Positions 1 through 45,350 of a stretch of DNA of 45,350 bases are shown in pieces (within the stretch, counting starts at the first letter, position 1; the number at the start of each line of letters is the position of its first letter). The translations under genes were made by a program, and so were the position numbers. The notes beneath the pieces were generated by a model, which was not told where the DNA came from, searched no databases, and saw only the letters and a list, made by a program, of their open reading frames with translations. The stretch is from a virus (lineage: Duplodnaviria; Heunggongvirae; Uroviricota; Caudoviricetes). Location: the IMG/VR virus record IMGVR_UViG_2541047917_000003; one strand, 5' to 3'.

Positions 1-3000
1 TCAGCTAATCGTGATGCCTGCAGTGGCTTTCTTCATCACCACAACCAGCAAATCGCTGATACTTGCTGTGGGATACCAGTTATTTACCCACCATGCTGAT
101 ACAGAAAACTCCAGTGTCATTACACCACTGCCTGCAGGCATATCAATAACACCCGTGTAAATCAGAGTATTATCCAGAGCCGTTCGGTTATAAATTTCAG
201 CCCCGTTTTTCTTCACTATCAGGCAGCATGACGAATAAGTATCGCTATTCTCCCGCTCATGTCTGGCACCGCAGAAAGCCACCGCTGGAATAACAATTTG
301 CCGGTCAAACGACTGATCGTCATAAACCCTGACGGTAATAGTCCCTGATGGCCACCGCTCCGGTGCACGGGAGTCCCGGGGGAAAGCTTTGCCCACTGTT
401 TTAACGAGATCGCCTTCAATCTGGTTCGCGGACAATTTTCCCAGAACCCGACAGTTCTCGTTAATCGTGACGTTGTTGAGCGTCCCGGAGTTCGCATTCA
501 CGTTACCGCTGATATCGGCATTTTTCGCCGTCAGCCGCCCGTCCGGTGTCAGGGAAAATGCCGGAGGATTACCGCCGCTGGTAATGGTGGGAGCCGTCAG
601 ATATTTCAGGAACACTTCATTCATGAATATCTGATCGCCCTGACCAACAAACATCGGCTTTGTGTTGCCATTCGCAGGATTAATCATCGCAATCCTGTCT
701 GCCGCCAGCAGCACCTGACTCTGCATACCGTCGGGGGTGTTCTCAATACCGGCACCAATACCCGCGATATAAAGGCGTCCATCCTGCATCTGCTGCAGCT
801 TCACAGCCCACATGCTGTTCAGGTTATTATTTGTATCAACCTGAACCTTCTGTATCTGCTGGATTGCCGCACTCTGGTCTTCCAGTTTCTTATTGACAGT
901 CTGCGTGATTTCATTGCTGACATCCGTAATGGACGTCCTGATTTCAGCCAGGTCAGGCGCAAGCTGACCGTTATCAATCTGCGTCCACAGCTCCTGAGCC
1001 AGATGTGTTTTCCCTATCTCTCCTTTGAAAAAATCCAGGTAACCTTCCGCATCATCGCTCGCCCGACCGACAGCCTCCACGAATGCCGATTTGCCAACAG
1101 TATTCACACTGCGGATATAAAAGTAATAATCATGGCCCGGTTTGATATTGATACTGGCGGCTATCCAGTACAGCGCCGTACCAAGATAACGCGCGCTTGT
1201 TTCAACCTGCCTGATATCCGCAATCCGCTTTTCCGAGAACCAGAACTCAAACTGTACCGTCGGATCATAAACCGCAAGATGCGGCGTGGCGGTTATCTGA
1301 AAATAGCCCGGCGTCAGCTCAATCCGAGACGGCGCTGCCGGTGCGGCAATCCGGAACGATACCGATGCCGGATCGCCCTGCTGCCCCCACGCATTTACCG
1401 CCCGGACTGTCAGACTGTAATTTCCCAGAGCCAGCTGCCTGAAGCGGTAAGTGGTTTCCGTCGTCCGGGCCGTGCTGACCAGCCGCTCACTGCCGTCATC
1501 CGCTGCCACGGTCAGGCGAAGCATAAAGCTCACGCCCTTCACCACCTTCGGCGTATCCCAGCGCGCCAGCACCTGGTATTCCCCGCTGTCTGCGGTGACT
1601 TCTGCGGTCAGATGCTGCACTGCTGGCGGCGTGACACCATTCACCGTGCCGCTCTGGTTACCGTCAAAGTGCGCCCCGTTATCCACGATGGCCTCTTTCT
1701 CCGGTACATGCTGCACTGCAGTGATGGCATACATACCGTCGTCGTTCTCACGGATACTCACACAGCGGAACAGGCGCTGGCGCAGCGTCGGCAGCTTCAG
1801 CCCCCACACGCTGTATTCAGCAACGCCGTCAGGAACACGGCTCACTTTCACCTTCACGCCGTCGGTGACGGACTGAACCTCCACGCTGACCGGACTTCCC
1901 TGCCCGTCAACCAGGCTTATCAGCGTGGTGCCGGAAGATGTCAGCGTGATTTCACGGTCGAGCGTCAGCGTCCGGGTCTGGCTGTTCACCGCCAGCACGC
2001 GACCACCGGTGCTGATACCGGCATAGTCATCATCGCAGATTTCAATAACATCGCCCGGTACATGGCGAAGCCCTTCTGCGCCCACGCTGAAATCCACGGT
2101 CTGCGTTTCCAGCAGCTCCGTTTTAATCAGCCACAGCCCGGCGCGGTGTGCCTGCCCCCGGCTGGTACAGCCAAAGGCATCCATCTTCGTGACGTTACGA
2201 CCGTAACGGGCAATGGCCTGCGTGTCCTCCACAAGCTCTGTCGCCGTCTCCCAGCCGTTATCCGGGTCAATCCAGTTCACCTCAACGGCATTATGGCGGT
2301 CCTTCAGGGCGCTGAAACTGTAGCGGAACGGTGCGCCATCATCCGGCATCACCACATTACTGCGGTTATAGGTCCACACCTTATCTGATGGTCGGTCCTG
2401 CACGAACGTCAGCGTCTGCCCGTTCCATACCGGCATACAGCGCATCGCCGAGCAGAAATCACTGAGAACATCCCACGCCTTACGCTGTGTGGTCAGCCAG
2501 GCATTACAGGTGATGCGCGGCTCCGTGCCACCAAAGCCATCCGGCACTGACTGATCGCAATACTGGCCGATGACATACAGCGCCCATTTGTCCACATCCG
2601 CCGCACCAAGACGTTTCCCCATGCCGTAGCGCGGGTGGGTCAGCATATCCCACAGACACCAGGCCATGTTGTTGCTGTATGCCGGTTTAAACGTCCCGTC
2701 CCAGATACCGTTGTATTGCCGCGTCTGCGGGTTATAGTTCGACGGCACCTGCAGAATGCGCCCGCGAAGATGATAATTACGGCTCACCTGCTGGCTGCCG
2801 AACTGTTCCGAGTCCACCTGCACACCGACCAGTGCCGTGTTCGGGTAGCACTGTTTCACATCGATGATTTCGGTGTATGACAACCAGAGCGTTTTGTTCT
2901 GCAGCTGGTCTGTGGTGCTGTCCGGTGTCATCCTGCGCATCCGGATATTGAACGGGCGCGGCGGCAGGTTATCCACCACCACCGAGGCCAGATACTGCGA

Positions 3001-3480
3001 GGTGGTTTTGCCCTTAATGGTGATGTCTTTTTCCGTCACCCAGCCACCGTTACGCTGTATCTGAACCAGCAGGCGGACTTCCGACGGATTCCGGTCCCCC
3101 TTTGAAGTGGTTTCCACCAGAGCCTGCACACCGAAGGTAAAGCGCAGACGGTCGATGTTTGCAGACGTGATGGTCCGGGTGATCGGCGTGTCATATTTCA
3201 CTTCCGTACCCAGCACCGTCTCGGATCCGGAGGATTCAAAACCCTCCGGCGGTGTCTGCTCCTGCTCACCTGCCCGGAACACCACCGTGACACCGGCGAT
3301 GTTGGTATTCCCTTCACTGTCCAGCACCGGCGTACTGTTCAGCAGCACGCTTTTTAATCCATCCACCGGACCTTCTATCGGCCCTTCGCTGATGGCATCG
3401 ATCACACTCAGTAACTGCGTGGATTTCAGGTTGTCCTTCGCTTCGCGCGGGGTATGCCCCTTACTGCTGCCTTTACCCAT
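1..3480 (-). CDS. J: Tail tip / host-specificity protein J
   Basis: 1159-aa ORF ending at window position 1-3 (stop). Collinear with lambda J, last gene of the tail operon; C-terminus ...[16 protein letters not shown]. Confidence 0.95.
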
Positions 3481-3540
3481 TCGTCATGCTCCATAAACGA
3501 CAAAACCGCCCGCAGGCGGTTTCACATAAAACATTTTGCA

Positions 3541-4212
3541 TCAGCGACCAATCACCACAACCTGACCACCATCCCCTTCGTCTGCCGTGCTGATCTCCTG
3601 AGAAACCACCCGCGACCCCACACGCATTTCACCGTACAGAACAGGCAAAACATTGCCCTGGGCAACCATGTTATCCAGTGAGGAGAAATAGGTGTTCTGC
3701 TTACCGTTATCCGTTGTCTGTGTGCGGGGAGTTCTGGCTTTCGGTGCCAGCATCTGAGCCACACCGCCGAGCACCATACTGGCACCGAGAGAAAACAGAA
3801 TGCCGGTCATACCACCGGCCCCAATGGCTGTCCCCCATGCTGCAAGGGTGACTCCGGCGGTAAAGAATGATCCGGCAATGGCGGCTGCCCCCAGGACAAT
3901 CTGGAATACGCCACCTGACTTGGCCCCGGCGACTCTGGGAACGATATGAATCACAGCGCCGTCAGGCAGAGCCTCATGTAACTGCGCCGTTAATCCGGAC
4001 GTGCTGACATCCTGCCCGGCAATACGTACCTGATACCAGCCGTCGCTCAGTTTCTGACGAAACGAAGGGAGCTGTGTGGCCAGCGCCCGGATGGCTTCAG
4101 CCCCCGTTTTCACACGAAGGTCGATGCGGCGGCCAAATCGTTGTAAATCCCCGTAAAGGCAGATGCGTGCCATGCCCGGTGACGCCAGAGGGAGTGTGTG
4201 CGTCGCTGCCAT
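3541..4212 (-). CDS. I: Tail assembly protein I
   Basis: 223-aa ORF between K and J; overlaps the K 3' end by ~103 nt as in lambda. Confidence 0.9.
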   Translation of the reverse strand: MAATHTLPLASPGMARICLYGDLQRFGRRIDLRVKTGAEAIRALATQLPSFRQKLSDGWYQVRIAGQDVSTSGLTAQLHEALPDGAVIHIVPRVAGAKSGGVFQIVLGAAAIAGSFFTAGVTLAAWGTAIGAGGMTGILFSLGASMVLGGVAQMLAPKARTPRTQTTDNGKQNTYFSSLDNMVAQGNVLPVLYGEMRVGSRVVSQEISTADEGDGGQVVVIGR

Positions 4213-4853
4213 TTGTCGGTATACCTCTCTCGTTTGCTCAGTTGTTCAGGAATATGGTGCAGCAGCTCGCCGTCACCACAGTAAATGGCGGCATGATTCG
4301 GCACAGATGAACCAAAACAGCACAGCAGCACATCGCCCGGCTGCGCCGCTGACAGCGGCACCTGATACAGCCCTGTGGCCTCCAGATTATCCAGATAGAG
4401 ATTCTGACCGTTACGCCACCAGTCATCCTCACGATGAAAATCCGGCATCTCAATCCCCGCCAGATGGTAAGCATCCCGGAACAGCGTGTAACAGTCCGTC
4501 ACCCCGTGCTCAAAGAGCCGCCCGGTGAGATGCGGCACACAGCGGAACTTATGAATCGCCCCCCGGCAGACCAGCCACCACGGCAAATCACTCTGCACCT
4601 GCAGTCGCCGGTCGGCCTCACTCAGCCAGGGCAGACCACCGGGATGGCTGTGCACCAGCGCCACAATCTCACCCTGCATTTCTGCCCGCAGCCAGTCCTC
4701 CGGCGACATCCGGAAATACTCCTCCGGCTCACCGGAGATATTTACGCAGGTAAGATATCTGTCTCCCTCCGGCGTTCTCACCACAAAGCCGCACGACTCC
4801 GCTGGCGCACATCGCCGGGCGTGCGCCAGAATCGCTGATTCTGTCTGTGTCAT
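4110..4853 (-). CDS. K: Tail assembly protein K (JAB/MPN-like plus NlpC/P60-like)
   Basis: 247-aa ORF with ATG 5 nt after the L stop; HSHPGG...S..D JAMM-like motif. Lambda K is usually annotated as 199 aa from an internal Met (MSPEDWL); the longer form includes the metal-binding N-terminal part. Confidence 0.85.
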   Translation of the reverse strand: MTQTESAILAHARRCAPAESCGFVVRTPEGDRYLTCVNISGEPEEYFRMSPEDWLRAEMQGEIVALVHSHPGGLPWLSEADRRLQVQSDLPWWLVCRGAIHKFRCVPHLTGRLFEHGVTDCYTLFRDAYHLAGIEMPDFHREDDWWRNGQNLYLDNLEATGLYQVPLSAAQPGDVLLCCFGSSVPNHAAIYCGDGELLHHIPEQLSKRERYTDKWQRRTHSLWRHRAWHASAFTGIYNDLAAASTFV

Positions 4854-4858
4854 GGGAT

Positions 4859-5557
4859 TTACTGCGAAAGTTTGTTAATGGAAAGGAAGCCGCCAAAGTT
4901 GCCGACGTTATTGCGAAACTTACAGCCACTCAGGCATTTGCTGCATTTATCCTTCGTGATATCGGATGTAGGCTGGTCATATTCATCAGCGACAGCCGGA
5001 CCGTTATAACCGCACTCATCACCGCGATAGGTCCAGGTGCAGGTATTAGCCAGCATGATGCGCCCCGGAAAAACAGCACCATCCGTTTCCGTCGGCGTGG
5101 ACAGTACAAAAGAGGCACTGACCGCGCTCAGTTCGCTGCACTGCTCGATGCGCCAGCGGCTGATCACCTCCTGCTCCGGATCGGCGTCGCTGTTTCCGTT
5201 GACGAAGTTCACCGCATCCAGAAAACGGGCATAAACCTTACGCCTGACCACCGTTCCGCCGACCAGACTCTGCAGGTCTTCCGCCATCCCGGTGACCATA
5301 CCGTACAGGTTAGAAACCGTCAGCGTGGGGCGCGTACTGGTGCCTTTGCCATTCAGTTCGAAACCACTCCCCTGAATGGGATACGCCTGATACTGTCGCC
5401 CCTGCCAGGTGACCGGCTCACCTTTTTCGTTCTGCTAATTACAGAAAAAATAACGTTCTCCACCAACCTCTGTCAGATCGATTTCCCAGAGCACCACGCA
5501 GGCAGACTGCTCCGCACGGGTGCATTCATTCAGTGTTTCCTGTCGGATATCCTGCAT
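4859..5557 (-). pseudogene. L: Tail tip assembly protein L interrupted by an in-frame amber codon at codon 41
   Basis: ATG at 5557-5555 overlaps the M stop (TGATG). The frame reads MQDIRQETLNECTRAEQSACVVLWEIDLTEVGGERYFFCN, then TAG (+ strand cta at 5435-5437), then QNEKGEPVTWQGRQYQ... in the same frame. The ORF track shows only the downstream 146-aa ORF 4859..5299 starting at an internal Met. Confidence 0.8.
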
Positions 5558-5886
5558 CAGTTCACCACCTGTTCAAACTCTGCGCTGAACTCAACACGCA
5601 ACATACTGACCCGCGACGACCATTTTGCGCAGGTCACCTTTATCTGCCGCCACTCATAAGGCGGCGTCCACAGAAAGGATTTCCAGCCCCCGTGCTCTTC
5701 CAGAAACGACTCCAGTACCGTGGCCTCCTCACGGGGGACAGAAAGCGTCACGCTGTACGTTTTCAGGTTGGCATTCAGCCCGGCAGGCGCTCGCTGAGAA
5801 TAGCCATCACCAAAGCGCACCTTTCTTACAGAAGGGACCGAAGCCACATCCATACCGGGTTTCACTTTCCAGCGGAAGGTCTTCAT
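5557..5886 (-). CDS. M: Tail assembly protein M
   Basis: 109-aa ORF collinear with lambda M, between H and L. Confidence 0.9.
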   Translation of the reverse strand: MKTFRWKVKPGMDVASVPSVRKVRFGDGYSQRAPAGLNANLKTYSVTLSVPREEATVLESFLEEHGGWKSFLWTPPYEWRQIKVTCAKWSSRVSMLRVEFSAEFEQVVN

Positions 5887-8462
5887 CGTCCACCTCCGGA
5901 GAACAGGCCACCATCACGCATCTGTGTCTGAATTTCATCACGGGCACCCTTGCGGGCCATGTCATACACCGCCTTCAGAGCAGCCGGACCTATCTGCCCG
6001 TTCGTGCCGTCGTTGTTAATCACCACATGGTTATTCTGCTCAAACGTCCCGGACGCCTGCGACCGGCTGTCTGCCATGCTGCCCGGTGTACCGACATAAC
6101 CGCCGGTGGCATAGCCGCGCATCAGCCGGTAAAGATTCCCCACGCCAATCCGGCTGGTTGCCTCCTTCGTGAAGACAAACTCACCACGGTGAACAATCCC
6201 CGCTGGCTCATATTTGCCGCCGGTTCCCGTAAATCCTCCGGTTGCAAAATGGAATTTCGCCGCAGCGGCCTGAATGGCTGTACCGCCTGACGCGGATGCG
6301 CCGCCACCAACAGCCCCGCCAATGGCGCTGCCGATACTCCCGACAATCCCCACCATTGCCTGCTTAAGCAGAATTTCTGTCATCATGGACAGCACGGAAC
6401 GGGTGAAGCTGCGCCAGTTCTGTTCACTGCCGGTCAGCATCGCCGCCATATTATGCGCAATACCATCAAAGGTCTGCGTGGCTGCACTTTTAACCTGCGA
6501 CATACTGTCCGTGGCGCTCTCTTCCCACTCACTCCAGCCTGACCTGAGGCCTGCCATCCAGCTCCCGCGAAGCTGGTCTTCAGCCGCCCAGGTCTTTTTC
6601 TGCTCTGACATGACGCTATTCAGCGCCAGCGGATTATCGCCATACTGTTCCTTCAGGCGCTGTTCCGTGGCGTCCCGCGCTGCCTGCCGGTCAGTCAGCC
6701 CCCGGTTTTTCGCCTCAATGGCTGCCCGTTTTGCCCGTTGCTGCTGTGCGAATTTATCCGCCTGCTGCGCCAGCGCGTTCAGGTGCTCCTGATACGTGAC
6801 CTTATCGCCAAGTGCAGCCAGCTGGCGTTTGTACTCCAGCGTCTCGTCTTTATGCGCCAGCAGGGATTTCTCCTGTGCGGACAGCTGGCGACGTTGCGCC
6901 GCCTCCTCCAGTACCGCGAACTGACTCTCCGCCTTCCACAAATCCCGGCGCTGCTGGCTGATTTTCTCATTTGCTCCGGCATGCTTCTCCAGCGTCCGGA
7001 GTTCTGCCTGAAGCGTCAGCAGGGCAACATGAGCACTGTCTTCCTGACGATCGCCCGCAGACACCTTCACGCCGGACTGTTTCGGCTTTTTCAGCGTCGC
7101 TTCATAATCCTTTTTCGCCGCCGCCATCAGCGTGTTGTAATCTGCCTGCAGGATTTTCCCGTCCTTCAGTGCCTTGTTCAGTTCTTCCTGACGGGCGGTA
7201 TATTTCTCCAGCGGCGTCTGCAGCCGTTCGTAAGCCTTCTGCGCCTCTTCGGTATATTTCAGCCGTGATGCCTCAGACTCGGCCCAGTCCTTTGCTGCCA
7301 TCTCTCTGGCCTTTTCAAGATCGGCCTGCAACGTGGCGGCTGAAAGTCCAAGTTGCGCATTCGCTCTGTCCTCCCATGCTCCCCGGAGATTGGCAAGAAA
7401 TGCTGAGGTTTTACCGCGCCGGTGGCTCCGGCTCTGATACCACTGCCATTTTTTGTCCGCCTCATCAAAAGCCTTTTCTGCTTTCTCCAGCATTCCCTGG
7501 GCAGTGTCCGGGCGACCAATATCCAGCACCGAATCCCACATGGATTTGAATGCCCGTGCTGTCCTGTCTGCCCAGGTCTCCAGCGTGCCCATGTTCTCTT
7601 TCAGGCGGCGGGTCTGGTCATCAAACCCTTTCGTTGCGGCCTCGTTCGCCGCCTGCAATGCGCCGGCTTCATCTCCGGAACGCTGCAACTGAGCAACATA
7701 CGCAATCTGCTCCGCCGTCACGTTATGGAACTGACGTGCCATCGCTGTCAGTCCCGACGTCGGGTCTGTGGTCAGCTTCCCGAAGGCTTCAGCGACCTTG
7801 TCCACCTCCACGCCGGATGCAGAGGAGAAACGCGCCACACTCTGGCTGATCGCCTCAAACTGCTCACCACCACGCACACCGGCATTCACCAGCGCCGTCA
7901 GTGACTCGCTGGTCTGGTTAAACGTCAGCCCTGCCGCCTGCCCGGCTCTGGACAGGACCAGCATACGATCTGCCGTCAGTCCCGCCTGATTGCCGGAAAG
8001 GACCAGCGTTTTGTTGAAATCGGACAGGGTTGAGTTGCCCTGATACCAGGCATACGCCAGCGCACCGGTCGCCACCGCCAGCGAGGTGGCCCCCACCATC
8101 GGCAGGGTGATCGCACCGGCAAGCCCCCTGAACATGGGGATCATCCCGCCGAAGGAGTCCTTAACCTGACCCCCCTGTTGCAGCAGGATCAGCCACGGGC
8201 TTTGCCCGCCTGCAAGCTGCGTGGCCACGTCGGTGAACTGTGCAGGCAGCATACGCATGGCGGCTTTATACTGTCCGACGGAAATCCCCGCTTTCTGTGC
8301 AGCCAGCGCCTGCCGGTTCATTGACTGTTCAACGACTGCCGCTGTTTTTTTCGCATCACTTTCCGTACCGGAAAAATGACGCCTGACTCTGGCCATCTGC
8401 TCGTCAAATCTGGCCGCATCCAGACTCAAATCAACGACCAGATCGCCTACCGGTTCAGCCAT
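5883..8462 (-). CDS. H: Tail tape measure protein H
   Basis: 859-aa ORF starting MAEPVGDLVVDLSLDAARFDEQ; Gly-rich C-terminal segment; position after G/T. Confidence 0.95.
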   Translation of the reverse strand: MAEPVGDLVVDLSLDAARFDEQMARVRRHFSGTESDAKKTAAVVEQSMNRQALAAQKAGISVGQYKAAMRMLPAQFTDVATQLAGGQSPWLILLQQGGQVKDSFGGMIPMFRGLAGAITLPMVGATSLAVATGALAYAWYQGNSTLSDFNKTLVLSGNQAGLTADRMLVLSRAGQAAGLTFNQTSESLTALVNAGVRGGEQFEAISQSVARFSSASGVEVDKVAEAFGKLTTDPTSGLTAMARQFHNVTAEQIAYVAQLQRSGDEAGALQAANEAATKGFDDQTRRLKENMGTLETWADRTARAFKSMWDSVLDIGRPDTAQGMLEKAEKAFDEADKKWQWYQSRSHRRGKTSAFLANLRGAWEDRANAQLGLSAATLQADLEKAREMAAKDWAESEASRLKYTEEAQKAYERLQTPLEKYTARQEELNKALKDGKILQADYNTLMAAAKKDYEATLKKPKQSGVKVSAGDRQEDSAHVALLTLQAELRTLEKHAGANEKISQQRRDLWKAESQFAVLEEAAQRRQLSAQEKSLLAHKDETLEYKRQLAALGDKVTYQEHLNALAQQADKFAQQQRAKRAAIEAKNRGLTDRQAARDATEQRLKEQYGDNPLALNSVMSEQKKTWAAEDQLRGSWMAGLRSGWSEWEESATDSMSQVKSAATQTFDGIAHNMAAMLTGSEQNWRSFTRSVLSMMTEILLKQAMVGIVGSIGSAIGGAVGGGASASGGTAIQAAAAKFHFATGGFTGTGGKYEPAGIVHRGEFVFTKEATSRIGVGNLYRLMRGYATGGYVGTPGSMADSRSQASGTFEQNNHVVINNDGTNGQIGPAALKAVYDMARKGARDEIQTQMRDGGLFSGGGR

Positions 8463-8889
8463 ACCGGACTCCTCCTGCGATCCCTTCTGATACTGTCATC
8501 AGCATTACGTCATCCTCCGTCATGTCCGCCACATCCGGGGAAGCGGGGATAACTTCATTCCCGTCCGGGCCAAAGCGGACGCCTCCGGCAAGCCCTGCCG
8601 CTTTCTGCATCAGCACATCATCTTCAGGCTCTTCGTCAGCCTCGCGCCGGTTCAGCAGACTGAAATCCAGCGGATGCATATCCGGATCGCTGAAAAACAG
8701 GCTGAGTACGGTGTACGTCAGCCCGGAAAAGTGCATATCCAGCAGAACATCATGAAAATAATGGGTACTGTAAAAGCGGTGCCAGTCGGCATACTCCGTG
8801 GATGACATCCCGGCAAGCATGGCGCGCCAGTCGGGTCGCCCCATCTCACGCGCCAGTTTCAGGGCAAAACTCAGCTCACCGTCGAACAC
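8455..8889 (-). CDS. T: Tail assembly chaperone T frame (expressed as G-T fusion by -1 frameshift)
   Basis: 144-aa ORF overlapping the G 3' end in the -1 frame; lambda T arrangement. Confidence 0.85.
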   Translation of the reverse strand: MFDGELSFALKLAREMGRPDWRAMLAGMSSTEYADWHRFYSTHYFHDVLLDMHFSGLTYTVLSLFFSDPDMHPLDFSLLNRREADEEPEDDVLMQKAAGLAGGVRFGPDGNEVIPASPDVADMTEDDVMLMTVSEGIAGGVRYG

Positions 8890-9293
8890 TTTCCCGCAGA
8901 AACAGGCTCTGCTGGCCCGGCGTCATCTGCCTGTTCAGGTGCATCATTCACAACAAACTCAGACATACCGGACAGCCGGTACACCACGTTTTCAGCATGA
9001 GAAATTGCCTCTGTGGGCCAGGTGGTAAGCACTTCCTGCTCAATCTGTTTAACGGCTTCATTCATGGAAGGCTGCTTTGTCTTCTGCGGATGGTTATGCC
9101 ACAGGGACATCGCCACCAGAAACGCGCCGGTTCTGATGGCGTCTTCCACAGTAAACTTCCGGTTGCTGTCTGACTCCGCCTGTTCTGCCTGCCGTTTCAT
9201 CAGGGCGAGATGCTCAATACGCTGCAGGGCTGACAGTTCAGAAAGCGTGACGGTCACACCGTTATGTTCAAATGATTCGGTTTTCAGGAACAT
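8871..9293 (-). CDS. G: Tail assembly chaperone G
   Basis: 140-aa ORF after V, ending ...SAGKCSTVS with slippery site. Confidence 0.9.
   Translation of the reverse strand: MFLKTESFEHNGVTVTLSELSALQRIEHLALMKRQAEQAESDSNRKFTVEDAIRTGAFLVAMSLWHNHPQKTKQPSMNEAVKQIEQEVLTTWPTEAISHAENVVYRLSGMSEFVVNDAPEQADDAGPAEPVSAGKCSTVS
8889..8895 (-). other. Programmed -1 ribosomal frameshift slippery site GGGAAAG (G to G-T)
   Basis: + strand ctttccc at 8889-8895 is GGGAAAG on the coding strand, 6 codons before the G stop (…AGKCSTVS*), as in lambda G/T. Confidence 0.8.
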
Positions 9294-9308
9294 CTCTGAC
9301 TCTCCGGA

Positions 9309-10049
9309 TTAACTGGCGGTGACGGTGATTTCTGCAACCGCAGCAAACTCACCATTACCGGATACAACCGGAATGTTGACCTTGCCTGCAGCAACGCCAT
9401 TCACGGTGATGGTCATACCACTGACCGACACGGTGGCTTTTGTTTTATCCGCTGACACCGCACGGAAGCTCTTGTCGGTTGCGCCTTCCGGCTGGAATGC
9501 CACGGTCAGCGTGGTGCTCTTCCCTTTCTCTACGGAAGCACTGGCTGGCGTCACGGTCATACCGGTTACCGCTGTTACCGTGCTGCGATCTTCTGCCATC
9601 GACGGACGTCCCACATTGGTGACTTTCACCGTGCGGGTGATCACTTCCTTCGCCGTCACCGCCTTACCGATACTGCTGACCCAGCCGCGGAACACATCGA
9701 CCGTGCCGTTCGGGAAGCGGATTTTATAGGCACGGGTATCACCTTCATTAAACCACGCCAGCAGCGCCTGCTGCCCCTGCTCTCCGGGCATCCACGCCAG
9801 CGTGAAGCTGGTATCTCCGGCGGATTTCTGCCCCTGCCCGGTCGCAGTCCAGTCTGCATCTTCATCATCGAGATAGCTGTCGTCATAGGACTCAGCGGTC
9901 AGTTCGCCGGGCGTCAGGTCTTTAACTTTTGCCAGACGCGACCAGTCAACGTCTGAAAGCGGATTCGCATAAGGGTCGCCGCTCCCGTTATAAACCCACA
10001 GTGTGGTCCCGGCCCCTTTCACCGGTGCCAGAGGATTTGGTGTTGGCAT
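9309..10049 (-). CDS. V: Major tail tube protein V
   Basis: ORF 9309..10079; likely start at the internal Met ([20 protein letters not shown]...), giving 246 aa; C-terminal Ig-like domain. Confidence 0.9.
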
Positions 10050-10056
10050 ATCGTCC

Positions 10057-10452
10057 TCACATTTCATAGGTAATGACATAAGTCAGATCGGCTGAACTCC
10101 ACAGGCCCGCATCATCGTCGCGCCGGTAGTCATAGCCACTGGCCACCATACTGGTGATCAAATCTGACAGTGCCGGGATATCGCTCATCACCGGATAAAT
10201 CCGGGACTCCATCCACGCATCCAGCTCTGAATCCGGCACCTGAGCAGGCAGGAAAACTTCAATATGCAGCTCCGCCTGCCAGGTATCGCTGTCCAGCTCT
10301 TCGCCCGTGTATTCAGCGCCGGTGAGATAAACGGCAATTGCCGGAAAATCTTCCTCATCAAAAACAGCGGGGCGACCATCAAAAAGCGTCGCCCCTGTGT
10401 CATGCTTCTCCAGTGCATCCAGTACGGCTGCACGGAGTTCAGTATGTTTCAT
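10057..10452 (-). CDS. U: Tail terminator protein U
   Basis: 131-aa [39 protein letters not shown]...; lambda U position. Confidence 0.9.
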
Positions 10453-11027
10453 CGCTTTATTACCATTCTCAGTTGATGCTGCAGCGCATAGCCCAGCTCT
10501 TTCGGAAGACGCTCACGCCGTATCCGCTCAATATTCTGTTTAAACGCCGTGGTCAGCGGCACCGCCATCGGGATTTTCACCACATCAATGGGGTAACGGT
10601 TTTTCCCGGCCACACGCTGCATGACATGCCACCGGCCATTTTTCAGTTGCTGAATAAACGCGCCGGGAATACGACGGTTTCCCACCACAAGCACGCTGCC
10701 GCCACCTTTCAGGGATGAACGCTGCCCCTTTTTACGACGCCTGCGGCGGGACAGGACAACCCGCGCATTACCCAGCCTGATTACGGGCAAATCCCCCCGG
10801 TTAACCCTGATTCTGGCCTGCGGATTTTTGACCGTGGCCCTTTTCAGCCTGGCCCTTTCCTTTACCAGTTTCCGGCGTACCTTTGTCTCACGGGCAACCT
10901 GTGACGCAGACTGCGATATCGCGGATGACGCAACGCGGTTAATGGCCATTGCGGCGGCACCAGGCACCGCCGTTTTGCTGATACGGCTGAGGTTTTCAAC
11001 GGCCTGCTCAAGACCTTTTATGGCCAT
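10449..11027 (-). CDS. Z: Tail completion protein Z
   Basis: 192-aa basic ORF overlapping the U start; lambda Z position. Confidence 0.85.
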   Translation of the reverse strand: MAIKGLEQAVENLSRISKTAVPGAAAMAINRVASSAISQSASQVARETKVRRKLVKERARLKRATVKNPQARIRVNRGDLPVIRLGNARVVLSRRRRRKKGQRSSLKGGGSVLVVGNRRIPGAFIQQLKNGRWHVMQRVAGKNRYPIDVVKIPMAVPLTTAFKQNIERIRRERLPKELGYALQHQLRMVIKR

Positions 11028-11038
11028 ACATCCCCCTT

Positions 11039-11392
11039 TCAGCGGCGACGGTTAACGGCAGGCGGCACGCCACGCCCAAGCCAGAGATGACAGCTTCCGC
11101 CATCATCCGGCGAAACCCGGTCTATCCAGAAGTTTTCCTCACCGATGGTCAGCGTGTCTCCACGCCGCAGCTGCCGCACCTCATCAGTCCGGACAAACAG
11201 GGACGGGCTGGAGCCTTCAACGCGCACGCCCTGTCCGGCATAGCTGATATTTTCAGGGTCATCAAAAACACCACGTATCACAGCACCGGACTGCTCACCG
11301 GATGTCATGGTGGCTGACGTTCCCATGTACCCGCGTATCGTTTCATCAGCGCGGGCAATGGCGGCATCGAACAGGTTATCGAAATCAGCCAC
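11039..11392 (-). CDS. FII: Head-tail joining protein FII
   Basis: 117-aa ORF MADFDNLFDAAIARADETIRGYMG...; lambda FII position. Confidence 0.9.
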   Translation of the reverse strand: MADFDNLFDAAIARADETIRGYMGTSATMTSGEQSGAVIRGVFDDPENISYAGQGVRVEGSSPSLFVRTDEVRQLRRGDTLTIGEENFWIDRVSPDDGGSCHLWLGRGVPPAVNRRR

Positions 11393-11403
11393 AGCGCCTC
11401 CCG

Positions 11404-11802
11404 TTATTGCATTCTGGCCAGGCCACGTTCTGTCATTTCGGCTGCCACACCGGCAGAGACACGAAACGCCGTTCCCGGCAGCACAAATGCCACAGGTTTA
11501 TCCCGCGTGGCGTGAAGTGCATCAGTATGCAGCGTCACCAGTGCCACGACCGTGACCAGTTCAGCCGTATCCTGAATCACGGTATCCGGCTGCGCTGATA
11601 CCACCTCATTTTCATGCCCGGTCAGCACATTTTCCCGGCTGAGAGGGGTGTCCTGACCGGCAGTTTCATCCGTGTCATCAAGCTCTTCTTCCAGCTCTGC
11701 CACACGAAGCGCCAGTTCTTCTTTCGTTCCCGTCAAACTGACATCGCGGTTCAGTTGCTCACCCAGCTCCTGAAGACGGGCAATCAGTTCATCTTTCGTC
11801 AT
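11404..11802 (-). CDS. FI: DNA packaging protein FI
   Basis: ORF 11404..11841; likely start at MTKDELIARL (132 aa); acidic coiled-coil region. Confidence 0.85.
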   Translation of the reverse strand: MTKDELIARLQELGEQLNRDVSLTGTKEELALRVAELEEELDDTDETAGQDTPLSRENVLTGHENEVVSAQPDTVIQDTAELVTVVALVTLHTDALHATRDKPVAFVLPGTAFRVSAGVAAEMTERGLARMQ

Positions 11803-11843
11803 GAACTCCTCCACAGAGAGAAAATGGCCCCGAAGGGCCATGA

Positions 11844-12869
11844 TTACGCCAGTTGTACAGACACGAACTCATCAGGATCAGCCAGCAGCATCAGCGGTGC
11901 TGACTGAATCATGGTGAACTCACGCGCCGGATCGCCGGTGGTCACCCAGTTTTTCGGGTAACGGGCAGAGGCGTTAATGCCTTCGCGCTGTGCGTCCGCA
12001 TCCTGAATGCAGCCATAGGTGCGCAGACCGCGTGCCTGAGTGTTCCCCAGCACCATCGTGTTGTCCGGCAGGAAGTTCTTTTTGACGCCGTTTTCCACGT
12101 ACTGTCCGGAATACACGACGATGGCCACATCGCCATACATCCCCTTGTAGGACACCGCTTTGCCCAGGTCTTTCACCGCTGTCTCCAGCTCGGAATGAGA
12201 GCCACGATGGGTATCCAGCTTCTCCTTGACGGCTTTGAAGGAACGGAACAGCGCCCAGCCTTTCGGATCAAACACGATGATATTCACCACTCCGCTGGCG
12301 TTCAGCGCGTAGGCTTCGATATCGTCGGTCGGGTCATACGTGGACTTGTCACGCTTGCTCCACTCCGTGCCGCCGGACTGCGTGATGTTGTTGGCCGCAC
12401 TGCGGCCCATATCCACTTCAACCGGATCGAAAGCTTCACCGGTCATGGTGTATTTGCCCTTAAGCACGGCAGAAACTGCCTGCATCTCTTCGACCTGGGC
12501 AATGGCCAGCTCTTCGTCACGCATGTTCTGCATAATGATGCGACGGCGGCGGTAAGTCGGGTCCGCCAGATTCTGCGGATCTTCATCCGGCAGGCGACGC
12601 AGGGTCATCTGCGGATTCACCTCATGCTTCGGCTTGACATATCCCGGCGTAAATTCAGAGGTGGAGCCGCCACGGGAGCGGATAACCTCACCGGAAACAA
12701 TCGGCGAAACGTACAGCGCCATGTTTACCAGCCCCGGAATTTGTGAGAGATAGACTTTCTCCGTGGTGAAGGGATAGCTCTCACGGAAAAAGAGACGCAG
12801 AAACAGCGGATCAAACTTAAATTTCTGCTCATTTGCCGCCAGCAGCTGGGCGGTTGTGTACATCGACAT
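11844..12869 (-). CDS. E: Major capsid protein E
   Basis: ORF 11844..12896; likely start MSMYTTAQLLAANEQ (341 aa); lambda E position. Confidence 0.95.
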   Translation of the reverse strand: MSMYTTAQLLAANEQKFKFDPLFLRLFFRESYPFTTEKVYLSQIPGLVNMALYVSPIVSGEVIRSRGGSTSEFTPGYVKPKHEVNPQMTLRRLPDEDPQNLADPTYRRRRIIMQNMRDEELAIAQVEEMQAVSAVLKGKYTMTGEAFDPVEVDMGRSAANNITQSGGTEWSKRDKSTYDPTDDIEAYALNASGVVNIIVFDPKGWALFRSFKAVKEKLDTHRGSHSELETAVKDLGKAVSYKGMYGDVAIVVYSGQYVENGVKKNFLPDNTMVLGNTQARGLRTYGCIQDADAQREGINASARYPKNWVTTGDPAREFTMIQSAPLMLLADPDEFVSVQLA

Positions 12870-12924
12870 AAAAAAATCCCGTAAAAAAAGCCGCACAGGC
12901 GGCCTTTAGTGATGAAGGGTAAGG

Positions 12925-13257
12925 TTAAACGATGCTGATTGCCGTTCCGGCAAACGCGGTCCGTTTTTTCGTCTCGTCGCTGGCAGCCTCCGGCCAGAGC
13001 ACATCCTCATAACGGAACGTGCCGGACTTGTAGAACGTCAGCGTGGTGCTGGTCTGGTCAGCAGCAACAGCAAGAATGCCAACGGCAGCACCGTCGGTGG
13101 TGCCATCCCACGCAACCAGCTTACGGGTGGAGGTGTCCAGCATCAGCGGGGTCATTACAGGCGCTTTCGCACTCAATCCGCCTGGCGCGGTTGCGGTATG
13201 AGCCGGGTCACTGTTGCCCAGCGGCTGGTAATGGGTAAAGGTTTCTTTGCTCGTCAT
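12925..13257 (-). CDS. D: Capsid decoration protein D
   Basis: ORF 12925..13263; likely start [12 protein letters not shown] (110 aa). Confidence 0.9.
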
Positions 13258-13266
13258 AAACATCCC

Positions 13267-13872
13267 TTACACTGGTGTGTTCAGCAAATCGTTAACGGCA
13301 TCAGATGCCGGGTTACCTGCAGCCAGCGGTGCCGGTGCACCCTGCATCAGACGATCCAGCGCAGTGTCACTGCGCGCCTGTGCACTCTGTGGTGCTGCGG
13401 CCAGAATGCGGCGGGCCGTTTCCACGGTCATACCGGGGGTTTCTGCCAGAACGCGCGCCTGTTCTTCGCGTCCGTGAGCCTCCTCACAGTTGAGGATCCC
13501 CATAATGCGGCTGTTTTCTGCCGCAACCGCTGCAGTGATCTGCGCGTTCACGTCCGGCTGCGCCGCGCTGGCGTTTTCGCCCTCCGTCGCTTGCACCACG
13601 TCAGTAACGTCAGCCTGCGAAGCAGTGGCTGAAACAGTTGTTGATTGAGTCTCTTTGGTCATTCGCCCTCCTGAGAGACGGGATTTACGTGCATCCAGTG
13701 CATCACGCATAACGGTGATCGCATCGGTGCTGTTGACAAGTTCATCAGCCAGTCCGGCATCAATGGCCTCCTGACCGCTGTACACTGCAGCCTCGGTATC
13801 CAGCACAGCCTGCACGGACAGGCCGGTATATGCCGACACCTTCTGCGCAAACATCCGGCGGGTTGCATCCAT
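13267..13872 (-). CDS. nu3: Scaffolding protein Nu3 (nested in-frame in the C 3' part)
   Basis: Internal in-frame Met (MDATRRMFAQKV...) 201 codons before the shared stop; assigned by lambda gene organisation. Confidence 0.55.
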   Translation of the reverse strand: MDATRRMFAQKVSAYTGLSVQAVLDTEAAVYSGQEAIDAGLADELVNSTDAITVMRDALDARKSRLSGGRMTKETQSTTVSATASQADVTDVVQATEGENASAAQPDVNAQITAAVAAENSRIMGILNCEEAHGREEQARVLAETPGMTVETARRILAAAPQSAQARSDTALDRLMQGAPAPLAAGNPASDAVNDLLNTPV

Positions 13873-14566
13873 CCGGGACTGCAGTGTCTCCCGGACATCA
13901 CCCGGTAGATGGCTGTAGGGGTTGCCATCCACCTTATGGCTGCCGCTGTAAATCAGCGTGATTTCCACGCCCTGTTTCTCCAGCGCAGCGCCGTAATTAC
14001 TGTGAGCCATCATGACGCCGATGGAGCCTGTCCGGGCGGTCTGCGTGACCAGACGCCGGGAGGCGGCGCTGGCAAGCAGCTGACCTGCACTGCAGTTCAT
14101 GTCGTTGGCCAGCGCCCATACCGGCTTTATGTCACGCACACGGGCGATGATGTCAGCACAGTCAAATGCTCCCGCCACCATCCCGCCCGGTGTGTCCATA
14201 TCGAGCAGAATGCCGTCCACCATCGGATCGCTGGCAGCCTGTTGCAGACGAGCGATAATGCCGTTGTAACCGGTCATTCCCGAATACGGCTGCAGCGCCC
14301 GCGTCCGGCTGACCAGCGTACCGGACACCGGCAGCACGGCGATGCCGTTCATGACCTGATAACTGCGGGCCTGTCGTGGTCCGTCATCATCACCGGATAA
14401 TGCCAGCGTCGCGAGTGCCTCCTGGGCAGTCAGGCTGTCGCCGGACACCGCATCCGTCAGGCGGCTGATCCCAAGCTGGCCTGCAAGCGCACAAAAGAAA
14501 ACCCGCGCATAGGCGGGTTCAAGCATCAGCGGCTCATTAAAGGCCATGCTGGCAATATGCGGGAGA

Positions 14567-14586
<20 letters not shown>
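13267..14586 (-). CDS. C: Head maturation protease / scaffold C
   Basis: Lambda C-like sequence begins at an in-frame GTG (codon 50 of the 488-aa ORF; SD AGGAGGAG upstream), giving 439 aa. Confidence 0.85.
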
Positions 14587-18267
<3,681 letters not shown>

Positions 18268-18293
<26 letters not shown>

Positions 18294-18813
18294 TCAGCAA
18301 CCCCGGTATCAGTTCATCCAGCGCGGCTGCTTTGTTCATGGCTTTGATGATATCCCGTTTCAGGAAATCAACATGTCGGTTTTCCAGTTCCGGAAAACGC
18401 CGCTGCACCGACAGGGGGATCCCGTCGAGAATACTGGCAATTTCACCTGCGATCCGCGACAACACGAAAGTACAGAATGCGGTTTCCACCACTTCAGCGG
18501 AGTCTCTGGCATTCTTCAGTTCCTGTGCGTCGGCCTGCGCACGCGTAAGTCGATGGCGTTCGTACTCAATAGTCCCTGGCTGGAGATCTGCCTCGCTGGC
18601 CTGCCGCAGTTCTTCAACCTCCCGGCGCAGCTTTTCGTTCTCAATTTCAGCATCCCTTTCGGCATACCATTTTATGACGGCGGCAGAGTCATAAAGCACC
18701 TCATTACCCTTGCCACCGCCTCGCAGAACGGGCATTCCCTGTTCCTGCCAGTTCTGAATGGTACGGATACTCGCACCGAAAATGTCAGCCAGCTGCTTTT
18801 TGTTGACTTCCAT
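18268..18813 (-). CDS. nu1: Terminase small subunit Nu1
   Basis: 181-aa ORF starting MEVNKKQLADIFGASIRTIQNWQEQGMPV (winged-HTH), directly downstream of cos. Confidence 0.95.
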
Positions 18814-18990
18814 TGTTCATTCCACGGACAAAAACAGAGAAAGGAAACGACAGAGGCCAAAAAGCTCGCTTTCAGCACCTGTCGTTTCCTTTCTTTTCAG
18901 GGGGTATTTTAAATAAAAACATTAAGTTACGACGAAGAAGAACGGAAACACCTTAAACCGGAAAATTTTCATAAATAGCGAAAACCCGCG

Positions 18991-19002
18991 AGGTCGCCGC
19001 CC
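18991..19002. other. cosN cohesive-end site (12-nt overhang sequence)
   Basis: AGGTCGCCGCCC on + strand is the reverse complement of the lambda 5'-GGGCGGCGACCT overhang; ~180 nt upstream of Nu1 as in lambda. Confidence 0.8.
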
Positions 19003-19201
19003 CGTAACCTGTCGGATCGCCGGAAAGGACCCGCAAAATGATAATAATTATCATCTACATGTCACAACGTGCATCTACGCCATCAAACCACGTCAAATAA
19101 TCAATTATGACGCAGGTATCGTATTAATTGATCTGCATCAACTTAACGTAAAAAAAACTTCAGACAATACAAATCAGCAACACAGAATACGGGACAACCT
19201 C

Positions 19202-19435
19202 ATGTCAACGAAGAACAGAACCCGCAGAACAACAACCCGCAACATCCGCTTTCCTAACCAAATGATTGAACAAATTAACATCGCTCTTGTTCAAAAAGGG
19301 TCCGGGAATTTCTCAGCCTGGGTCATTGAAGCCTGCCGCCGGAGACTGTGCTCAGAAAAAAGAGTTTCGCCTGAAGCAAACAAAGAAAAGAGTGACATTA
19401 CTGAATTGCTCAGAAAACAGGTTAGACCAGATTGA
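19202..19435 (+). CDS. Small basic ribbon-helix-helix-like protein (hypothetical)
   Basis: 77-aa ORF; basic N-terminus then RNIRFPNQMIEQINIALVQKGSGNFSAWVIEACRRRL, a strand-helix-helix pattern typical of Arc/CopG-type RHH proteins; opposite strand to the packaging genes. Confidence 0.5.
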   Translation: MSTKNRTRRTTTRNIRFPNQMIEQINIALVQKGSGNFSAWVIEACRRRLCSEKRVSPEANKEKSDITELLRKQVRPD

Positions 19436-19492
19436 AGCAATCTAGATAATCGTGCAGACTACGCCCCCTCATATCACATGGAAGGTACTACA

Positions 19493-19903
19493 ATGGCTCA
19501 GGTTGCCATTTTTAAACAAATATTCGATAAAGTGCGAAATAATTTAAACTATCACTGGTTTTATTCTGAACTAAAACGTCACAATGTCTCACATTACATT
19601 TACTATTTAGCCACAGAGAATATTCATCTTGTTCTTGAAAACGATAATACGGTTTTAATAAAAGGACAGGGTAAGGTTGTAAATGTAAGATTTTCAAAAA
19701 ATAAATGCCTTATAGAAGCCACCTTAAAAGGATTCAAATCAGGAGAGTTATCATTTTACGAATACAGGAAAAATCTTGCTACAGCAGGGGTTTTCAGATG
19801 GATTACAAATATCCACGAAAACAAAAGGTATTACTATACCTTTGATAATTCATTACTCTTTACTGAGAACATTCAGAACACTACACAAATATTTCCGCAC
19901 TAA
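19493..19903 (+). CDS. DUF1398 family protein (YbcV-like)
   Basis: ORF 19478..19903; likely start [11 protein letters not shown] with SD ggaagg. Strong resemblance, from memory, to DLP12 YbcV (...[15 protein letters not shown]...[27 protein letters not shown]). AT-rich. Confidence 0.65.
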
Positions 19904-20473
19904 ATCATAACGTCCGGTTTCTTCCGTGCCAGAACCGGACTCGCTGGCATGATGAAATATGTGTACCCGGTAACCCCGGTGTGCATCGTTTTTGATTATT
20001 CCCGCACACTCGCGCAGAAGGAGTTCCCCGTCGGGCTACGGTCTCTGTTAATACGGGAATACGGCGACGATACAGCGCATGATGTGTCAGGCTTGAATAC
20101 CTTTATCCTTTAAAAGGGATATCAGTTAAGTTATCCCGTGTAGGGTATAAGCCATTATCAAAGCCACTCTGTAGGGAATGGCTTTTGTGATGGCATCACT
20201 TACTCTTTACGCTGCTATCCCACTCATCCCGGAATTTTGATGGGTTATTGAAACCTTCTGCTGACATAACAACTCCTTCAATGTTTGGCTGAAATTAGGA
20301 TGTCTTTCCATCAGTCCGCCACCACAAAGAATCCTTTTTGCCATAAGGCAGGAGGTTCATCTTTCAGTGGCTGCCGGTGTTATTTCCCCACTTACTGGCT
20401 TGGGTTGTTTCGTGGTACTGCCGTTAACTGGTGGCGCACAGATTTAGTTAAATCCGTTCTCGCCTGAACTATC

Positions 20474-20503
20474 TTTTACATACCCGGATTGTGGGGATGT
20501 AAA
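20474..20503. repeat. ~30-bp element TTTTACATACCCGGATTGTGGGGATGTAAA, one of a small repeat family
   Basis: Near-identical copy at 20922-20953 inside the KilA-N ORF (encodes ILHPSQSRYVKT); longer related hairpin-containing elements at ~20128-20195 and ~20481-20552 in the 700-bp non-coding stretch. Confidence 0.6.
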
Positions 20504-20612
20504 TCACGGTTTCATTATCAAGCCCACCCGTAGATGGGCTTTGTAATGGATAGCCGTTGCTCAGTTCTAGTAATGCTTTGATTTTTTCGATAACGCAGTT
20601 TTGCGTTTGCCA

Positions 20613-21134
20613 TCAGCACGCGATATCGAGAGTCAACTGCAGTTGCTCGCGCCAGTACTCAACATTTGCTTCAATAACCGGCTTATCCCATCGCCAGCGA
20701 GCCATCTCTCTTGCCCCATTGCTGGCTTTTGATTTCCGGTCATCGCGAATGCGACATGCTTGCTCATATTTCTGCTGCTCAGTCAGTTCACCGCGAAGCA
20801 GACTATCAATGTGCAGGTCGCACCACACAGCAAAACGAGCATCACACCAACGGGCAAATGCAACTGAAAGTTTTGGATGTAGCCACGTACCACCACCCCT
20901 GTCCTTTCGTGCCTTGCTGGTTTTTACATACCTCGATTGTGAGGGATGTAAAATTTGAGATTCTTTCCCGGTCAACGCTTCGTCTAAAGCACGAACGTAT
21001 TCAAGCGTTTCTGCCAAACGCATCCAGTTATCAATGCGTTTCCCAAATCTCTCAGCAACACCTGTGACGTTGATCCAACCATCAGTGTTGAAACTGACAA
21101 TTTCACCTTTGTAATTAAGTGGCACGATATTCAT
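20613..21134 (-). CDS. KilA-N domain protein
   Basis: 173-aa ORF; motif GGTWLHPKLSVAFARWCDARFAVWCD typical of the KilA-N DNA-binding domain; downstream of Rz. Confidence 0.7.
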   Translation of the reverse strand: MNIVPLNYKGEIVSFNTDGWINVTGVAERFGKRIDNWMRLAETLEYVRALDEALTGKESQILHPSQSRYVKTSKARKDRGGGTWLHPKLSVAFARWCDARFAVWCDLHIDSLLRGELTEQQKYEQACRIRDDRKSKASNGAREMARWRWDKPVIEANVEYWREQLQLTLDIAC

Positions 21135-21250
21135 AACGTTTACCTACCATTTGAAATGAACCTTTGCCGCACAGGAAACCAGCCCACCGAGGCTCGCCAG
21201 CACTAACTGGTATCCTCAAAGGCCCATTCCAAAGGGGCAGGTTCGGTGTA

Positions 21251-21307
21251 AAAAAAACATGCGTTGCGGTACGCATTTATTGCAAAAAAGCCCCGCATCG
21301 CGAGGCT
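21251..21307 (-). terminator. Two tandem intrinsic terminators downstream of Rz
   Basis: On the - strand: GCCTCGCGATGCGGGGC + TTTTTT (21284-21307) and ATGCGTACCGCAACGCAT + TTTTTTT (21251-21276). Confidence 0.6.
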
Positions 21308-21338
21308 CATTAAATGGACTTTGTGATTTGCAAAAAAA

Positions 21339-21797
21339 TTATTTCAGACATTGCGTCCTGATGTACTCCTGCAGGTAGTTAACCTGCGCGGTTATCCTGT
21401 CGATTCCACTTCGGAGACGGTAATAATTGAGTTCAGCATCTGCTGTAAGTCTTGGGCTTTCTCCATCGCCCATGCCGCTGGCTCCGGTCGTTGACTTTGC
21501 ACAGGTGGCGGCGACTTGCAGGCGCTTACGCCCAGCAGAAACATCAGCACGGAGACTTTCGATAGTCGCGTTAGCATCAGCAAGCTCCTTTGTGTATCTT
21601 GCGTCGAGTTCTGCTACATCACGTTGACGCTTCCGCATGTCAGCGATGGTGGCGTTCGCCTTCTCCAGTTCACTGGCCTTGTTATCGCGCTGCTCTTTGT
21701 AGGCGATTGCGTTATCACGGTAATGATTAACAGCCCATGACAGGCAGACGATGATGCAGATAACCAGAGCATAAATAATCGCGGCGACTCTGCTCAC
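21339..21797 (-). CDS. Rz: Spanin inner-membrane subunit Rz (i-spanin)
   Basis: ORF 21339..21812; likely GTG start overlapping the R stop (GTGA), giving (M)[30 protein letters not shown]..., close to lambda Rz N-terminus; TM helix plus coiled coil. Confidence 0.85.
21392..21583 (-). CDS. Rz1: Spanin outer-membrane lipoprotein Rz1 (o-spanin), embedded in Rz
   Basis: 63-aa ORF in the +1 frame inside Rz; signal peptide with lipobox (LLGVSAC) and Pro-rich segment. Confidence 0.75.
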
Positions 21798-22327
21798 TGA
21801 TCTATCCCCCAACAGGCTAATGCGCTTTCCTGGTCACGACGAATAACCTGTCCATAGCAGTTATTTGAACGTATGCGGCAATCGCGCCCACCATCTTTTA
21901 TCCACCAGCGAATCGCCTCGCATGCACCTTTACGATCACCGGCATTCAGCCGCTTATAAAACGTCGACGGGAAACACTTACCGGGGCCAATGTTATAGGG
22001 ACAAAATGACGCGATACCCGCTTTCTGTGGTTCGGTCAGTGGCACTTTAATATTGCGCTCCACCCATGCCAGCGCCTTATCCCGTTCAATGGCGTTAACC
22101 TGGTCGCATTTTTCCTTCGACAGTTTCATACCGGGAAAAACGGGTTTTCCATCCACCACCGTGGCACCCCGACAGATGGTCCAGATGCCGGAACCATCGC
22201 GGTATGCCGTTGTGTGGTTACCTTCTTTTTCATCCAGAAACTGGTCGAGAATATCAGGCGCAGGCGCACCGACGGCAATCAGTGCCAGAACGGCAGCCGA
22301 CAGGCCGTATCTGATTTTTGCGTTCAT
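21794..22327 (-). CDS. R: SAR endolysin (GH24 lysozyme with signal-anchor-release N-terminus)
   Basis: 177-aa ORF; N-terminal hydrophobic segment [16 protein letters not shown] then T4-lysozyme-like catalytic region (EG.HTTAYRD.SG.WTIC.G); resembles Qin/phage-21-type lysozymes, not lambda R. Confidence 0.9.
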
Positions 22328-22432
22328 GGATATTTATCAGGATTTATCGGTTTCTGAACCCTGGATATGTTTATCTGTCCCGGCCTGTTGAATCAGGCAA
22401 GGAATAGTTAAATACAATAGAGAGGATTGTTT

Positions 22433-22705
22433 ATGGACAATAGCACCATTTCTCTACAGGAGTTGCTCGACTGCATTTCCAGGCTTCGGGATGATGTAAA
22501 TGCCCTTACTGTCGCATTTTCATATCTGGCATTCTCAATTCCCAAGGAACAAATGCAACCAACACTGGCATCGCTCCAGCTTGAATCACTCAACCCCAAA
22601 TGGTCCCAGCAACAACAAAATTCTTTCAAGTGGCTGGCGGTATTACTGGAAGAAAAATATGCTGGTGAAATTACCATTTCGGCGGAGTCTTCAGAGAACC
22701 AGTAA
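22433..22705 (+). CDS. Hypothetical 90-aa protein on the opposite strand inside the lysis cassette
   Basis: ATG at 22433 preceded by AGAGGA; ORF track lists 22427..22705 from an upstream TTG. Convergent with and overlapping the 3' end of the 22671..23015 gene. No family recognised. Confidence 0.4.
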   Translation: MDNSTISLQELLDCISRLRDDVNALTVAFSYLAFSIPKEQMQPTLASLQLESLNPKWSQQQQNSFKWLAVLLEEKYAGEITISAESSENQ

Positions 22706-23015
22706 TTCTTCCCGGTAGCTTTCCTTTGTAGGTTATCCACACATTCTGCGCCTCTAAAATTATGGGGCGCTTTTCCGGCGACAGCTCATCCCCTTCACAT
22801 AACCCGGCAGCAACATCCAGGAAGACCTGTCTGATGCTCCTTCTGGCTGCTGCCTCATAAAACTCCAGCGCGGCACCTTCAACACGGTCCAGCGAGATGT
22901 CCAGGTCAAAAATTTCACCGTCAAAGCGTTTTTTGTCCCGTAACGCTAAAGTTACCGTAACTTTATTCTCAAAATTGCGGATCCCTTTCACAATCAGTTC
23001 ATAGTTTTGAGTCAT
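22671..23015 (-). CDS. Hypothetical protein between holin and endolysin (possibly YdfR/DUF1327-like)
   Basis: 114-aa ORF starting 5 nt after the holin stop; N-terminus MTQNYELIVKGIRNFENKVTVTLALRDKKRFDGEIFDLD. Family assignment is from memory. Confidence 0.5.
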   Translation of the reverse strand: MTQNYELIVKGIRNFENKVTVTLALRDKKRFDGEIFDLDISLDRVEGAALEFYEAAARRSIRQVFLDVAAGLCEGDELSPEKRPIILEAQNVWITYKGKLPGRITGSLKTPPKW

Positions 23016-23019
23016 TGAA

Positions 23020-23235
23020 TTACTCTCCCCGTGCAGCCTTACGCTTGTCTTCTTTAATCTTGAAATAAAGGTTTGTCAGGTACGTCAGCAGGCCAAATAC
23101 CAGGCTACCCAGCACTCCAATTGCCGCCCACTGTGAGGGCGTGACTTTATCTAGCAGCTGTAAAAACCAGTACCCGGCACTACCTGCTGAGGTGCCATAG
23201 GCGACACCCGTTGTTAACTTATCCATGGATTTCAT
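23020..23235 (-). CDS. S: Pinholin (phage-21 S-type) with dual start
   Basis: [26 protein letters not shown]...: two TM segments and charged C-terminus; MKxM dual start (antiholin/holin); SD gaggtgggg upstream. Confidence 0.85.
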
Positions 23236-23377
23236 AACCCCACCTCGCAGACAAAGCGGGTGTAAATTGAGGGAATACAACGTATCGCAAAAAAGCAGAA
23301 ACGTAACAGACTCGGAGTCAGTGAATAACTCAGGTATTGGGTTATCAGCTAATATCGAGACTCAAAAAATGGAAAAA

Positions 23378-23396
23378 CCCGCTCGACGGCGGGTTT
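23378..23396 (-). terminator. Intrinsic terminator-like hairpin upstream of the holin gene (candidate late-operon tR')
   Basis: CCCGC-TCGACG-GCGGG stem-loop with AAAAA on + (TTTTT on the - strand). Role as Q-modified terminator is inference. Confidence 0.4.
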
Positions 23397-23824
23397 AAGC
23401 TGTGTGACGAAGTAACCACTCTTAACAGCATAACCAATTTTTTACGTACGTAAACCACTAAATGATATTTGCGAGAATGCTACCGAGTATTGAAAACACC
23501 ACTACAAATACATAAGCAAATCTCAACAAATAACCAACAAATAATTTCCAGTGTTATTTTTAGCTGGTTTAAATTGAACCTTCAAATTATAGAGCACTTA
23601 TAAATAATAGCCGTTAATATAAATTGGCTAATAGATTTATTTTTATTCAGTCAAGAGCCATGAATAGGATTCGATAGAAAAAAGTTCAGATAAAAATAGA
23701 GATCTACTTCACAAATCAAACGAGAAACCAAAACTTACATCTTGAAATAATCACATTGATTAGATGAATATTTATCGCGCAGTGACATCATTTTTTAATA
23801 ATAGTTCAAAAAAAAGGGCTCACG

Positions 23825-24907
23825 ATGAAAAAATTAACAGTGGCAATTTCTGCTGTAGCTGCATCAGTACTGATGGCGATGTCTGCTCAGGCAGCTGAAA
23901 TTTATAATAAAGACAGTAACAAGCTGGATCTGTACGGGAAAGTTAATGCTAAGCACTACTTCTCCTCTAATGATGCAGATGATGGTGATACTACTTATGC
24001 CCGTCTTGGCTTCAAAGGTGAAACCCAAATCAACGATCAACTGACTGGTTTCGGTCAGTGGGAATATGAATTCAAAGGCAACCGCGCTGAATCTCAAGGT
24101 TCCTCCAAAGACAAAACCCGTCTTGCATTTGCAGGCCTGAAATTCGGTGACTACGGCTCAATCGATTACGGCCGTAACTACGGTGTAGCATACGACATCG
24201 GTGCGTGGACTGACGTTCTGCCAGAATTCGGTGGCGATACCTGGACCCAAACAGATGTGTTCATGACTGGTCGCACCACTGGTGTTGCAACCTATCGTAA
24301 CAACGACTTCTTTGGTCTGGTCGATGGCCTGAACTTTGCTGCTCAGTATCAGGGTAAAAATGACCGCACTGACGTAACTGAAGCCAATGGTGATGGTTTC
24401 GGTTTCTCCACTACTTATGAGTATGAAGGATTCGGCGTGGGTGCAACCTATGCTAAATCAGATCGCACTGACGGTCAGGTCGCCTATGGTAAGAGCAAAT
24501 TCAATGCCTCCGGCAAAAATGCGGAAGTATGGGCTGCAGGCCTGAAATATGATGCGAACAATATCTATCTGGCTACCACATATTCTGAAACTCAGAATAT
24601 GACCGTTTTTGGTAATAACCATATTGCAAACAAAGCACAAAACTTTGAAGCAGTAGCACAATATCAGTTTGACTTCGGTCTGCGACCATCTGTTGCTTAC
24701 CTTCAGTCAAAAGGTAAAGACCTTGGTGTTCATGGTGACCGAGACTTAGTCAAGTATGTCGATGTCGGTGCTACTTACTACTTTAATAAAAACATGTCCA
24801 CTTTTGTTGATTACAAAATCAACTTAATTGACGATAGTAAGTTTACCAAAACAGCTGGTATTGATACCGACGACATCGTCGCTGTAGGTCTGGTGTATCA
24901 GTTCTAA
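23825..24907 (+). CDS. Outer-membrane general porin, OmpC/OmpF family (phage-encoded Lc/NmpC-like)
   Basis: 360-aa ORF with signal peptide [30 protein letters not shown]...GKVN start and C-terminal ...VAVGLVYQF; sits between Q and S on the opposite strand as nmpC does in DLP12. Confidence 0.9.
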
Positions 24908-25040
24908 TCTGATTACGAAAAAGATATGTTGCGGGAGGCTTTGCCTCCCCAACATATAAGTGGCTCCCTCAAGCCACTTCCTTTAGGAGCACAACCTTGC
25001 TTCTAACTATATAAACCTTCTGTTATATATTACCCTTTAT

Positions 25041-25070
25041 TTTTGGGGGCGTTGCAACGCCCCATTTTTA
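25041..25070. terminator. Bidirectional intrinsic terminator between the porin and Q genes
   Basis: TTTT-GGGGGCGTTGCAACGCCCC-ATTTTT: perfect GC-rich stem flanked by T-runs on both strands, between two convergent genes. Confidence 0.8.
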
Positions 25071-25096
25071 ATAACTTTTAGTAAACAACTGGCATA

Positions 25097-25480
25097 TTAA
25101 TTAGAGTTATTAACAACGATATCCATCTCTAACCGGATATCTAATGCCATTAACATCCCTTCAATTATACCCTCAGCCTTCTGTAACCTTTTCCCGATAT
25201 AACCATCAGAGCAGCAATGCTTACCTGCCAGTGACATGAATGTCATACCGACTACATAATAATCTACTAATAAATCGTGCAAATCGCTGTTGTTCTTTTT
25301 CAGACGGGCCATGCACCCGCAAATGATCATCGCGTCATCGTCACAACATTGCGGGCGAGATTTTACTTTTGAAGGAATTAATCCCTTAAAACCGGCGGCA
25401 ATGGACGACCAGGTCACATCTTCATGATTATTAGCCGCCCACGCTCCCCAACGTTCAAGAACCATCTGAATATCACGCAT
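25097..25480 (-). CDS. Q: Late-gene antiterminator Q (phage 21 / DLP12 QuuD type)
   Basis: ORF 25097..25495; likely start [24 protein letters not shown]...; recalled near-identity to DLP12 QuuD; unrelated to lambda Q. Confidence 0.85.
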
Positions 25481-25565
25481 CAACTTACTCCACAAAAATC
25501 AGACCAGAACGCCAATTACAAGCAAAAATCAACAAAACAGTATTAGTTGATTGTTATCTCTGACT

Positions 25566-25688
25566 TCATACTCCTGCTCCTGTCAGGGTTTTGGCGTAAT
25601 TCTTCAGTATTCGGTAATCGGTCAAAACAGAACTGGGGAAACGATATAAGCGCAGGCGCATCCAGCGGTGGCGAAGAAGTTCTGCCAT
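25566..25688 (-). CDS. Small protein YlcG-like (40 aa)
   Basis: Short ORF between rusA and Q (MAELLRHRWMRLRLYRFPSSVLTDYRILKNYAKTLTGAGV) resembling DLP12 YlcG; below the ORF-track length cutoff; coordinates from manual translation. Confidence 0.45.
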   Translation of the reverse strand: MAELLRHRWMRLRLYRFPSSVLTDYRILKNYAKTLTGAGV

Positions 25689-25702
25689 ATTAAACTCAAA
25701 CA

Positions 25703-26065
25703 TCATTCATTCCCCATTTCGGTGATGGTCAGTTCCAGCCTCCCACCTTTGGTAACAGGCATCTTCACAACGCGGTAATCAACGACCTGAGCATCATCCA
25801 GCCAGAAACCTGCTTTAGTGAGTGCGTCAAAAGCGGCTTTTTGCAGATTATCCAGGTCACGGCGACGGCGATCCGGCATGTGGCACTCAATGCGGATTTT
25901 CACAGGGATAGCCAGGCCGATATCCAGCATTGCGTTTTTAATGATTCTGGCGACGTTATCGCGGTATGCCTGCCCCTCTGCGCTGACGTGCGTGCGCCCG
26001 CGATTATGGCGGTAATAGCGATTATTGCTCGGAGGCCAGGGTAATGTGATGCTGTAGGTATTCAC
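25703..26065 (-). CDS. rusA: Holliday-junction resolvase RusA
   Basis: 120-aa [39 protein letters not shown]..., recalled near-identity to DLP12 RusA. Confidence 0.95.
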
Positions 26066-26268
26066 GCCTTAATAATCCCCTCTTTCAGCCACATAACCTG
26101 TGTTTTCGAGCGCGCATTCTTTTGCATATGCAGCATCGACTTGCTTGGCATGCCCTTTACCGGCAATCTTCTGTATGCGCTAAACCTAGATAGAATCCAC
26201 TCTGTGCTCATTGAAGCCCGCTCTATGCTTCCTTTCTGGTATTGAAGGGATTGAGATGGGCTAAGCAT
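26062..26268 (-). pseudogene. Decayed remnant of a ybcO-like (DUF1364) gene
   Basis: 68-aa ORF whose C-terminus (...[13 protein letters not shown]) matches the recalled YbcO C-terminus, while an adjacent frame encodes ...VDAAYAKECALE; the N-terminal zinc-ribbon part is absent. Confidence 0.4.
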
Positions 26269-26608
26269 TATTGGCCTCCTGCATCAGGAGAAAGACAATC
26301 ATGGCGGCGCGGAGAGGTCTGGTATCAAATATTGGGCTTACGCCTTTTGCATCCACACACCATTCAGTTAACTGGTCTAAGATAGAAATCCTGTATTTCT
26401 CAATAATCGGCCATGAAGCGCTCGGATCATTGCAGTAGTCAGGCAAATGATTTAATGGCTCAAAAGTTGTATCAGCATTTCCGTAATACCATTTGTTGGT
26501 GTTATTCCCTGATGTTTCCGGTTTACTTGCCCAAAGGCCTTTAAAAATTATGTCTCCTACCATTCTGTTAATTTCAAAATCACTTAACTGTGAATAATCC
26601 ATTGTCAT
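26261..26608 (-). CDS. nin-region hypothetical protein
   Basis: ORF 26261..26644; likely start [28 protein letters not shown] with ATGA overlap on the ninE stop. Family not assigned. Confidence 0.5.
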
Positions 26609-26781
26609 TTCCTCGCACGATATCTTAGCCACCGGATATCCCACAGGTGAGCTGTGTAATTGAAGGTTTTTACGTCAGATTCTTTTGGGATTGGCTTGCG
26701 TTTATTTCTGGAGCGTTTCGTTGGAAGGTATTTGCAGTTTTCGCAGATGATGTCGGTGAAACTTCGTCGCTGTCGCCTCAT
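26605..26781 (-). CDS. ninE: NinE
   Basis: 58-aa product [58 protein letters not shown]; ATGA overlap with the MTase stop; matches recalled NinE. Confidence 0.7.
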
Positions 26782-27305
26782 GCCGCCCTCCTGACGCCCT
26801 GCCCGATCGCCATCAATGCCGCTTTGGATACGGTAGTAAACATCCGTCGAGGACTGATGAACGGTCGCCAAATCAGCAGCATGGAGCCTTTGCTGTTTCC
26901 CTTCTTCTCCAACCCTGTCGATGGTTCGATAAAATTAATCCGTCCATCAGTGATAATGCGAACTTCGTCGACACTCTCCAGAGCCTTGCTGAACCATCCG
27001 ACTGACATATCCTCTGGCACAAGCATAACTACCGTCTGTCGCTGTTGTATGCACTGCTCAGCGGCTTTTTCCACCCACGGCCTGATATTGCTGTACGGTG
27101 GGTTATTCCAGATTGCACCGTGGCTTACCCACTCAGAATTGAGCGCGTCGTCGGCCTCAGTTAGCCAGTGAGCACACAGAGCATTTTTGTCGCTCGCTGC
27201 CGAATCCAGCCAGAATCCAAACTCAATATCCAGTGCATCAAAAAGCCAAAGCGGCGTTTGCCAGCAGTCCTTGTCGTGTGCTGGCGTATTTGATTTGATT
27301 GTCAT
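26778..27305 (-). CDS. Phage DNA N6-adenine methyltransferase (Dam-like, NPPY motif)
   Basis: ORF 26778..27365; likely start [26 protein letters not shown] (ATGA overlap with ninB stop); catalytic NNPPYS motif. Confidence 0.8.
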
Positions 27306-27742
27306 GCAGCCCGATCTCCCCATCTCGCTTTCCACTCCAGAGCCAGTCTCGCTTCGTCTGACCACTTAACGCCACGCTCTGTACCGAATGCCTGTATAAG
27401 CTCTAATAGCTCCGCAAATTCGCCTACACGCATCCTGCTGGTTGACTGGCCTATTACCACAAAGCCATTCCCGGCAAGGTTAGGAACAACATCCTGCTGC
27501 TTTAATGCTGCGGTAAACACACACTTCCAGCTTTCTGCATCCAGCCAGCGACCATGCCATTCAACCTGACGAGAGACGTCACCTAAGCAGGCCCATAGCT
27601 TCCTGTTTTGGTCTAAGCTGCGGTTGCGTTCCTGAATGGTTACTACGATTGGTTTGGTTGGGTCTGGAAGGATTTGCTGTACTGCGTGAATAGCGTTTTG
27701 CTGATGTGCTGGAGATCGAATTTCAAAGGTTAGTTTTTTCAT
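27302..27742 (-). CDS. ninB: Recombination protein NinB
   Basis: ORF 27302..27760; likely start MKKLTFEIRSPAHQQNAIHAVQQILPDPTKPIVV..., lambda NinB-like. Confidence 0.9.
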   Translation of the reverse strand: MKKLTFEIRSPAHQQNAIHAVQQILPDPTKPIVVTIQERNRSLDQNRKLWACLGDVSRQVEWHGRWLDAESWKCVFTAALKQQDVVPNLAGNGFVVIGQSTSRMRVGEFAELLELIQAFGTERGVKWSDEARLALEWKARWGDRAA

Positions 27743-27815
27743 GACTTCCCTCTCCCCCAAATAAAAAGGCCTGCGATTACCAGCAGGCCTGTTATTAGCT
27801 CAGTAATGTAGATGG

Positions 27816-28106
27816 TCATCTTTTAACTCCATATACCGCCAATACCCGTTTCATCGCGGCACTCTGGCGACACTCCTTAAAAATCAGGTTCGTGCTCATC
27901 TTTCCTTCCCGTTCTTCCCTAGTAGCAAACCGGTAATACACCGTTCGCCAGACCTTACCTTCGATAACCAGAAGACCTGCCCGTGCCATTTTAGCCGCGG
28001 CCTGATTTATGCTGGTTACTGTTGCGCCTGTTAGCGCGGCAACGTCCGGCGCACAGAAGCTATTATGCGTCCCCAGGTAATGAATAATTGCCTCTTTGCC
28101 CGTCAT
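27816..28106 (-). CDS. ren: Ren
   Basis: 96-aa ORF immediately downstream of P, as lambda ren. Confidence 0.85.
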   Translation of the reverse strand: MTGKEAIIHYLGTHNSFCAPDVAALTGATVTSINQAAAKMARAGLLVIEGKVWRTVYYRFATREEREGKMSTNLIFKECRQSAAMKRVLAVYGVKR

Positions 28107-28804
28107 ACACTTGCTCCTTTTAGTCCGAACTTAGCTTTGATTTCTGCGATCTTCGCCAGAGCCTGTGCACGATTTAGAGGTCTACCGCCCATGACAGGAA
28201 GTTGTTTTACTGGTTCAGGGATCGCCTCACCACGGTTAATTCTCGCAGTCATATGGACAAGCTCATCTGCGGCCTTACGGCGTAATTCCGCATCAGTAAG
28301 CGCATTGGCCCGCATGTTCTGATACAGGTTGGTAACCAGCCAGTAGTGCGCGTTTGATTTCCACGGATAAGACTCCGCATCCGGATACAGGCCTCGCTTC
28401 CGGCAATACTCGTAAACCATATCAACCAGCTCGCTGACGTTTGGCAGTCCGGCGATAACGGATGCTTCTTCCCGGCACCATGCAACAAACTGCCCGGGTG
28501 ATGGCAGAAATGGTCGATTCTGCCGACGGGCTACGCGCATTCCTGCGTTAACCTGTTCCATCGTGGTGATCCCGTTTTCCCGAAAAGCCAGAACCCACTG
28601 GCGACGGATTTCGTTCACTTCGTTCTGGTCACGGTTAGCCAGGCTCGCCGGGAAAGTTGCCAGTAACTGGCTGAACACACCGTTGATGATCTGCGCTACC
28701 TGCTGTACCTGCGGCTTTTCATCGTACTGTTCCGGCATGTTGTTGGCGATCCGACGCATCTGCTCACGGTCAAAGTTAACCATCTGTGCGGCGATGTTTT
28801 TCAT
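28103..28804 (-). CDS. P: Replication protein P (DnaB helicase loader)
   Basis: 233-aa ORF collinear with lambda P. Confidence 0.95.
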   Translation of the reverse strand: MKNIAAQMVNFDREQMRRIANNMPEQYDEKPQVQQVAQIINGVFSQLLATFPASLANRDQNEVNEIRRQWVLAFRENGITTMEQVNAGMRVARRQNRPFLPSPGQFVAWCREEASVIAGLPNVSELVDMVYEYCRKRGLYPDAESYPWKSNAHYWLVTNLYQNMRANALTDAELRRKAADELVHMTARINRGEAIPEPVKQLPVMGGRPLNRAQALAKIAEIKAKFGLKGASV

Positions 28805-29631
28805 AGATCCACCCCGTAAATCCAGTCTGTGTTTGTCAGGTCGAGTTTTGGTTTGCTGGCTGTCACGCCTGCCTGTTGCTTGTTACGGTTGATTTCGAGT
28901 TGGGTCCACTTATCGCGGAGTTTGGCCGGGCTCAGCACGTTACCGGACCAGAAGTTGTCCTGGCATGCCCAGCGGAACAGCACGCACATGTCGCGGTGGT
29001 TACGTCCGTCACGTTCACGCATCAGGCGGATATCGTTAGCCCACCCAGCAAAATTCGGTTTTCTGGCTGATGGTGCGATAGTCTTCACCATGTCAAACAT
29101 CCACTCTGCGGCGGTCAGGTCTTCTGCTGTCCCCCACTTGCTGCCGCTCTGAATTGCAGCATCCGGTTTCACCACAGAAAGGTCGTTTTCTGGCTGGTCA
29201 GAGGATTCGCCAGAATTCTCTGACGAATAATCTTTTCTTTTTTCTTTTGTAATAGTGTCTTTTGTGTCCCCCTGTTTTGAGGGATAGCAATCCCCCAATT
29301 TGAGGGATGTTTTATCCCTCGTTTTAGGGGATTTTCCCTCGTTTTGAGGGATGCACCATTCTGAGATGTTTTTATTTGGTCCAAACATGCCGCCTTGCTG
29401 CTTGATAATATTCATTCTGACGAGTTCTAACTTGGCTTCATTGCACCGTTTGACAGGTAACTTTGTAATCTCGCTAAGTTGAGAATCGGTGATTCTGTCC
29501 ATTGGTTTATTCCACCCATAGGTTTTACGCAGAATGGCAAGCAGCACTTTAAACTGTCGCTTGGTCAGATCTGCGCCCGAATAAGCCTCAAGCAGCATAT
29601 TTGATAGTCTGGCGTAACCATCATCGAGATC
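28801..29631 (-). pseudogene. O: Replication initiator O, 3' portion (codons ~24 to end) separated from its start by an IS element
   Basis: Lambda O-like sequence from ...DLDDGYARLSNMLLEAYSGADLTKRQFKVLL... to the end. The ORF-track start at 29661 is a GTG inside the IS left end (MWITIAPFVT-DLDD fusion). Confidence 0.85.
29266..29353. repeat. ori-lambda iterons (four ~19-bp O-binding repeats) with adjacent AT-rich region
   Basis: tcccccctgttttgaggga / atcccccaatttgaggga / atccctcgttttagggga / tccctcgttttgaggga inside the O coding region, next to a T-rich stretch (29221-29260). Coordinates approximate. Confidence 0.85.
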
Positions 29632-31659
<2,028 letters not shown>

Positions 31660-31691
31660 AATGACTCCTGTTGATAGATCCAGTAATGACC

Positions 31692-31988
31692 TCAGAACTC
31701 CATCTGGATTTGTTCAGAACGCTCGGTTGCCGCCGGGCGTTTTTTATTGGTGAGTCCATCAAGCGCATACTTAAAAGCCCTGCTAATCGGACTGATGTCT
31801 GATGCCATTCCGAAAGCACACAAGACCGAAGCAATAAATCTCCAATCCGTTCTGCTTATCTTCGATTCATGACAGCCAATCATCTTTGCCAGACCGCGCT
31901 GGGTAATAGCTGACAGATTGATAAGTAAATCTGTTTCTGCGCGATCAACGTCACGCTGTGATAGTTTGCTGTAACTTGTTCTTTCCAT
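31692..31988 (-). CDS. cII: Transcriptional activator cII (chimeric: non-lambda N-terminal part, lambda-type C-terminus)
   Basis: 98-aa ORF; C-terminus ...LTNKKRPAATERSEQIQMEF as in lambda cII; N-terminal HTH region differs. Confidence 0.8.
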   Translation of the reverse strand: MERTSYSKLSQRDVDRAETDLLINLSAITQRGLAKMIGCHESKISRTDWRFIASVLCAFGMASDISPISRAFKYALDGLTNKKRPAATERSEQIQMEF

Positions 31989-32073
31989 TTCTTAAGATTT
32001 CCAATAGTGAATAGTTAGTTGAAAGGTATGCGTGGAAACGCATATGGCCTTAGTTGGTCAGATATCTTGGAAC

Positions 32074-32119
32074 TCGCTTTTCAGCGACGTAGGACGAATG
32101 TCCGTTGTTACAAAGAGCG
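32074..32119 (-). promoter_or_regulatory. nutR-like site (boxA CGCTCTTTG and boxB hairpin TCGCTGAAAAGCGA) between cro and cII
   Basis: Coding-strand boxA-like CGCTCTTTG just after the cro stop, followed by a stem-loop with GAAAA-type loop; matching pair also upstream of N. Confidence 0.6.
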
Positions 32120-32129
32120 GATCCGCTTA

Positions 32130-32345
32130 TTAAGCGGCTTTGTGTTCCGGCGGGAACACGTCATCAAGACTGACTTTTGCGCCTAACTTGTTTAGGCACG
32201 CAACAAGAGCACGGCATGTTTTAAGGTCTGGGAAGCGACGACCAGATTCCCAATGTCCGATAGCTCCCTGTGTGCATCCAACTGCCTTAGCAAGTGTTGT
32301 TTGAGAGATATTCAGTGACTCTCGATATTTTCGTAGGTTGCTCAT
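32130..32345 (-). CDS. cro: Cro-like repressor (HTH, non-lambda specificity)
   Basis: ORF 32130..32438; likely start MSNLRKYRESLNISQTTLAKAVGCTQGAIGHWESGRR (71 aa, SD ggaggg); divergent from cI. Confidence 0.8.
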   Translation of the reverse strand: MSNLRKYRESLNISQTTLAKAVGCTQGAIGHWESGRRFPDLKTCRALVACLNKLGAKVSLDDVFPPEHKAA

Positions 32346-32455
32346 ATGCCCTCCATAGTAAACACGAATAAAAAATACAATATGTACTTTACGAATACAA
32401 GTAAAAATACACATTGTGCATGGATGGTTCCAGTACAAAGCGTAATAATAAGGAC
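32346..32455. promoter_or_regulatory. OR operator / pR-pRM divergent promoter region
   Basis: 110-bp AT-rich spacer between divergent cro and cI; motifs AATACAATATGTACTT (32374-32389) and AGTACAAAGCGTAATAA (32432-32448) recur near pL, consistent with shared repressor operators distinct from lambda. Confidence 0.6.
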
Positions 32456-33115
32456 ATGAAAATGAAATGGTATGAACTGGCTAGATCCAGAATGAAAGAG
32501 CTCGGCATAACTCAAGAGAAGTTAGCCGAAGAGCTAGGTATGACGCAGGGTGGGATTGGACACTGGTTGCGCGGATCTCGTCATCCATCTCTTAGTGATA
32601 TTGGTGTGGTGTTTAAATACCTTGGTATTGATAACATATCATTCAACCACGACGGGACATTTTCACCTGTTGGCGAATACTCATCGGCCCCAGTTAAAAA
32701 ACAATATGAGTACCCTGTTTTTTCTCATGTTCAGGCTGGGATGTTCTCTCCAGAACTCAGAACCTTTACCAAAGGCGATGCGGAGAGATTGGTAAGCACA
32801 ACCAAAAAAGCCAGTGACTCTGCATTCTGGCTTGAGGTTGAAGGTAACTCAATGACCGCACCAACAGGTTCCAAGCCCAGCTTTCCTGACGGGATGTTAA
32901 TTCTGGTTGACCCTGAGCAGGCTGTTGAGCCAGGCGATTTCTGTATAGCCAGACTTGGTGGTGATGAGTTTACCTTCAAGAAACTGATCAGGGATAGCGG
33001 TCAGATGTTTCTACAGCCACTAAACCCACAATACCCAATGATCCCATGCAATGAGAGTTGTTCCGTTGTGGGGAAAGTTATCGCTAGTCAGTGGCCTGAA
33101 GAGACGTTTGGGTGA
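32456..33115 (+). CDS. cI: CI repressor (chimeric: non-lambda DNA-binding domain, lambda-type C-terminal S24 peptidase domain)
   Basis: ATG at 32456. From ...[28 protein letters not shown] to ...[13 protein letters not shown] matches the recalled lambda CI C-terminal domain; N-terminal HTH domain ([37 protein letters not shown]) differs. Confidence 0.9.
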
Positions 33116-33214
33116 TGTGACTGCATGTAATTTATCAAAAGCGCACATACCCTATGCTAAACAACTTACTGATTAATTTACTGAAAATCATTTATTAAAA
33201 AGTAAGGATTGCCA

Positions 33215-34066
33215 ATGAATTTTTCGGAAGAAAAAAATAAAGATTTCCCCAAAAAAGTACAAACTTCGCTATTTGAAGTAGATTGTAATGACGGATACTC
33301 ATTTGTAGATGTCTTGAAGACATGCGAAAATTTCAAACAAAACTATGACTTTGAGTACTCTAACGACACTCGGGCAAGGATAAAAAGTCTAATAGTTAAC
33401 GATGACCAAATCTTTGCTGGGATAACACTCTATGAGCCCAAAGCTTTGGTCCCGGTAACTCCAAAAGATGGAGACCATAACGATTTGCAGGATGTAGATA
33501 ATTATGATAAATGCCATATATTCTTGCTTGCAACAGAAAGCAATATTCTAACAATTTTTCAACTATCAGGAACTCATCCTTTATCTAAGTTAAAAAAAAT
33601 ATTTAGCCTCATGAATATCAATGTGAATATTTCTGAGAAACTCAACAAAGATGCACTTGGCAAGATAATAAAAGATGGAATACGCTCCATCAGCCTAAGT
33701 ATTGAAACAACAAAAGAAGATCTAGAAGAGGCAAAAGCAACATCATTAGGTATCACTGGAAAAGCTAAAGAAGCTTTGTCAAGATTATTTGAGAAAGAGC
33801 AAGATGATGACAACTCTTTCTATGGGCTTCTGACTCTTGACAAGAGACATAACCCAAAACTCTTAAATATTGCGAACAAAAATCCAAGCCTGATCATTGA
33901 TGAATTATCGGAAGAGTTCTTCATCACAACATCAAAAGGCCAAGCGATCAAAAGCTCTGAAATCAAAACAAAAAAAGATTATTACACAAGAAAGTATGGC
34001 TCTACCACCATAAAAGCGGAACACGCTAAGGAAATTCTTGAGCACTTCAAGGATTTCATACTATAA
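33215..34066 (+). CDS. Hypothetical protein in the rexA position (candidate exclusion-system sensor)
   Basis: 283-aa ORF (ATG 33215, SD aaggat) 100 nt downstream of cI on the same strand; AT-, Lys-, Asn- and Asp-rich; no hydrophobic segments; no family recognised. Confidence 0.6.
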   Translation: MNFSEEKNKDFPKKVQTSLFEVDCNDGYSFVDVLKTCENFKQNYDFEYSNDTRARIKSLIVNDDQIFAGITLYEPKALVPVTPKDGDHNDLQDVDNYDKCHIFLLATESNILTIFQLSGTHPLSKLKKIFSLMNINVNISEKLNKDALGKIIKDGIRSISLSIETTKEDLEEAKATSLGITGKAKEALSRLFEKEQDDDNSFYGLLTLDKRHNPKLLNIANKNPSLIIDELSEEFFITTSKGQAIKSSEIKTKKDYYTRKYGSTTIKAEHAKEILEHFKDFIL

Positions 34067-34103
34067 TGGAGGGTTGTACGTATAACCAAAGGGGGAGGTG
34101 TGA

Positions 34104-34595
34104 ATGAGAGGTAAAGATTGGAGTTATATTTTTTCCATAATCTTTTTTATCTGCCTTTCTCTTGTATTAACTTATTATTTACATGATAAGGTTAGATATA
34201 ACAAAGAGTTGCTTGGACTTGTGGCAAATATATTTTCAATATTAACAGGGTTTCTGTTACTTGTTATAACCACAAGTGGAGACGTAGCATCGTTTACAGA
34301 AGGTAAATCAAGATCAGAAAAGTATGCAACTAAGAGGAAATTCGAAATTCGGTTTTCTCGTTACATGATGCTTTTTTACCTCTATCTTACAGTCTTGTGC
34401 TTAATATTCTTCTACTACATGCTGCTGCCACCAGGAGACACCAGTAAAATCTTAGCAAGCAAGCCGCCTGTGACCAACCTGAGTCTGGCACTTGAGTTTA
34501 TTATATGCTGGCTAAGCATAATTTCATTTGGATGCTCTTTTTTCATACCAATAAAGCTGAAACAGATTTATAACGAAAAACTCAAGCAACAATAA
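34104..34595 (+). CDS. Hypothetical four-TM membrane protein in the rexB position (candidate exclusion-system effector)
   Basis: 163-aa ORF (SD gggggagg) with four hydrophobic segments (IFSIIFFICLSLVLTYYL, LLGLVANIFSILTGFLLLVITT, YMMLFYLYLTVLCLIFFYYMLL, LSLALEFIICWLSIISFGCSFFIPI); size and topology as RexB, no sequence similarity seen. Confidence 0.6.
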   Translation: MRGKDWSYIFSIIFFICLSLVLTYYLHDKVRYNKELLGLVANIFSILTGFLLLVITTSGDVASFTEGKSRSEKYATKRKFEIRFSRYMMLFYLYLTVLCLIFFYYMLLPPGDTSKILASKPPVTNLSLALEFIICWLSIISFGCSFFIPIKLKQIYNEKLKQQ

Positions 34596-34620
34596 CCCGG
34601 TCTCAGCGCCGGGTTTTCTT
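34596..34620 (+). terminator. Intrinsic terminator after the rex-position cassette
   Basis: CCCGGTCTCAGCGCCGGG hairpin directly after the stop codon, followed by TTTTCTTT. Confidence 0.75.
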
Positions 34621-34759
34621 TGCCTCACGATCGCCCCACCTAAAAACACATAACCAATTGTATTTATTGAAAAATAAATAGATGCAACCCACTAAACCAC
34701 GCAATTCTGATCTCTCCTTACATCGCCGAGGCAATACATCCACGCTAAAAAACAACACT

Positions 34760-34850
34760 ATTAAATACAAAGCGTTATAAAAAACCACGCCAACTTACAA
34801 CAAATTGTATTGATCTTGTAAAGTACATATCGTACTATTTAATCGTCAGC
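34760..34850 (+). promoter_or_regulatory. OL operator / pL promoter region
   Basis: AATACAAAGCGTTATAA (34764-34780) and AAGTACATATCGTACT (34821-34836) repeat the OR motifs; upstream of nutL and N. Exact -35/-10 not resolved. Confidence 0.5.
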
Positions 34851-34883
34851 AGGACGCTGGAAGCCAAATGGAACAGACTGGCA

Positions 34884-34929
34884 GGCTCTTTAAACAACGT
34901 CGACTCTCGACTACGTGGCTGAAAAGCCA
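34884..34929 (+). promoter_or_regulatory. nutL-like site (boxA GGCTCTTTA and boxB hairpin TGGCTGAAAAGCCA)
   Basis: boxA-like 34884-34892 and a 4-bp stem/GAAAA-type loop hairpin 34916-34929, ~100 nt upstream of the N start. Confidence 0.6.
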
Positions 34930-35027
34930 GATCACCCAACCACATAAGCTGTGGGATGCAATGCCGAAGCAACCGTCTCAGGAGGAGCTTCGAGATTGCA
35001 TCGCCAAAGTTTATTCGGGAGGAATCC

Positions 35028-35300
35028 ATGTCCAGAAAAACAGAATTTAAAGGCACCGCAGCTTCTCGCCGTAGAGCTCGTCGCGCAAATCTGCAAAGTC
35101 AGGAGGCGATCAGCTCCGACAAGCTACACAGGCCAACCCCTTCACGAGTGGTCTTGCAATGCAAGCGCAAACCAGCAATGAGAGCAGAAGTGATAACTCT
35201 GACAACGTTGACCAGAAAATATGAAGGTTCAACTTGTCTTCCGAACGTAGCCATTTACGCGGCAGGCTACAGGAAATCAAAACAACTGACGGCGAGATGA
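35028..35300 (+). CDS. N: N-like transcription antiterminator (non-lambda specificity)
   Basis: ORF track 34956..35300; likely start MSRKTEFKGTAASRRRARRANLQ (SD ggagg). Arginine-rich motif near the N-terminus; first pL gene downstream of nutL. Confidence 0.65.
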   Translation: MSRKTEFKGTAASRRRARRANLQSQEAISSDKLHRPTPSRVVLQCKRKPAMRAEVITLTTLTRKYEGSTCLPNVAIYAAGYRKSKQLTAR

Positions 35301-35315
35301 TAAATCATTTGCTAA

Positions 35316-35897
35316 TTACTTGTTTTTGCCATGCTTATCCTGAGCGATAAGTTCATCCATAAGACTGTCTTTCTTCCCAGCAAACCTAATGTAGCACTCA
35401 TTTCTATAGCGTTCCGGGATAACAAAACGGTCGATTTCAGGATATCCAGTAGCAGAAGGTATCCGAATAAGAAGCCCTTTTTCGAGCAATGAGATTGCTT
35501 CAGGGCTTCCCTTTTCTGTCTTTAGCTGGTTATTCGCGGCTACAGCGAATGCCAAATACGCTCTTTCTCCAAGAGTTAACGAATCAAACAAATCTTGCAC
35601 ATATTTTTCTTCTTTAGATTTGCGCTTCTGAGCAGCGGATACCTCAATTCTTTCAGTCACAGCGTGATAAGCGGAATTAACAACACCGTTAAGCACATAG
35701 CTAACGCAGAACAACAGGATGTAATACATCCAATAATGAGGAAGGATTTCTGGATTATGCAGGTTTATCCATTCTTTTACGCTTACCGGCATAACAATAA
35801 TCAATATGATCAGGATGATTAGCATATGAATCAACTGTTTAAGTGTCATTCCTTGCAGGAAAAAATGCATTAGTTCCTGCCACCATGAGTTGTTCAT
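35316..35897 (-). CDS. sieB: Superinfection exclusion protein SieB-like (membrane protein)
   Basis: 193-aa ORF convergent with N; N-terminal TM segments then soluble C-terminal domain; position between N and ral as lambda sieB. Family assignment from memory. Confidence 0.55.
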   Translation of the reverse strand: MNNSWWQELMHFFLQGMTLKQLIHMLIILIILIIVMPVSVKEWINLHNPEILPHYWMYYILLFCVSYVLNGVVNSAYHAVTERIEVSAAQKRKSKEEKYVQDLFDSLTLGERAYLAFAVAANNQLKTEKGSPEAISLLEKGLLIRIPSATGYPEIDRFVIPERYRNECYIRFAGKKDSLMDELIAQDKHGKNK

Positions 35898-36110
35898 CGG
35901 CGTTTCTCTTTTGCTCTCTGTAGGGGTGAATAGAGTTTATCCGATTTCTCGCTGTAGGGGTACACGAGAACCACCGAGCCTGATGTGGTTAAAAGACAGG
36001 CACAATCTTTACTACCGCAATCCACTATTTAAGGTGATACACGGAAGAAGAATTTGAAGAGTTCGAAGAGCATCCTCAGGATGTGATGGAACAATACCAG
36101 GACTATCCGT

Positions 36111-36311
36111 ATGACTACGACTATTGATAAAAATCAATGGTGTGGACAATTCAAGCGATGCAATGGATGCAAGCTGCAATCGGAATGCATGGTTAAGCCT
36201 GAAGAAATGTTTCCTGTAATGGAAGATGGGAAATATGTCGATAAATGGGCAATACGAACGACGGCAATGATTGCCAGAGAACTTGGTAAACAGAACAACA
36301 AAGCTGCCTGA
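36111..36311 (+). CDS. ral: Restriction alleviation protein Ral
   Basis: 66-aa ORF MTTTIDKNQWCGQFKRCNGCKLQSECMVKPEEMF...; size and position as lambda Ral. Confidence 0.7.
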   Translation: MTTTIDKNQWCGQFKRCNGCKLQSECMVKPEEMFPVMEDGKYVDKWAIRTTAMIARELGKQNNKAA

Positions 36312-36493
36312 TAGTGGCCTTTATTTTTGGCATAAATAACAGAATAAACACTGCACTGTGTATTCATTCCAACGAGTGAATACACGGAGCAATGTCGCTC
36401 GTAACTAAACAGGAGCCGACTTGTTCTGATTATTGGAAATCTTCTTTGCCCTCCAGTGTGAGGGCGATTTTTTATCTATGAGGATATGAATAG

Positions 36494-36862
36494 ATGTCAA
36501 ACATCAAAAAATACATCATTGATTACGACTGGAAAGCATCAATAGAAATTGAAATCGATCATGACGTAATGACAGAGGAAAAACTTCACCAGATTAATAA
36601 TTTCTGGTCAGACTCTGAATACCGACTCAATAAACACGGCTCTGTATTAAATGCTGTATTAATCATGCTGGCGCAACATGCTCTGCTTATAGCAATTTCA
36701 AGCGACTTAAATGCATATGGTGTTGTGTGTGAGTTCGACTGGAATGATGGAAATGGTCAGGAAGGATGGCCTCCAATGGATGGTAGCGAAGGAATAAGAA
36801 TTACCGATATCGATACATCAGGAATATTTGATCCAGATGATATGACTATCAAAGCCGCCTGA
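36494..36862 (+). CDS. ea10: Ea10-like protein
   Basis: 122-aa ORF in the lambda ea10 position. Confidence 0.65.
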   Translation: MSNIKKYIIDYDWKASIEIEIDHDVMTEEKLHQINNFWSDSEYRLNKHGSVLNAVLIMLAQHALLIAISSDLNAYGVVCEFDWNDGNGQEGWPPMDGSEGIRITDIDTSGIFDPDDMTIKAA

Positions 36863-36934
36863 GCGCGGCGTTACCGCATACCAATAACGCTTCACTCGAG
36901 GCGTTTTTCGTTATGTATAAATAAGGAGCACACC

Positions 36935-37099
36935 ATGCAATATGCCATTGCAGGGTGGCCTGTTGCTGGCTGCCCTTCCGAATCTTTACTTGAACGAATC
37001 ACCCGTAAATTACGTGACGGATGGAAACGCCTTATCGACATACTTAATCAGCCAGGAGTCCCAAAAAATGGATCAAACACTTATGGCTATCCAGACTAA
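36935..37099 (+). CDS. cIII: CIII (FtsH inhibitor stabilising CII)
   Basis: 54-aa [57 protein letters not shown], matching recalled lambda CIII; below ORF-track cutoff; start 7 nt before ORF 36942. Confidence 0.85.
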   Translation: MQYAIAGWPVAGCPSESLLERITRKLRDGWKRLIDILNQPGVPKNGSNTYGYPD

Positions 37100-37232
37100 A
37101 TTCACTATCGCCACTTTTATTGGCGATGAAAAGATGTTTCGTGAGGCCGTCGACGCTTATAAAAAATGGATATTAATACTGAAACTGAGATCAAGCAAAA
37201 GCATTCACTACCCCCCTTCCCTGTTTTCCTAA
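37068..37232 (+). CDS. kil: Kil (FtsZ-directed cell-division inhibitor)
   Basis: Start [22 protein letters not shown] overlapping the cIII 3' end by 32 nt as in lambda; frame here runs 54 codons, about 7 longer than I recall for lambda Kil. Confidence 0.55.
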
Positions 37233-37582
37233 TCAGCCCGGCATTTCGCGGACGATATTTTCACAGCTATTTCAGGAGTTCAGCCATGAACGCTTATTAC
37301 ATTCAGGATCGTCTTGAGGCTCAGAGCTGGGCGCGTCACTACCAGCAGATCGCCCGTGAAGAGAAAGAGGCAGAACTGGCAGACGACATGGAAAAAGGCC
37401 TGCCCCAGCACCTGTTTGAATCGCTATGCATCGATCATTTGCAACGCCACGGGGCCAGCAAAAAAGCCATTACCCGTGCGTTTGATGACGATGTTGAGTT
37501 TCAGGAGCGCATGGCAGAACACATCCGGTACATGGTTGAAACCATTGCTCACCACCAGGTTGATATTGATTCAGAGGTATAA
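37166..37582 (+). CDS. gam: Gam (RecBCD inhibitor)
   Basis: 138-aa [36 protein letters not shown]..., lambda Gam-like. Confidence 0.95.
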
Positions 37583-37587
37583 AACGG

Positions 37588-38373
37588 ATGAGTACAGCAC
37601 TCGCAACGCTGGCTGGGAAGCTGGCTGAACGTGTCGGCATGGATTCTGTCGACCCACAGGAACTGATCACCACTCTTCGCCAGACGGCATTTAAAGGTGA
37701 TGCCAGCGATGCGCAGTTCATCGCATTGCTGATCGTCGCCAACCAGTACGGCCTTAATCCGTGGACGAAAGAAATTTACGCCTTCCCTGATAAGCAGAAC
37801 GGCATTGTTCCGGTGGTGGGCGTTGATGGCTGGTCCCGCATCATCAATGAAAACCAGCAGTTTGATGGCATGGACTTTGAGCAGGACAATGAATCCTGTA
37901 CATGCCGGATTTACCGCAAGGACCGTAATCATCCGATCTGCGTTACCGAATGGATGGATGAATGCCGCCGCGAACCATTCAAAACCCGCGAAGGCAGAGA
38001 AATCACGGGGCCGTGGCAGTCGCATCCCAAACGGATGTTACGGCATAAAGCCATGATTCAGTGTGCCCGTCTGGCCTTCGGATTTGCTGGTATCTATGAC
38101 AAGGATGAAGCCGAGCGCATTGTCGAAAATACTGCATACACTGCAGAACGTCAGCCGGAACGCGACATCACTCCGGTTAACGATGAAACCATGCAGGAGA
38201 TTAACACTCTGCTGATCGCCCTGGATAAAACATGGGATGACGACTTATTGCCGCTCTGTTCCCAGATATTTCGCCGCGACATTCGCGCATCGTCAGAACT
38301 GACACAGGCCGAAGCAGTGAAAGCTCTTGGATTCCTTAAACAGAAAGCCACTGAGCAGAAGGTGGCAGCATGA
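37588..38373 (+). CDS. bet: Bet (Red-beta single-strand annealing protein)
   Basis: 261-aa [40 protein letters not shown]..., lambda Bet-like. Confidence 0.95.
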
Positions 38374-39050
38374 TACCGGACATTATCCTGCAGCGTACCG
38401 GGATCGACGTGAGAGCTGTCGAACAGGGGGATGATGCATGGCACAAATTACGGCTCGGCGTCATCACCGCTTCAGAAGTTCACAACGTGATAGCAAAGCC
38501 CCGCTCAGGAAAGAAGTGGCCTGACATGAAAATGTCCTACTTCCACACCCTGCTTGCCGAGGTTTGCACCGGTGTGGCTCCGGAAGTTAACGCTAAGGCG
38601 CTGGCCTGGGGAAAACAGTACGAGAACGACGCCAGAGCCCTCTTTGAGTTCACTTCCGGCGTGAATGTTACTGAATCCCCGATCATCTATCGCGACGAAA
38701 GTATGCGCACCGCCTGCTCTCCCGATGGTTTATGCAGTGACGGCAACGGCCTTGAACTGAAATGCCCGTTTACCTCCCGGGATTTCATGAAGTTCCGGCT
38801 CGGTGGTTTCGAGGCCATAAAGTCGGCTTACATGGCCCAGGTGCAGTACAGCATGTGGGTGACGCGAAAAGATGCCTGGTACTTTGCCAACTATGACCCA
38901 CGAATGAAGCGTGAAGGCCTGCATTATGTCGTGGTTGAGCGGGATGAAAATTACATGGCGAGTTTTGACGAGATGGTGCCGGAGTTCATCGAAAAAATGG
39001 ACGAGGCACTGGCTGAAATTGGTTTTGTATTTGGGGAGCAATGGCGATGA
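38370..39050 (+). CDS. exo: Exo (lambda exonuclease, Red-alpha)
   Basis: 226-aa [43 protein letters not shown]..., lambda Exo-like. Confidence 0.95.
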
Positions 39051-39229
39051 AGCATCCTCGCGATAATATCCGGGTAGGCGCGATCACTTTCGTCTACTCC
39101 GTTACAAAGCGAGGCTGGGTATTTCCCGGCCTTTCTGTTACCCGAAATCCCCTGAAAGCACAGCGGCTGGCTGAGGAGATAAATAATAAACGGGGAGCTG
39201 TATGCACAAAGCATCTCCTGTTGAGTTAA
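39041..39229 (+). CDS. exo-xis region small protein (lambda orf60a-like)
   Basis: 62-aa ORF overlapping the exo stop; position of lambda orf60a. Confidence 0.55.
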
Positions 39230-39393
39230 GAACGAGCATTGAGATGGCACATAGCCTCGCTCAAATTGGAGTCAGGTTTGTGCCAATACCAGTAGAAACA
39301 GACGAAGAATTTCACACGTTAGCCGCATCCCTTTCACAAAAGCTGGAAATGATGGTGGCGAAAGCAGAAGCAGATGAGAGAGACCAGGTATGA
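39202..39393 (+). CDS. exo-xis region small protein (lambda orf63-like)
   Basis: 63-aa ORF; position and size of lambda orf63. Confidence 0.6.
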   Translation: MHKASPVELRTSIEMAHSLAQIGVRFVPIPVETDEEFHTLAASLSQKLEMMVAKAEADERDQV

Positions 39394-39469
39394 CAACCAC
39401 TGAATGCATTTTTCTGGCAGCGGGCTTCATATTCTGTGTGCTTATGCTTGCCGACATGGGACTTGTTCA

Positions 39470-39685
39470 ATGACACCTCAGCAGGAAAACGCCCTTCGCA
39501 GCATTGCCCGTCAGGCTAATTCTGAAATCAAAAAAGCCAGACAGCAGTTTCCGGATAAAAACGTCGATGACATTTGCCGTAGCGTACTGAAGAAGCACCG
39601 CGAAACGGTAACGCTGATGGGATTCACACCGACTCATTTAAGCCTGGCAATCGGCATGTTAAACGGCGTCTTTAAGGAACGATGA
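39470..39685 (+). CDS. exo-xis region small protein (lambda orf61-like)
   Basis: ORF 39404..39685; likely start MTPQQENALRSIARQANSEIKKARQQF. Confidence 0.55.
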   Translation: MTPQQENALRSIARQANSEIKKARQQFPDKNVDDICRSVLKKHRETVTLMGFTPTHLSLAIGMLNGVFKER

Positions 39686-39783
39686 ACATGAAAAGCAAAA
39701 TCATCAGGGAGCTACAGGCTCCTTTTTTATTATTCGCATTCACCCTCAAGCGTATTAACCAACAATTCAGGGATTAATGGAAG

Positions 39784-40005
39784 ATGGCAGACATCATTGA
39801 TTCAGCATCAGAAATTGAAGAATTACAGCGCAACACAGCAATAAAAATGCGTCGTCTGAACTACCAGACTGTATCTGCCACTCATTGTTGTGAGTGTGGC
39901 GATCCGATAGATGAACGAAGACGCCTGGTCGTTCAGGGTTGTCGGACTTGTGCAAGTTGCCAGGAGGATCTGGAGCTTATCAGTAAACAGAGAGGTTCGA
40001 AGTGA
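39784..40005 (+). CDS. DksA/TraR-type C4 zinc-finger protein (lambda orf73-like)
   Basis: 73-aa ORF with CCECGDPIDERRRLVVQGCRTCASC. Confidence 0.7.
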   Translation: MADIIDSASEIEELQRNTAIKMRRLNYQTVSATHCCECGDPIDERRRLVVQGCRTCASCQEDLELISKQRGSK

Positions 40006-40409
40006 GCGAAATTAACTCTCAGGCACTGCGTGAAGCGGCAGAGAAAGCCGGTGAAGATAAGTGGCAGGCTAAAAAAATAAATGGTGATTTTTTCGTTATT
40101 CGTCACGGTAGTTATACAAGACAGCATGGCTACACATCGTATCAACCCATTGCGGAGATTGATTGTAAGCCAGTCCGGGATTTTGTTGCCAAGGCTAATC
40201 CGGCTACCGTGCTGGAATTACTGGATGAACTGGAAGCAGCAAAAAAGCGCATTGCAGAACTGGAAGCGCGGGAAATACTGCTCCCGGAACGTAGCAGCAT
40301 GCTTCATCGAACAGATTTTCACGATGATTACCAAACGGTAATGGCATACAAAGTTTCTGAAGTCATCGATGCAATCCGCGCTACTGGCATTCGCATCAAA
40401 GGAGAGTGA
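40002..40409 (+). CDS. exo-xis region protein with coiled-coil segment (hypothetical)
   Basis: 135-aa ORF overlapping the preceding stop; LDELEAAKKRIAELEARE heptad-like segment; occupies part of the ea22 slot. Confidence 0.5.
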   Translation: MSEINSQALREAAEKAGEDKWQAKKINGDFFVIRHGSYTRQHGYTSYQPIAEIDCKPVRDFVAKANPATVLELLDELEAAKKRIAELEAREILLPERSSMLHRTDFHDDYQTVMAYKVSEVIDAIRATGIRIKGE

Positions 40410-40410
40410 G

Positions 40411-41166
40411 ATGATTCACTACCACGGTGGGCCTATTACTCCTGATACGTGCGCAATGAGAGCATGGAAAGGGCGACATGCGTTTATCAGTTTTGCGCAT
40501 TCAGGCCAGATCAATCTCGCGGCTGAATACTGTCAGTCGTTCGCGCTGGACAACGGTGCATTCACCGCCTGGAAAGCAGCTGGCAAAAACAAAATCGACT
40601 GGAGCGATTACTACGAGTTTGTTGCTCGCTGGAAGAATCACCCAGGATTCGATTTTGCCATTATCCCGGATATTATTGATGGCGGAGAGGAGGAAAATGA
40701 TGCGCTTCTGAATGAGTGGCCTCACGGAAAACTAGCTGGCGTTCCAGTGTGGCACATGAATGAAAGTGACGCGCGATTTATTCATTTGTGCAATGAGTTT
40801 CCGCGAGTGGCTATCGGTAGTTGTGGCGACTATGACGTAAAGCGCCCAACTCTTGCGGTAGCCAGAATGAAAGACCTGATTCGTCACATTGTTGATGGGC
40901 ATGGTCAGCCGGTTACGAAACTACATGGATTGCGCATGTTAAATCCGCTGATATTCACAAAATTACCCTTAGCCAGCGCAGATAGTACGAACGTCGCTCG
41001 AAACATCGGTATTGATAAAGCCTGGTCTGGGGCTTATGCACCTGCAAGTAAAGAGACACGCGCAGCATTAATGGTAGAACGGATTGAGGCACACAATAGC
41101 CCTGGTTCTCTTGCGTATTGTGAACAACGCGACCGCTTTGAAATGCAATTGCAACTAGCAGTTTAA
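40411..41166 (+). CDS. TGT-fold protein, candidate DpdA-like DNA-guanine transglycosylase
   Basis: ORF 40369..41166; likely start MIHYHGGPITPD (ATG 40411, SD aaaggagag). Motifs FALDNGAF and LASADSTNVARNIG resemble, from memory, the E. coli Tgt catalytic motifs LTDSGGFQ and DMFDCVMPTRNARNG; no CxCxxC zinc site seen. Confidence 0.45.
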   Translation: MIHYHGGPITPDTCAMRAWKGRHAFISFAHSGQINLAAEYCQSFALDNGAFTAWKAAGKNKIDWSDYYEFVARWKNHPGFDFAIIPDIIDGGEEENDALLNEWPHGKLAGVPVWHMNESDARFIHLCNEFPRVAIGSCGDYDVKRPTLAVARMKDLIRHIVDGHGQPVTKLHGLRMLNPLIFTKLPLASADSTNVARNIGIDKAWSGAYAPASKETRAALMVERIEAHNSPGSLAYCEQRDRFEMQLQLAV

Positions 41167-41176
41167 GGACTAACAA

Positions 41177-41974
41177 ATGACCACTATTACCAAAGAACGT
41201 ATTGAATTGTTCATTAAAAATCCGCTTGAAAACGGGCTTACTCGTGGCGAACAAATGGAACTGGCACGAATTGCACTGGCATCACTGGAACGCGAACTGA
41301 TTCGCCACGAGCATGCCAAATGGTCTGACTCCACATTTGGCTGCGTTGGCCCCATTGGTCCACTGAAACACCTCTCAAAAGAGGCTCTGGAAGCCGCAGC
41401 CGAACCAGACGATCTCAGCGAGTGGGCTGATATGCATTTCCTGTTGTGGGATGCACAGCGCCGTGCTGGCATCAGCGATGCTGAAATTACCGCTGCTATG
41501 GAAGATAAATTGAAGATCAACATGGAGCGCCAGTGGCCTGAACCAAAAGATGGTGAGCCTCGCTTGCACATTAAAGAACCCGGCAACTCTCCGGTAATTC
41601 CGGATGGTTTATCCACGGTATGCGCTGAGGCTTATCAGGTTGTAGGAGTTATGGCAGATGCGCTTGGTGTATTCGGTGATGCAGCAGTACAGAAAGTTCT
41701 GGATAACCTGTCACAGCAAAAACTTGTTCACAAAGATGTGCTGCCGTTCTCGCTTCCGGTGACTCCGGATGGTTGGATAAGCTGTAGTGAGCGAATGCCG
41801 AAAGAAACGGGTGACATTATTGTTGTTTCGGATGGCATTGTAATGTCCGGGATTTCTTATTCTCGTCGTGACGGGTTCTATATAGCCGCATTGGAGTACG
41901 ACGACGATGAGCCAATTGGCGGTGTAACCCACTGGATGCCTCTACCAGAACCGCCTCGATTAAAGGAGCTATAA
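41177..41974 (+). CDS. DUF550 (MazG-like nucleotide pyrophosphohydrolase) plus DUF551 protein, YfdR/YfdS-like
   Basis: 265-aa ORF; N-terminal KHLSKEALEAAAEPDDLSEWADMHFLLWDAQRRAGIS resembles MazG/HisE-type helices; C-terminal ...DGWISCSERMPKE...THWMPLPEPP resembles DUF551. From memory. Confidence 0.55.
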   Translation: MTTITKERIELFIKNPLENGLTRGEQMELARIALASLERELIRHEHAKWSDSTFGCVGPIGPLKHLSKEALEAAAEPDDLSEWADMHFLLWDAQRRAGISDAEITAAMEDKLKINMERQWPEPKDGEPRLHIKEPGNSPVIPDGLSTVCAEAYQVVGVMADALGVFGDAAVQKVLDNLSQQKLVHKDVLPFSLPVTPDGWISCSERMPKETGDIIVVSDGIVMSGISYSRRDGFYIAALEYDDDEPIGGVTHWMPLPEPPRLKEL

Positions 41975-42088
41975 TAGTGAACTATTATATCTATTTGTAT
42001 TAAAAGAGTTTTTATAAAATAAATCTCCCAAAGCATGTAAAAACACTGTTAATCTTAACGTGTGTGAAACGTGAAGAGAGGTGTTGAA

Positions 42089-42370
42089 ATGAGCATTCAT
42101 GATTTGTGTGAAGATCAAGAGCAATGGGCTATGCAGACCCTTATGGGATCAGGAGTTCTTGCAAGGTGCAGAATCCATAACGATGTAATTTTAGACAGCG
42201 GAAATGATGCTTCTTCTGCTTATAAATTAGGAACTTACCTATATCAAAAAGATAATAGCTGCAACTTATTCAATACTCTTACTGAAGCCCGCGACGCAAT
42301 AAAGGATGCATATGAATCGTATTGTGGGATCGATGATTGCCCACAATGCTCAAAATACATTGACGATTAA
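42089..42370 (+). CDS. ea8.5: Ea8.5-like protein
   Basis: ORF 42071..42370; likely start MSIHDLCEDQEQWAMQTL (93 aa, SD agagaggtg); C-terminal CPQCSKYIDD zinc-binding tail; lambda ea8.5 position ~295 nt before xis. Confidence 0.6.
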   Translation: MSIHDLCEDQEQWAMQTLMGSGVLARCRIHNDVILDSGNDASSAYKLGTYLYQKDNSCNLFNTLTEARDAIKDAYESYCGIDDCPQCSKYIDD

Positions 42371-42458
42371 TAATATGAACAAGTAACTATCCTCGCACTC
42401 GCGGGGATTTCTTTTATCTGAACTCGCTACGGCGAGTTTTGTTTTATGGCGATGATAA

Positions 42459-42626
42459 ATGCACTTCCGAGTTACAGGTGAATGGAATGGAGAACCATTC
42501 AACAGAGTTATCGAAGCCGAGAACATCAGCGACTGCTATGACCACTGGATGCTGTGGGCGCAGATAGCACATGCAGACGTAACCAATATTCGAATTGAAG
42601 AACTGAAAGAACACCAAGCCGCCTGA
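42459..42626 (+). CDS. Small ORF between ea8.5 and xis (lambda orf55-like)
   Basis: 55-codon ORF MHFRVTGEWNGEPFNRVIEAENISDCYDHWMLWAQIAHADVTNIRIEELKEHQAA ending inside the terminator hairpin; below ORF-track cutoff. Confidence 0.4.
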   Translation: MHFRVTGEWNGEPFNRVIEAENISDCYDHWMLWAQIAHADVTNIRIEELKEHQAA

Positions 42627-42640
42627 TGGCGGTTTTTTCT
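42616..42640 (+). terminator. Intrinsic terminator upstream of xis
   Basis: GCCGCC-TGAT-GGCGG hairpin followed by TTTTTT. Confidence 0.7.
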
Positions 42641-42665
42641 TGCGTGTAATTGCGGAGACTTTGCG

Positions 42666-42884
42666 ATGTACTTGACACTTCAGGAGTGGAACGCTCGCCA
42701 GCGACGCCCAAGAAGCCTTGAAACAGTTCGTCGATGGGTGCGCGAATGCAGGATATTCCCTCCTCCGGTTAAGGATGGAAGAGAATATCTGTTCCACGAA
42801 TCAGCGGTAAAGGTTGACTTAAATCGACCAGTAACAGGTAGCCTTTTGAAGAGGATCAGAAATGGGAAGAAGGCGAAGTCATGA
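42666..42884 (+). CDS. xis: Excisionase Xis
   Basis: 72-aa ORF MYLTLQEWNARQRRPRSLETVRRWVRECRIFPPPVKDGREYLFHESA..., lambda Xis-like; overlaps the int start. Confidence 0.95.
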   Translation: MYLTLQEWNARQRRPRSLETVRRWVRECRIFPPPVKDGREYLFHESAVKVDLNRPVTGSLLKRIRNGKKAKS

Positions 42885-43932
42885 GCGCCGGGATTTACCC
42901 CCTAACCTTTATATAAGAAACAATGGATATTACTGCTACAGGGACCCAAGGACGGGTAAAGAGTTTGGATTAGGCAGAGACAGGCGAATCGCAATCACTG
43001 AAGCTATACAGGCCAACATTGAGTTATTTTCAGGACACAAACACAAGCCTCTGACAGCGAGAATCAACAGTGATAATTCCGTTACGTTACATTCATGGCT
43101 TGATCGCTACGAAAAAATCCTGGCCAGCAGAGGAATCAAGCAGAAGACACTCATAAATTACATGAGCAAAATTAAAGCAATAAGGAGGGGTCTGCCTGAT
43201 GCTCCACTTGAAGACATCACCACAAAAGAAATTGCGGCAATGCTCAATGGATACATAGACGAGGGCAAGGCGGCGTCAGCCAAGTTAATCAGATCAACAC
43301 TGAGCGATGCATTCCGAGAGGCAATAGCTGAAGGCCATATAACAACAAACCCTGTCGCTGCCACTCGCGCAGCAAAATCAGAGGTAAGGAGATCAAGACT
43401 TACGGCTGACGAATACCTGAAAATTTATCAAGCAGCAGAATCATCACCATGTTGGCTCAGACTTGCAATGGAACTGGCTGTTGTTACCGGGCAGCGAGTT
43501 GGTGATTTATGCGAAATGAAGTGGTCTGATATCGTAGATGGATATCTTTATGTCGAGCAAAGCAAAACAGGCGTAAAAATTGCCATCCCAACAACATTGC
43601 ATGTTGATGCTCTCGGGATATCAATGAAGGAAACACTTGATAAATGCAAAAAGATTCTTGGCGGAGAAACCATAATTGCATCTACTCGTCGTGAACCGCT
43701 TTCATCCGGCACAGTATCAAGGTATTTTATGCGCGCACGAAAAGCATCAGGTCTCTCCTTCGAAGGGGATCCGCCAACCTTTCACGAGTTGCGCAGTTTG
43801 TCTGCAAGACTCTATGAGAAGCAGATAAGCGATAAATTTGCTCAACATCTTCTCGGGCATAAGTCGGACACCATGGCATCACAGTATCGTGATGACAGAG
43901 GCAGGGAGTGGGACAAAATTGAAATCAAATAA
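42862..43932 (+). CDS. int: Integrase Int (tyrosine recombinase)
   Basis: 356-aa ORF MGRRRSHERRDLPPNLYIRNNGYYCYRDPRTGKEFGLGRD..., lambda Int-like. Confidence 0.95.
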   Translation: MGRRRSHERRDLPPNLYIRNNGYYCYRDPRTGKEFGLGRDRRIAITEAIQANIELFSGHKHKPLTARINSDNSVTLHSWLDRYEKILASRGIKQKTLINYMSKIKAIRRGLPDAPLEDITTKEIAAMLNGYIDEGKAASAKLIRSTLSDAFREAIAEGHITTNPVAATRAAKSEVRRSRLTADEYLKIYQAAESSPCWLRLAMELAVVTGQRVGDLCEMKWSDIVDGYLYVEQSKTGVKIAIPTTLHVDALGISMKETLDKCKKILGGETIIASTRREPLSSGTVSRYFMRARKASGLSFEGDPPTFHELRSLSARLYEKQISDKFAQHLLGHKSDTMASQYRDDRGREWDKIEIK

Positions 43933-44005
43933 TGATTTTATTTTGACTGATAGTGACCTGTTCGTTGCAACAAATTGATAAGCAATGCTTTTTTATAATG
44001 CCAAC

Positions 44006-44020
44006 TTAGTATAAAAAAGC
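44006..44020. other. attL core (15-bp lambda att common core; B-O-P' junction)
   Basis: + strand ttagtataaaaaagc is the reverse complement of GCTTTTTTATACTAA; flanked on the int side by P'-arm sequence (GTTGGCATTATAAAAAAGCATTGCTTATCAATTTGTTGCAACGAACAGGTCACTATCAGTCAAAATAAAATCATTATT) and on the other side by host sequence. Confidence 0.85.
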
Positions 44021-44066
44021 AGGCTTCAACGGATTCATTTTTCTATTTCATAGCCCGGAGCAACCT

Positions 44067-45350
44067 GTGTACACATTTTCAGTTTCCCGTCTGGCGCTGG
44101 CATTGGCTTTTGGCGTGACGCTGACCGCCTGTAGCTCAACCCCGCCCGATCAACGTCCTTCTGATCAAACCGCGCCTGGTACCTCTTCTCGCCCGATTCT
44201 GTCGGCAAAAGAAGCGCAGAATTTCGATGCTCAACACTATTTTGCATCCCTGACACCAGGTGCTGCAGCGTGGAATCCTTCCCCGATTACCCTGCCTGCG
44301 CAACCTGACTTTGTTGTCGGCCCGGCGGGCACTCAAGGTGTAACGCATACCACGATTCAGGCGGCGGTAGATGCGGCAATTATCAAGCGTACCAACAAGC
44401 GCCAGTATATTGCCGTGATGCCTGGTGAGTATCAGGGAACGGTATATGTCCCTGCCGCTCCGGGTGGAATTACTCTGTACGGTACAGGTGAAAAACCGAT
44501 TGATGTGAAGATTGGGCTTTCCCTTGATGGTGGCATGAGCCCTGCCGACTGGCGTCACGACGTCAACCCGCGCGGCAAATATATGCCAGGTAAACCAGCG
44601 TGGTATATGTACGATAGCTGCCAGAGCAAACGCAGCGACAGTATCGGTGTTCTCTGCTCTGCGGTCTTCTGGTCACAAAACAATGGCCTGCAACTGCAAA
44701 ATCTGACCATCGAAAACACGCTGGGCGATAGCGTAGATGCAGGTAACCATCCGGCGGTGGCACTGCGTACTGATGGTGACCAGGTACAGATTAACAACGT
44801 TAACATTCTCGGTCGTCAGAACACCTTCTTTGTCACCAACAGCGGTGTGCAGAACCGTCTGGAAACGAATCGTCAGCCGCGTACGCTGGTGACCAACAGC
44901 TACATTGAAGGGGATGTGGATATCGTTTCTGGTCGCGGCGCAGTGGTGTTCGATAACACCGAATTCCGCGTGGTGAACTCACGTACTCAGCAAGAAGCGT
45001 ATGTGTTTGCACCGGCTACGCTGTCCAACATTTACTACGGTTTCCTCGCCGTAAACAGCCGTTTCAATGCTTTCGGTGATGGTGTGGCGCAACTGGGCCG
45101 CTCGCTGGATGTTGATGCCAATACCAACGGTCAGGTGGTGATCCGTGATAGCGCCATCAACGAAGGTTTTAACACGGCTAAACCGTGGGCCGATGCGGTG
45201 ATCTCTAATCGTCCGTTTGCGGGTAATACCGGCAGCGTAGATGATAACGACGAAATACAGCGCAATCTGAATGACACTAACTACAACCGCATGTGGGAAT
45301 ACAATAACCGCGGCGTGGGTAGTAAAGTGGTTGCAGAGGCGAAGAAGTAA
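44067..45350 (+). CDS. ybhC: Host lipoprotein YbhC (pectinesterase-like / acyl-CoA thioesterase family)
   Basis: 427-aa ORF with GTG start, lipoprotein signal (LALAFGVTLTACSS); E. coli gene flanking lambda attB. Confidence 0.9.
   Translation: MYTFSVSRLALALAFGVTLTACSSTPPDQRPSDQTAPGTSSRPILSAKEAQNFDAQHYFASLTPGAAAWNPSPITLPAQPDFVVGPAGTQGVTHTTIQAAVDAAIIKRTNKRQYIAVMPGEYQGTVYVPAAPGGITLYGTGEKPIDVKIGLSLDGGMSPADWRHDVNPRGKYMPGKPAWYMYDSCQSKRSDSIGVLCSAVFWSQNNGLQLQNLTIENTLGDSVDAGNHPAVALRTDGDQVQINNVNILGRQNTFFVTNSGVQNRLETNRQPRTLVTNSYIEGDVDIVSGRGAVVFDNTEFRVVNSRTQQEAYVFAPATLSNIYYGFLAVNSRFNAFGDGVAQLGRSLDVDANTNGQVVIRDSAINEGFNTAKPWADAVISNRPFAGNTGSVDDNDEIQRNLNDTNYNRMWEYNNRGVGSKVVAEAKK

What the first reader, a model, noticed from the sequence alone, without database searches (positions are those of the whole stretch)
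33215..34620. Unrecognised two-gene cassette in the rexA-rexB slot of the immunity region: candidate lysogen-expressed exclusion / abortive-infection module
Seen in sequence: directly downstream of cI on the same strand lie a 283-aa ORF (33215-34066) and a 163-aa ORF (34104-34595), each with a good Shine-Dalgarno, closed by a hairpin terminator (34596-34620). Both are conspicuously AT-rich and Lys/Asn/Ile-rich compared with the flanking phage genes. The first has no hydrophobic segment; the second has four clear transmembrane-length hydrophobic segments. Established knowledge: in lambda this position holds rexA-rexB, co-transcribed with cI from pRM, where RexB is a four-TM membrane protein and RexA a ~279-aa cytoplasmic sensor; the slot is a known hotspot for prophage defence cargo. 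Inference: I see no sequence similarity to RexA/RexB or to any family I can name, so this is an architectural analogue of Rex (soluble sensor plus small polytopic effector expressed in the lysogen) that may be an undescribed exclusion system.
Basis: partly seen in the sequence, partly recalled or inferred. Interest (0 to 1): 0.82.

Follow-up and report, generated by a model that had tools for sequence, protein, structure and literature searches.

The report
Hidden Rex-like phage exclusion gene pair
Two unnamed genes that sit exactly where phage lambda keeps its rexA-rexB exclusion genes appear to be a very distant, sequence-unrecognisable version of that same system, so this is probably a new family of a known kind of prophage defence rather than a new kind.

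Summary
A 283-aa soluble ORF (33215-34066) and a 163-aa four-TM ORF (34104-34595) follow cI on the same strand. They end at a hairpin terminator that is lambda's own tIMM. The variable block (33117-34592) runs exactly from the cI stop codon to the ORF2 stop codon, and related phages carry other cargo between the same flanks.

The pair is strictly syntenic in all 28 distinct related loci outside the window. The identities of the two proteins co-vary (r = 0.98). The cassette moves between prophage cargo slots in Enterobacterales and Pasteurellaceae and is always more AT-rich than its flanks.

Best reading: a new sequence family of RexAB-type abortive-infection modules, a new member of a known kind. 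Function is untested. Interest about 0.5.

The parts
32456..33115 (+). cI-type repressor (HTH + S24 peptidase). This is the upstream gene of the presumed operon and the left boundary of the cargo slot.
   Evidence: phrog_4 transcriptional repressor, E 1e-60. Annotated cI / LexA family in PhiR11_1 and RefSeq genomes. Homology with phages carrying other cargo stops at 33116-33117.
33117..34592 (+). Variable cargo block: the 99-nt leader (33116-33214), ORF1, a 37-nt spacer and ORF2. It is 34.8% GC.
   Evidence: blastn of the window against PhiR57_1, E. coli 2009C-3133 and lambda. The flanks are 90-99.8% identical and the block is absent or replaced. GC values.
33215..34066 (+). ORF1, 283 aa, soluble, pI 5.6. 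A RexA-fold (RdgC-like) protein and candidate sensor/activator. Shine-Dalgarno TAAGGA at 33203-33208.
34038..34067 (+). Promoter-like site (TTGAGC-18-TATAAT, 10 of 12) across the end of ORF1. It is a candidate ORF2-only promoter, in the position of lambda pLIT. Unverified.
   Evidence: Consensus scan (11 sites found against 7.0 expected, so weak). A TATAAT/TATAGT-like motif recurs over the ORF1 stop codon in several homologous cassettes, but it overlaps coding sequence.
34104..34595 (+). ORF2, 163 aa, pI 9.4, four TM helices. Predicted N-in/C-in with a basic central cytoplasmic loop (residues 59-85). Candidate RexB-like membrane effector. Shine-Dalgarno GGAGG at 34094-34098.
   Evidence: Hydropathy and loop charges. 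AF2 model pLDDT 75.8, helices 4-30, 34-62, 70-107, 125-145 and 147-162. Invariant motif N..L...ANIFS.LTGFLLLVI in TM2 and F..RF..Y at the end of the loop.
34594..34622 (+). Intrinsic terminator, homologous to lambda tIMM. Right boundary of the slot.
   Evidence: Terminator scan, RNA fold, alignment to lambda.

Best explanation
The cassette is a RexAB-type two-component abortive-infection (exclusion) module that belongs to a previously unrecognised sequence family.

Proposed mechanism:
1. In the lysogen it is transcribed with cI from the maintenance promoter and terminated at tIMM. This is inferred: there is no + strand terminator between cI and ORF1.
2. ORF1 is a cytoplasmic RexA-fold protein. 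By analogy it is a dimer that binds DNA or nucleoprotein, and it senses a feature of an infecting phage.
3. ORF1 then engages ORF2, a four-TM inner-membrane protein, probably through ORF2's conserved basic cytoplasmic loop.
4. ORF2 oligomerises or opens and dissipates membrane potential. Growth stops and the infection is aborted.

Shown here: the anatomy, the slot, the RexA-like fold of ORF1, the four-TM topology of ORF2, and strict co-inheritance and mobility as a unit. Inferred: expression, the ORF1-ORF2 interaction, the trigger, the membrane effect and the exclusion phenotype.
For: Slot:
- The block is bounded by the cI stop codon and by lambda's tIMM terminator, at the position of the rexB stop codon.
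- The surrounding order is Q-nin-P-O-cII-cro-cI-[pair]-N-sieB-ral-gam-bet, as in lambda.

Fold:
- The following hits (CENP-N, RdgC, CHL4, the C. glutamicum NDP-sugar epimerase 3oh8, IML3) largely coincide with the structural neighbours published for RexA itself (PMC11077077).
- The order of secondary-structure elements gives an N-terminal sheet domain (1-132), an inserted 4-strand/4-5-helix domain (137-239) and a C-terminal return (244-282). This matches RexA's split globular domain (1-139 and 248-279) plus dimerisation domain (143-234).

ORF2 resembles RexB in gross features: 163 vs 144 aa, four TM segments, pI 9.4 vs 9.3, and basic N-terminus and central loop.

Unit behaviour:
- An ORF1 homologue lies immediately upstream of an ORF2 homologue in all 28 distinct related loci examined outside the window (32 fetched records, gaps of -11 to 38 nt in the intact ones).
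- Pairwise identities of the two proteins co-vary, r = 0.98 over 17 distinct pairs.

Mobility typical of defence cargo:
- After an S24 repressor in four unrelated prophage backgrounds: E. coli, Salmonella-like L014, Budvicia L002 and Mannheimia L037.
- Antisense between Q and the lysis genes in Pantoea-type prophages (L007, L020, L022).
- In a tail-gene region (L017) and next to an integrase (Providencia L034). Also in a Haemophilus contig between metabolic genes, with no phage genes in the 12.9 kb fetched (L035).
- GC is 6-22 points below the flanks in every host.
Against: - No sequence-level relationship to RexA or RexB could be shown. This covers BLASTP, hhalign of family profiles (prob <1% for ORF1 vs RexA; prob 2.5% for ORF2 vs RexB), the Pfam RexA/RexB models and the PADLOC RexA/RexB models.
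- Foldseek against the PDB did not recover RexA. Its best hit was Iml3 at E 4e-3, which does belong to the same fold group.
- The ORF2 model has no significant structural match, so its kinship to RexB rests on size and topology only.
- ORF1 is acidic (pI 5.6) whereas RexA is basic (pI 8.6). This sits less easily with non-specific DNA binding.
- The structure is a prediction from a 14-sequence alignment.
- No expression or phenotype data exist.
Confidence: 0.6

Rival explanations
1. It is a Rex-fold pair with reversed logic, as in mycobacteriophage Butters gp30/gp31. The soluble ORF1 would be the toxic or antiviral effector, acting on DNA, replication or recombination. The membrane protein ORF2 would only sequester or restrain it until infection.
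For: Among described Rex-like systems one already works this way (PMC12894663 discussion). The nearest folds to ORF1 are DNA-handling proteins such as RexA and RdgC. ORF2 has no detectable similarity to RexB.
Against: Four of the five described Rex-like systems use the membrane protein as effector. ORF2 is the more conserved partner at long range (about 42% vs 25% identity) and has an invariant intramembrane motif, which suggests an active membrane function.
Confidence: 0.15
2. Its main role is not defence but tuning of the phage's own lysis-lysogeny switch, like the second function reported for lambda RexA/RexB (stabilising the lytic state after induction).
For: Lambda RexA biases the bistable switch independently of RexB (PMC11077077 abstract). 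In four prophage lineages the pair lies directly after the repressor gene.
Against: The same cassette also occurs far from any repressor: antisense between Q and the lysis genes, in a tail-gene region, next to an integrase in a small element, and in a Haemophilus contig with no phage genes nearby. Its function therefore cannot depend on a particular cI/operator set. Both genes are always kept together.
Confidence: 0.1
3. It is an unrelated two-gene cargo, such as another membrane-acting superinfection-exclusion or toxin-type module, whose first protein only converges on an RdgC/RexA-like alpha/beta fold. The Rex resemblance would be positional coincidence.
Confidence: 0.15

Closest known systems
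Lambda RexA/RexB (Pfam PF15969/PF15968; PADLOC RexA/RexB; PDB 8TWQ)
   Same: Identical genomic slot and the same terminator. Same gene order, soluble then membrane. Similar sizes (283/163 vs 279/144 aa). The ORF1 model's best PDB match is RexA. ORF2 has four TM segments, a basic pI and a basic central loop like RexB.
   Different: No detectable sequence similarity by BLASTP, HMM or profile-profile comparison. ORF1 is acidic rather than basic. The cassette is 35% GC, against about 40-42% for lambda rexAB. The family also occurs outside immunity regions.
P. putida prophage P1 RexABpp (PP_5643/PP_5644), PMC12894663
   Different: RexApp is still detected by HHpred against RexA (98% probability), whereas ORF1 is not detected by hhalign here. 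RexABpp is experimentally validated and this pair is not. No sequence comparison with PP_5643 was possible with these tools.
Actinobacteriophage Rex-like systems: Sbash gp30/31, CarolAnn gp44/43, Butters gp30/31
   Same: A soluble protein plus a four-TM protein, expressed from the prophage (CarolAnn: co-transcribed with the repressor), with only marginal sequence links to RexA. Sbash gp31 is inactivated by substitutions in its central cytoplasmic loop, which is the region invariant in the ORF2 family.
   Different: Different hosts and sizes (gp44 is 370 aa). No similarity to ORF1/ORF2 by hhalign. The DUF4747 link reported for those proteins could not be reproduced for the ORF1 family.
RdgC (PDB 2OWL) and the RdgC-like genes noted just left of cI in some lambdoid phages (PMC12315714)
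   Different: RexA scores higher than RdgC. No member of the ORF1 family matches any Pfam model above threshold, including RdgC. ORF1 always comes with a four-TM partner.

Membership tests
RexAB-type (Rex-like) exclusion systems | Two adjacent co-oriented genes: a soluble protein of about 280-370 aa followed by a four-TM membrane protein of about 140-180 aa | tested here: met
   ORFs and hydropathy, AF2 helices, synteny in all related loci.
RexAB-type (Rex-like) exclusion systems | The first protein has the RexA fold: a split globular beta-sheet domain interrupted by a 4-strand/4-helix dimerisation domain (RdgC-like) | tested here: met
RexAB-type (Rex-like) exclusion systems | Carried by a temperate phage or prophage, typically downstream of the immunity repressor | tested here: met
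   The window and PhiR11_1. The same position in Budvicia, Salmonella-like and Mannheimia prophages.
RexAB-type (Rex-like) exclusion systems | Expression in the lysogen, co-transcribed with the repressor or from its own promoter | not testable with these tools
   Only indirect evidence: no + strand terminator-like site between cI and ORF1, and the tIMM terminator after ORF2.
RexAB-type (Rex-like) exclusion systems | Exclusion of superinfecting phage through growth arrest caused by the membrane protein (depolarisation or permeabilisation), triggered by the soluble protein | not testable with these tools
   Needs plaque assays, membrane-potential dyes and ORF1 overexpression with and without ORF2.
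RexA family proper (Pfam PF15969 / PADLOC PDLC02339) | Sequence match to the RexA profile | tested here: not met
   No hit for ORF1 or any of the 24 family members at E <= 10. PADLOC gave no hit, while lambda RexA scores 9e-110. hhalign of family vs family gave prob <1%.
RexB family proper (Pfam PF15968 / PADLOC PDLC02340) | Sequence match to the RexB profile | tested here: not met
   RexB was not among the 25 most frequently matched of the 63 Pfam families hit by the 25 family members, nor among the hits to ORF2 itself. PADLOC gave none. hhalign against an 18-sequence RexB alignment gave prob 2.5%, E 0.018, 30 columns at the loop-1/TM2 position only.
DUF4747 (the domain reported to link RexA, Sbash gp30 and CarolAnn gp44) | Match to the DUF4747 profile | tested here: inconclusive
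   UniRef names one distant Haemophilus parainfluenzae member a 'DUF4747 family protein'. hmmscan of that protein and its relatives gave no DUF4747 hit, and lambda RexA itself does not hit it in this Pfam copy.
Kiwa (KwaA four-TM + KwaB DUF4868) | KwaA/KwaB profile matches, with the membrane gene first | tested here: not met
   No PADLOC or Pfam hit. Here the soluble gene comes first.
RdgC (Pfam PF04381) | Sequence match to the RdgC profile, or RdgC as best structural neighbour | tested here: not met

The most novel reading that the evidence does not exclude
Rex may not be a lambda curiosity. It may be an old, sequence-hyperdivergent superfamily of mobile 'RexA-fold sensor + four-TM effector' cassettes. 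This pair would then be a separate lineage with its own trigger specificity that current defence finders miss entirely. It hops between at least four kinds of prophage or satellite cargo slot in Enterobacterales and Pasteurellaceae. It also sits in a plaque-forming E. coli K-12 phage (PhiR11_1). A second, genetically tractable coliphage Rex system would allow the 70-year-old question of what RexA senses and how RexB is opened to be attacked by comparison.
Probability: 0.5. Interest if true: 0.6.

Novelty: new member of a known kind. Interest (0 to 1): 0.5.

Why it matters
If it is confirmed, three things follow.

1. It would be the sixth described Rex-like system and the second in a lambda-type coliphage that grows on E. 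coli K-12. Chimeras and side-by-side genetics with lambda Rex (swapping sensors, effectors and loops) would then be feasible. The trigger and gating mechanism of Rex are still unknown.

2. It shows that profile-based defence annotation (PADLOC, Pfam, NCBIfam) misses whole families of Rex-type systems that only fold comparison reveals. Prophage defence content is therefore under-counted.

3. The cI-to-tIMM interval has junctions exact to the stop codon. It is a clean, conserved-flank hotspot that could be mined systematically for further cargo. More than 1,000 of 5,426 complete E. coli genomes carry the tIMM flank, but only 7 carry this cassette.

Tried and rejected
Searches that gave nothing useful:
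- Sequence searches of both proteins against Pfam, NCBIfam and PADLOC gave nothing. PHROGs gave only an unnamed family.
- BLASTP against lambda RexA/RexB gave nothing.
- hhalign of the ORF1 family against RexA as a single sequence, a 20-sequence profile and a 40-sequence profile that includes 23-30%-identical RexA relatives gave prob <1% in each case.
- hhalign of the ORF2 family against 18 RexB relatives was not significant.
- An HMM of the ORF1 family against all PDB sequences gave only a spurious CD2 hit.
- Foldseek of the ORF1 model against the PDB gave no hit at E <= 1e-3 and did not list RexA.
- Foldseek of the ORF2 model against BFVD gave no significant match.
- All 25 ORF2-family members hit DUF4064 weakly and below threshold. 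I treated this as TM-composition noise.

Tools or papers that were unavailable:
- afdb50 was not available.
With A1 on genome contigs it returned only one doubtful Phycisphaerae fragment, which I did not use.
- The 'DUF4747' label could not be reproduced.
- The paper that probably describes the PhiR phages (Brenes & Laub, Cell Host Microbe 2025) is not held, so I could not check whether it tested these genes.
- No held paper or DefensePredictor supplement mentions WP_021566049 or WP_019842864.

Readings considered and rejected:
- Kiwa: no profile hit and the opposite gene order.
- An RdgC orthologue: lower Z than RexA, no Pfam hit, and an obligatory TM partner.
- Chance ORFs in AT-rich DNA: rejected because of the conservation and co-variation.

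Full report
**1. What is in the sequence**

On the + strand the window carries a lambda-type immunity region in reversed orientation. The order is cII-like (31692-31988, -), cro-like (32133-32345, -) and a LexA/S24-type cI (32456-33115, +). Next come the two ORFs of the finding, then an N-like antiterminator (34956-35300, +), sieB (35316-35897, -), ral, ea10, gam and bet. The annotated phage PhiR11_1 is 99.7% identical over the cassette. It shows the same order, Q-nin-P-O-cII-cro-cI-[hyp][hyp]-N-sieB-ral-ea10-gam-bet-exo, with both genes labelled 'hypothetical protein'.

ORF1 (33215-34066, 283 aa) and ORF2 (34104-34595, 163 aa) each have a good ribosome-binding site: TAAGGA 6 nt before the ORF1 ATG and GGAGG 5 nt before the ORF2 ATG. 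No terminator-like site lies on the + strand between cI and ORF1 or between the two ORFs. A strong hairpin plus T-run follows ORF2 at 34594-34622. The block is 34.8% GC, against 50.6% for the window and 46-50% for cI and N. ORF1 has no hydrophobic segment and ORF2 has four.

**2. The slot is exactly the rex slot, and it is a hotspot**

The last bases of ORF2, the terminator and about 120 nt beyond it are 90-93% identical to lambda 35708-35833. That stretch covers the end of rexB, tIMM and the region leading to oL.

I compared the window with two relatives that have the same cI: phage PhiR57_1 and E. coli 2009C-3133. Homology runs up to 33116-33117, the cI stop codon, and resumes at 34592-34594, the ORF2 stop codon and the foot of the terminator. 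Between those flanks PhiR57_1 has two unrelated genes (185 and 249 aa) and 2009C-3133 has a single 126-aa gene.

The tIMM flank is present in 1,026 of 5,426 complete E. coli genomes. The cassette itself is in only 7, plus phages 2G7b and PhiR11_1. The cassette is thus one rare allele of a recombination-delimited cargo slot.

**3. Sequence searches say nothing**

Pfam, NCBIfam and PADLOC give no hit for either protein. PHROGs places ORF1 in an unnamed family. As a control, the PADLOC and Pfam RexA/RexB models detect the lambda proteins at E 1e-61 to 1e-110 but detect none of ten members of the new families.

BLASTP against lambda RexA and RexB finds nothing. Profile-profile comparison also fails:
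- The ORF1 family (24 sequences) against RexA profiles of 20 and 40 sequences gives probability below 1%.
- The ORF2 family (31 sequences) against 18 RexB relatives gives 2.5%.

This negative has limited weight. The same test cannot link the RexA family to CarolAnn gp44, an experimentally validated Rex-like protein.

**4. The fold of ORF1 is that of RexA**

The element order in the model gives three parts:
- an N-terminal sheet domain, residues 1-132;
- an inserted domain of four strands and four to five helices, residues 137-239;
- a C-terminal strand pair and long helix, residues 244-282.

This mirrors RexA's split globular domain (1-139 and 248-279) around the dimerisation domain (143-234).

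I conclude that ORF1 is a RexA-fold protein and probably a remote homologue.

**5. ORF2**

The model (pLDDT 75.8) shows four long helices that match the hydrophobic segments, plus a short amphipathic C-terminal helix. By the positive-inside rule the protein is N-in/C-in. The cytoplasmic loop between TM2 and TM3 (residues 59-85) carries 7 K/R. RexB has the same length class, a pI of 9.3 against 9.4 for ORF2, four hydrophobic segments and a basic TM2-TM3 loop.

The family alignment shows two invariant features:
- an intramembrane motif, N..L...ANIFS.LTGFLLLVI, in TM2;
- an invariant F..RF..Y at the end of the cytoplasmic loop.

[quoted passage not shown] No structural match was found for ORF2. 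Homology to RexB is therefore unproven, and likeness is limited to size, charge and topology.

**6. The pair is a unit and it moves**

Both families are small. A full HMM scan of 1.84 billion representative proteins finds 18 ORF1 relatives. Every locus recovered through either gene has the two genes adjacent and in the same order: 28 distinct loci outside the window (32 fetched records). The gaps are -11 to 38 nt in the intact ones.

This includes distant members from Providencia, Haemophilus, Mannheimia and a high-GC metagenome contig. In the Mannheimia locus the partner is present but was not called by the annotator. In one viral contig (L014) ORF1 is truncated. Pairwise identities of the two proteins co-vary, with Pearson r = 0.98 over 17 distinct pairs.

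The cassette occupies different cargo positions:
- Directly after an S24 repressor in four unrelated prophage backgrounds: E. coli, L014, Budvicia L002 and Mannheimia L037.
- Antisense between the Q antiterminator and the holin/lysis genes in Pantoea-type prophages (L007-L009, L020, L022).
- Among tail genes (L017).
- In Morganella, about 4 kb from a type I-F Cas operon (L004-L006).
- Beside an integrase in Providencia (L034).
- In a Haemophilus contig between metabolic genes, with no phage genes in the 12.9 kb fetched (L035).

Everywhere its GC content is 6-22 points below its flanks. This is the behaviour of a self-contained accessory module. It argues against a function tied to one phage's repressor or operators.

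**7. Mechanism**

The best-supported reading (confidence about 0.6) is a RexAB-type abortive-infection module. Its steps would be:
1. The pair is expressed with cI in the lysogen.
2. ORF1 acts as sensor/activator.
3. ORF2 acts as the membrane effector, and its activation collapses membrane potential and arrests growth.

Only the anatomy, fold, topology, co-inheritance and mobility are shown here. Expression, interaction, trigger and phenotype are inferred from lambda Rex, Sbash, CarolAnn and P. putida RexABpp.

The rivals are:
- a Butters-type inversion of roles (0.15);
- a primary role in the lysis-lysogeny switch (0.10), weakened by the repressor-independent locations;
- convergence of fold with an unrelated function (0.15).

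A promoter-like site over the end of ORF1 (34038-34067) lies where lambda has pLIT, but it is only a consensus match.

**8. Novelty and score**

Neither protein accession (WP_021566049, WP_019842864) appears in the searchable literature. All records annotate both proteins as hypothetical. The paper that probably introduced the PhiR phages could not be read, so prior experimental testing cannot be excluded.

As of January 2026 only five Rex-like systems had been described (PMC12894663). This would be a further sequence family of that known kind, invisible to current defence finders and located in the canonical lambda slot of a K-12-infecting phage. That is useful and testable but not categorically new. 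I rate it 'new member of a known kind', with interest 0.5 rather than the 0.82 first proposed.

Noticed in passing
window 29638-31585: An IS21-family element (istA 29718-30740, istB 30737-31519, + strand) is inserted relative to phage PhiR11_1. The flanks align to PhiR11_1 with an 11-bp overlap, inside the 5' part of replication gene O. The prophage in this window is therefore probably replication-defective, while its immunity region and cassette are intact.
   Followed up: partly
L032 2191-3497 (phage PhiR57_1) and L033 2942-3322 (E. coli 2009C-3133): The same cI-to-tIMM slot holds other unnamed cargo. PhiR57_1 has two overlapping genes of 185 and 249 aa, and 2009C-3133 has a single 126-aa gene. 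These are further uncharacterised candidates for lysogen-expressed functions. The tIMM flank occurs in 1,026 of 5,426 complete E. coli genomes.
   Followed up: no
window 32705-33116: The C-terminal (S24 peptidase) half of this cI is 94.7% identical in DNA to lambda cI, while the N-terminal DNA-binding half has no such match. This is a mosaic repressor with a different immunity specificity.
   Followed up: no
window 35316-35897 (- strand) and 36111-36311: A SieB-type superinfection-exclusion gene (phrog_1301, E 2e-123) and ral lie just beyond N. The region between cI and gam therefore stacks several host-protection or anti-restriction functions.
   Followed up: no
L037 about 6890-7390 (Mannheimia varigena prophage): The ORF2 homologue downstream of the ORF1-like gene is present in frame but was not called. 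The record annotates a 73-aa gene on the opposite strand instead, and the start codon may be non-canonical.
   Followed up: partly
L014 4195-5568 (IMG/VR contig, Salmonella-like): In this copy ORF1 is truncated to 203 aa, with a 276-nt gap before an intact ORF2. This is a possible decaying copy or a sequencing frameshift.
   Followed up: no
L004-L006 (Morganella morganii): The cassette lies in an element with a P4-type primase (Zn-ribbon/Toprim/DUF927), about 4 kb from a type I-F Csy1-4 operon. This is a defence-island-like neighbourhood.
   Followed up: no
window 34060-34067 and the equivalent position in L002, L015, L017, L020, L021, L034: A TATAAT/TATAGT-like hexamer recurs over the ORF1 stop codon in divergent cassettes. 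It may be a conserved internal promoter for ORF2, like lambda pLIT, or only a consequence of the C-terminal I/L codons plus TAA.
   Followed up: partly
cluster of P0053 (Haemophilus): UniRef names one H. parainfluenzae member of the wider ORF1 family a 'DUF4747 family protein'. DUF4747 is the domain that earlier papers used to link RexA with Sbash gp30 and CarolAnn gp44. hmmscan could not reproduce the label.
   Followed up: partly

What the first reader, a model, noticed from the sequence alone, without database searches (positions are those of the whole stretch)
35316..35897. SieB-like membrane protein convergent with N: a second lysogen-expressed exclusion candidate
Seen: a 193-aa ORF on the strand opposite to pL transcription, with N-terminal hydrophobic segments and a soluble C-terminal domain, AT-rich, with its own upstream spacer. 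Established knowledge: lambda and P22 sieB occupy this position and abort lytic growth of superinfecting phages. Inference: with the rex-slot cassette and the porin, this prophage may carry three independent host-protective cargo functions.
Basis: partly seen in the sequence, partly recalled or inferred. Interest (0 to 1): 0.35.

Follow-up and report, generated by a model that had tools for sequence, protein, structure and literature searches.

The report
Ordinary P22-type sieB exclusion gene
The ORF is an intact copy of sieB, a well-known prophage gene that makes a lysogen abort infections by other lambdoid phages; it is already annotated as such in public E. coli genomes, so the finding is correct but ordinary.

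The parts
35316..35897 (-). sieB coding sequence (193 aa plus stop), P22-type allele
   Evidence: ORF list; Pfam PF14163 90.1 bits against a cut-off of 26; phrog_1301 residues 1-193 of 193, E=2e-123; 99.5% identical to HK140 and 85% to P22 SieB; RefSeq WP_021566050.1 'super-infection exclusion protein B' at the same coordinates.
35316..35825 (-). esc: in-frame internal reading frame starting at Met25 of sieB (169 aa). In P22 it encodes the SieB inhibitor.
   Evidence: P22 records annotate Esc from codon 25 of sieB. Met25 is invariant in the window/P22/lambda alignment and nearly invariant in 21 homologues. The ATG is at 35825..35823 on the minus strand. Function here is inferred from P22.
35934..35964 (-). 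PsieB promoter, counterpart of the feature annotated in P22 as 'sieB RNA start site'
   Evidence: P22 feature L002:2433-2463 maps to this stretch with 31/31 identity. It is also conserved in lambda. The generic sigma-70 consensus scan did not flag it, so the assignment rests on identity to the P22 feature.
35826..35933 (+). Segment of the pL read-through transcript that is antisense to the sieB 5' UTR and codons 1-24. It is the likely source of a sas-type antisense RNA.
   Evidence: Inferred. The DNA is 34/37 and 69/72 identical to P22. Reviews describe sas as a 105-nt cis-antisense RNA that switches translation from SieB to Esc. The exact sas ends were not available, Rfam has no model for it, and folding showed no unusual stability (z=-0.19).
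35778..35834 (-). Codons 22-40: predicted transmembrane helix 1
   Evidence: Hydropathy peak of 3.03; helix 19-35 in the AF2 model; strongly conserved.
35670..35738 (-). Codons 54-76: predicted transmembrane helix 2. It follows the invariant loop KEWxNxxNPEIxPxxWMYY.
   Evidence: Hydropathy of 1.4-1.5. The invariant columns cluster at residues 41-66. The basic stretch KRKSK after TM2 suggests a cytoplasmic C-terminus by the positive-inside rule, which is an inference.
35373..35585 (-). Codons ~105-175: soluble C-terminal domain with a predicted winged-helix-like fold
35911..35961 (.). Two copies of a 17-nt direct repeat (35911-35927 and 35945-35961, 15/17 identical, 34-nt spacing) that bracket the PsieB -10 region
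   Evidence: the repeat finder. The core ACCCCTACAG is conserved in P22 and lambda. Its function is unknown.
35028..35300 (+). N antiterminator gene (flanking context), convergent with sieB
   Evidence: Pfam PF25694 N_peptide 110.7 bits; RefSeq CDS at 35028..35300.
36111..36311 (+). ral (flanking context), arranged head-to-head with sieB across the 213-bp spacer
   Evidence: Pfam PF11058 Ral 162.5 bits; RefSeq annotation.

Best explanation
This is an intact, functional P22-type sieB gene in a lambda-like E. coli prophage. Shown here: family membership, gene position, an intact promoter and an intact nested esc frame. From established P22 work, as cited in the papers read here: sieB is transcribed in the lysogen from its own weak constitutive promoter, on the strand opposite to pL. 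It yields full-length SieB and, from Met25, the shorter Esc. When a lambdoid phage that lacks a matching esc/sas superinfects, SieB stops macromolecular synthesis midway through the lytic cycle, so the infection aborts. A phage carrying the same module escapes, because its pL transcript reads antisense through sieB and is reported to give the sas RNA. That RNA blocks SieB translation while leaving Esc translation on, and Esc inhibits SieB. Inferred here: SieB is an N-in/C-in two-helix inner-membrane protein. The highly conserved membrane hairpin and periplasmic loop are the likely effector or oligomerisation module. The faster-evolving cytoplasmic winged-helix-like domain is the likely sensor or specificity module. 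Esc lacks the N-terminal 24 residues and probably acts as a dominant-negative partner, much as the lambda antiholin S107 inhibits the holin S105.
For: Pfam SieB scores 90.1 bits against a cut-off of 26, and phrog_1301 matches over the full length. The protein is 85% identical to P22 SieB, 99.5% to HK140 and 98.4% to the annotated VT1-Sakai sieB. Synteny matches lambda (N, sieB on the opposite strand, ral, ea10, cIII) and P22 (gene 24, sieB/esc, ral). The PsieB promoter is 31/31 identical to the P22 feature, and Met25 is conserved. The dN/dS against P22 is 0.35 overall, so the gene is under purifying selection. RefSeq gives the same name, and 587 of 5,426 E. coli genomes carry the allele. The phenotype and the Esc/sas switch are described in PMC10883804, PMC12197685, PMC10002423 and PMC3224144. 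Hydropathy and the AF2 model support two transmembrane helices plus a confident C-terminal domain, and the winged-helix hits come.
Against: No phenotype can be measured here. The characterised protein is P22's, studied in Salmonella, and 28 of 193 residues differ, mostly in the C-terminal domain, so the exclusion spectrum in E. coli is unknown. The generic promoter scan did not detect PsieB. The sas RNA could not be mapped, and the antisense strand shows no unusual folding. The winged-helix similarity is modest: about 10% identity and a best Foldseek E of 1.3e-2. The N-terminal 60 residues of the model have pLDDT of only 54-67. The membrane-effector and dominant-negative steps are inference by analogy. 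The host prophage carries an IS insertion in gene O, so the module may sit in a defective prophage, although that should not affect sieB expression.
Confidence: 0.88

Rival explanations
1. The gene is a decaying, functionless remnant in a defective prophage. It keeps sequence homology to sieB but no longer provides exclusion.
For: The prophage in the window has a ~1.95-kb IS21-family element inserted in the 5' end of replication gene O, which is absent from an otherwise 99.8-100% identical prophage. The prophage is therefore probably defective.
Against: The ORF is full length and 99.5% identical to the gene of the isolated phage HK140. The promoter and the Esc start are intact. Comparison with P22 shows purifying selection, at dN/dS 0.35. 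The IS insertion is strain-specific and so probably recent.
Confidence: 0.05
2. The protein is a SieB-family member whose main role is not abortive infection. Instead it would be a membrane-tethered winged-helix regulator that binds DNA, for example by anchoring or silencing incoming phage DNA at the membrane.
For: The C-terminal domain is modelled with confidence (pLDDT ~90). Its best structural matches are DNA-binding MarR-type winged-helix proteins.
Against: The published P22 phenotype is a late arrest of macromolecular synthesis, not a block to early gene expression (PMC10883804). Winged helices are very common and often bind proteins. The structural scores are modest, and there is no sequence match to any HTH family in Pfam.
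Confidence: 0.05
3. The ORF is a chance reading frame antisense to the pL operon, and the real functional element is only the antisense RNA or the spacer.
For: None beyond its antisense location and low GC.
Against: There are 118 protein homologues across Escherichia, Salmonella, Citrobacter, Yersinia and others, with conserved residues, plus a Pfam family match and a purifying-selection signature.
Confidence: 0.01

Closest known systems
Salmonella phage P22 SieB/Esc (P22gp44/gp45; Ranade & Poteete 1993, cited via PMC3224144)
   Same: 85% amino-acid identity over 191 residues, with almost the same length (193 against 192 aa). The PsieB promoter is identical, the Met25 Esc start is conserved, and the position is the same: between the N-type antiterminator and ral, on the opposite strand.
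   Different: 28 residues differ, 22 of them between residues 81 and 186, in the soluble half of the protein. The host is E. coli rather than Salmonella. The flanking N allele is unrelated to P22 gene 24, because similarity ends at the stop codon. The phage backbone is lambda-like (lambda-type head, tail, bet/exo), not P22-like.
Phage lambda SieB (NP_597779, 184 aa)
   Same: Same Pfam family, the same N/ral slot and orientation, and a nearly identical ral-to-promoter upstream region. The two-transmembrane N-terminus and Met25 are conserved.
   Different: Only 23-26% identity. The DNA diverges just downstream of the conserved promoter, and the lambda protein lacks about 22 residues of the C-terminal domain.
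E. coli phages HK140 and VT1-Sakai, and lambda-like phages ev017, ev207, 2G7b and PhiR11_1
   Same: 91.7-99.5% identical proteins, annotated as SieB or superinfection exclusion protein. In ev207, ev017 and PhiR63_2 the whole N-sieB-ral-ea10 block is 97% identical at the DNA level.
   Different: None of functional significance was detected. This is essentially the same gene.
Lambda holin/antiholin S105/S107 (mechanistic analogy only)
   Same: One gene has two in-frame starts and gives a small membrane effector plus an N-terminally different inhibitor of it (PMC3224144 table).
   Different: There is no sequence or family relationship. In S the longer product is the inhibitor, whereas in sieB it is the shorter one. 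Pore formation by SieB has not been shown.

Membership tests
SieB superinfection exclusion protein B (Pfam PF14163 / phrog_1301) | Sequence match to the family model above the curated threshold | tested here: met
   PF14163 scores 90.1 bits against a gathering cut-off of 26, E=1.4e-25, covering profile positions 2-144 of 147. phrog_1301 matches residues 1-193 of 193, E=2e-123.
SieB superinfection exclusion protein B (Pfam PF14163 / phrog_1301) | Close similarity to the experimentally characterised member (P22 SieB) | tested here: met
   85% identity over 191 aa, with no gaps until the extreme C-terminus.
SieB superinfection exclusion protein B (Pfam PF14163 / phrog_1301) | Location in the pL operon between the N-type antiterminator and ral, transcribed from the opposite strand | tested here: met
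   N lies at 35028..35300 (+), sieB at 35316..35897 (-) and ral at 36111..36311 (+). The layout is the same in lambda and P22.
SieB superinfection exclusion protein B (Pfam PF14163 / phrog_1301) | Own promoter (PsieB) upstream, independent of pL | tested here: met
   Window 35934..35964 is 31/31 identical to the P22 feature 'promoter, sieB RNA start site'. Activity in this strain was not measured.
SieB superinfection exclusion protein B (Pfam PF14163 / phrog_1301) | Nested in-frame esc start that gives the SieB inhibitor | tested here: met
   Met25 (ATG at 35825) aligns with the annotated P22 Esc start and is conserved across homologues. Translation from it was not tested.
SieB superinfection exclusion protein B (Pfam PF14163 / phrog_1301) | Two N-terminal membrane-spanning segments plus a soluble C-terminal domain | tested here: met
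   Hydropathy and the AF2 secondary structure. Membrane insertion itself is an inference.
SieB superinfection exclusion protein B (Pfam PF14163 / phrog_1301) | sas antisense RNA, processed from the pL transcript, that switches translation from SieB to Esc | tested here: inconclusive
   The antisense template (35826..35933) is 92-96% identical to P22. However, the sas ends were not available, Rfam has no model, and the fold z-score is -0.19.
SieB superinfection exclusion protein B (Pfam PF14163 / phrog_1301) | Abortive exclusion of superinfecting heteroimmune lambdoid phages | not testable with these tools
   This needs plaque or burst assays. The phenotype is known only for P22 and lambda, from the literature.
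RexA/RexB (considered for the neighbouring rex-slot pair, not for sieB) | Sequence similarity to lambda RexA or RexB | tested here: not met
   BLASTP best E is 2.6 for the 285-aa ORF against RexA and 1.0 for the 163-aa ORF against RexB. Neither ORF has a Pfam or PADLOC family.

The most novel reading that the evidence does not exclude
SieB would be a membrane-tethered winged-helix sensor. Its fast-evolving cytoplasmic winged-helix-like domain would recognise a mid-cycle phage nucleic acid or protein, and would pass that signal to the ultra-conserved two-helix membrane hairpin. The hairpin would then collapse membrane function. Esc would poison the oligomer because it lacks the N-terminal amphipathic helix. 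This would give a concrete, testable mechanism for a classic exclusion gene whose mode of action has stayed obscure for decades.
Probability: 0.2. Interest if true: 0.45.

Novelty: already known. Interest (0 to 1): 0.08.

Why it matters
For the scan it matters little. The gene is a textbook lambdoid moron, it is correctly named in RefSeq, and it is present in about 11% of complete E. coli genomes. Its practical value is as an annotation anchor: it fixes the orientation and boundaries of the pL operon and shows that the prophage has a standard lysogen-expressed exclusion module. The only mildly new point is structural. SieB's mechanism is still called 'less well-understood' (PMC10883804). The predicted winged-helix-like C-terminal domain, together with the contrast between a highly constrained membrane hairpin and a faster-evolving soluble domain, suggests a sensor/effector split that could be tested.

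Tried and rejected
(1) The generic promoter and terminator scan of 34500..36600 did not find PsieB and showed no convincing sieB terminator, so the promoter was assigned by identity to the P22 feature instead. (2) The Rfam scan of 32000..37500 found no sas or other RNA family at sieB; it found only the lambda cIII thermoregulator. (3) Folding the strand antisense to the sieB 5' end gave z=-0.19, which provides no structural support for or against a sas RNA. (4) NCBIfam and PADLOC gave only sub-threshold noise for SieB, so SieB is not represented in PADLOC v2. (5) The PDB sequence search found no solved relative. (6) The primary paper PMC204922 is not held, so the P22 facts come from secondary sources and GenBank annotation. 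(7) One literature search was swamped by botanical 'Sieb.' matches. (8) I tested whether the rex-slot pair is a diverged RexAB and found no similarity. (9) Alignment A3 accidentally dropped the start codon and included two aberrant sequences; it was redone as A4. (10) The PADLOC 'DrmD' hit on the 260-aa ORF was rejected as a defence call, because the protein is the IstB ATPase of an IS21-family element (Pfam IstB_IS21, 372.7 bits).

Full report
OBSERVATION. The repressor (32414..33115; Peptidase_S24 plus HTH_3), N (35028..35300; N_peptide, 110.7 bits) and ral (36111..36311; Ral, 162.5 bits) are all on the plus strand. pL transcription therefore runs rightwards in window coordinates, and the ORF is antisense to it. 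Its stop codon is 15 nt from the N stop codon, so the two genes are convergent, and its start faces ral across a 213-bp spacer. Hydropathy analysis finds a strong hydrophobic segment at about residues 22-40 and a second at about 51-78, with a hydrophilic remainder. GC is 40.0% against 50.6% for the window, which is in the lowest 7.6% of same-size windows. Every descriptive element of the finding is confirmed.

IDENTITY. The protein scores 90.1 bits on Pfam PF14163 (SieB), against a gathering cut-off of 26. It matches phrog_1301 end to end with E=2e-123. A tblastn search of 50,697 phage records finds 91 records. The best matches are HK140 at 99.5%, VT1-Sakai (gene annotated sieB) at 98.4%, and a series of lambda-like phages at 92-98%. 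Phage P22 itself is 85% identical over 191 of 193 residues. Direct alignment gives 85% identity to P22 SieB and only 26% to lambda SieB. The pairwise BLASTP against lambda gives 23% over 128 residues with E=5e-6. So this is the P22-type allele of sieB, not the lambda-type allele, even though the prophage backbone is lambda-like, with lambda-type head and tail genes and bet/exo/gam/kil/cIII.

SYNTENY AND REGULATORY ANATOMY. The annotated lambda record has N, then SieB on the opposite strand, then ral, ea10 and cIII. The annotated P22 record has gene 24, then SieB with nested Esc on the opposite strand, then ral, together with a promoter feature labelled 'sieB RNA start site'. The window has the same order. 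A three-way DNA alignment shows that the ral-to-promoter region is almost invariant in the window, P22 and lambda. Mapped segment by segment against P22, the promoter feature is 31/31 identical (window 35964..35934), the 5' UTR is 34/37, codons 1-24 are 69/72 and the Esc portion is 447/507. Similarity ends at the stop codon, where only 9/21 bases match. The module is therefore a cleanly bounded mosaic unit. Lambda diverges just downstream of the conserved promoter. The Esc start annotated in P22 is codon 25. Met25 is invariant in the three-way alignment and nearly invariant among 21 homologues spanning 37-92% identity. In the window it is the ATG at 35825. The generic sigma-70 scan did not flag the promoter, so the promoter assignment rests on identity to the P22 feature, not on consensus strength.

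IS IT FUNCTIONAL? The frame is intact. A Nei-Gojobori comparison with P22 gives dN/dS of 0.35 overall: 0.14 for codons 1-80 (the membrane half) and 0.42 for codons 81-186 (the soluble half). Across homologues the invariant residues cluster in TM1, the short loop and TM2 (KEWxNxxNPEIxPxxWMYYxLLFCxS), whereas the C-terminal half is variable. The gene therefore looks maintained by selection. The window's prophage does carry an IS21-family insertion in replication gene O, which is absent from a 99.8-100% identical prophage in strain S1-CAM-01-C. This should not affect a gene that has its own promoter.

COMPARISON AND NOVELTY. All sequence-testable defining features of SieB are met: the family model, close similarity to the characterised protein, position and orientation, promoter, nested esc and membrane architecture. 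The sas RNA test is inconclusive, and the phenotype cannot be tested here. RefSeq already annotates this exact ORF as 'super-infection exclusion protein B' (WP_021566050.1). A megablast search finds the allele in 587 of 5,426 complete E. coli genomes, with the same annotation in every listed row. The protein database holds 118 homologues in Escherichia, Salmonella, Citrobacter, Leclercia, Yersinia and others, many already named SieB. The finding is correct and already known.

THE WIDER INFERENCE. SieB is solid. The rex-slot pair is real: 33209..34066 (285 aa) and 34104..34595 (163 aa, hydrophobic), with GC of 34-35%. It is followed by a terminator-like hairpin at 34594..34615, and it is 99.7% identical in the isolated phages 2G7b and PhiR11_1. 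It has only an unknown-function PHROG for the larger protein and no Pfam or PADLOC family. It shows no BLASTP similarity to RexA/RexB despite matching sizes and architecture, so its function is open. The porin (23825..24907; Porin_1, 504.7 bits) is an OmpC-type moron lying between the Q antiterminator and the lysis genes. A protective role for it is speculation.

VERDICT. Novelty is 'already known' and interest is low. The only residual novelty is the tentative winged-helix prediction for the C-terminal domain.

Noticed in passing
window 33209..34066 (+) and 34104..34595 (+), with a hairpin at 34594..34615: This is a two-gene cassette in the rex slot, between the repressor and pL. It consists of a 285-aa soluble protein (phrog_23561, unknown function) and a 163-aa hydrophobic protein with no family, at GC 34-35% against 50.6% for the window. 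The sizes and architecture mirror RexA (279 aa) and RexB (144 aa), but there is no BLASTP similarity and no Pfam or PADLOC hit. A terminator-like hairpin follows directly, as timm does in lambda. The cassette is 99.7% identical in phages 2G7b and PhiR11_1, and the whole cI-to-ea10 block occurs in only 7 of 5,426 E. coli genomes. It is more interesting than sieB as a candidate for a novel lysogen-expressed defence.
   Followed up: partly
window 29638..31585: An IS21-family insertion of about 1.95 kb (IstA 340 aa at 29718..30740; IstB 260 aa at 30737..31519) sits in the 5' end of replication gene O. It is absent from the otherwise 99.8-100% identical prophage of E. coli S1-CAM-01-C (NZ_CP145718). 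The prophage in the window is probably replication-defective. The PADLOC 'DrmD' hit on IstB is a misleading match to the IstB ATPase.
   Followed up: partly
window 35911..35927 and 35945..35961: A 17-nt direct repeat (TTGCTCTCTGTAGGGGT / TTTCTCGCTGTAGGGGT, 34-nt spacing) brackets the -10 region of PsieB. Its core ACCCCTACAG is conserved in P22 and lambda, even though the lambda coding sequence diverges just downstream. It could be a regulator-binding or RNA-processing element, but the function is unknown.
   Followed up: no
window 36922..36980 (+): The Rfam Lambda_thermo element (cIII thermoregulator, RF01804) matches at 88.5 bits against a gathering score of 50. It overlaps the start of cIII, as expected for a lambda-like pL operon.
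   Followed up: no
window 23825..24907 (+): An OmpC-type porin gene (Porin_1, 504.7 bits; RefSeq 'porin OmpC') lies between the Q antiterminator (quuD) and the lysis cassette, on the strand opposite to late transcription. This is an nmpC-like moron, and a protective role is unproven.
   Followed up: no
window 34868..35050 (+): A 60-aa ORF (phrog_3137, unknown function; RefSeq hypothetical protein) lies just upstream of N and overlaps its start, in the region where nutL would be expected. It may be a real small gene or an annotation artefact.
   Followed up: no
SieB family alignment A4 (residues 41-66 of the window protein): The most conserved part of SieB across homologues at 37-92% identity is the short inter-helix loop and the start of TM2 (KEWxNxxNPEIxPxxWMYYxLLFCxS), not the soluble domain. 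This suggests the membrane and periplasmic face is the functional core.
   Followed up: partly

Follow-up and report, generated by a model that had tools for sequence, protein, structure and literature searches.

The DNA analysed in this study was a stretch of 45,350 nucleotides from a virus of the Caudoviricetes (IMG/VR record IMGVR_UViG_2541047917_000003), and the term window refers to this whole stretch. The element is a lambda-like E. coli prophage that sits at the lambda attachment site, and the two genes investigated here lie within its pL operon. ORF1 (40411–41166, +) encodes a protein of 251 aa and ORF2 (41177–41974, +) a protein of 265 aa, and 10 nt separate the ORF1 stop from the ORF2 start. 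The + strand is the pL direction because int is located at 42862–43932 (+). An earlier note, made from the sequence alone, had described two tightly spaced ORFs on the pL strand, and their coordinates, strand and spacing were all verified. The same note placed the pair where lambda carries ea22; instead, an Ea22-family gene (40002–40409, +; 135 aa; PF13935, E = 2.6e-17) is retained directly 5′ of ORF1, as context and not as part of the enzyme, and the pair is situated between this gene and ea8.5 (42071–42370) downstream. In blastn comparison with lambda, homology ends at 40043 and restarts at 42324. A single island of 29 bp between these positions (40384–40412) matches the 3′ end of lambda ea22 with perfect identity, and the final 26 nt of the Ea22-family gene fall inside this junction. 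No promoter or terminator was found between ORF1 and ORF2; ribosome-binding sequences are present, and TAAGGA can be read ahead of the ORF2 start.

The longest frame of ORF1 spans 40369–41166. The correct start is ATG 40411, because homologues open with MIHYHGGP and measure approximately 251 aa, and because a Shine–Dalgarno sequence (AAGGAG, 40399–40404, +), read directly 6 nt ahead of this codon, accompanies the stop of the upstream gene at 40407–40409. A start at 40369 was rejected on account of the overlap with the upstream gene and the MIHYHGG beginning of the homologues, and PGAP annotation also selects ATG 40411. The protein is labelled hypothetical in RefSeq, and its pI is 6.45, that is, it is not basic. 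Two motifs that had been likened to the catalytic-aspartate motifs of tRNA-guanine transglycosylases (TGT) were located at residues 44–51 (FALDNGAF) and 187–200 (LASADSTNVARNIG). The five Cys residues of ORF1 are found at positions 14, 41, 127, 138 and 237, and a CxCxxC zinc cluster is therefore absent, as previously remarked. This absence is no anomaly, since the validated CAjan DpdA also lacks such a cluster.

ORF1 was matched by neither Pfam (including PF01702, TGT) nor NCBIfam nor the DpdA model of PADLOC, and a Pfam scan of 52 ORF1 homologues likewise gave no hit for any of them. The ORF1 family profile found nothing in the single E. coli Tgt sequence (hhalign probability 0.7%), and phmmer and family-HMM searches against PDB sequences gave nothing or noise, such as GCN4 coils. 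Significant matches were obtained with phage DpdA. The 52-sequence family profile of ORF1 matched the genetically validated CAjan DpdA with 98.9% probability (hhalign, E = 9.7e-18) and a 10-sequence DpdA1 alignment, including CAjan, 9g, Dp-1 and CRB2, with 99.5% probability (hhalign, E = 2.6e-22), and ORF1 and CAjan DpdA share one PHROG, phrog_887. The AF2 model of ORF1 reached a pLDDT of 91.4 with a deeper alignment, compared with 75.7 with a shallow one, and the structure it predicts is a TIM barrel of the TGT-type (beta/alpha)8 kind. Foldseek searches of this model against PDB returned generic TrpA-type TIM barrels alone (E = 1.5e-3 or worse), and the closest structural match is Cap10 (PDB 9NTN), at 9% sequence identity. 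The tie between ORF1 and Tgt thus goes solely via phage DpdA1 and via the fold: the affinity to the TGT family proposed by the earlier note holds in the DpdA1 profile and in the modelled barrel, and fails in Pfam PF01702, NCBIfam, PADLOC and E. coli Tgt.

Residues D47, D87, H115, H172, S189, D191 and S192 of ORF1 align with the DpdA1-invariant residues D63, D105, H132, H187, S204, D206 and S207, and all invariant DpdA1 residues are kept in ORF1. Among the 52 homologues, down to 33% identity, D47, H172, S189, D191 and S192 never vary, and D87 (conserved in at least 90%) and H115 vary only rarely; the invariance argues for a maintained active site. The predicted active site comprises D47 as the putative general acid/base, D87 for base recognition and D191, in an SADST motif, as the likely nucleophile, and also takes in H115 and H172, with F51 four residues past D47. 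The roles of the three aspartates were taken over from bacterial DpdA, the three-aspartate chemistry of which was demonstrated by mutagenesis (PMC10164549), and the ORF1 residues match. Together with the profile match and the shared PHROG, the retention of these residues upheld the proposal of a DpdA-like candidate. We therefore assign ORF1, which has no zinc site, to the phage DpdA family, within the stand-alone ('DpdA only') clade found in temperate phages of gammaproteobacteria. Taken together with the mechanism proposed below, in which ORF1 would serve as a DNA-guanine transglycosylase, this explanation has a probability of roughly 0.55.

The 'DpdA only' clade (group 3 of Hutinet et al. 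2019) is ORF1's own family and includes SPN3UB (YP_007011024), SfI (YP_009147480), HK106, BTP1 and Salmonella phage 7-11. The proteins are all approximately 250 aa, and ORF1 is 92% identical to that of SPN3UB, 67% to that of SfI and 35% to that of phage 7-11. Like the ORF1 prophage, none of these phages has preQ0 synthesis genes, and many carriers are temperate lambdoid or P22-like phages in which it maps to the early-left or the nin region. No essential difference separates ORF1 from this clade; its copy lies between Ea22-like and DUF550/DUF551 genes, and its prophage occupies the lambda attachment site. The SPN3UB, SfI and HK106 proteins were already given as DpdA in Supplementary Data 1 of Hutinet 2019. 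Stand-alone DpdAs of this kind have thus been published since that year, and while the family reading of the earlier note holds, the assignment itself adds little. No functional work on DpdA in SPN3UB, HK106, BTP1 or SfI was found in the literature.

The validated preQ0 DNA insertases of the DpdA1 type (CAjan, 9g) are homologous to ORF1 over approximately 175 residues at approximately 23% identity; both lack the zinc motif, and the Pfam TGT model is blind to both. ORF1 falls 55 residues short of CAjan DpdA1 and is missing the C-terminal region of the latter (CAjan residues 215–306, approximately 90 residues). The DpdA1 gene lies within a folE-queD-queE-queC-yhhQ cluster, whereas the ORF1 locus has no such genes, and DpdA1 phages have 25–32% of their guanines modified. 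In the Dpd restriction-modification system of S. Montevideo, the bacterial DpdA (PDB 7UI4) is a protein of 413 aa that carries insertions Ins1–3 and Ins8 as well as a zinc site, CxCx2Cx22H, and depends on the DpdB ATPase (PMC10164549), whereas ORF1 has neither the insertions nor the zinc site nor DpdB. An identification of ORF1 as bacterial DpdA was rejected because of its length (251 vs 413 aa), the absence of the Cys cluster and of the DNA-binding insertion Ins8, and the lack of a PADLOC match; an identification as tRNA TGT was rejected because both the PF01702 match and the zinc-binding subdomain are absent. The partners of Cap10 in type IV CBASS (PDB 9NTN) are a CD-NTase and the QueC-like Cap9, and its target is a protein-linked 7-amido-7-deazaguanine and not DNA. 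ORF1 was not accepted as a Cap10, because the QueC homologue and the PADLOC match are absent in the window and the likeness is structural only.

A search of a large protein database gave 7710 homologues, and 784 representatives were counted at 50% clustering; the conservation of both ORF1 and ORF2 is well above chance. This dpdA allele is present in 201 of 5,426 complete E. coli genomes (approximately 4%), and the prophages bearing it include Stx-converting phages. YhhQ-type preQ0-transporter genes or que genes are adjacent or nearby in 9 of 62 species-level loci of the DpdA-like family. A YhhQ/Vut_1 transporter gene adjoins or overlaps the DpdA-like gene in seven of the 62, one of which encodes a protein 86% identical to ORF1; a QueE-like gene adjoins it in one, and FolE/QueD/QueE are found 3 kb off in another. 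In Rhizobium phage RHph_N3_2 the neighbour is Vut_1, and in Caulobacter phage DMCA a QueD-like gene. DNA methyltransferase genes are also frequent neighbours of the family. Phage-type queries detected no FolE, QueD, QueC, QueE or YhhQ homologue among the window ORFs. Since synthesis and transport genes are absent from the window, any substrate must be host-derived, in agreement with the earlier view.

ORF2 was confirmed as a protein with a MazG-like DUF550 domain and a DUF551 C-terminus. PF04447 (DUF550, now named dATP/dGTP pyrophosphohydrolase) matches residues 42–137 (41300–41587, +) with E = 1.1e-41 and 141.4 bits (cut-off 23), spans model positions 1–96 of 97, and is consistent with a MazG-like dATP/dGTP pyrophosphohydrolase fold. 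The motifs ExxE (KEALE, residues 68–72) and ExxD (SEWAD, residues 81–85) are present. PF04448 (DUF551) matches residues 199–260 (41771–41956, +; E = 7.3e-14; 52.8 bits, cut-off 22), and residues 1–40 form an N-terminal segment common to other ea22-region genes. PGAP breaks ORF2 into a pseudogene fragment and a CDS of 206 aa; this pseudogene reading was rejected because the window carries an unbroken frame. Among DUF550 homologues, conversion of dATP/dGTP to dNMP and PPi is on record for the enzyme of Acinetobacter phage SH-Ab 15497 alone (PMC12884076, PMC8342488). Like the DUF550/MazZ proteins of Z-genome phages such as SH-Ab 15497, ORF2 matches the full PF04447 model and bears both motifs, and its domain would probably split dATP/dGTP-type nucleotides into monophosphate and pyrophosphate. 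Unlike those of Z-genome phages, the ORF2 locus has no PurZ, DatZ or DpoZ, and its DUF550 domain shares the chain with DUF551 and an unrelated N-terminal segment.

The analysis directly showed how the genes are built, their family membership, which residues are conserved, the modelled fold and the genomic associations; from these we infer a substrate, a DNA target, a modification level and a biological benefit for ORF1. Upon induction or infection, pL would drive the gene along with the rest of the exo-xis genes, and the most likely target would be double-stranded phage DNA after replication. D191 would attack C1′ of deoxyguanosine and guanine would leave, giving a covalent enzyme–DNA intermediate; D47 would serve as general acid and then as base, and D87 and a conserved histidine would read the base edge. 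The intermediate may be resolved by a 7-deazaguanine from the host queuosine pathway (preQ0, possibly preQ1). Because synthesis and transport genes are lacking in the window, a low and motif-specific level of modification is expected. The likely benefit is that, in the next host, progeny DNA would be partly shielded against restriction or other defences that target DNA. The 9g DpdA by itself inserts dPreQ0 in plasmid DNA in E. coli (PMC6884629), and folE and queC deletion mutants of CAjan still incorporate host-derived preQ0 at a level approximately 12-fold lower (PMC7544227). CAjan DNA with host-derived preQ0 alone is sensitive to restriction digestion (PMC7544227), and a salvage-only enzyme may therefore give little protection. 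The sole tested relative of ORF1, that of phage 7-11, is associated with 50 dADG per million nucleotides, approximately 0.02% of G, and the DNA of mycobacteriophage Orion, also DpdA-only, carries none (PMC6884629). Weighing against the DNA-modification reading are also the silence of the standard profile models, the missing C-terminal region of DpdA1 and Ins8 insertion, the lack of a basic pI, and a Foldseek outcome of generic barrels, with a closest structural match, Cap10, that handles a protein-linked base.

The near absence of modification in phage 7-11 DNA also favours a reading in which ORF1 performs TGT-type chemistry on a target other than phage DNA, namely host or phage tRNA or a Cap10-like protein-linked 7-deazaguanine, and acts in host takeover or anti-defence, for example against type IV CBASS. 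Cap10 is a precedent for such a repurposed fold, ORF1 is shorter than DpdA1 through the missing C-terminal region, and Hutinet 2019 raised possible functional divergence of stand-alone DpdAs (PMC6884629). We nevertheless consider this reading unlikely: the sequence homology points to the DNA-acting DpdA1 (E = 2.6e-22) with nothing detectable towards E. coli Tgt or Pfam TGT, the zinc subdomain that binds tRNA is missing, the window yielded neither a Cap9/QueC-like gene nor a partner CD-NTase, and the family neighbours are DNA methyltransferases and preQ0 transporters and not tRNA or CBASS genes. The silence of Pfam, NCBIfam and PADLOC and the TrpA-like Foldseek hits could also be taken as signs that ORF1 is just a TIM-barrel protein, generic or decayed, whose TGT likeness is superficial and which has no transglycosylase activity. 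This is highly improbable given the highly significant homology to validated DpdA1 with the same residues aligned, the invariant or near-invariant active site in 52 homologues, and the family linkage to preQ0-transporter and que genes.

The earlier note had further proposed that ORF1 and ORF2 may form an anti-restriction DNA-modification or nucleotide-pool module. In such a module, DUF550 would shape the dGTP or 7-deaza-dGTP pool and thereby aid DpdA in modifying DNA. The two genes are co-transcribed across their 10-nt gap, dGTP is a substrate of DUF550 in Z-genome phages (PMC12884076, PMC8342488), and 101 complete E. coli genomes contain exactly this pair, or 101 of the 201 with this dpdA allele, an adjacency that is consistent with shared prophage ancestry. 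Outside E. coli, DUF550 lies nearby in loci L101 (ParB-DUF550, three genes upstream), L067 and L035, and a different MazG-like gene is found downstream in L070. Against this, DUF550 directly adjoins the DpdA gene in none of the 62 species-level loci and lies within 6 kb in three, and approximately 20 of 80 close viral loci hold the domain anywhere; SfI, Vibrio phages, RHph_N3_2, Epa33 and DMCA have dpdA without an adjacent DUF550. The same DUF550 allele is present in 500 E. coli genomes, the majority without dpdA, and shuffling has given the ORF2 family a mosaic make-up of its own, with variant combinations among neighbouring loci. DpdA also swaps bases in finished DNA without a need for dNTPs, and 9g DpdA is sufficient alone in E. 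coli (PMC6884629). The module is thus very unlikely, and ORF2 is best seen as an independent accessory protein of mosaic composition, a neighbour of ORF1 in a recombination-prone region rather than its dedicated partner.

ORF1 is a cheap test case for the role of at least 76 'DpdA only' phages. An unlikely extension of its family assignment holds that the clade of temperate lambdoid phages comprises salvage-dependent enzymes with a job other than bulk anti-restriction, either placing sparse, motif-specific marks that mimic host Dpd-type self-marking or acting on a Cap10-like non-DNA substrate (tRNA, protein-linked deazaguanine) for host takeover or anti-defence. If so, the recurrent truncated YhhQ-type transporters would mark a phage-encoded precursor-scavenging pathway. 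If ORF1 as a stand-alone phage DpdA is active with preQ0 or preQ1 made by the host, low-level 7-deazaguanine marks would have been overlooked in the DNA of common temperate coliphages and Salmonella phages, and such marks would affect restriction, CRISPR, GmrSD-like modification-dependent defences and nanopore base-calling.

The candidate DNA-guanine transglycosylase gene (ORF1, 40411–41166, plus strand, 251 aa) and its neighbour (ORF2, 41177–41974, plus strand, 265 aa) lie in a lambda-like Escherichia coli prophage whose pL operon reads on the plus strand; a 100%-identical copy in E. coli S1-CAM-01-C adjoins ybhC, at the lambda attachment site. In this operon, exo (38370–39050) is followed by three small exo-xis ORFs, a DksA/TraR zinc-finger gene (39784–40005), an Ea22-family gene (40002–40409) directly upstream of ORF1, ORF1, ORF2, ea8.5 (42071–42370), a 55-aa ORF, xis and int. 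Lambda homology ends at 40043 and picks up again at 42324, except for a 29-bp island (40384–40412); therefore, the pair follows a retained Ea22-family gene, precedes ea8.5 and, contrary to the earlier note, does not replace ea22. The island matches the 3′ terminus of lambda ea22 at 100% identity, stop codon and following ATG included, is flanked by sequence without lambda homology, and looks like a conserved gene-boundary junction serving mosaic recombination. ORF1 starts at the ATG at 40411. A start at 40369 was ruled out by the AAGGAG located 6 nt upstream of that ATG, the Ea22-like stop at 40407–40409 and the N-termini of the homologues, which all open with MIHYHGGP and are about 251 aa long. 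ORF2 starts 10 nt past the ORF1 stop and is preceded by TAAGGA, and no promoter-like or terminator-like site was found between the two genes.

Several other features of the prophage were observed. An IS21-family element (29718–31519), encoding IstA (rve integrase core and HTH, 340 aa) and IstB (PF01695, E = 1e-111, 260 aa), separates the cII/cro side from replication gene O (28801–29661, minus strand), and could have severed O-P from pR and left the prophage replication-defective. Directly 3′ of the cI-like repressor (32414–33115) and on the same strand, ORFs of 285 aa (33209–34066) and 163 aa (34104–34595) occupy the place of rexA and rexB in lambda; the former matched only phrog_23561 (unknown function), the latter had no match in Pfam, PHROGs or PADLOC, and together they form a candidate exclusion or defence pair of the prophage. 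A general porin gene (23825–24907, 360 aa; PF00267, E = 2e-151), on the strand opposite the late genes, represents a lambdoid moron of the NmpC/Lc type.

ORF1 very probably (about 0.9) belongs to the phage DpdA family. Standard searches failed to recognise the protein: ORF1 had no match in Pfam, NCBIfam or PADLOC, none of 52 homologues matched Pfam TGT, PDB sequence searches found no relative and hhalign detected nothing against E. coli Tgt, whereas homology to phage-type DpdA1 was clear. ORF1 matches phrog_887 ("queuine tRNA-ribosyltransferase", E = 2.6e-101), as does the genetically validated CAjan DpdA (8e-96). The profile of the 52 diverse homologues (33–93% identity) aligned with CAjan DpdA at 98.9% probability (E = 9.7e-18), and with a 10-sequence DpdA1 alignment (CAjan, 9g, Dp-1, CRB2 and others) at 99.5% (E = 2.6e-22). 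The invariant or near-invariant D47, D87, H115, H172, S189, D191 and S192 align with invariant DpdA1 residues D63, D105, H132, H187, S204, D206 and S207, and the two TGT-like motifs noticed previously were located at residues 44–51 and 187–200. In bacterial DpdA, D95 is the general acid/base (with F99 four residues on), D130 reads the base and D256 is the nucleophile, and guanine exchange is lost when either D95 or D256 is mutated (PMC10164549); the ORF1 counterparts are D47 with F51, D87 and D191. The CxCxxC cluster is indeed absent, which is no anomaly because CAjan DpdA also lacks the zinc site.

In fold comparison, Cap10 (9NTN, 15.6) ranked first, followed by bacterial DpdA (7UI4, 14.9), archaeosine TGT (13.8), bacterial TGT (13.4) and generic TIM barrels (13.1 and below); a weaker first model gave a nearly unchanged ranking, with the two TGT entries swapped. 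The predicted fold is supportive but not decisive alone, since Foldseek returned generic barrels only. An inactive or unrelated barrel is nevertheless scarcely credible, given the conserved active-site residues aligned with those of DpdA1. The earlier recognition of this fold and of both ORF2 domains, made from sequence alone, was correct.

ORF2 carries PF04447 (DUF550, now dATP/dGTP pyrophosphohydrolase, E = 1.1e-41), PF04448 (DUF551, E = 7.3e-14), and ExxE and ExxD motifs, apparently of the kind typical of MazG-like enzymes. The enzymatic name derives from the DUF550 protein of Acinetobacter phage SH-Ab 15497, which provides PurZ with dGMP in phages with Z genomes (PMC12884076, PMC8342488), whereas ORF2 has no PurZ context. 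ORF2 has a mosaic make-up; variants at neighbouring loci comprise the N-terminal 40 residues alone, DUF551 alone, or DUF550 joined to other termini. Although the 265-aa ORF is intact (L001, 6809–7606), RefSeq PGAP annotates it as two pieces, an "incomplete" pseudogene fragment and a 206-aa dATP/dGTP pyrophosphohydrolase CDS, probably because the first 40 residues come from a different mosaic family.

Neighbours were surveyed by comparing ORFs with reference proteins in 80 close viral loci (86–100% identity) and 62 bacterial loci of different species (42–90% identity). In the close set, dpdA occupies either the exo-xis region (Ea22-like gene upstream in 42 of 80 loci) or the nin or replication region, beside NinB, RusA, DnaB or DnaC, which is typical mosaic behaviour. 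PF02592 (YhhQ/Vut_1) is the preQ0/preQ1 transporter family. In 7 of the 62 species-level loci, a short, co-oriented gene of this family directly adjoins or overlaps the DpdA-like gene, and five of the seven score above the Pfam gathering threshold; by rough estimate rather than computed statistic, with about one yhhQ per genome, well under one such adjacency is expected by chance. YhhQ/Vut_1 genes that accompany stand-alone DpdA genes (L094 5678–6205, L101 5537–6004, L127 4107–4631, L131 1968–2450, L138 6747–7256, L157 365–841) encode only 155–175 aa, which align with no more than the C-terminal positions ~60–150 of the 152-position Pfam model; these half-size putative transporters resemble the 159-aa "preQ0 transporter" of CAjan. 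A QueE-like radical SAM gene abuts the DpdA-like gene in one species-level locus, and in another FolE, QueD and QueE follow 3 kb downstream. The transporter locus of Erwinia sp. S63 (NZ_JACVUP010000002.1, L101 3215–6756), whose DpdA-like protein is 86% identical to ORF1, is a tightly packed cluster of five genes with overlapping stops and starts: a ParB-HTH+DUF550 fusion, a 154-aa protein of unknown function, an MT-A70 DNA methyltransferase, a short YhhQ-Vut_1 transporter and the DpdA-like protein. It looks like a DNA-modification island inside a prophage. Among phages, Vut_1 lies directly 3′ of the DpdA-like gene in Rhizobium phage RHph_N3_2, a QueD-like gene directly 5′ in Caulobacter phage DMCA, and a C5 DNA methylase directly 3′ in Pseudomonas phage Epa33. 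These associations would tie the stand-alone DpdA clade to 7-deazaguanine precursors and DNA modification. Within the window no Vut_1/YhhQ, FolE, QueC, QueD or QueE partner was found, agreeing with the earlier note on queC/D/E and folE.

Under the most likely mechanism, ORF1 would be an early gene, transcribed from pL upon induction or infection, whose product would replace guanines of the phage DNA with preQ0, or perhaps preQ1, of host origin; D191 would serve as the nucleophile and D47 as the acid/base. Published work shows that this is feasible: the 9g DpdA alone inserts dPreQ0 into E. coli plasmids at 0.03–0.3% of G (PMC6884629), and CAjan folE or queC mutants continue to incorporate preQ0 from the host, at levels about 12-fold lower (PMC7544227). 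Insertion of 7-deazaguanine into DNA by ORF1 has slightly better than even odds; anti-restriction as the selected benefit is less sure. Because these CAjan mutants became sensitive to restriction enzymes, protection by a salvage-only DpdA may be weak or limited to particular motifs. Action on a non-DNA substrate, Cap10-like or tRNA, is improbable. The proposed two-gene module is not supported and is still less probable. Complete E. coli genomes (n = 5,426) hold the dpdA allele in 201, the DUF550 allele in 500 and the adjacent pair in 101, a level of linkage consistent with shared prophage lineages. About 20 of the 80 close loci contain DUF550; among the 62 species-level loci it adjoins dpdA in none and lies within 6 kb in three. 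The recurring partner is the YhhQ-type transporter. Mechanistically, a dNTP hydrolase is not required: DpdA exchanges bases on finished DNA and the 9g enzyme works alone in E. coli. ORF2 is therefore treated as an independent accessory gene.

Relatives of ORF1 occur in 107 phage records (tblastn), including Stx1a_EH2115 (98% identity), Salmonella phage SPN3UB (92%), Pantoea phage AH07 (88%), SfI (67%), a set of Vibrio phages (60%) and Salmonella phage 7-11 (35%), and RefSeq PGAP labels the E. coli gene hypothetical. Hutinet et al. (2019) listed 76 phages with DpdA but without the preQ0 pathway, including SPN3UB, SfI, HK106, BTP1, SEN1, PEAT2 and 7-11 (Supplementary Data 1), and noted that the stand-alone DpdAs cluster separately, with one cluster specific to gammaproteobacterial phages. 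They measured 50 dADG per million nucleotides (~0.02% of G) in 7-11 and no dADG in Orion, and stated that the function of stand-alone DpdAs needed study; no later functional work on lambdoid members was found in the literature. ORF1 is thus a further member of an already catalogued family, and its value lies in offering an easy experiment on what stand-alone DpdAs do.
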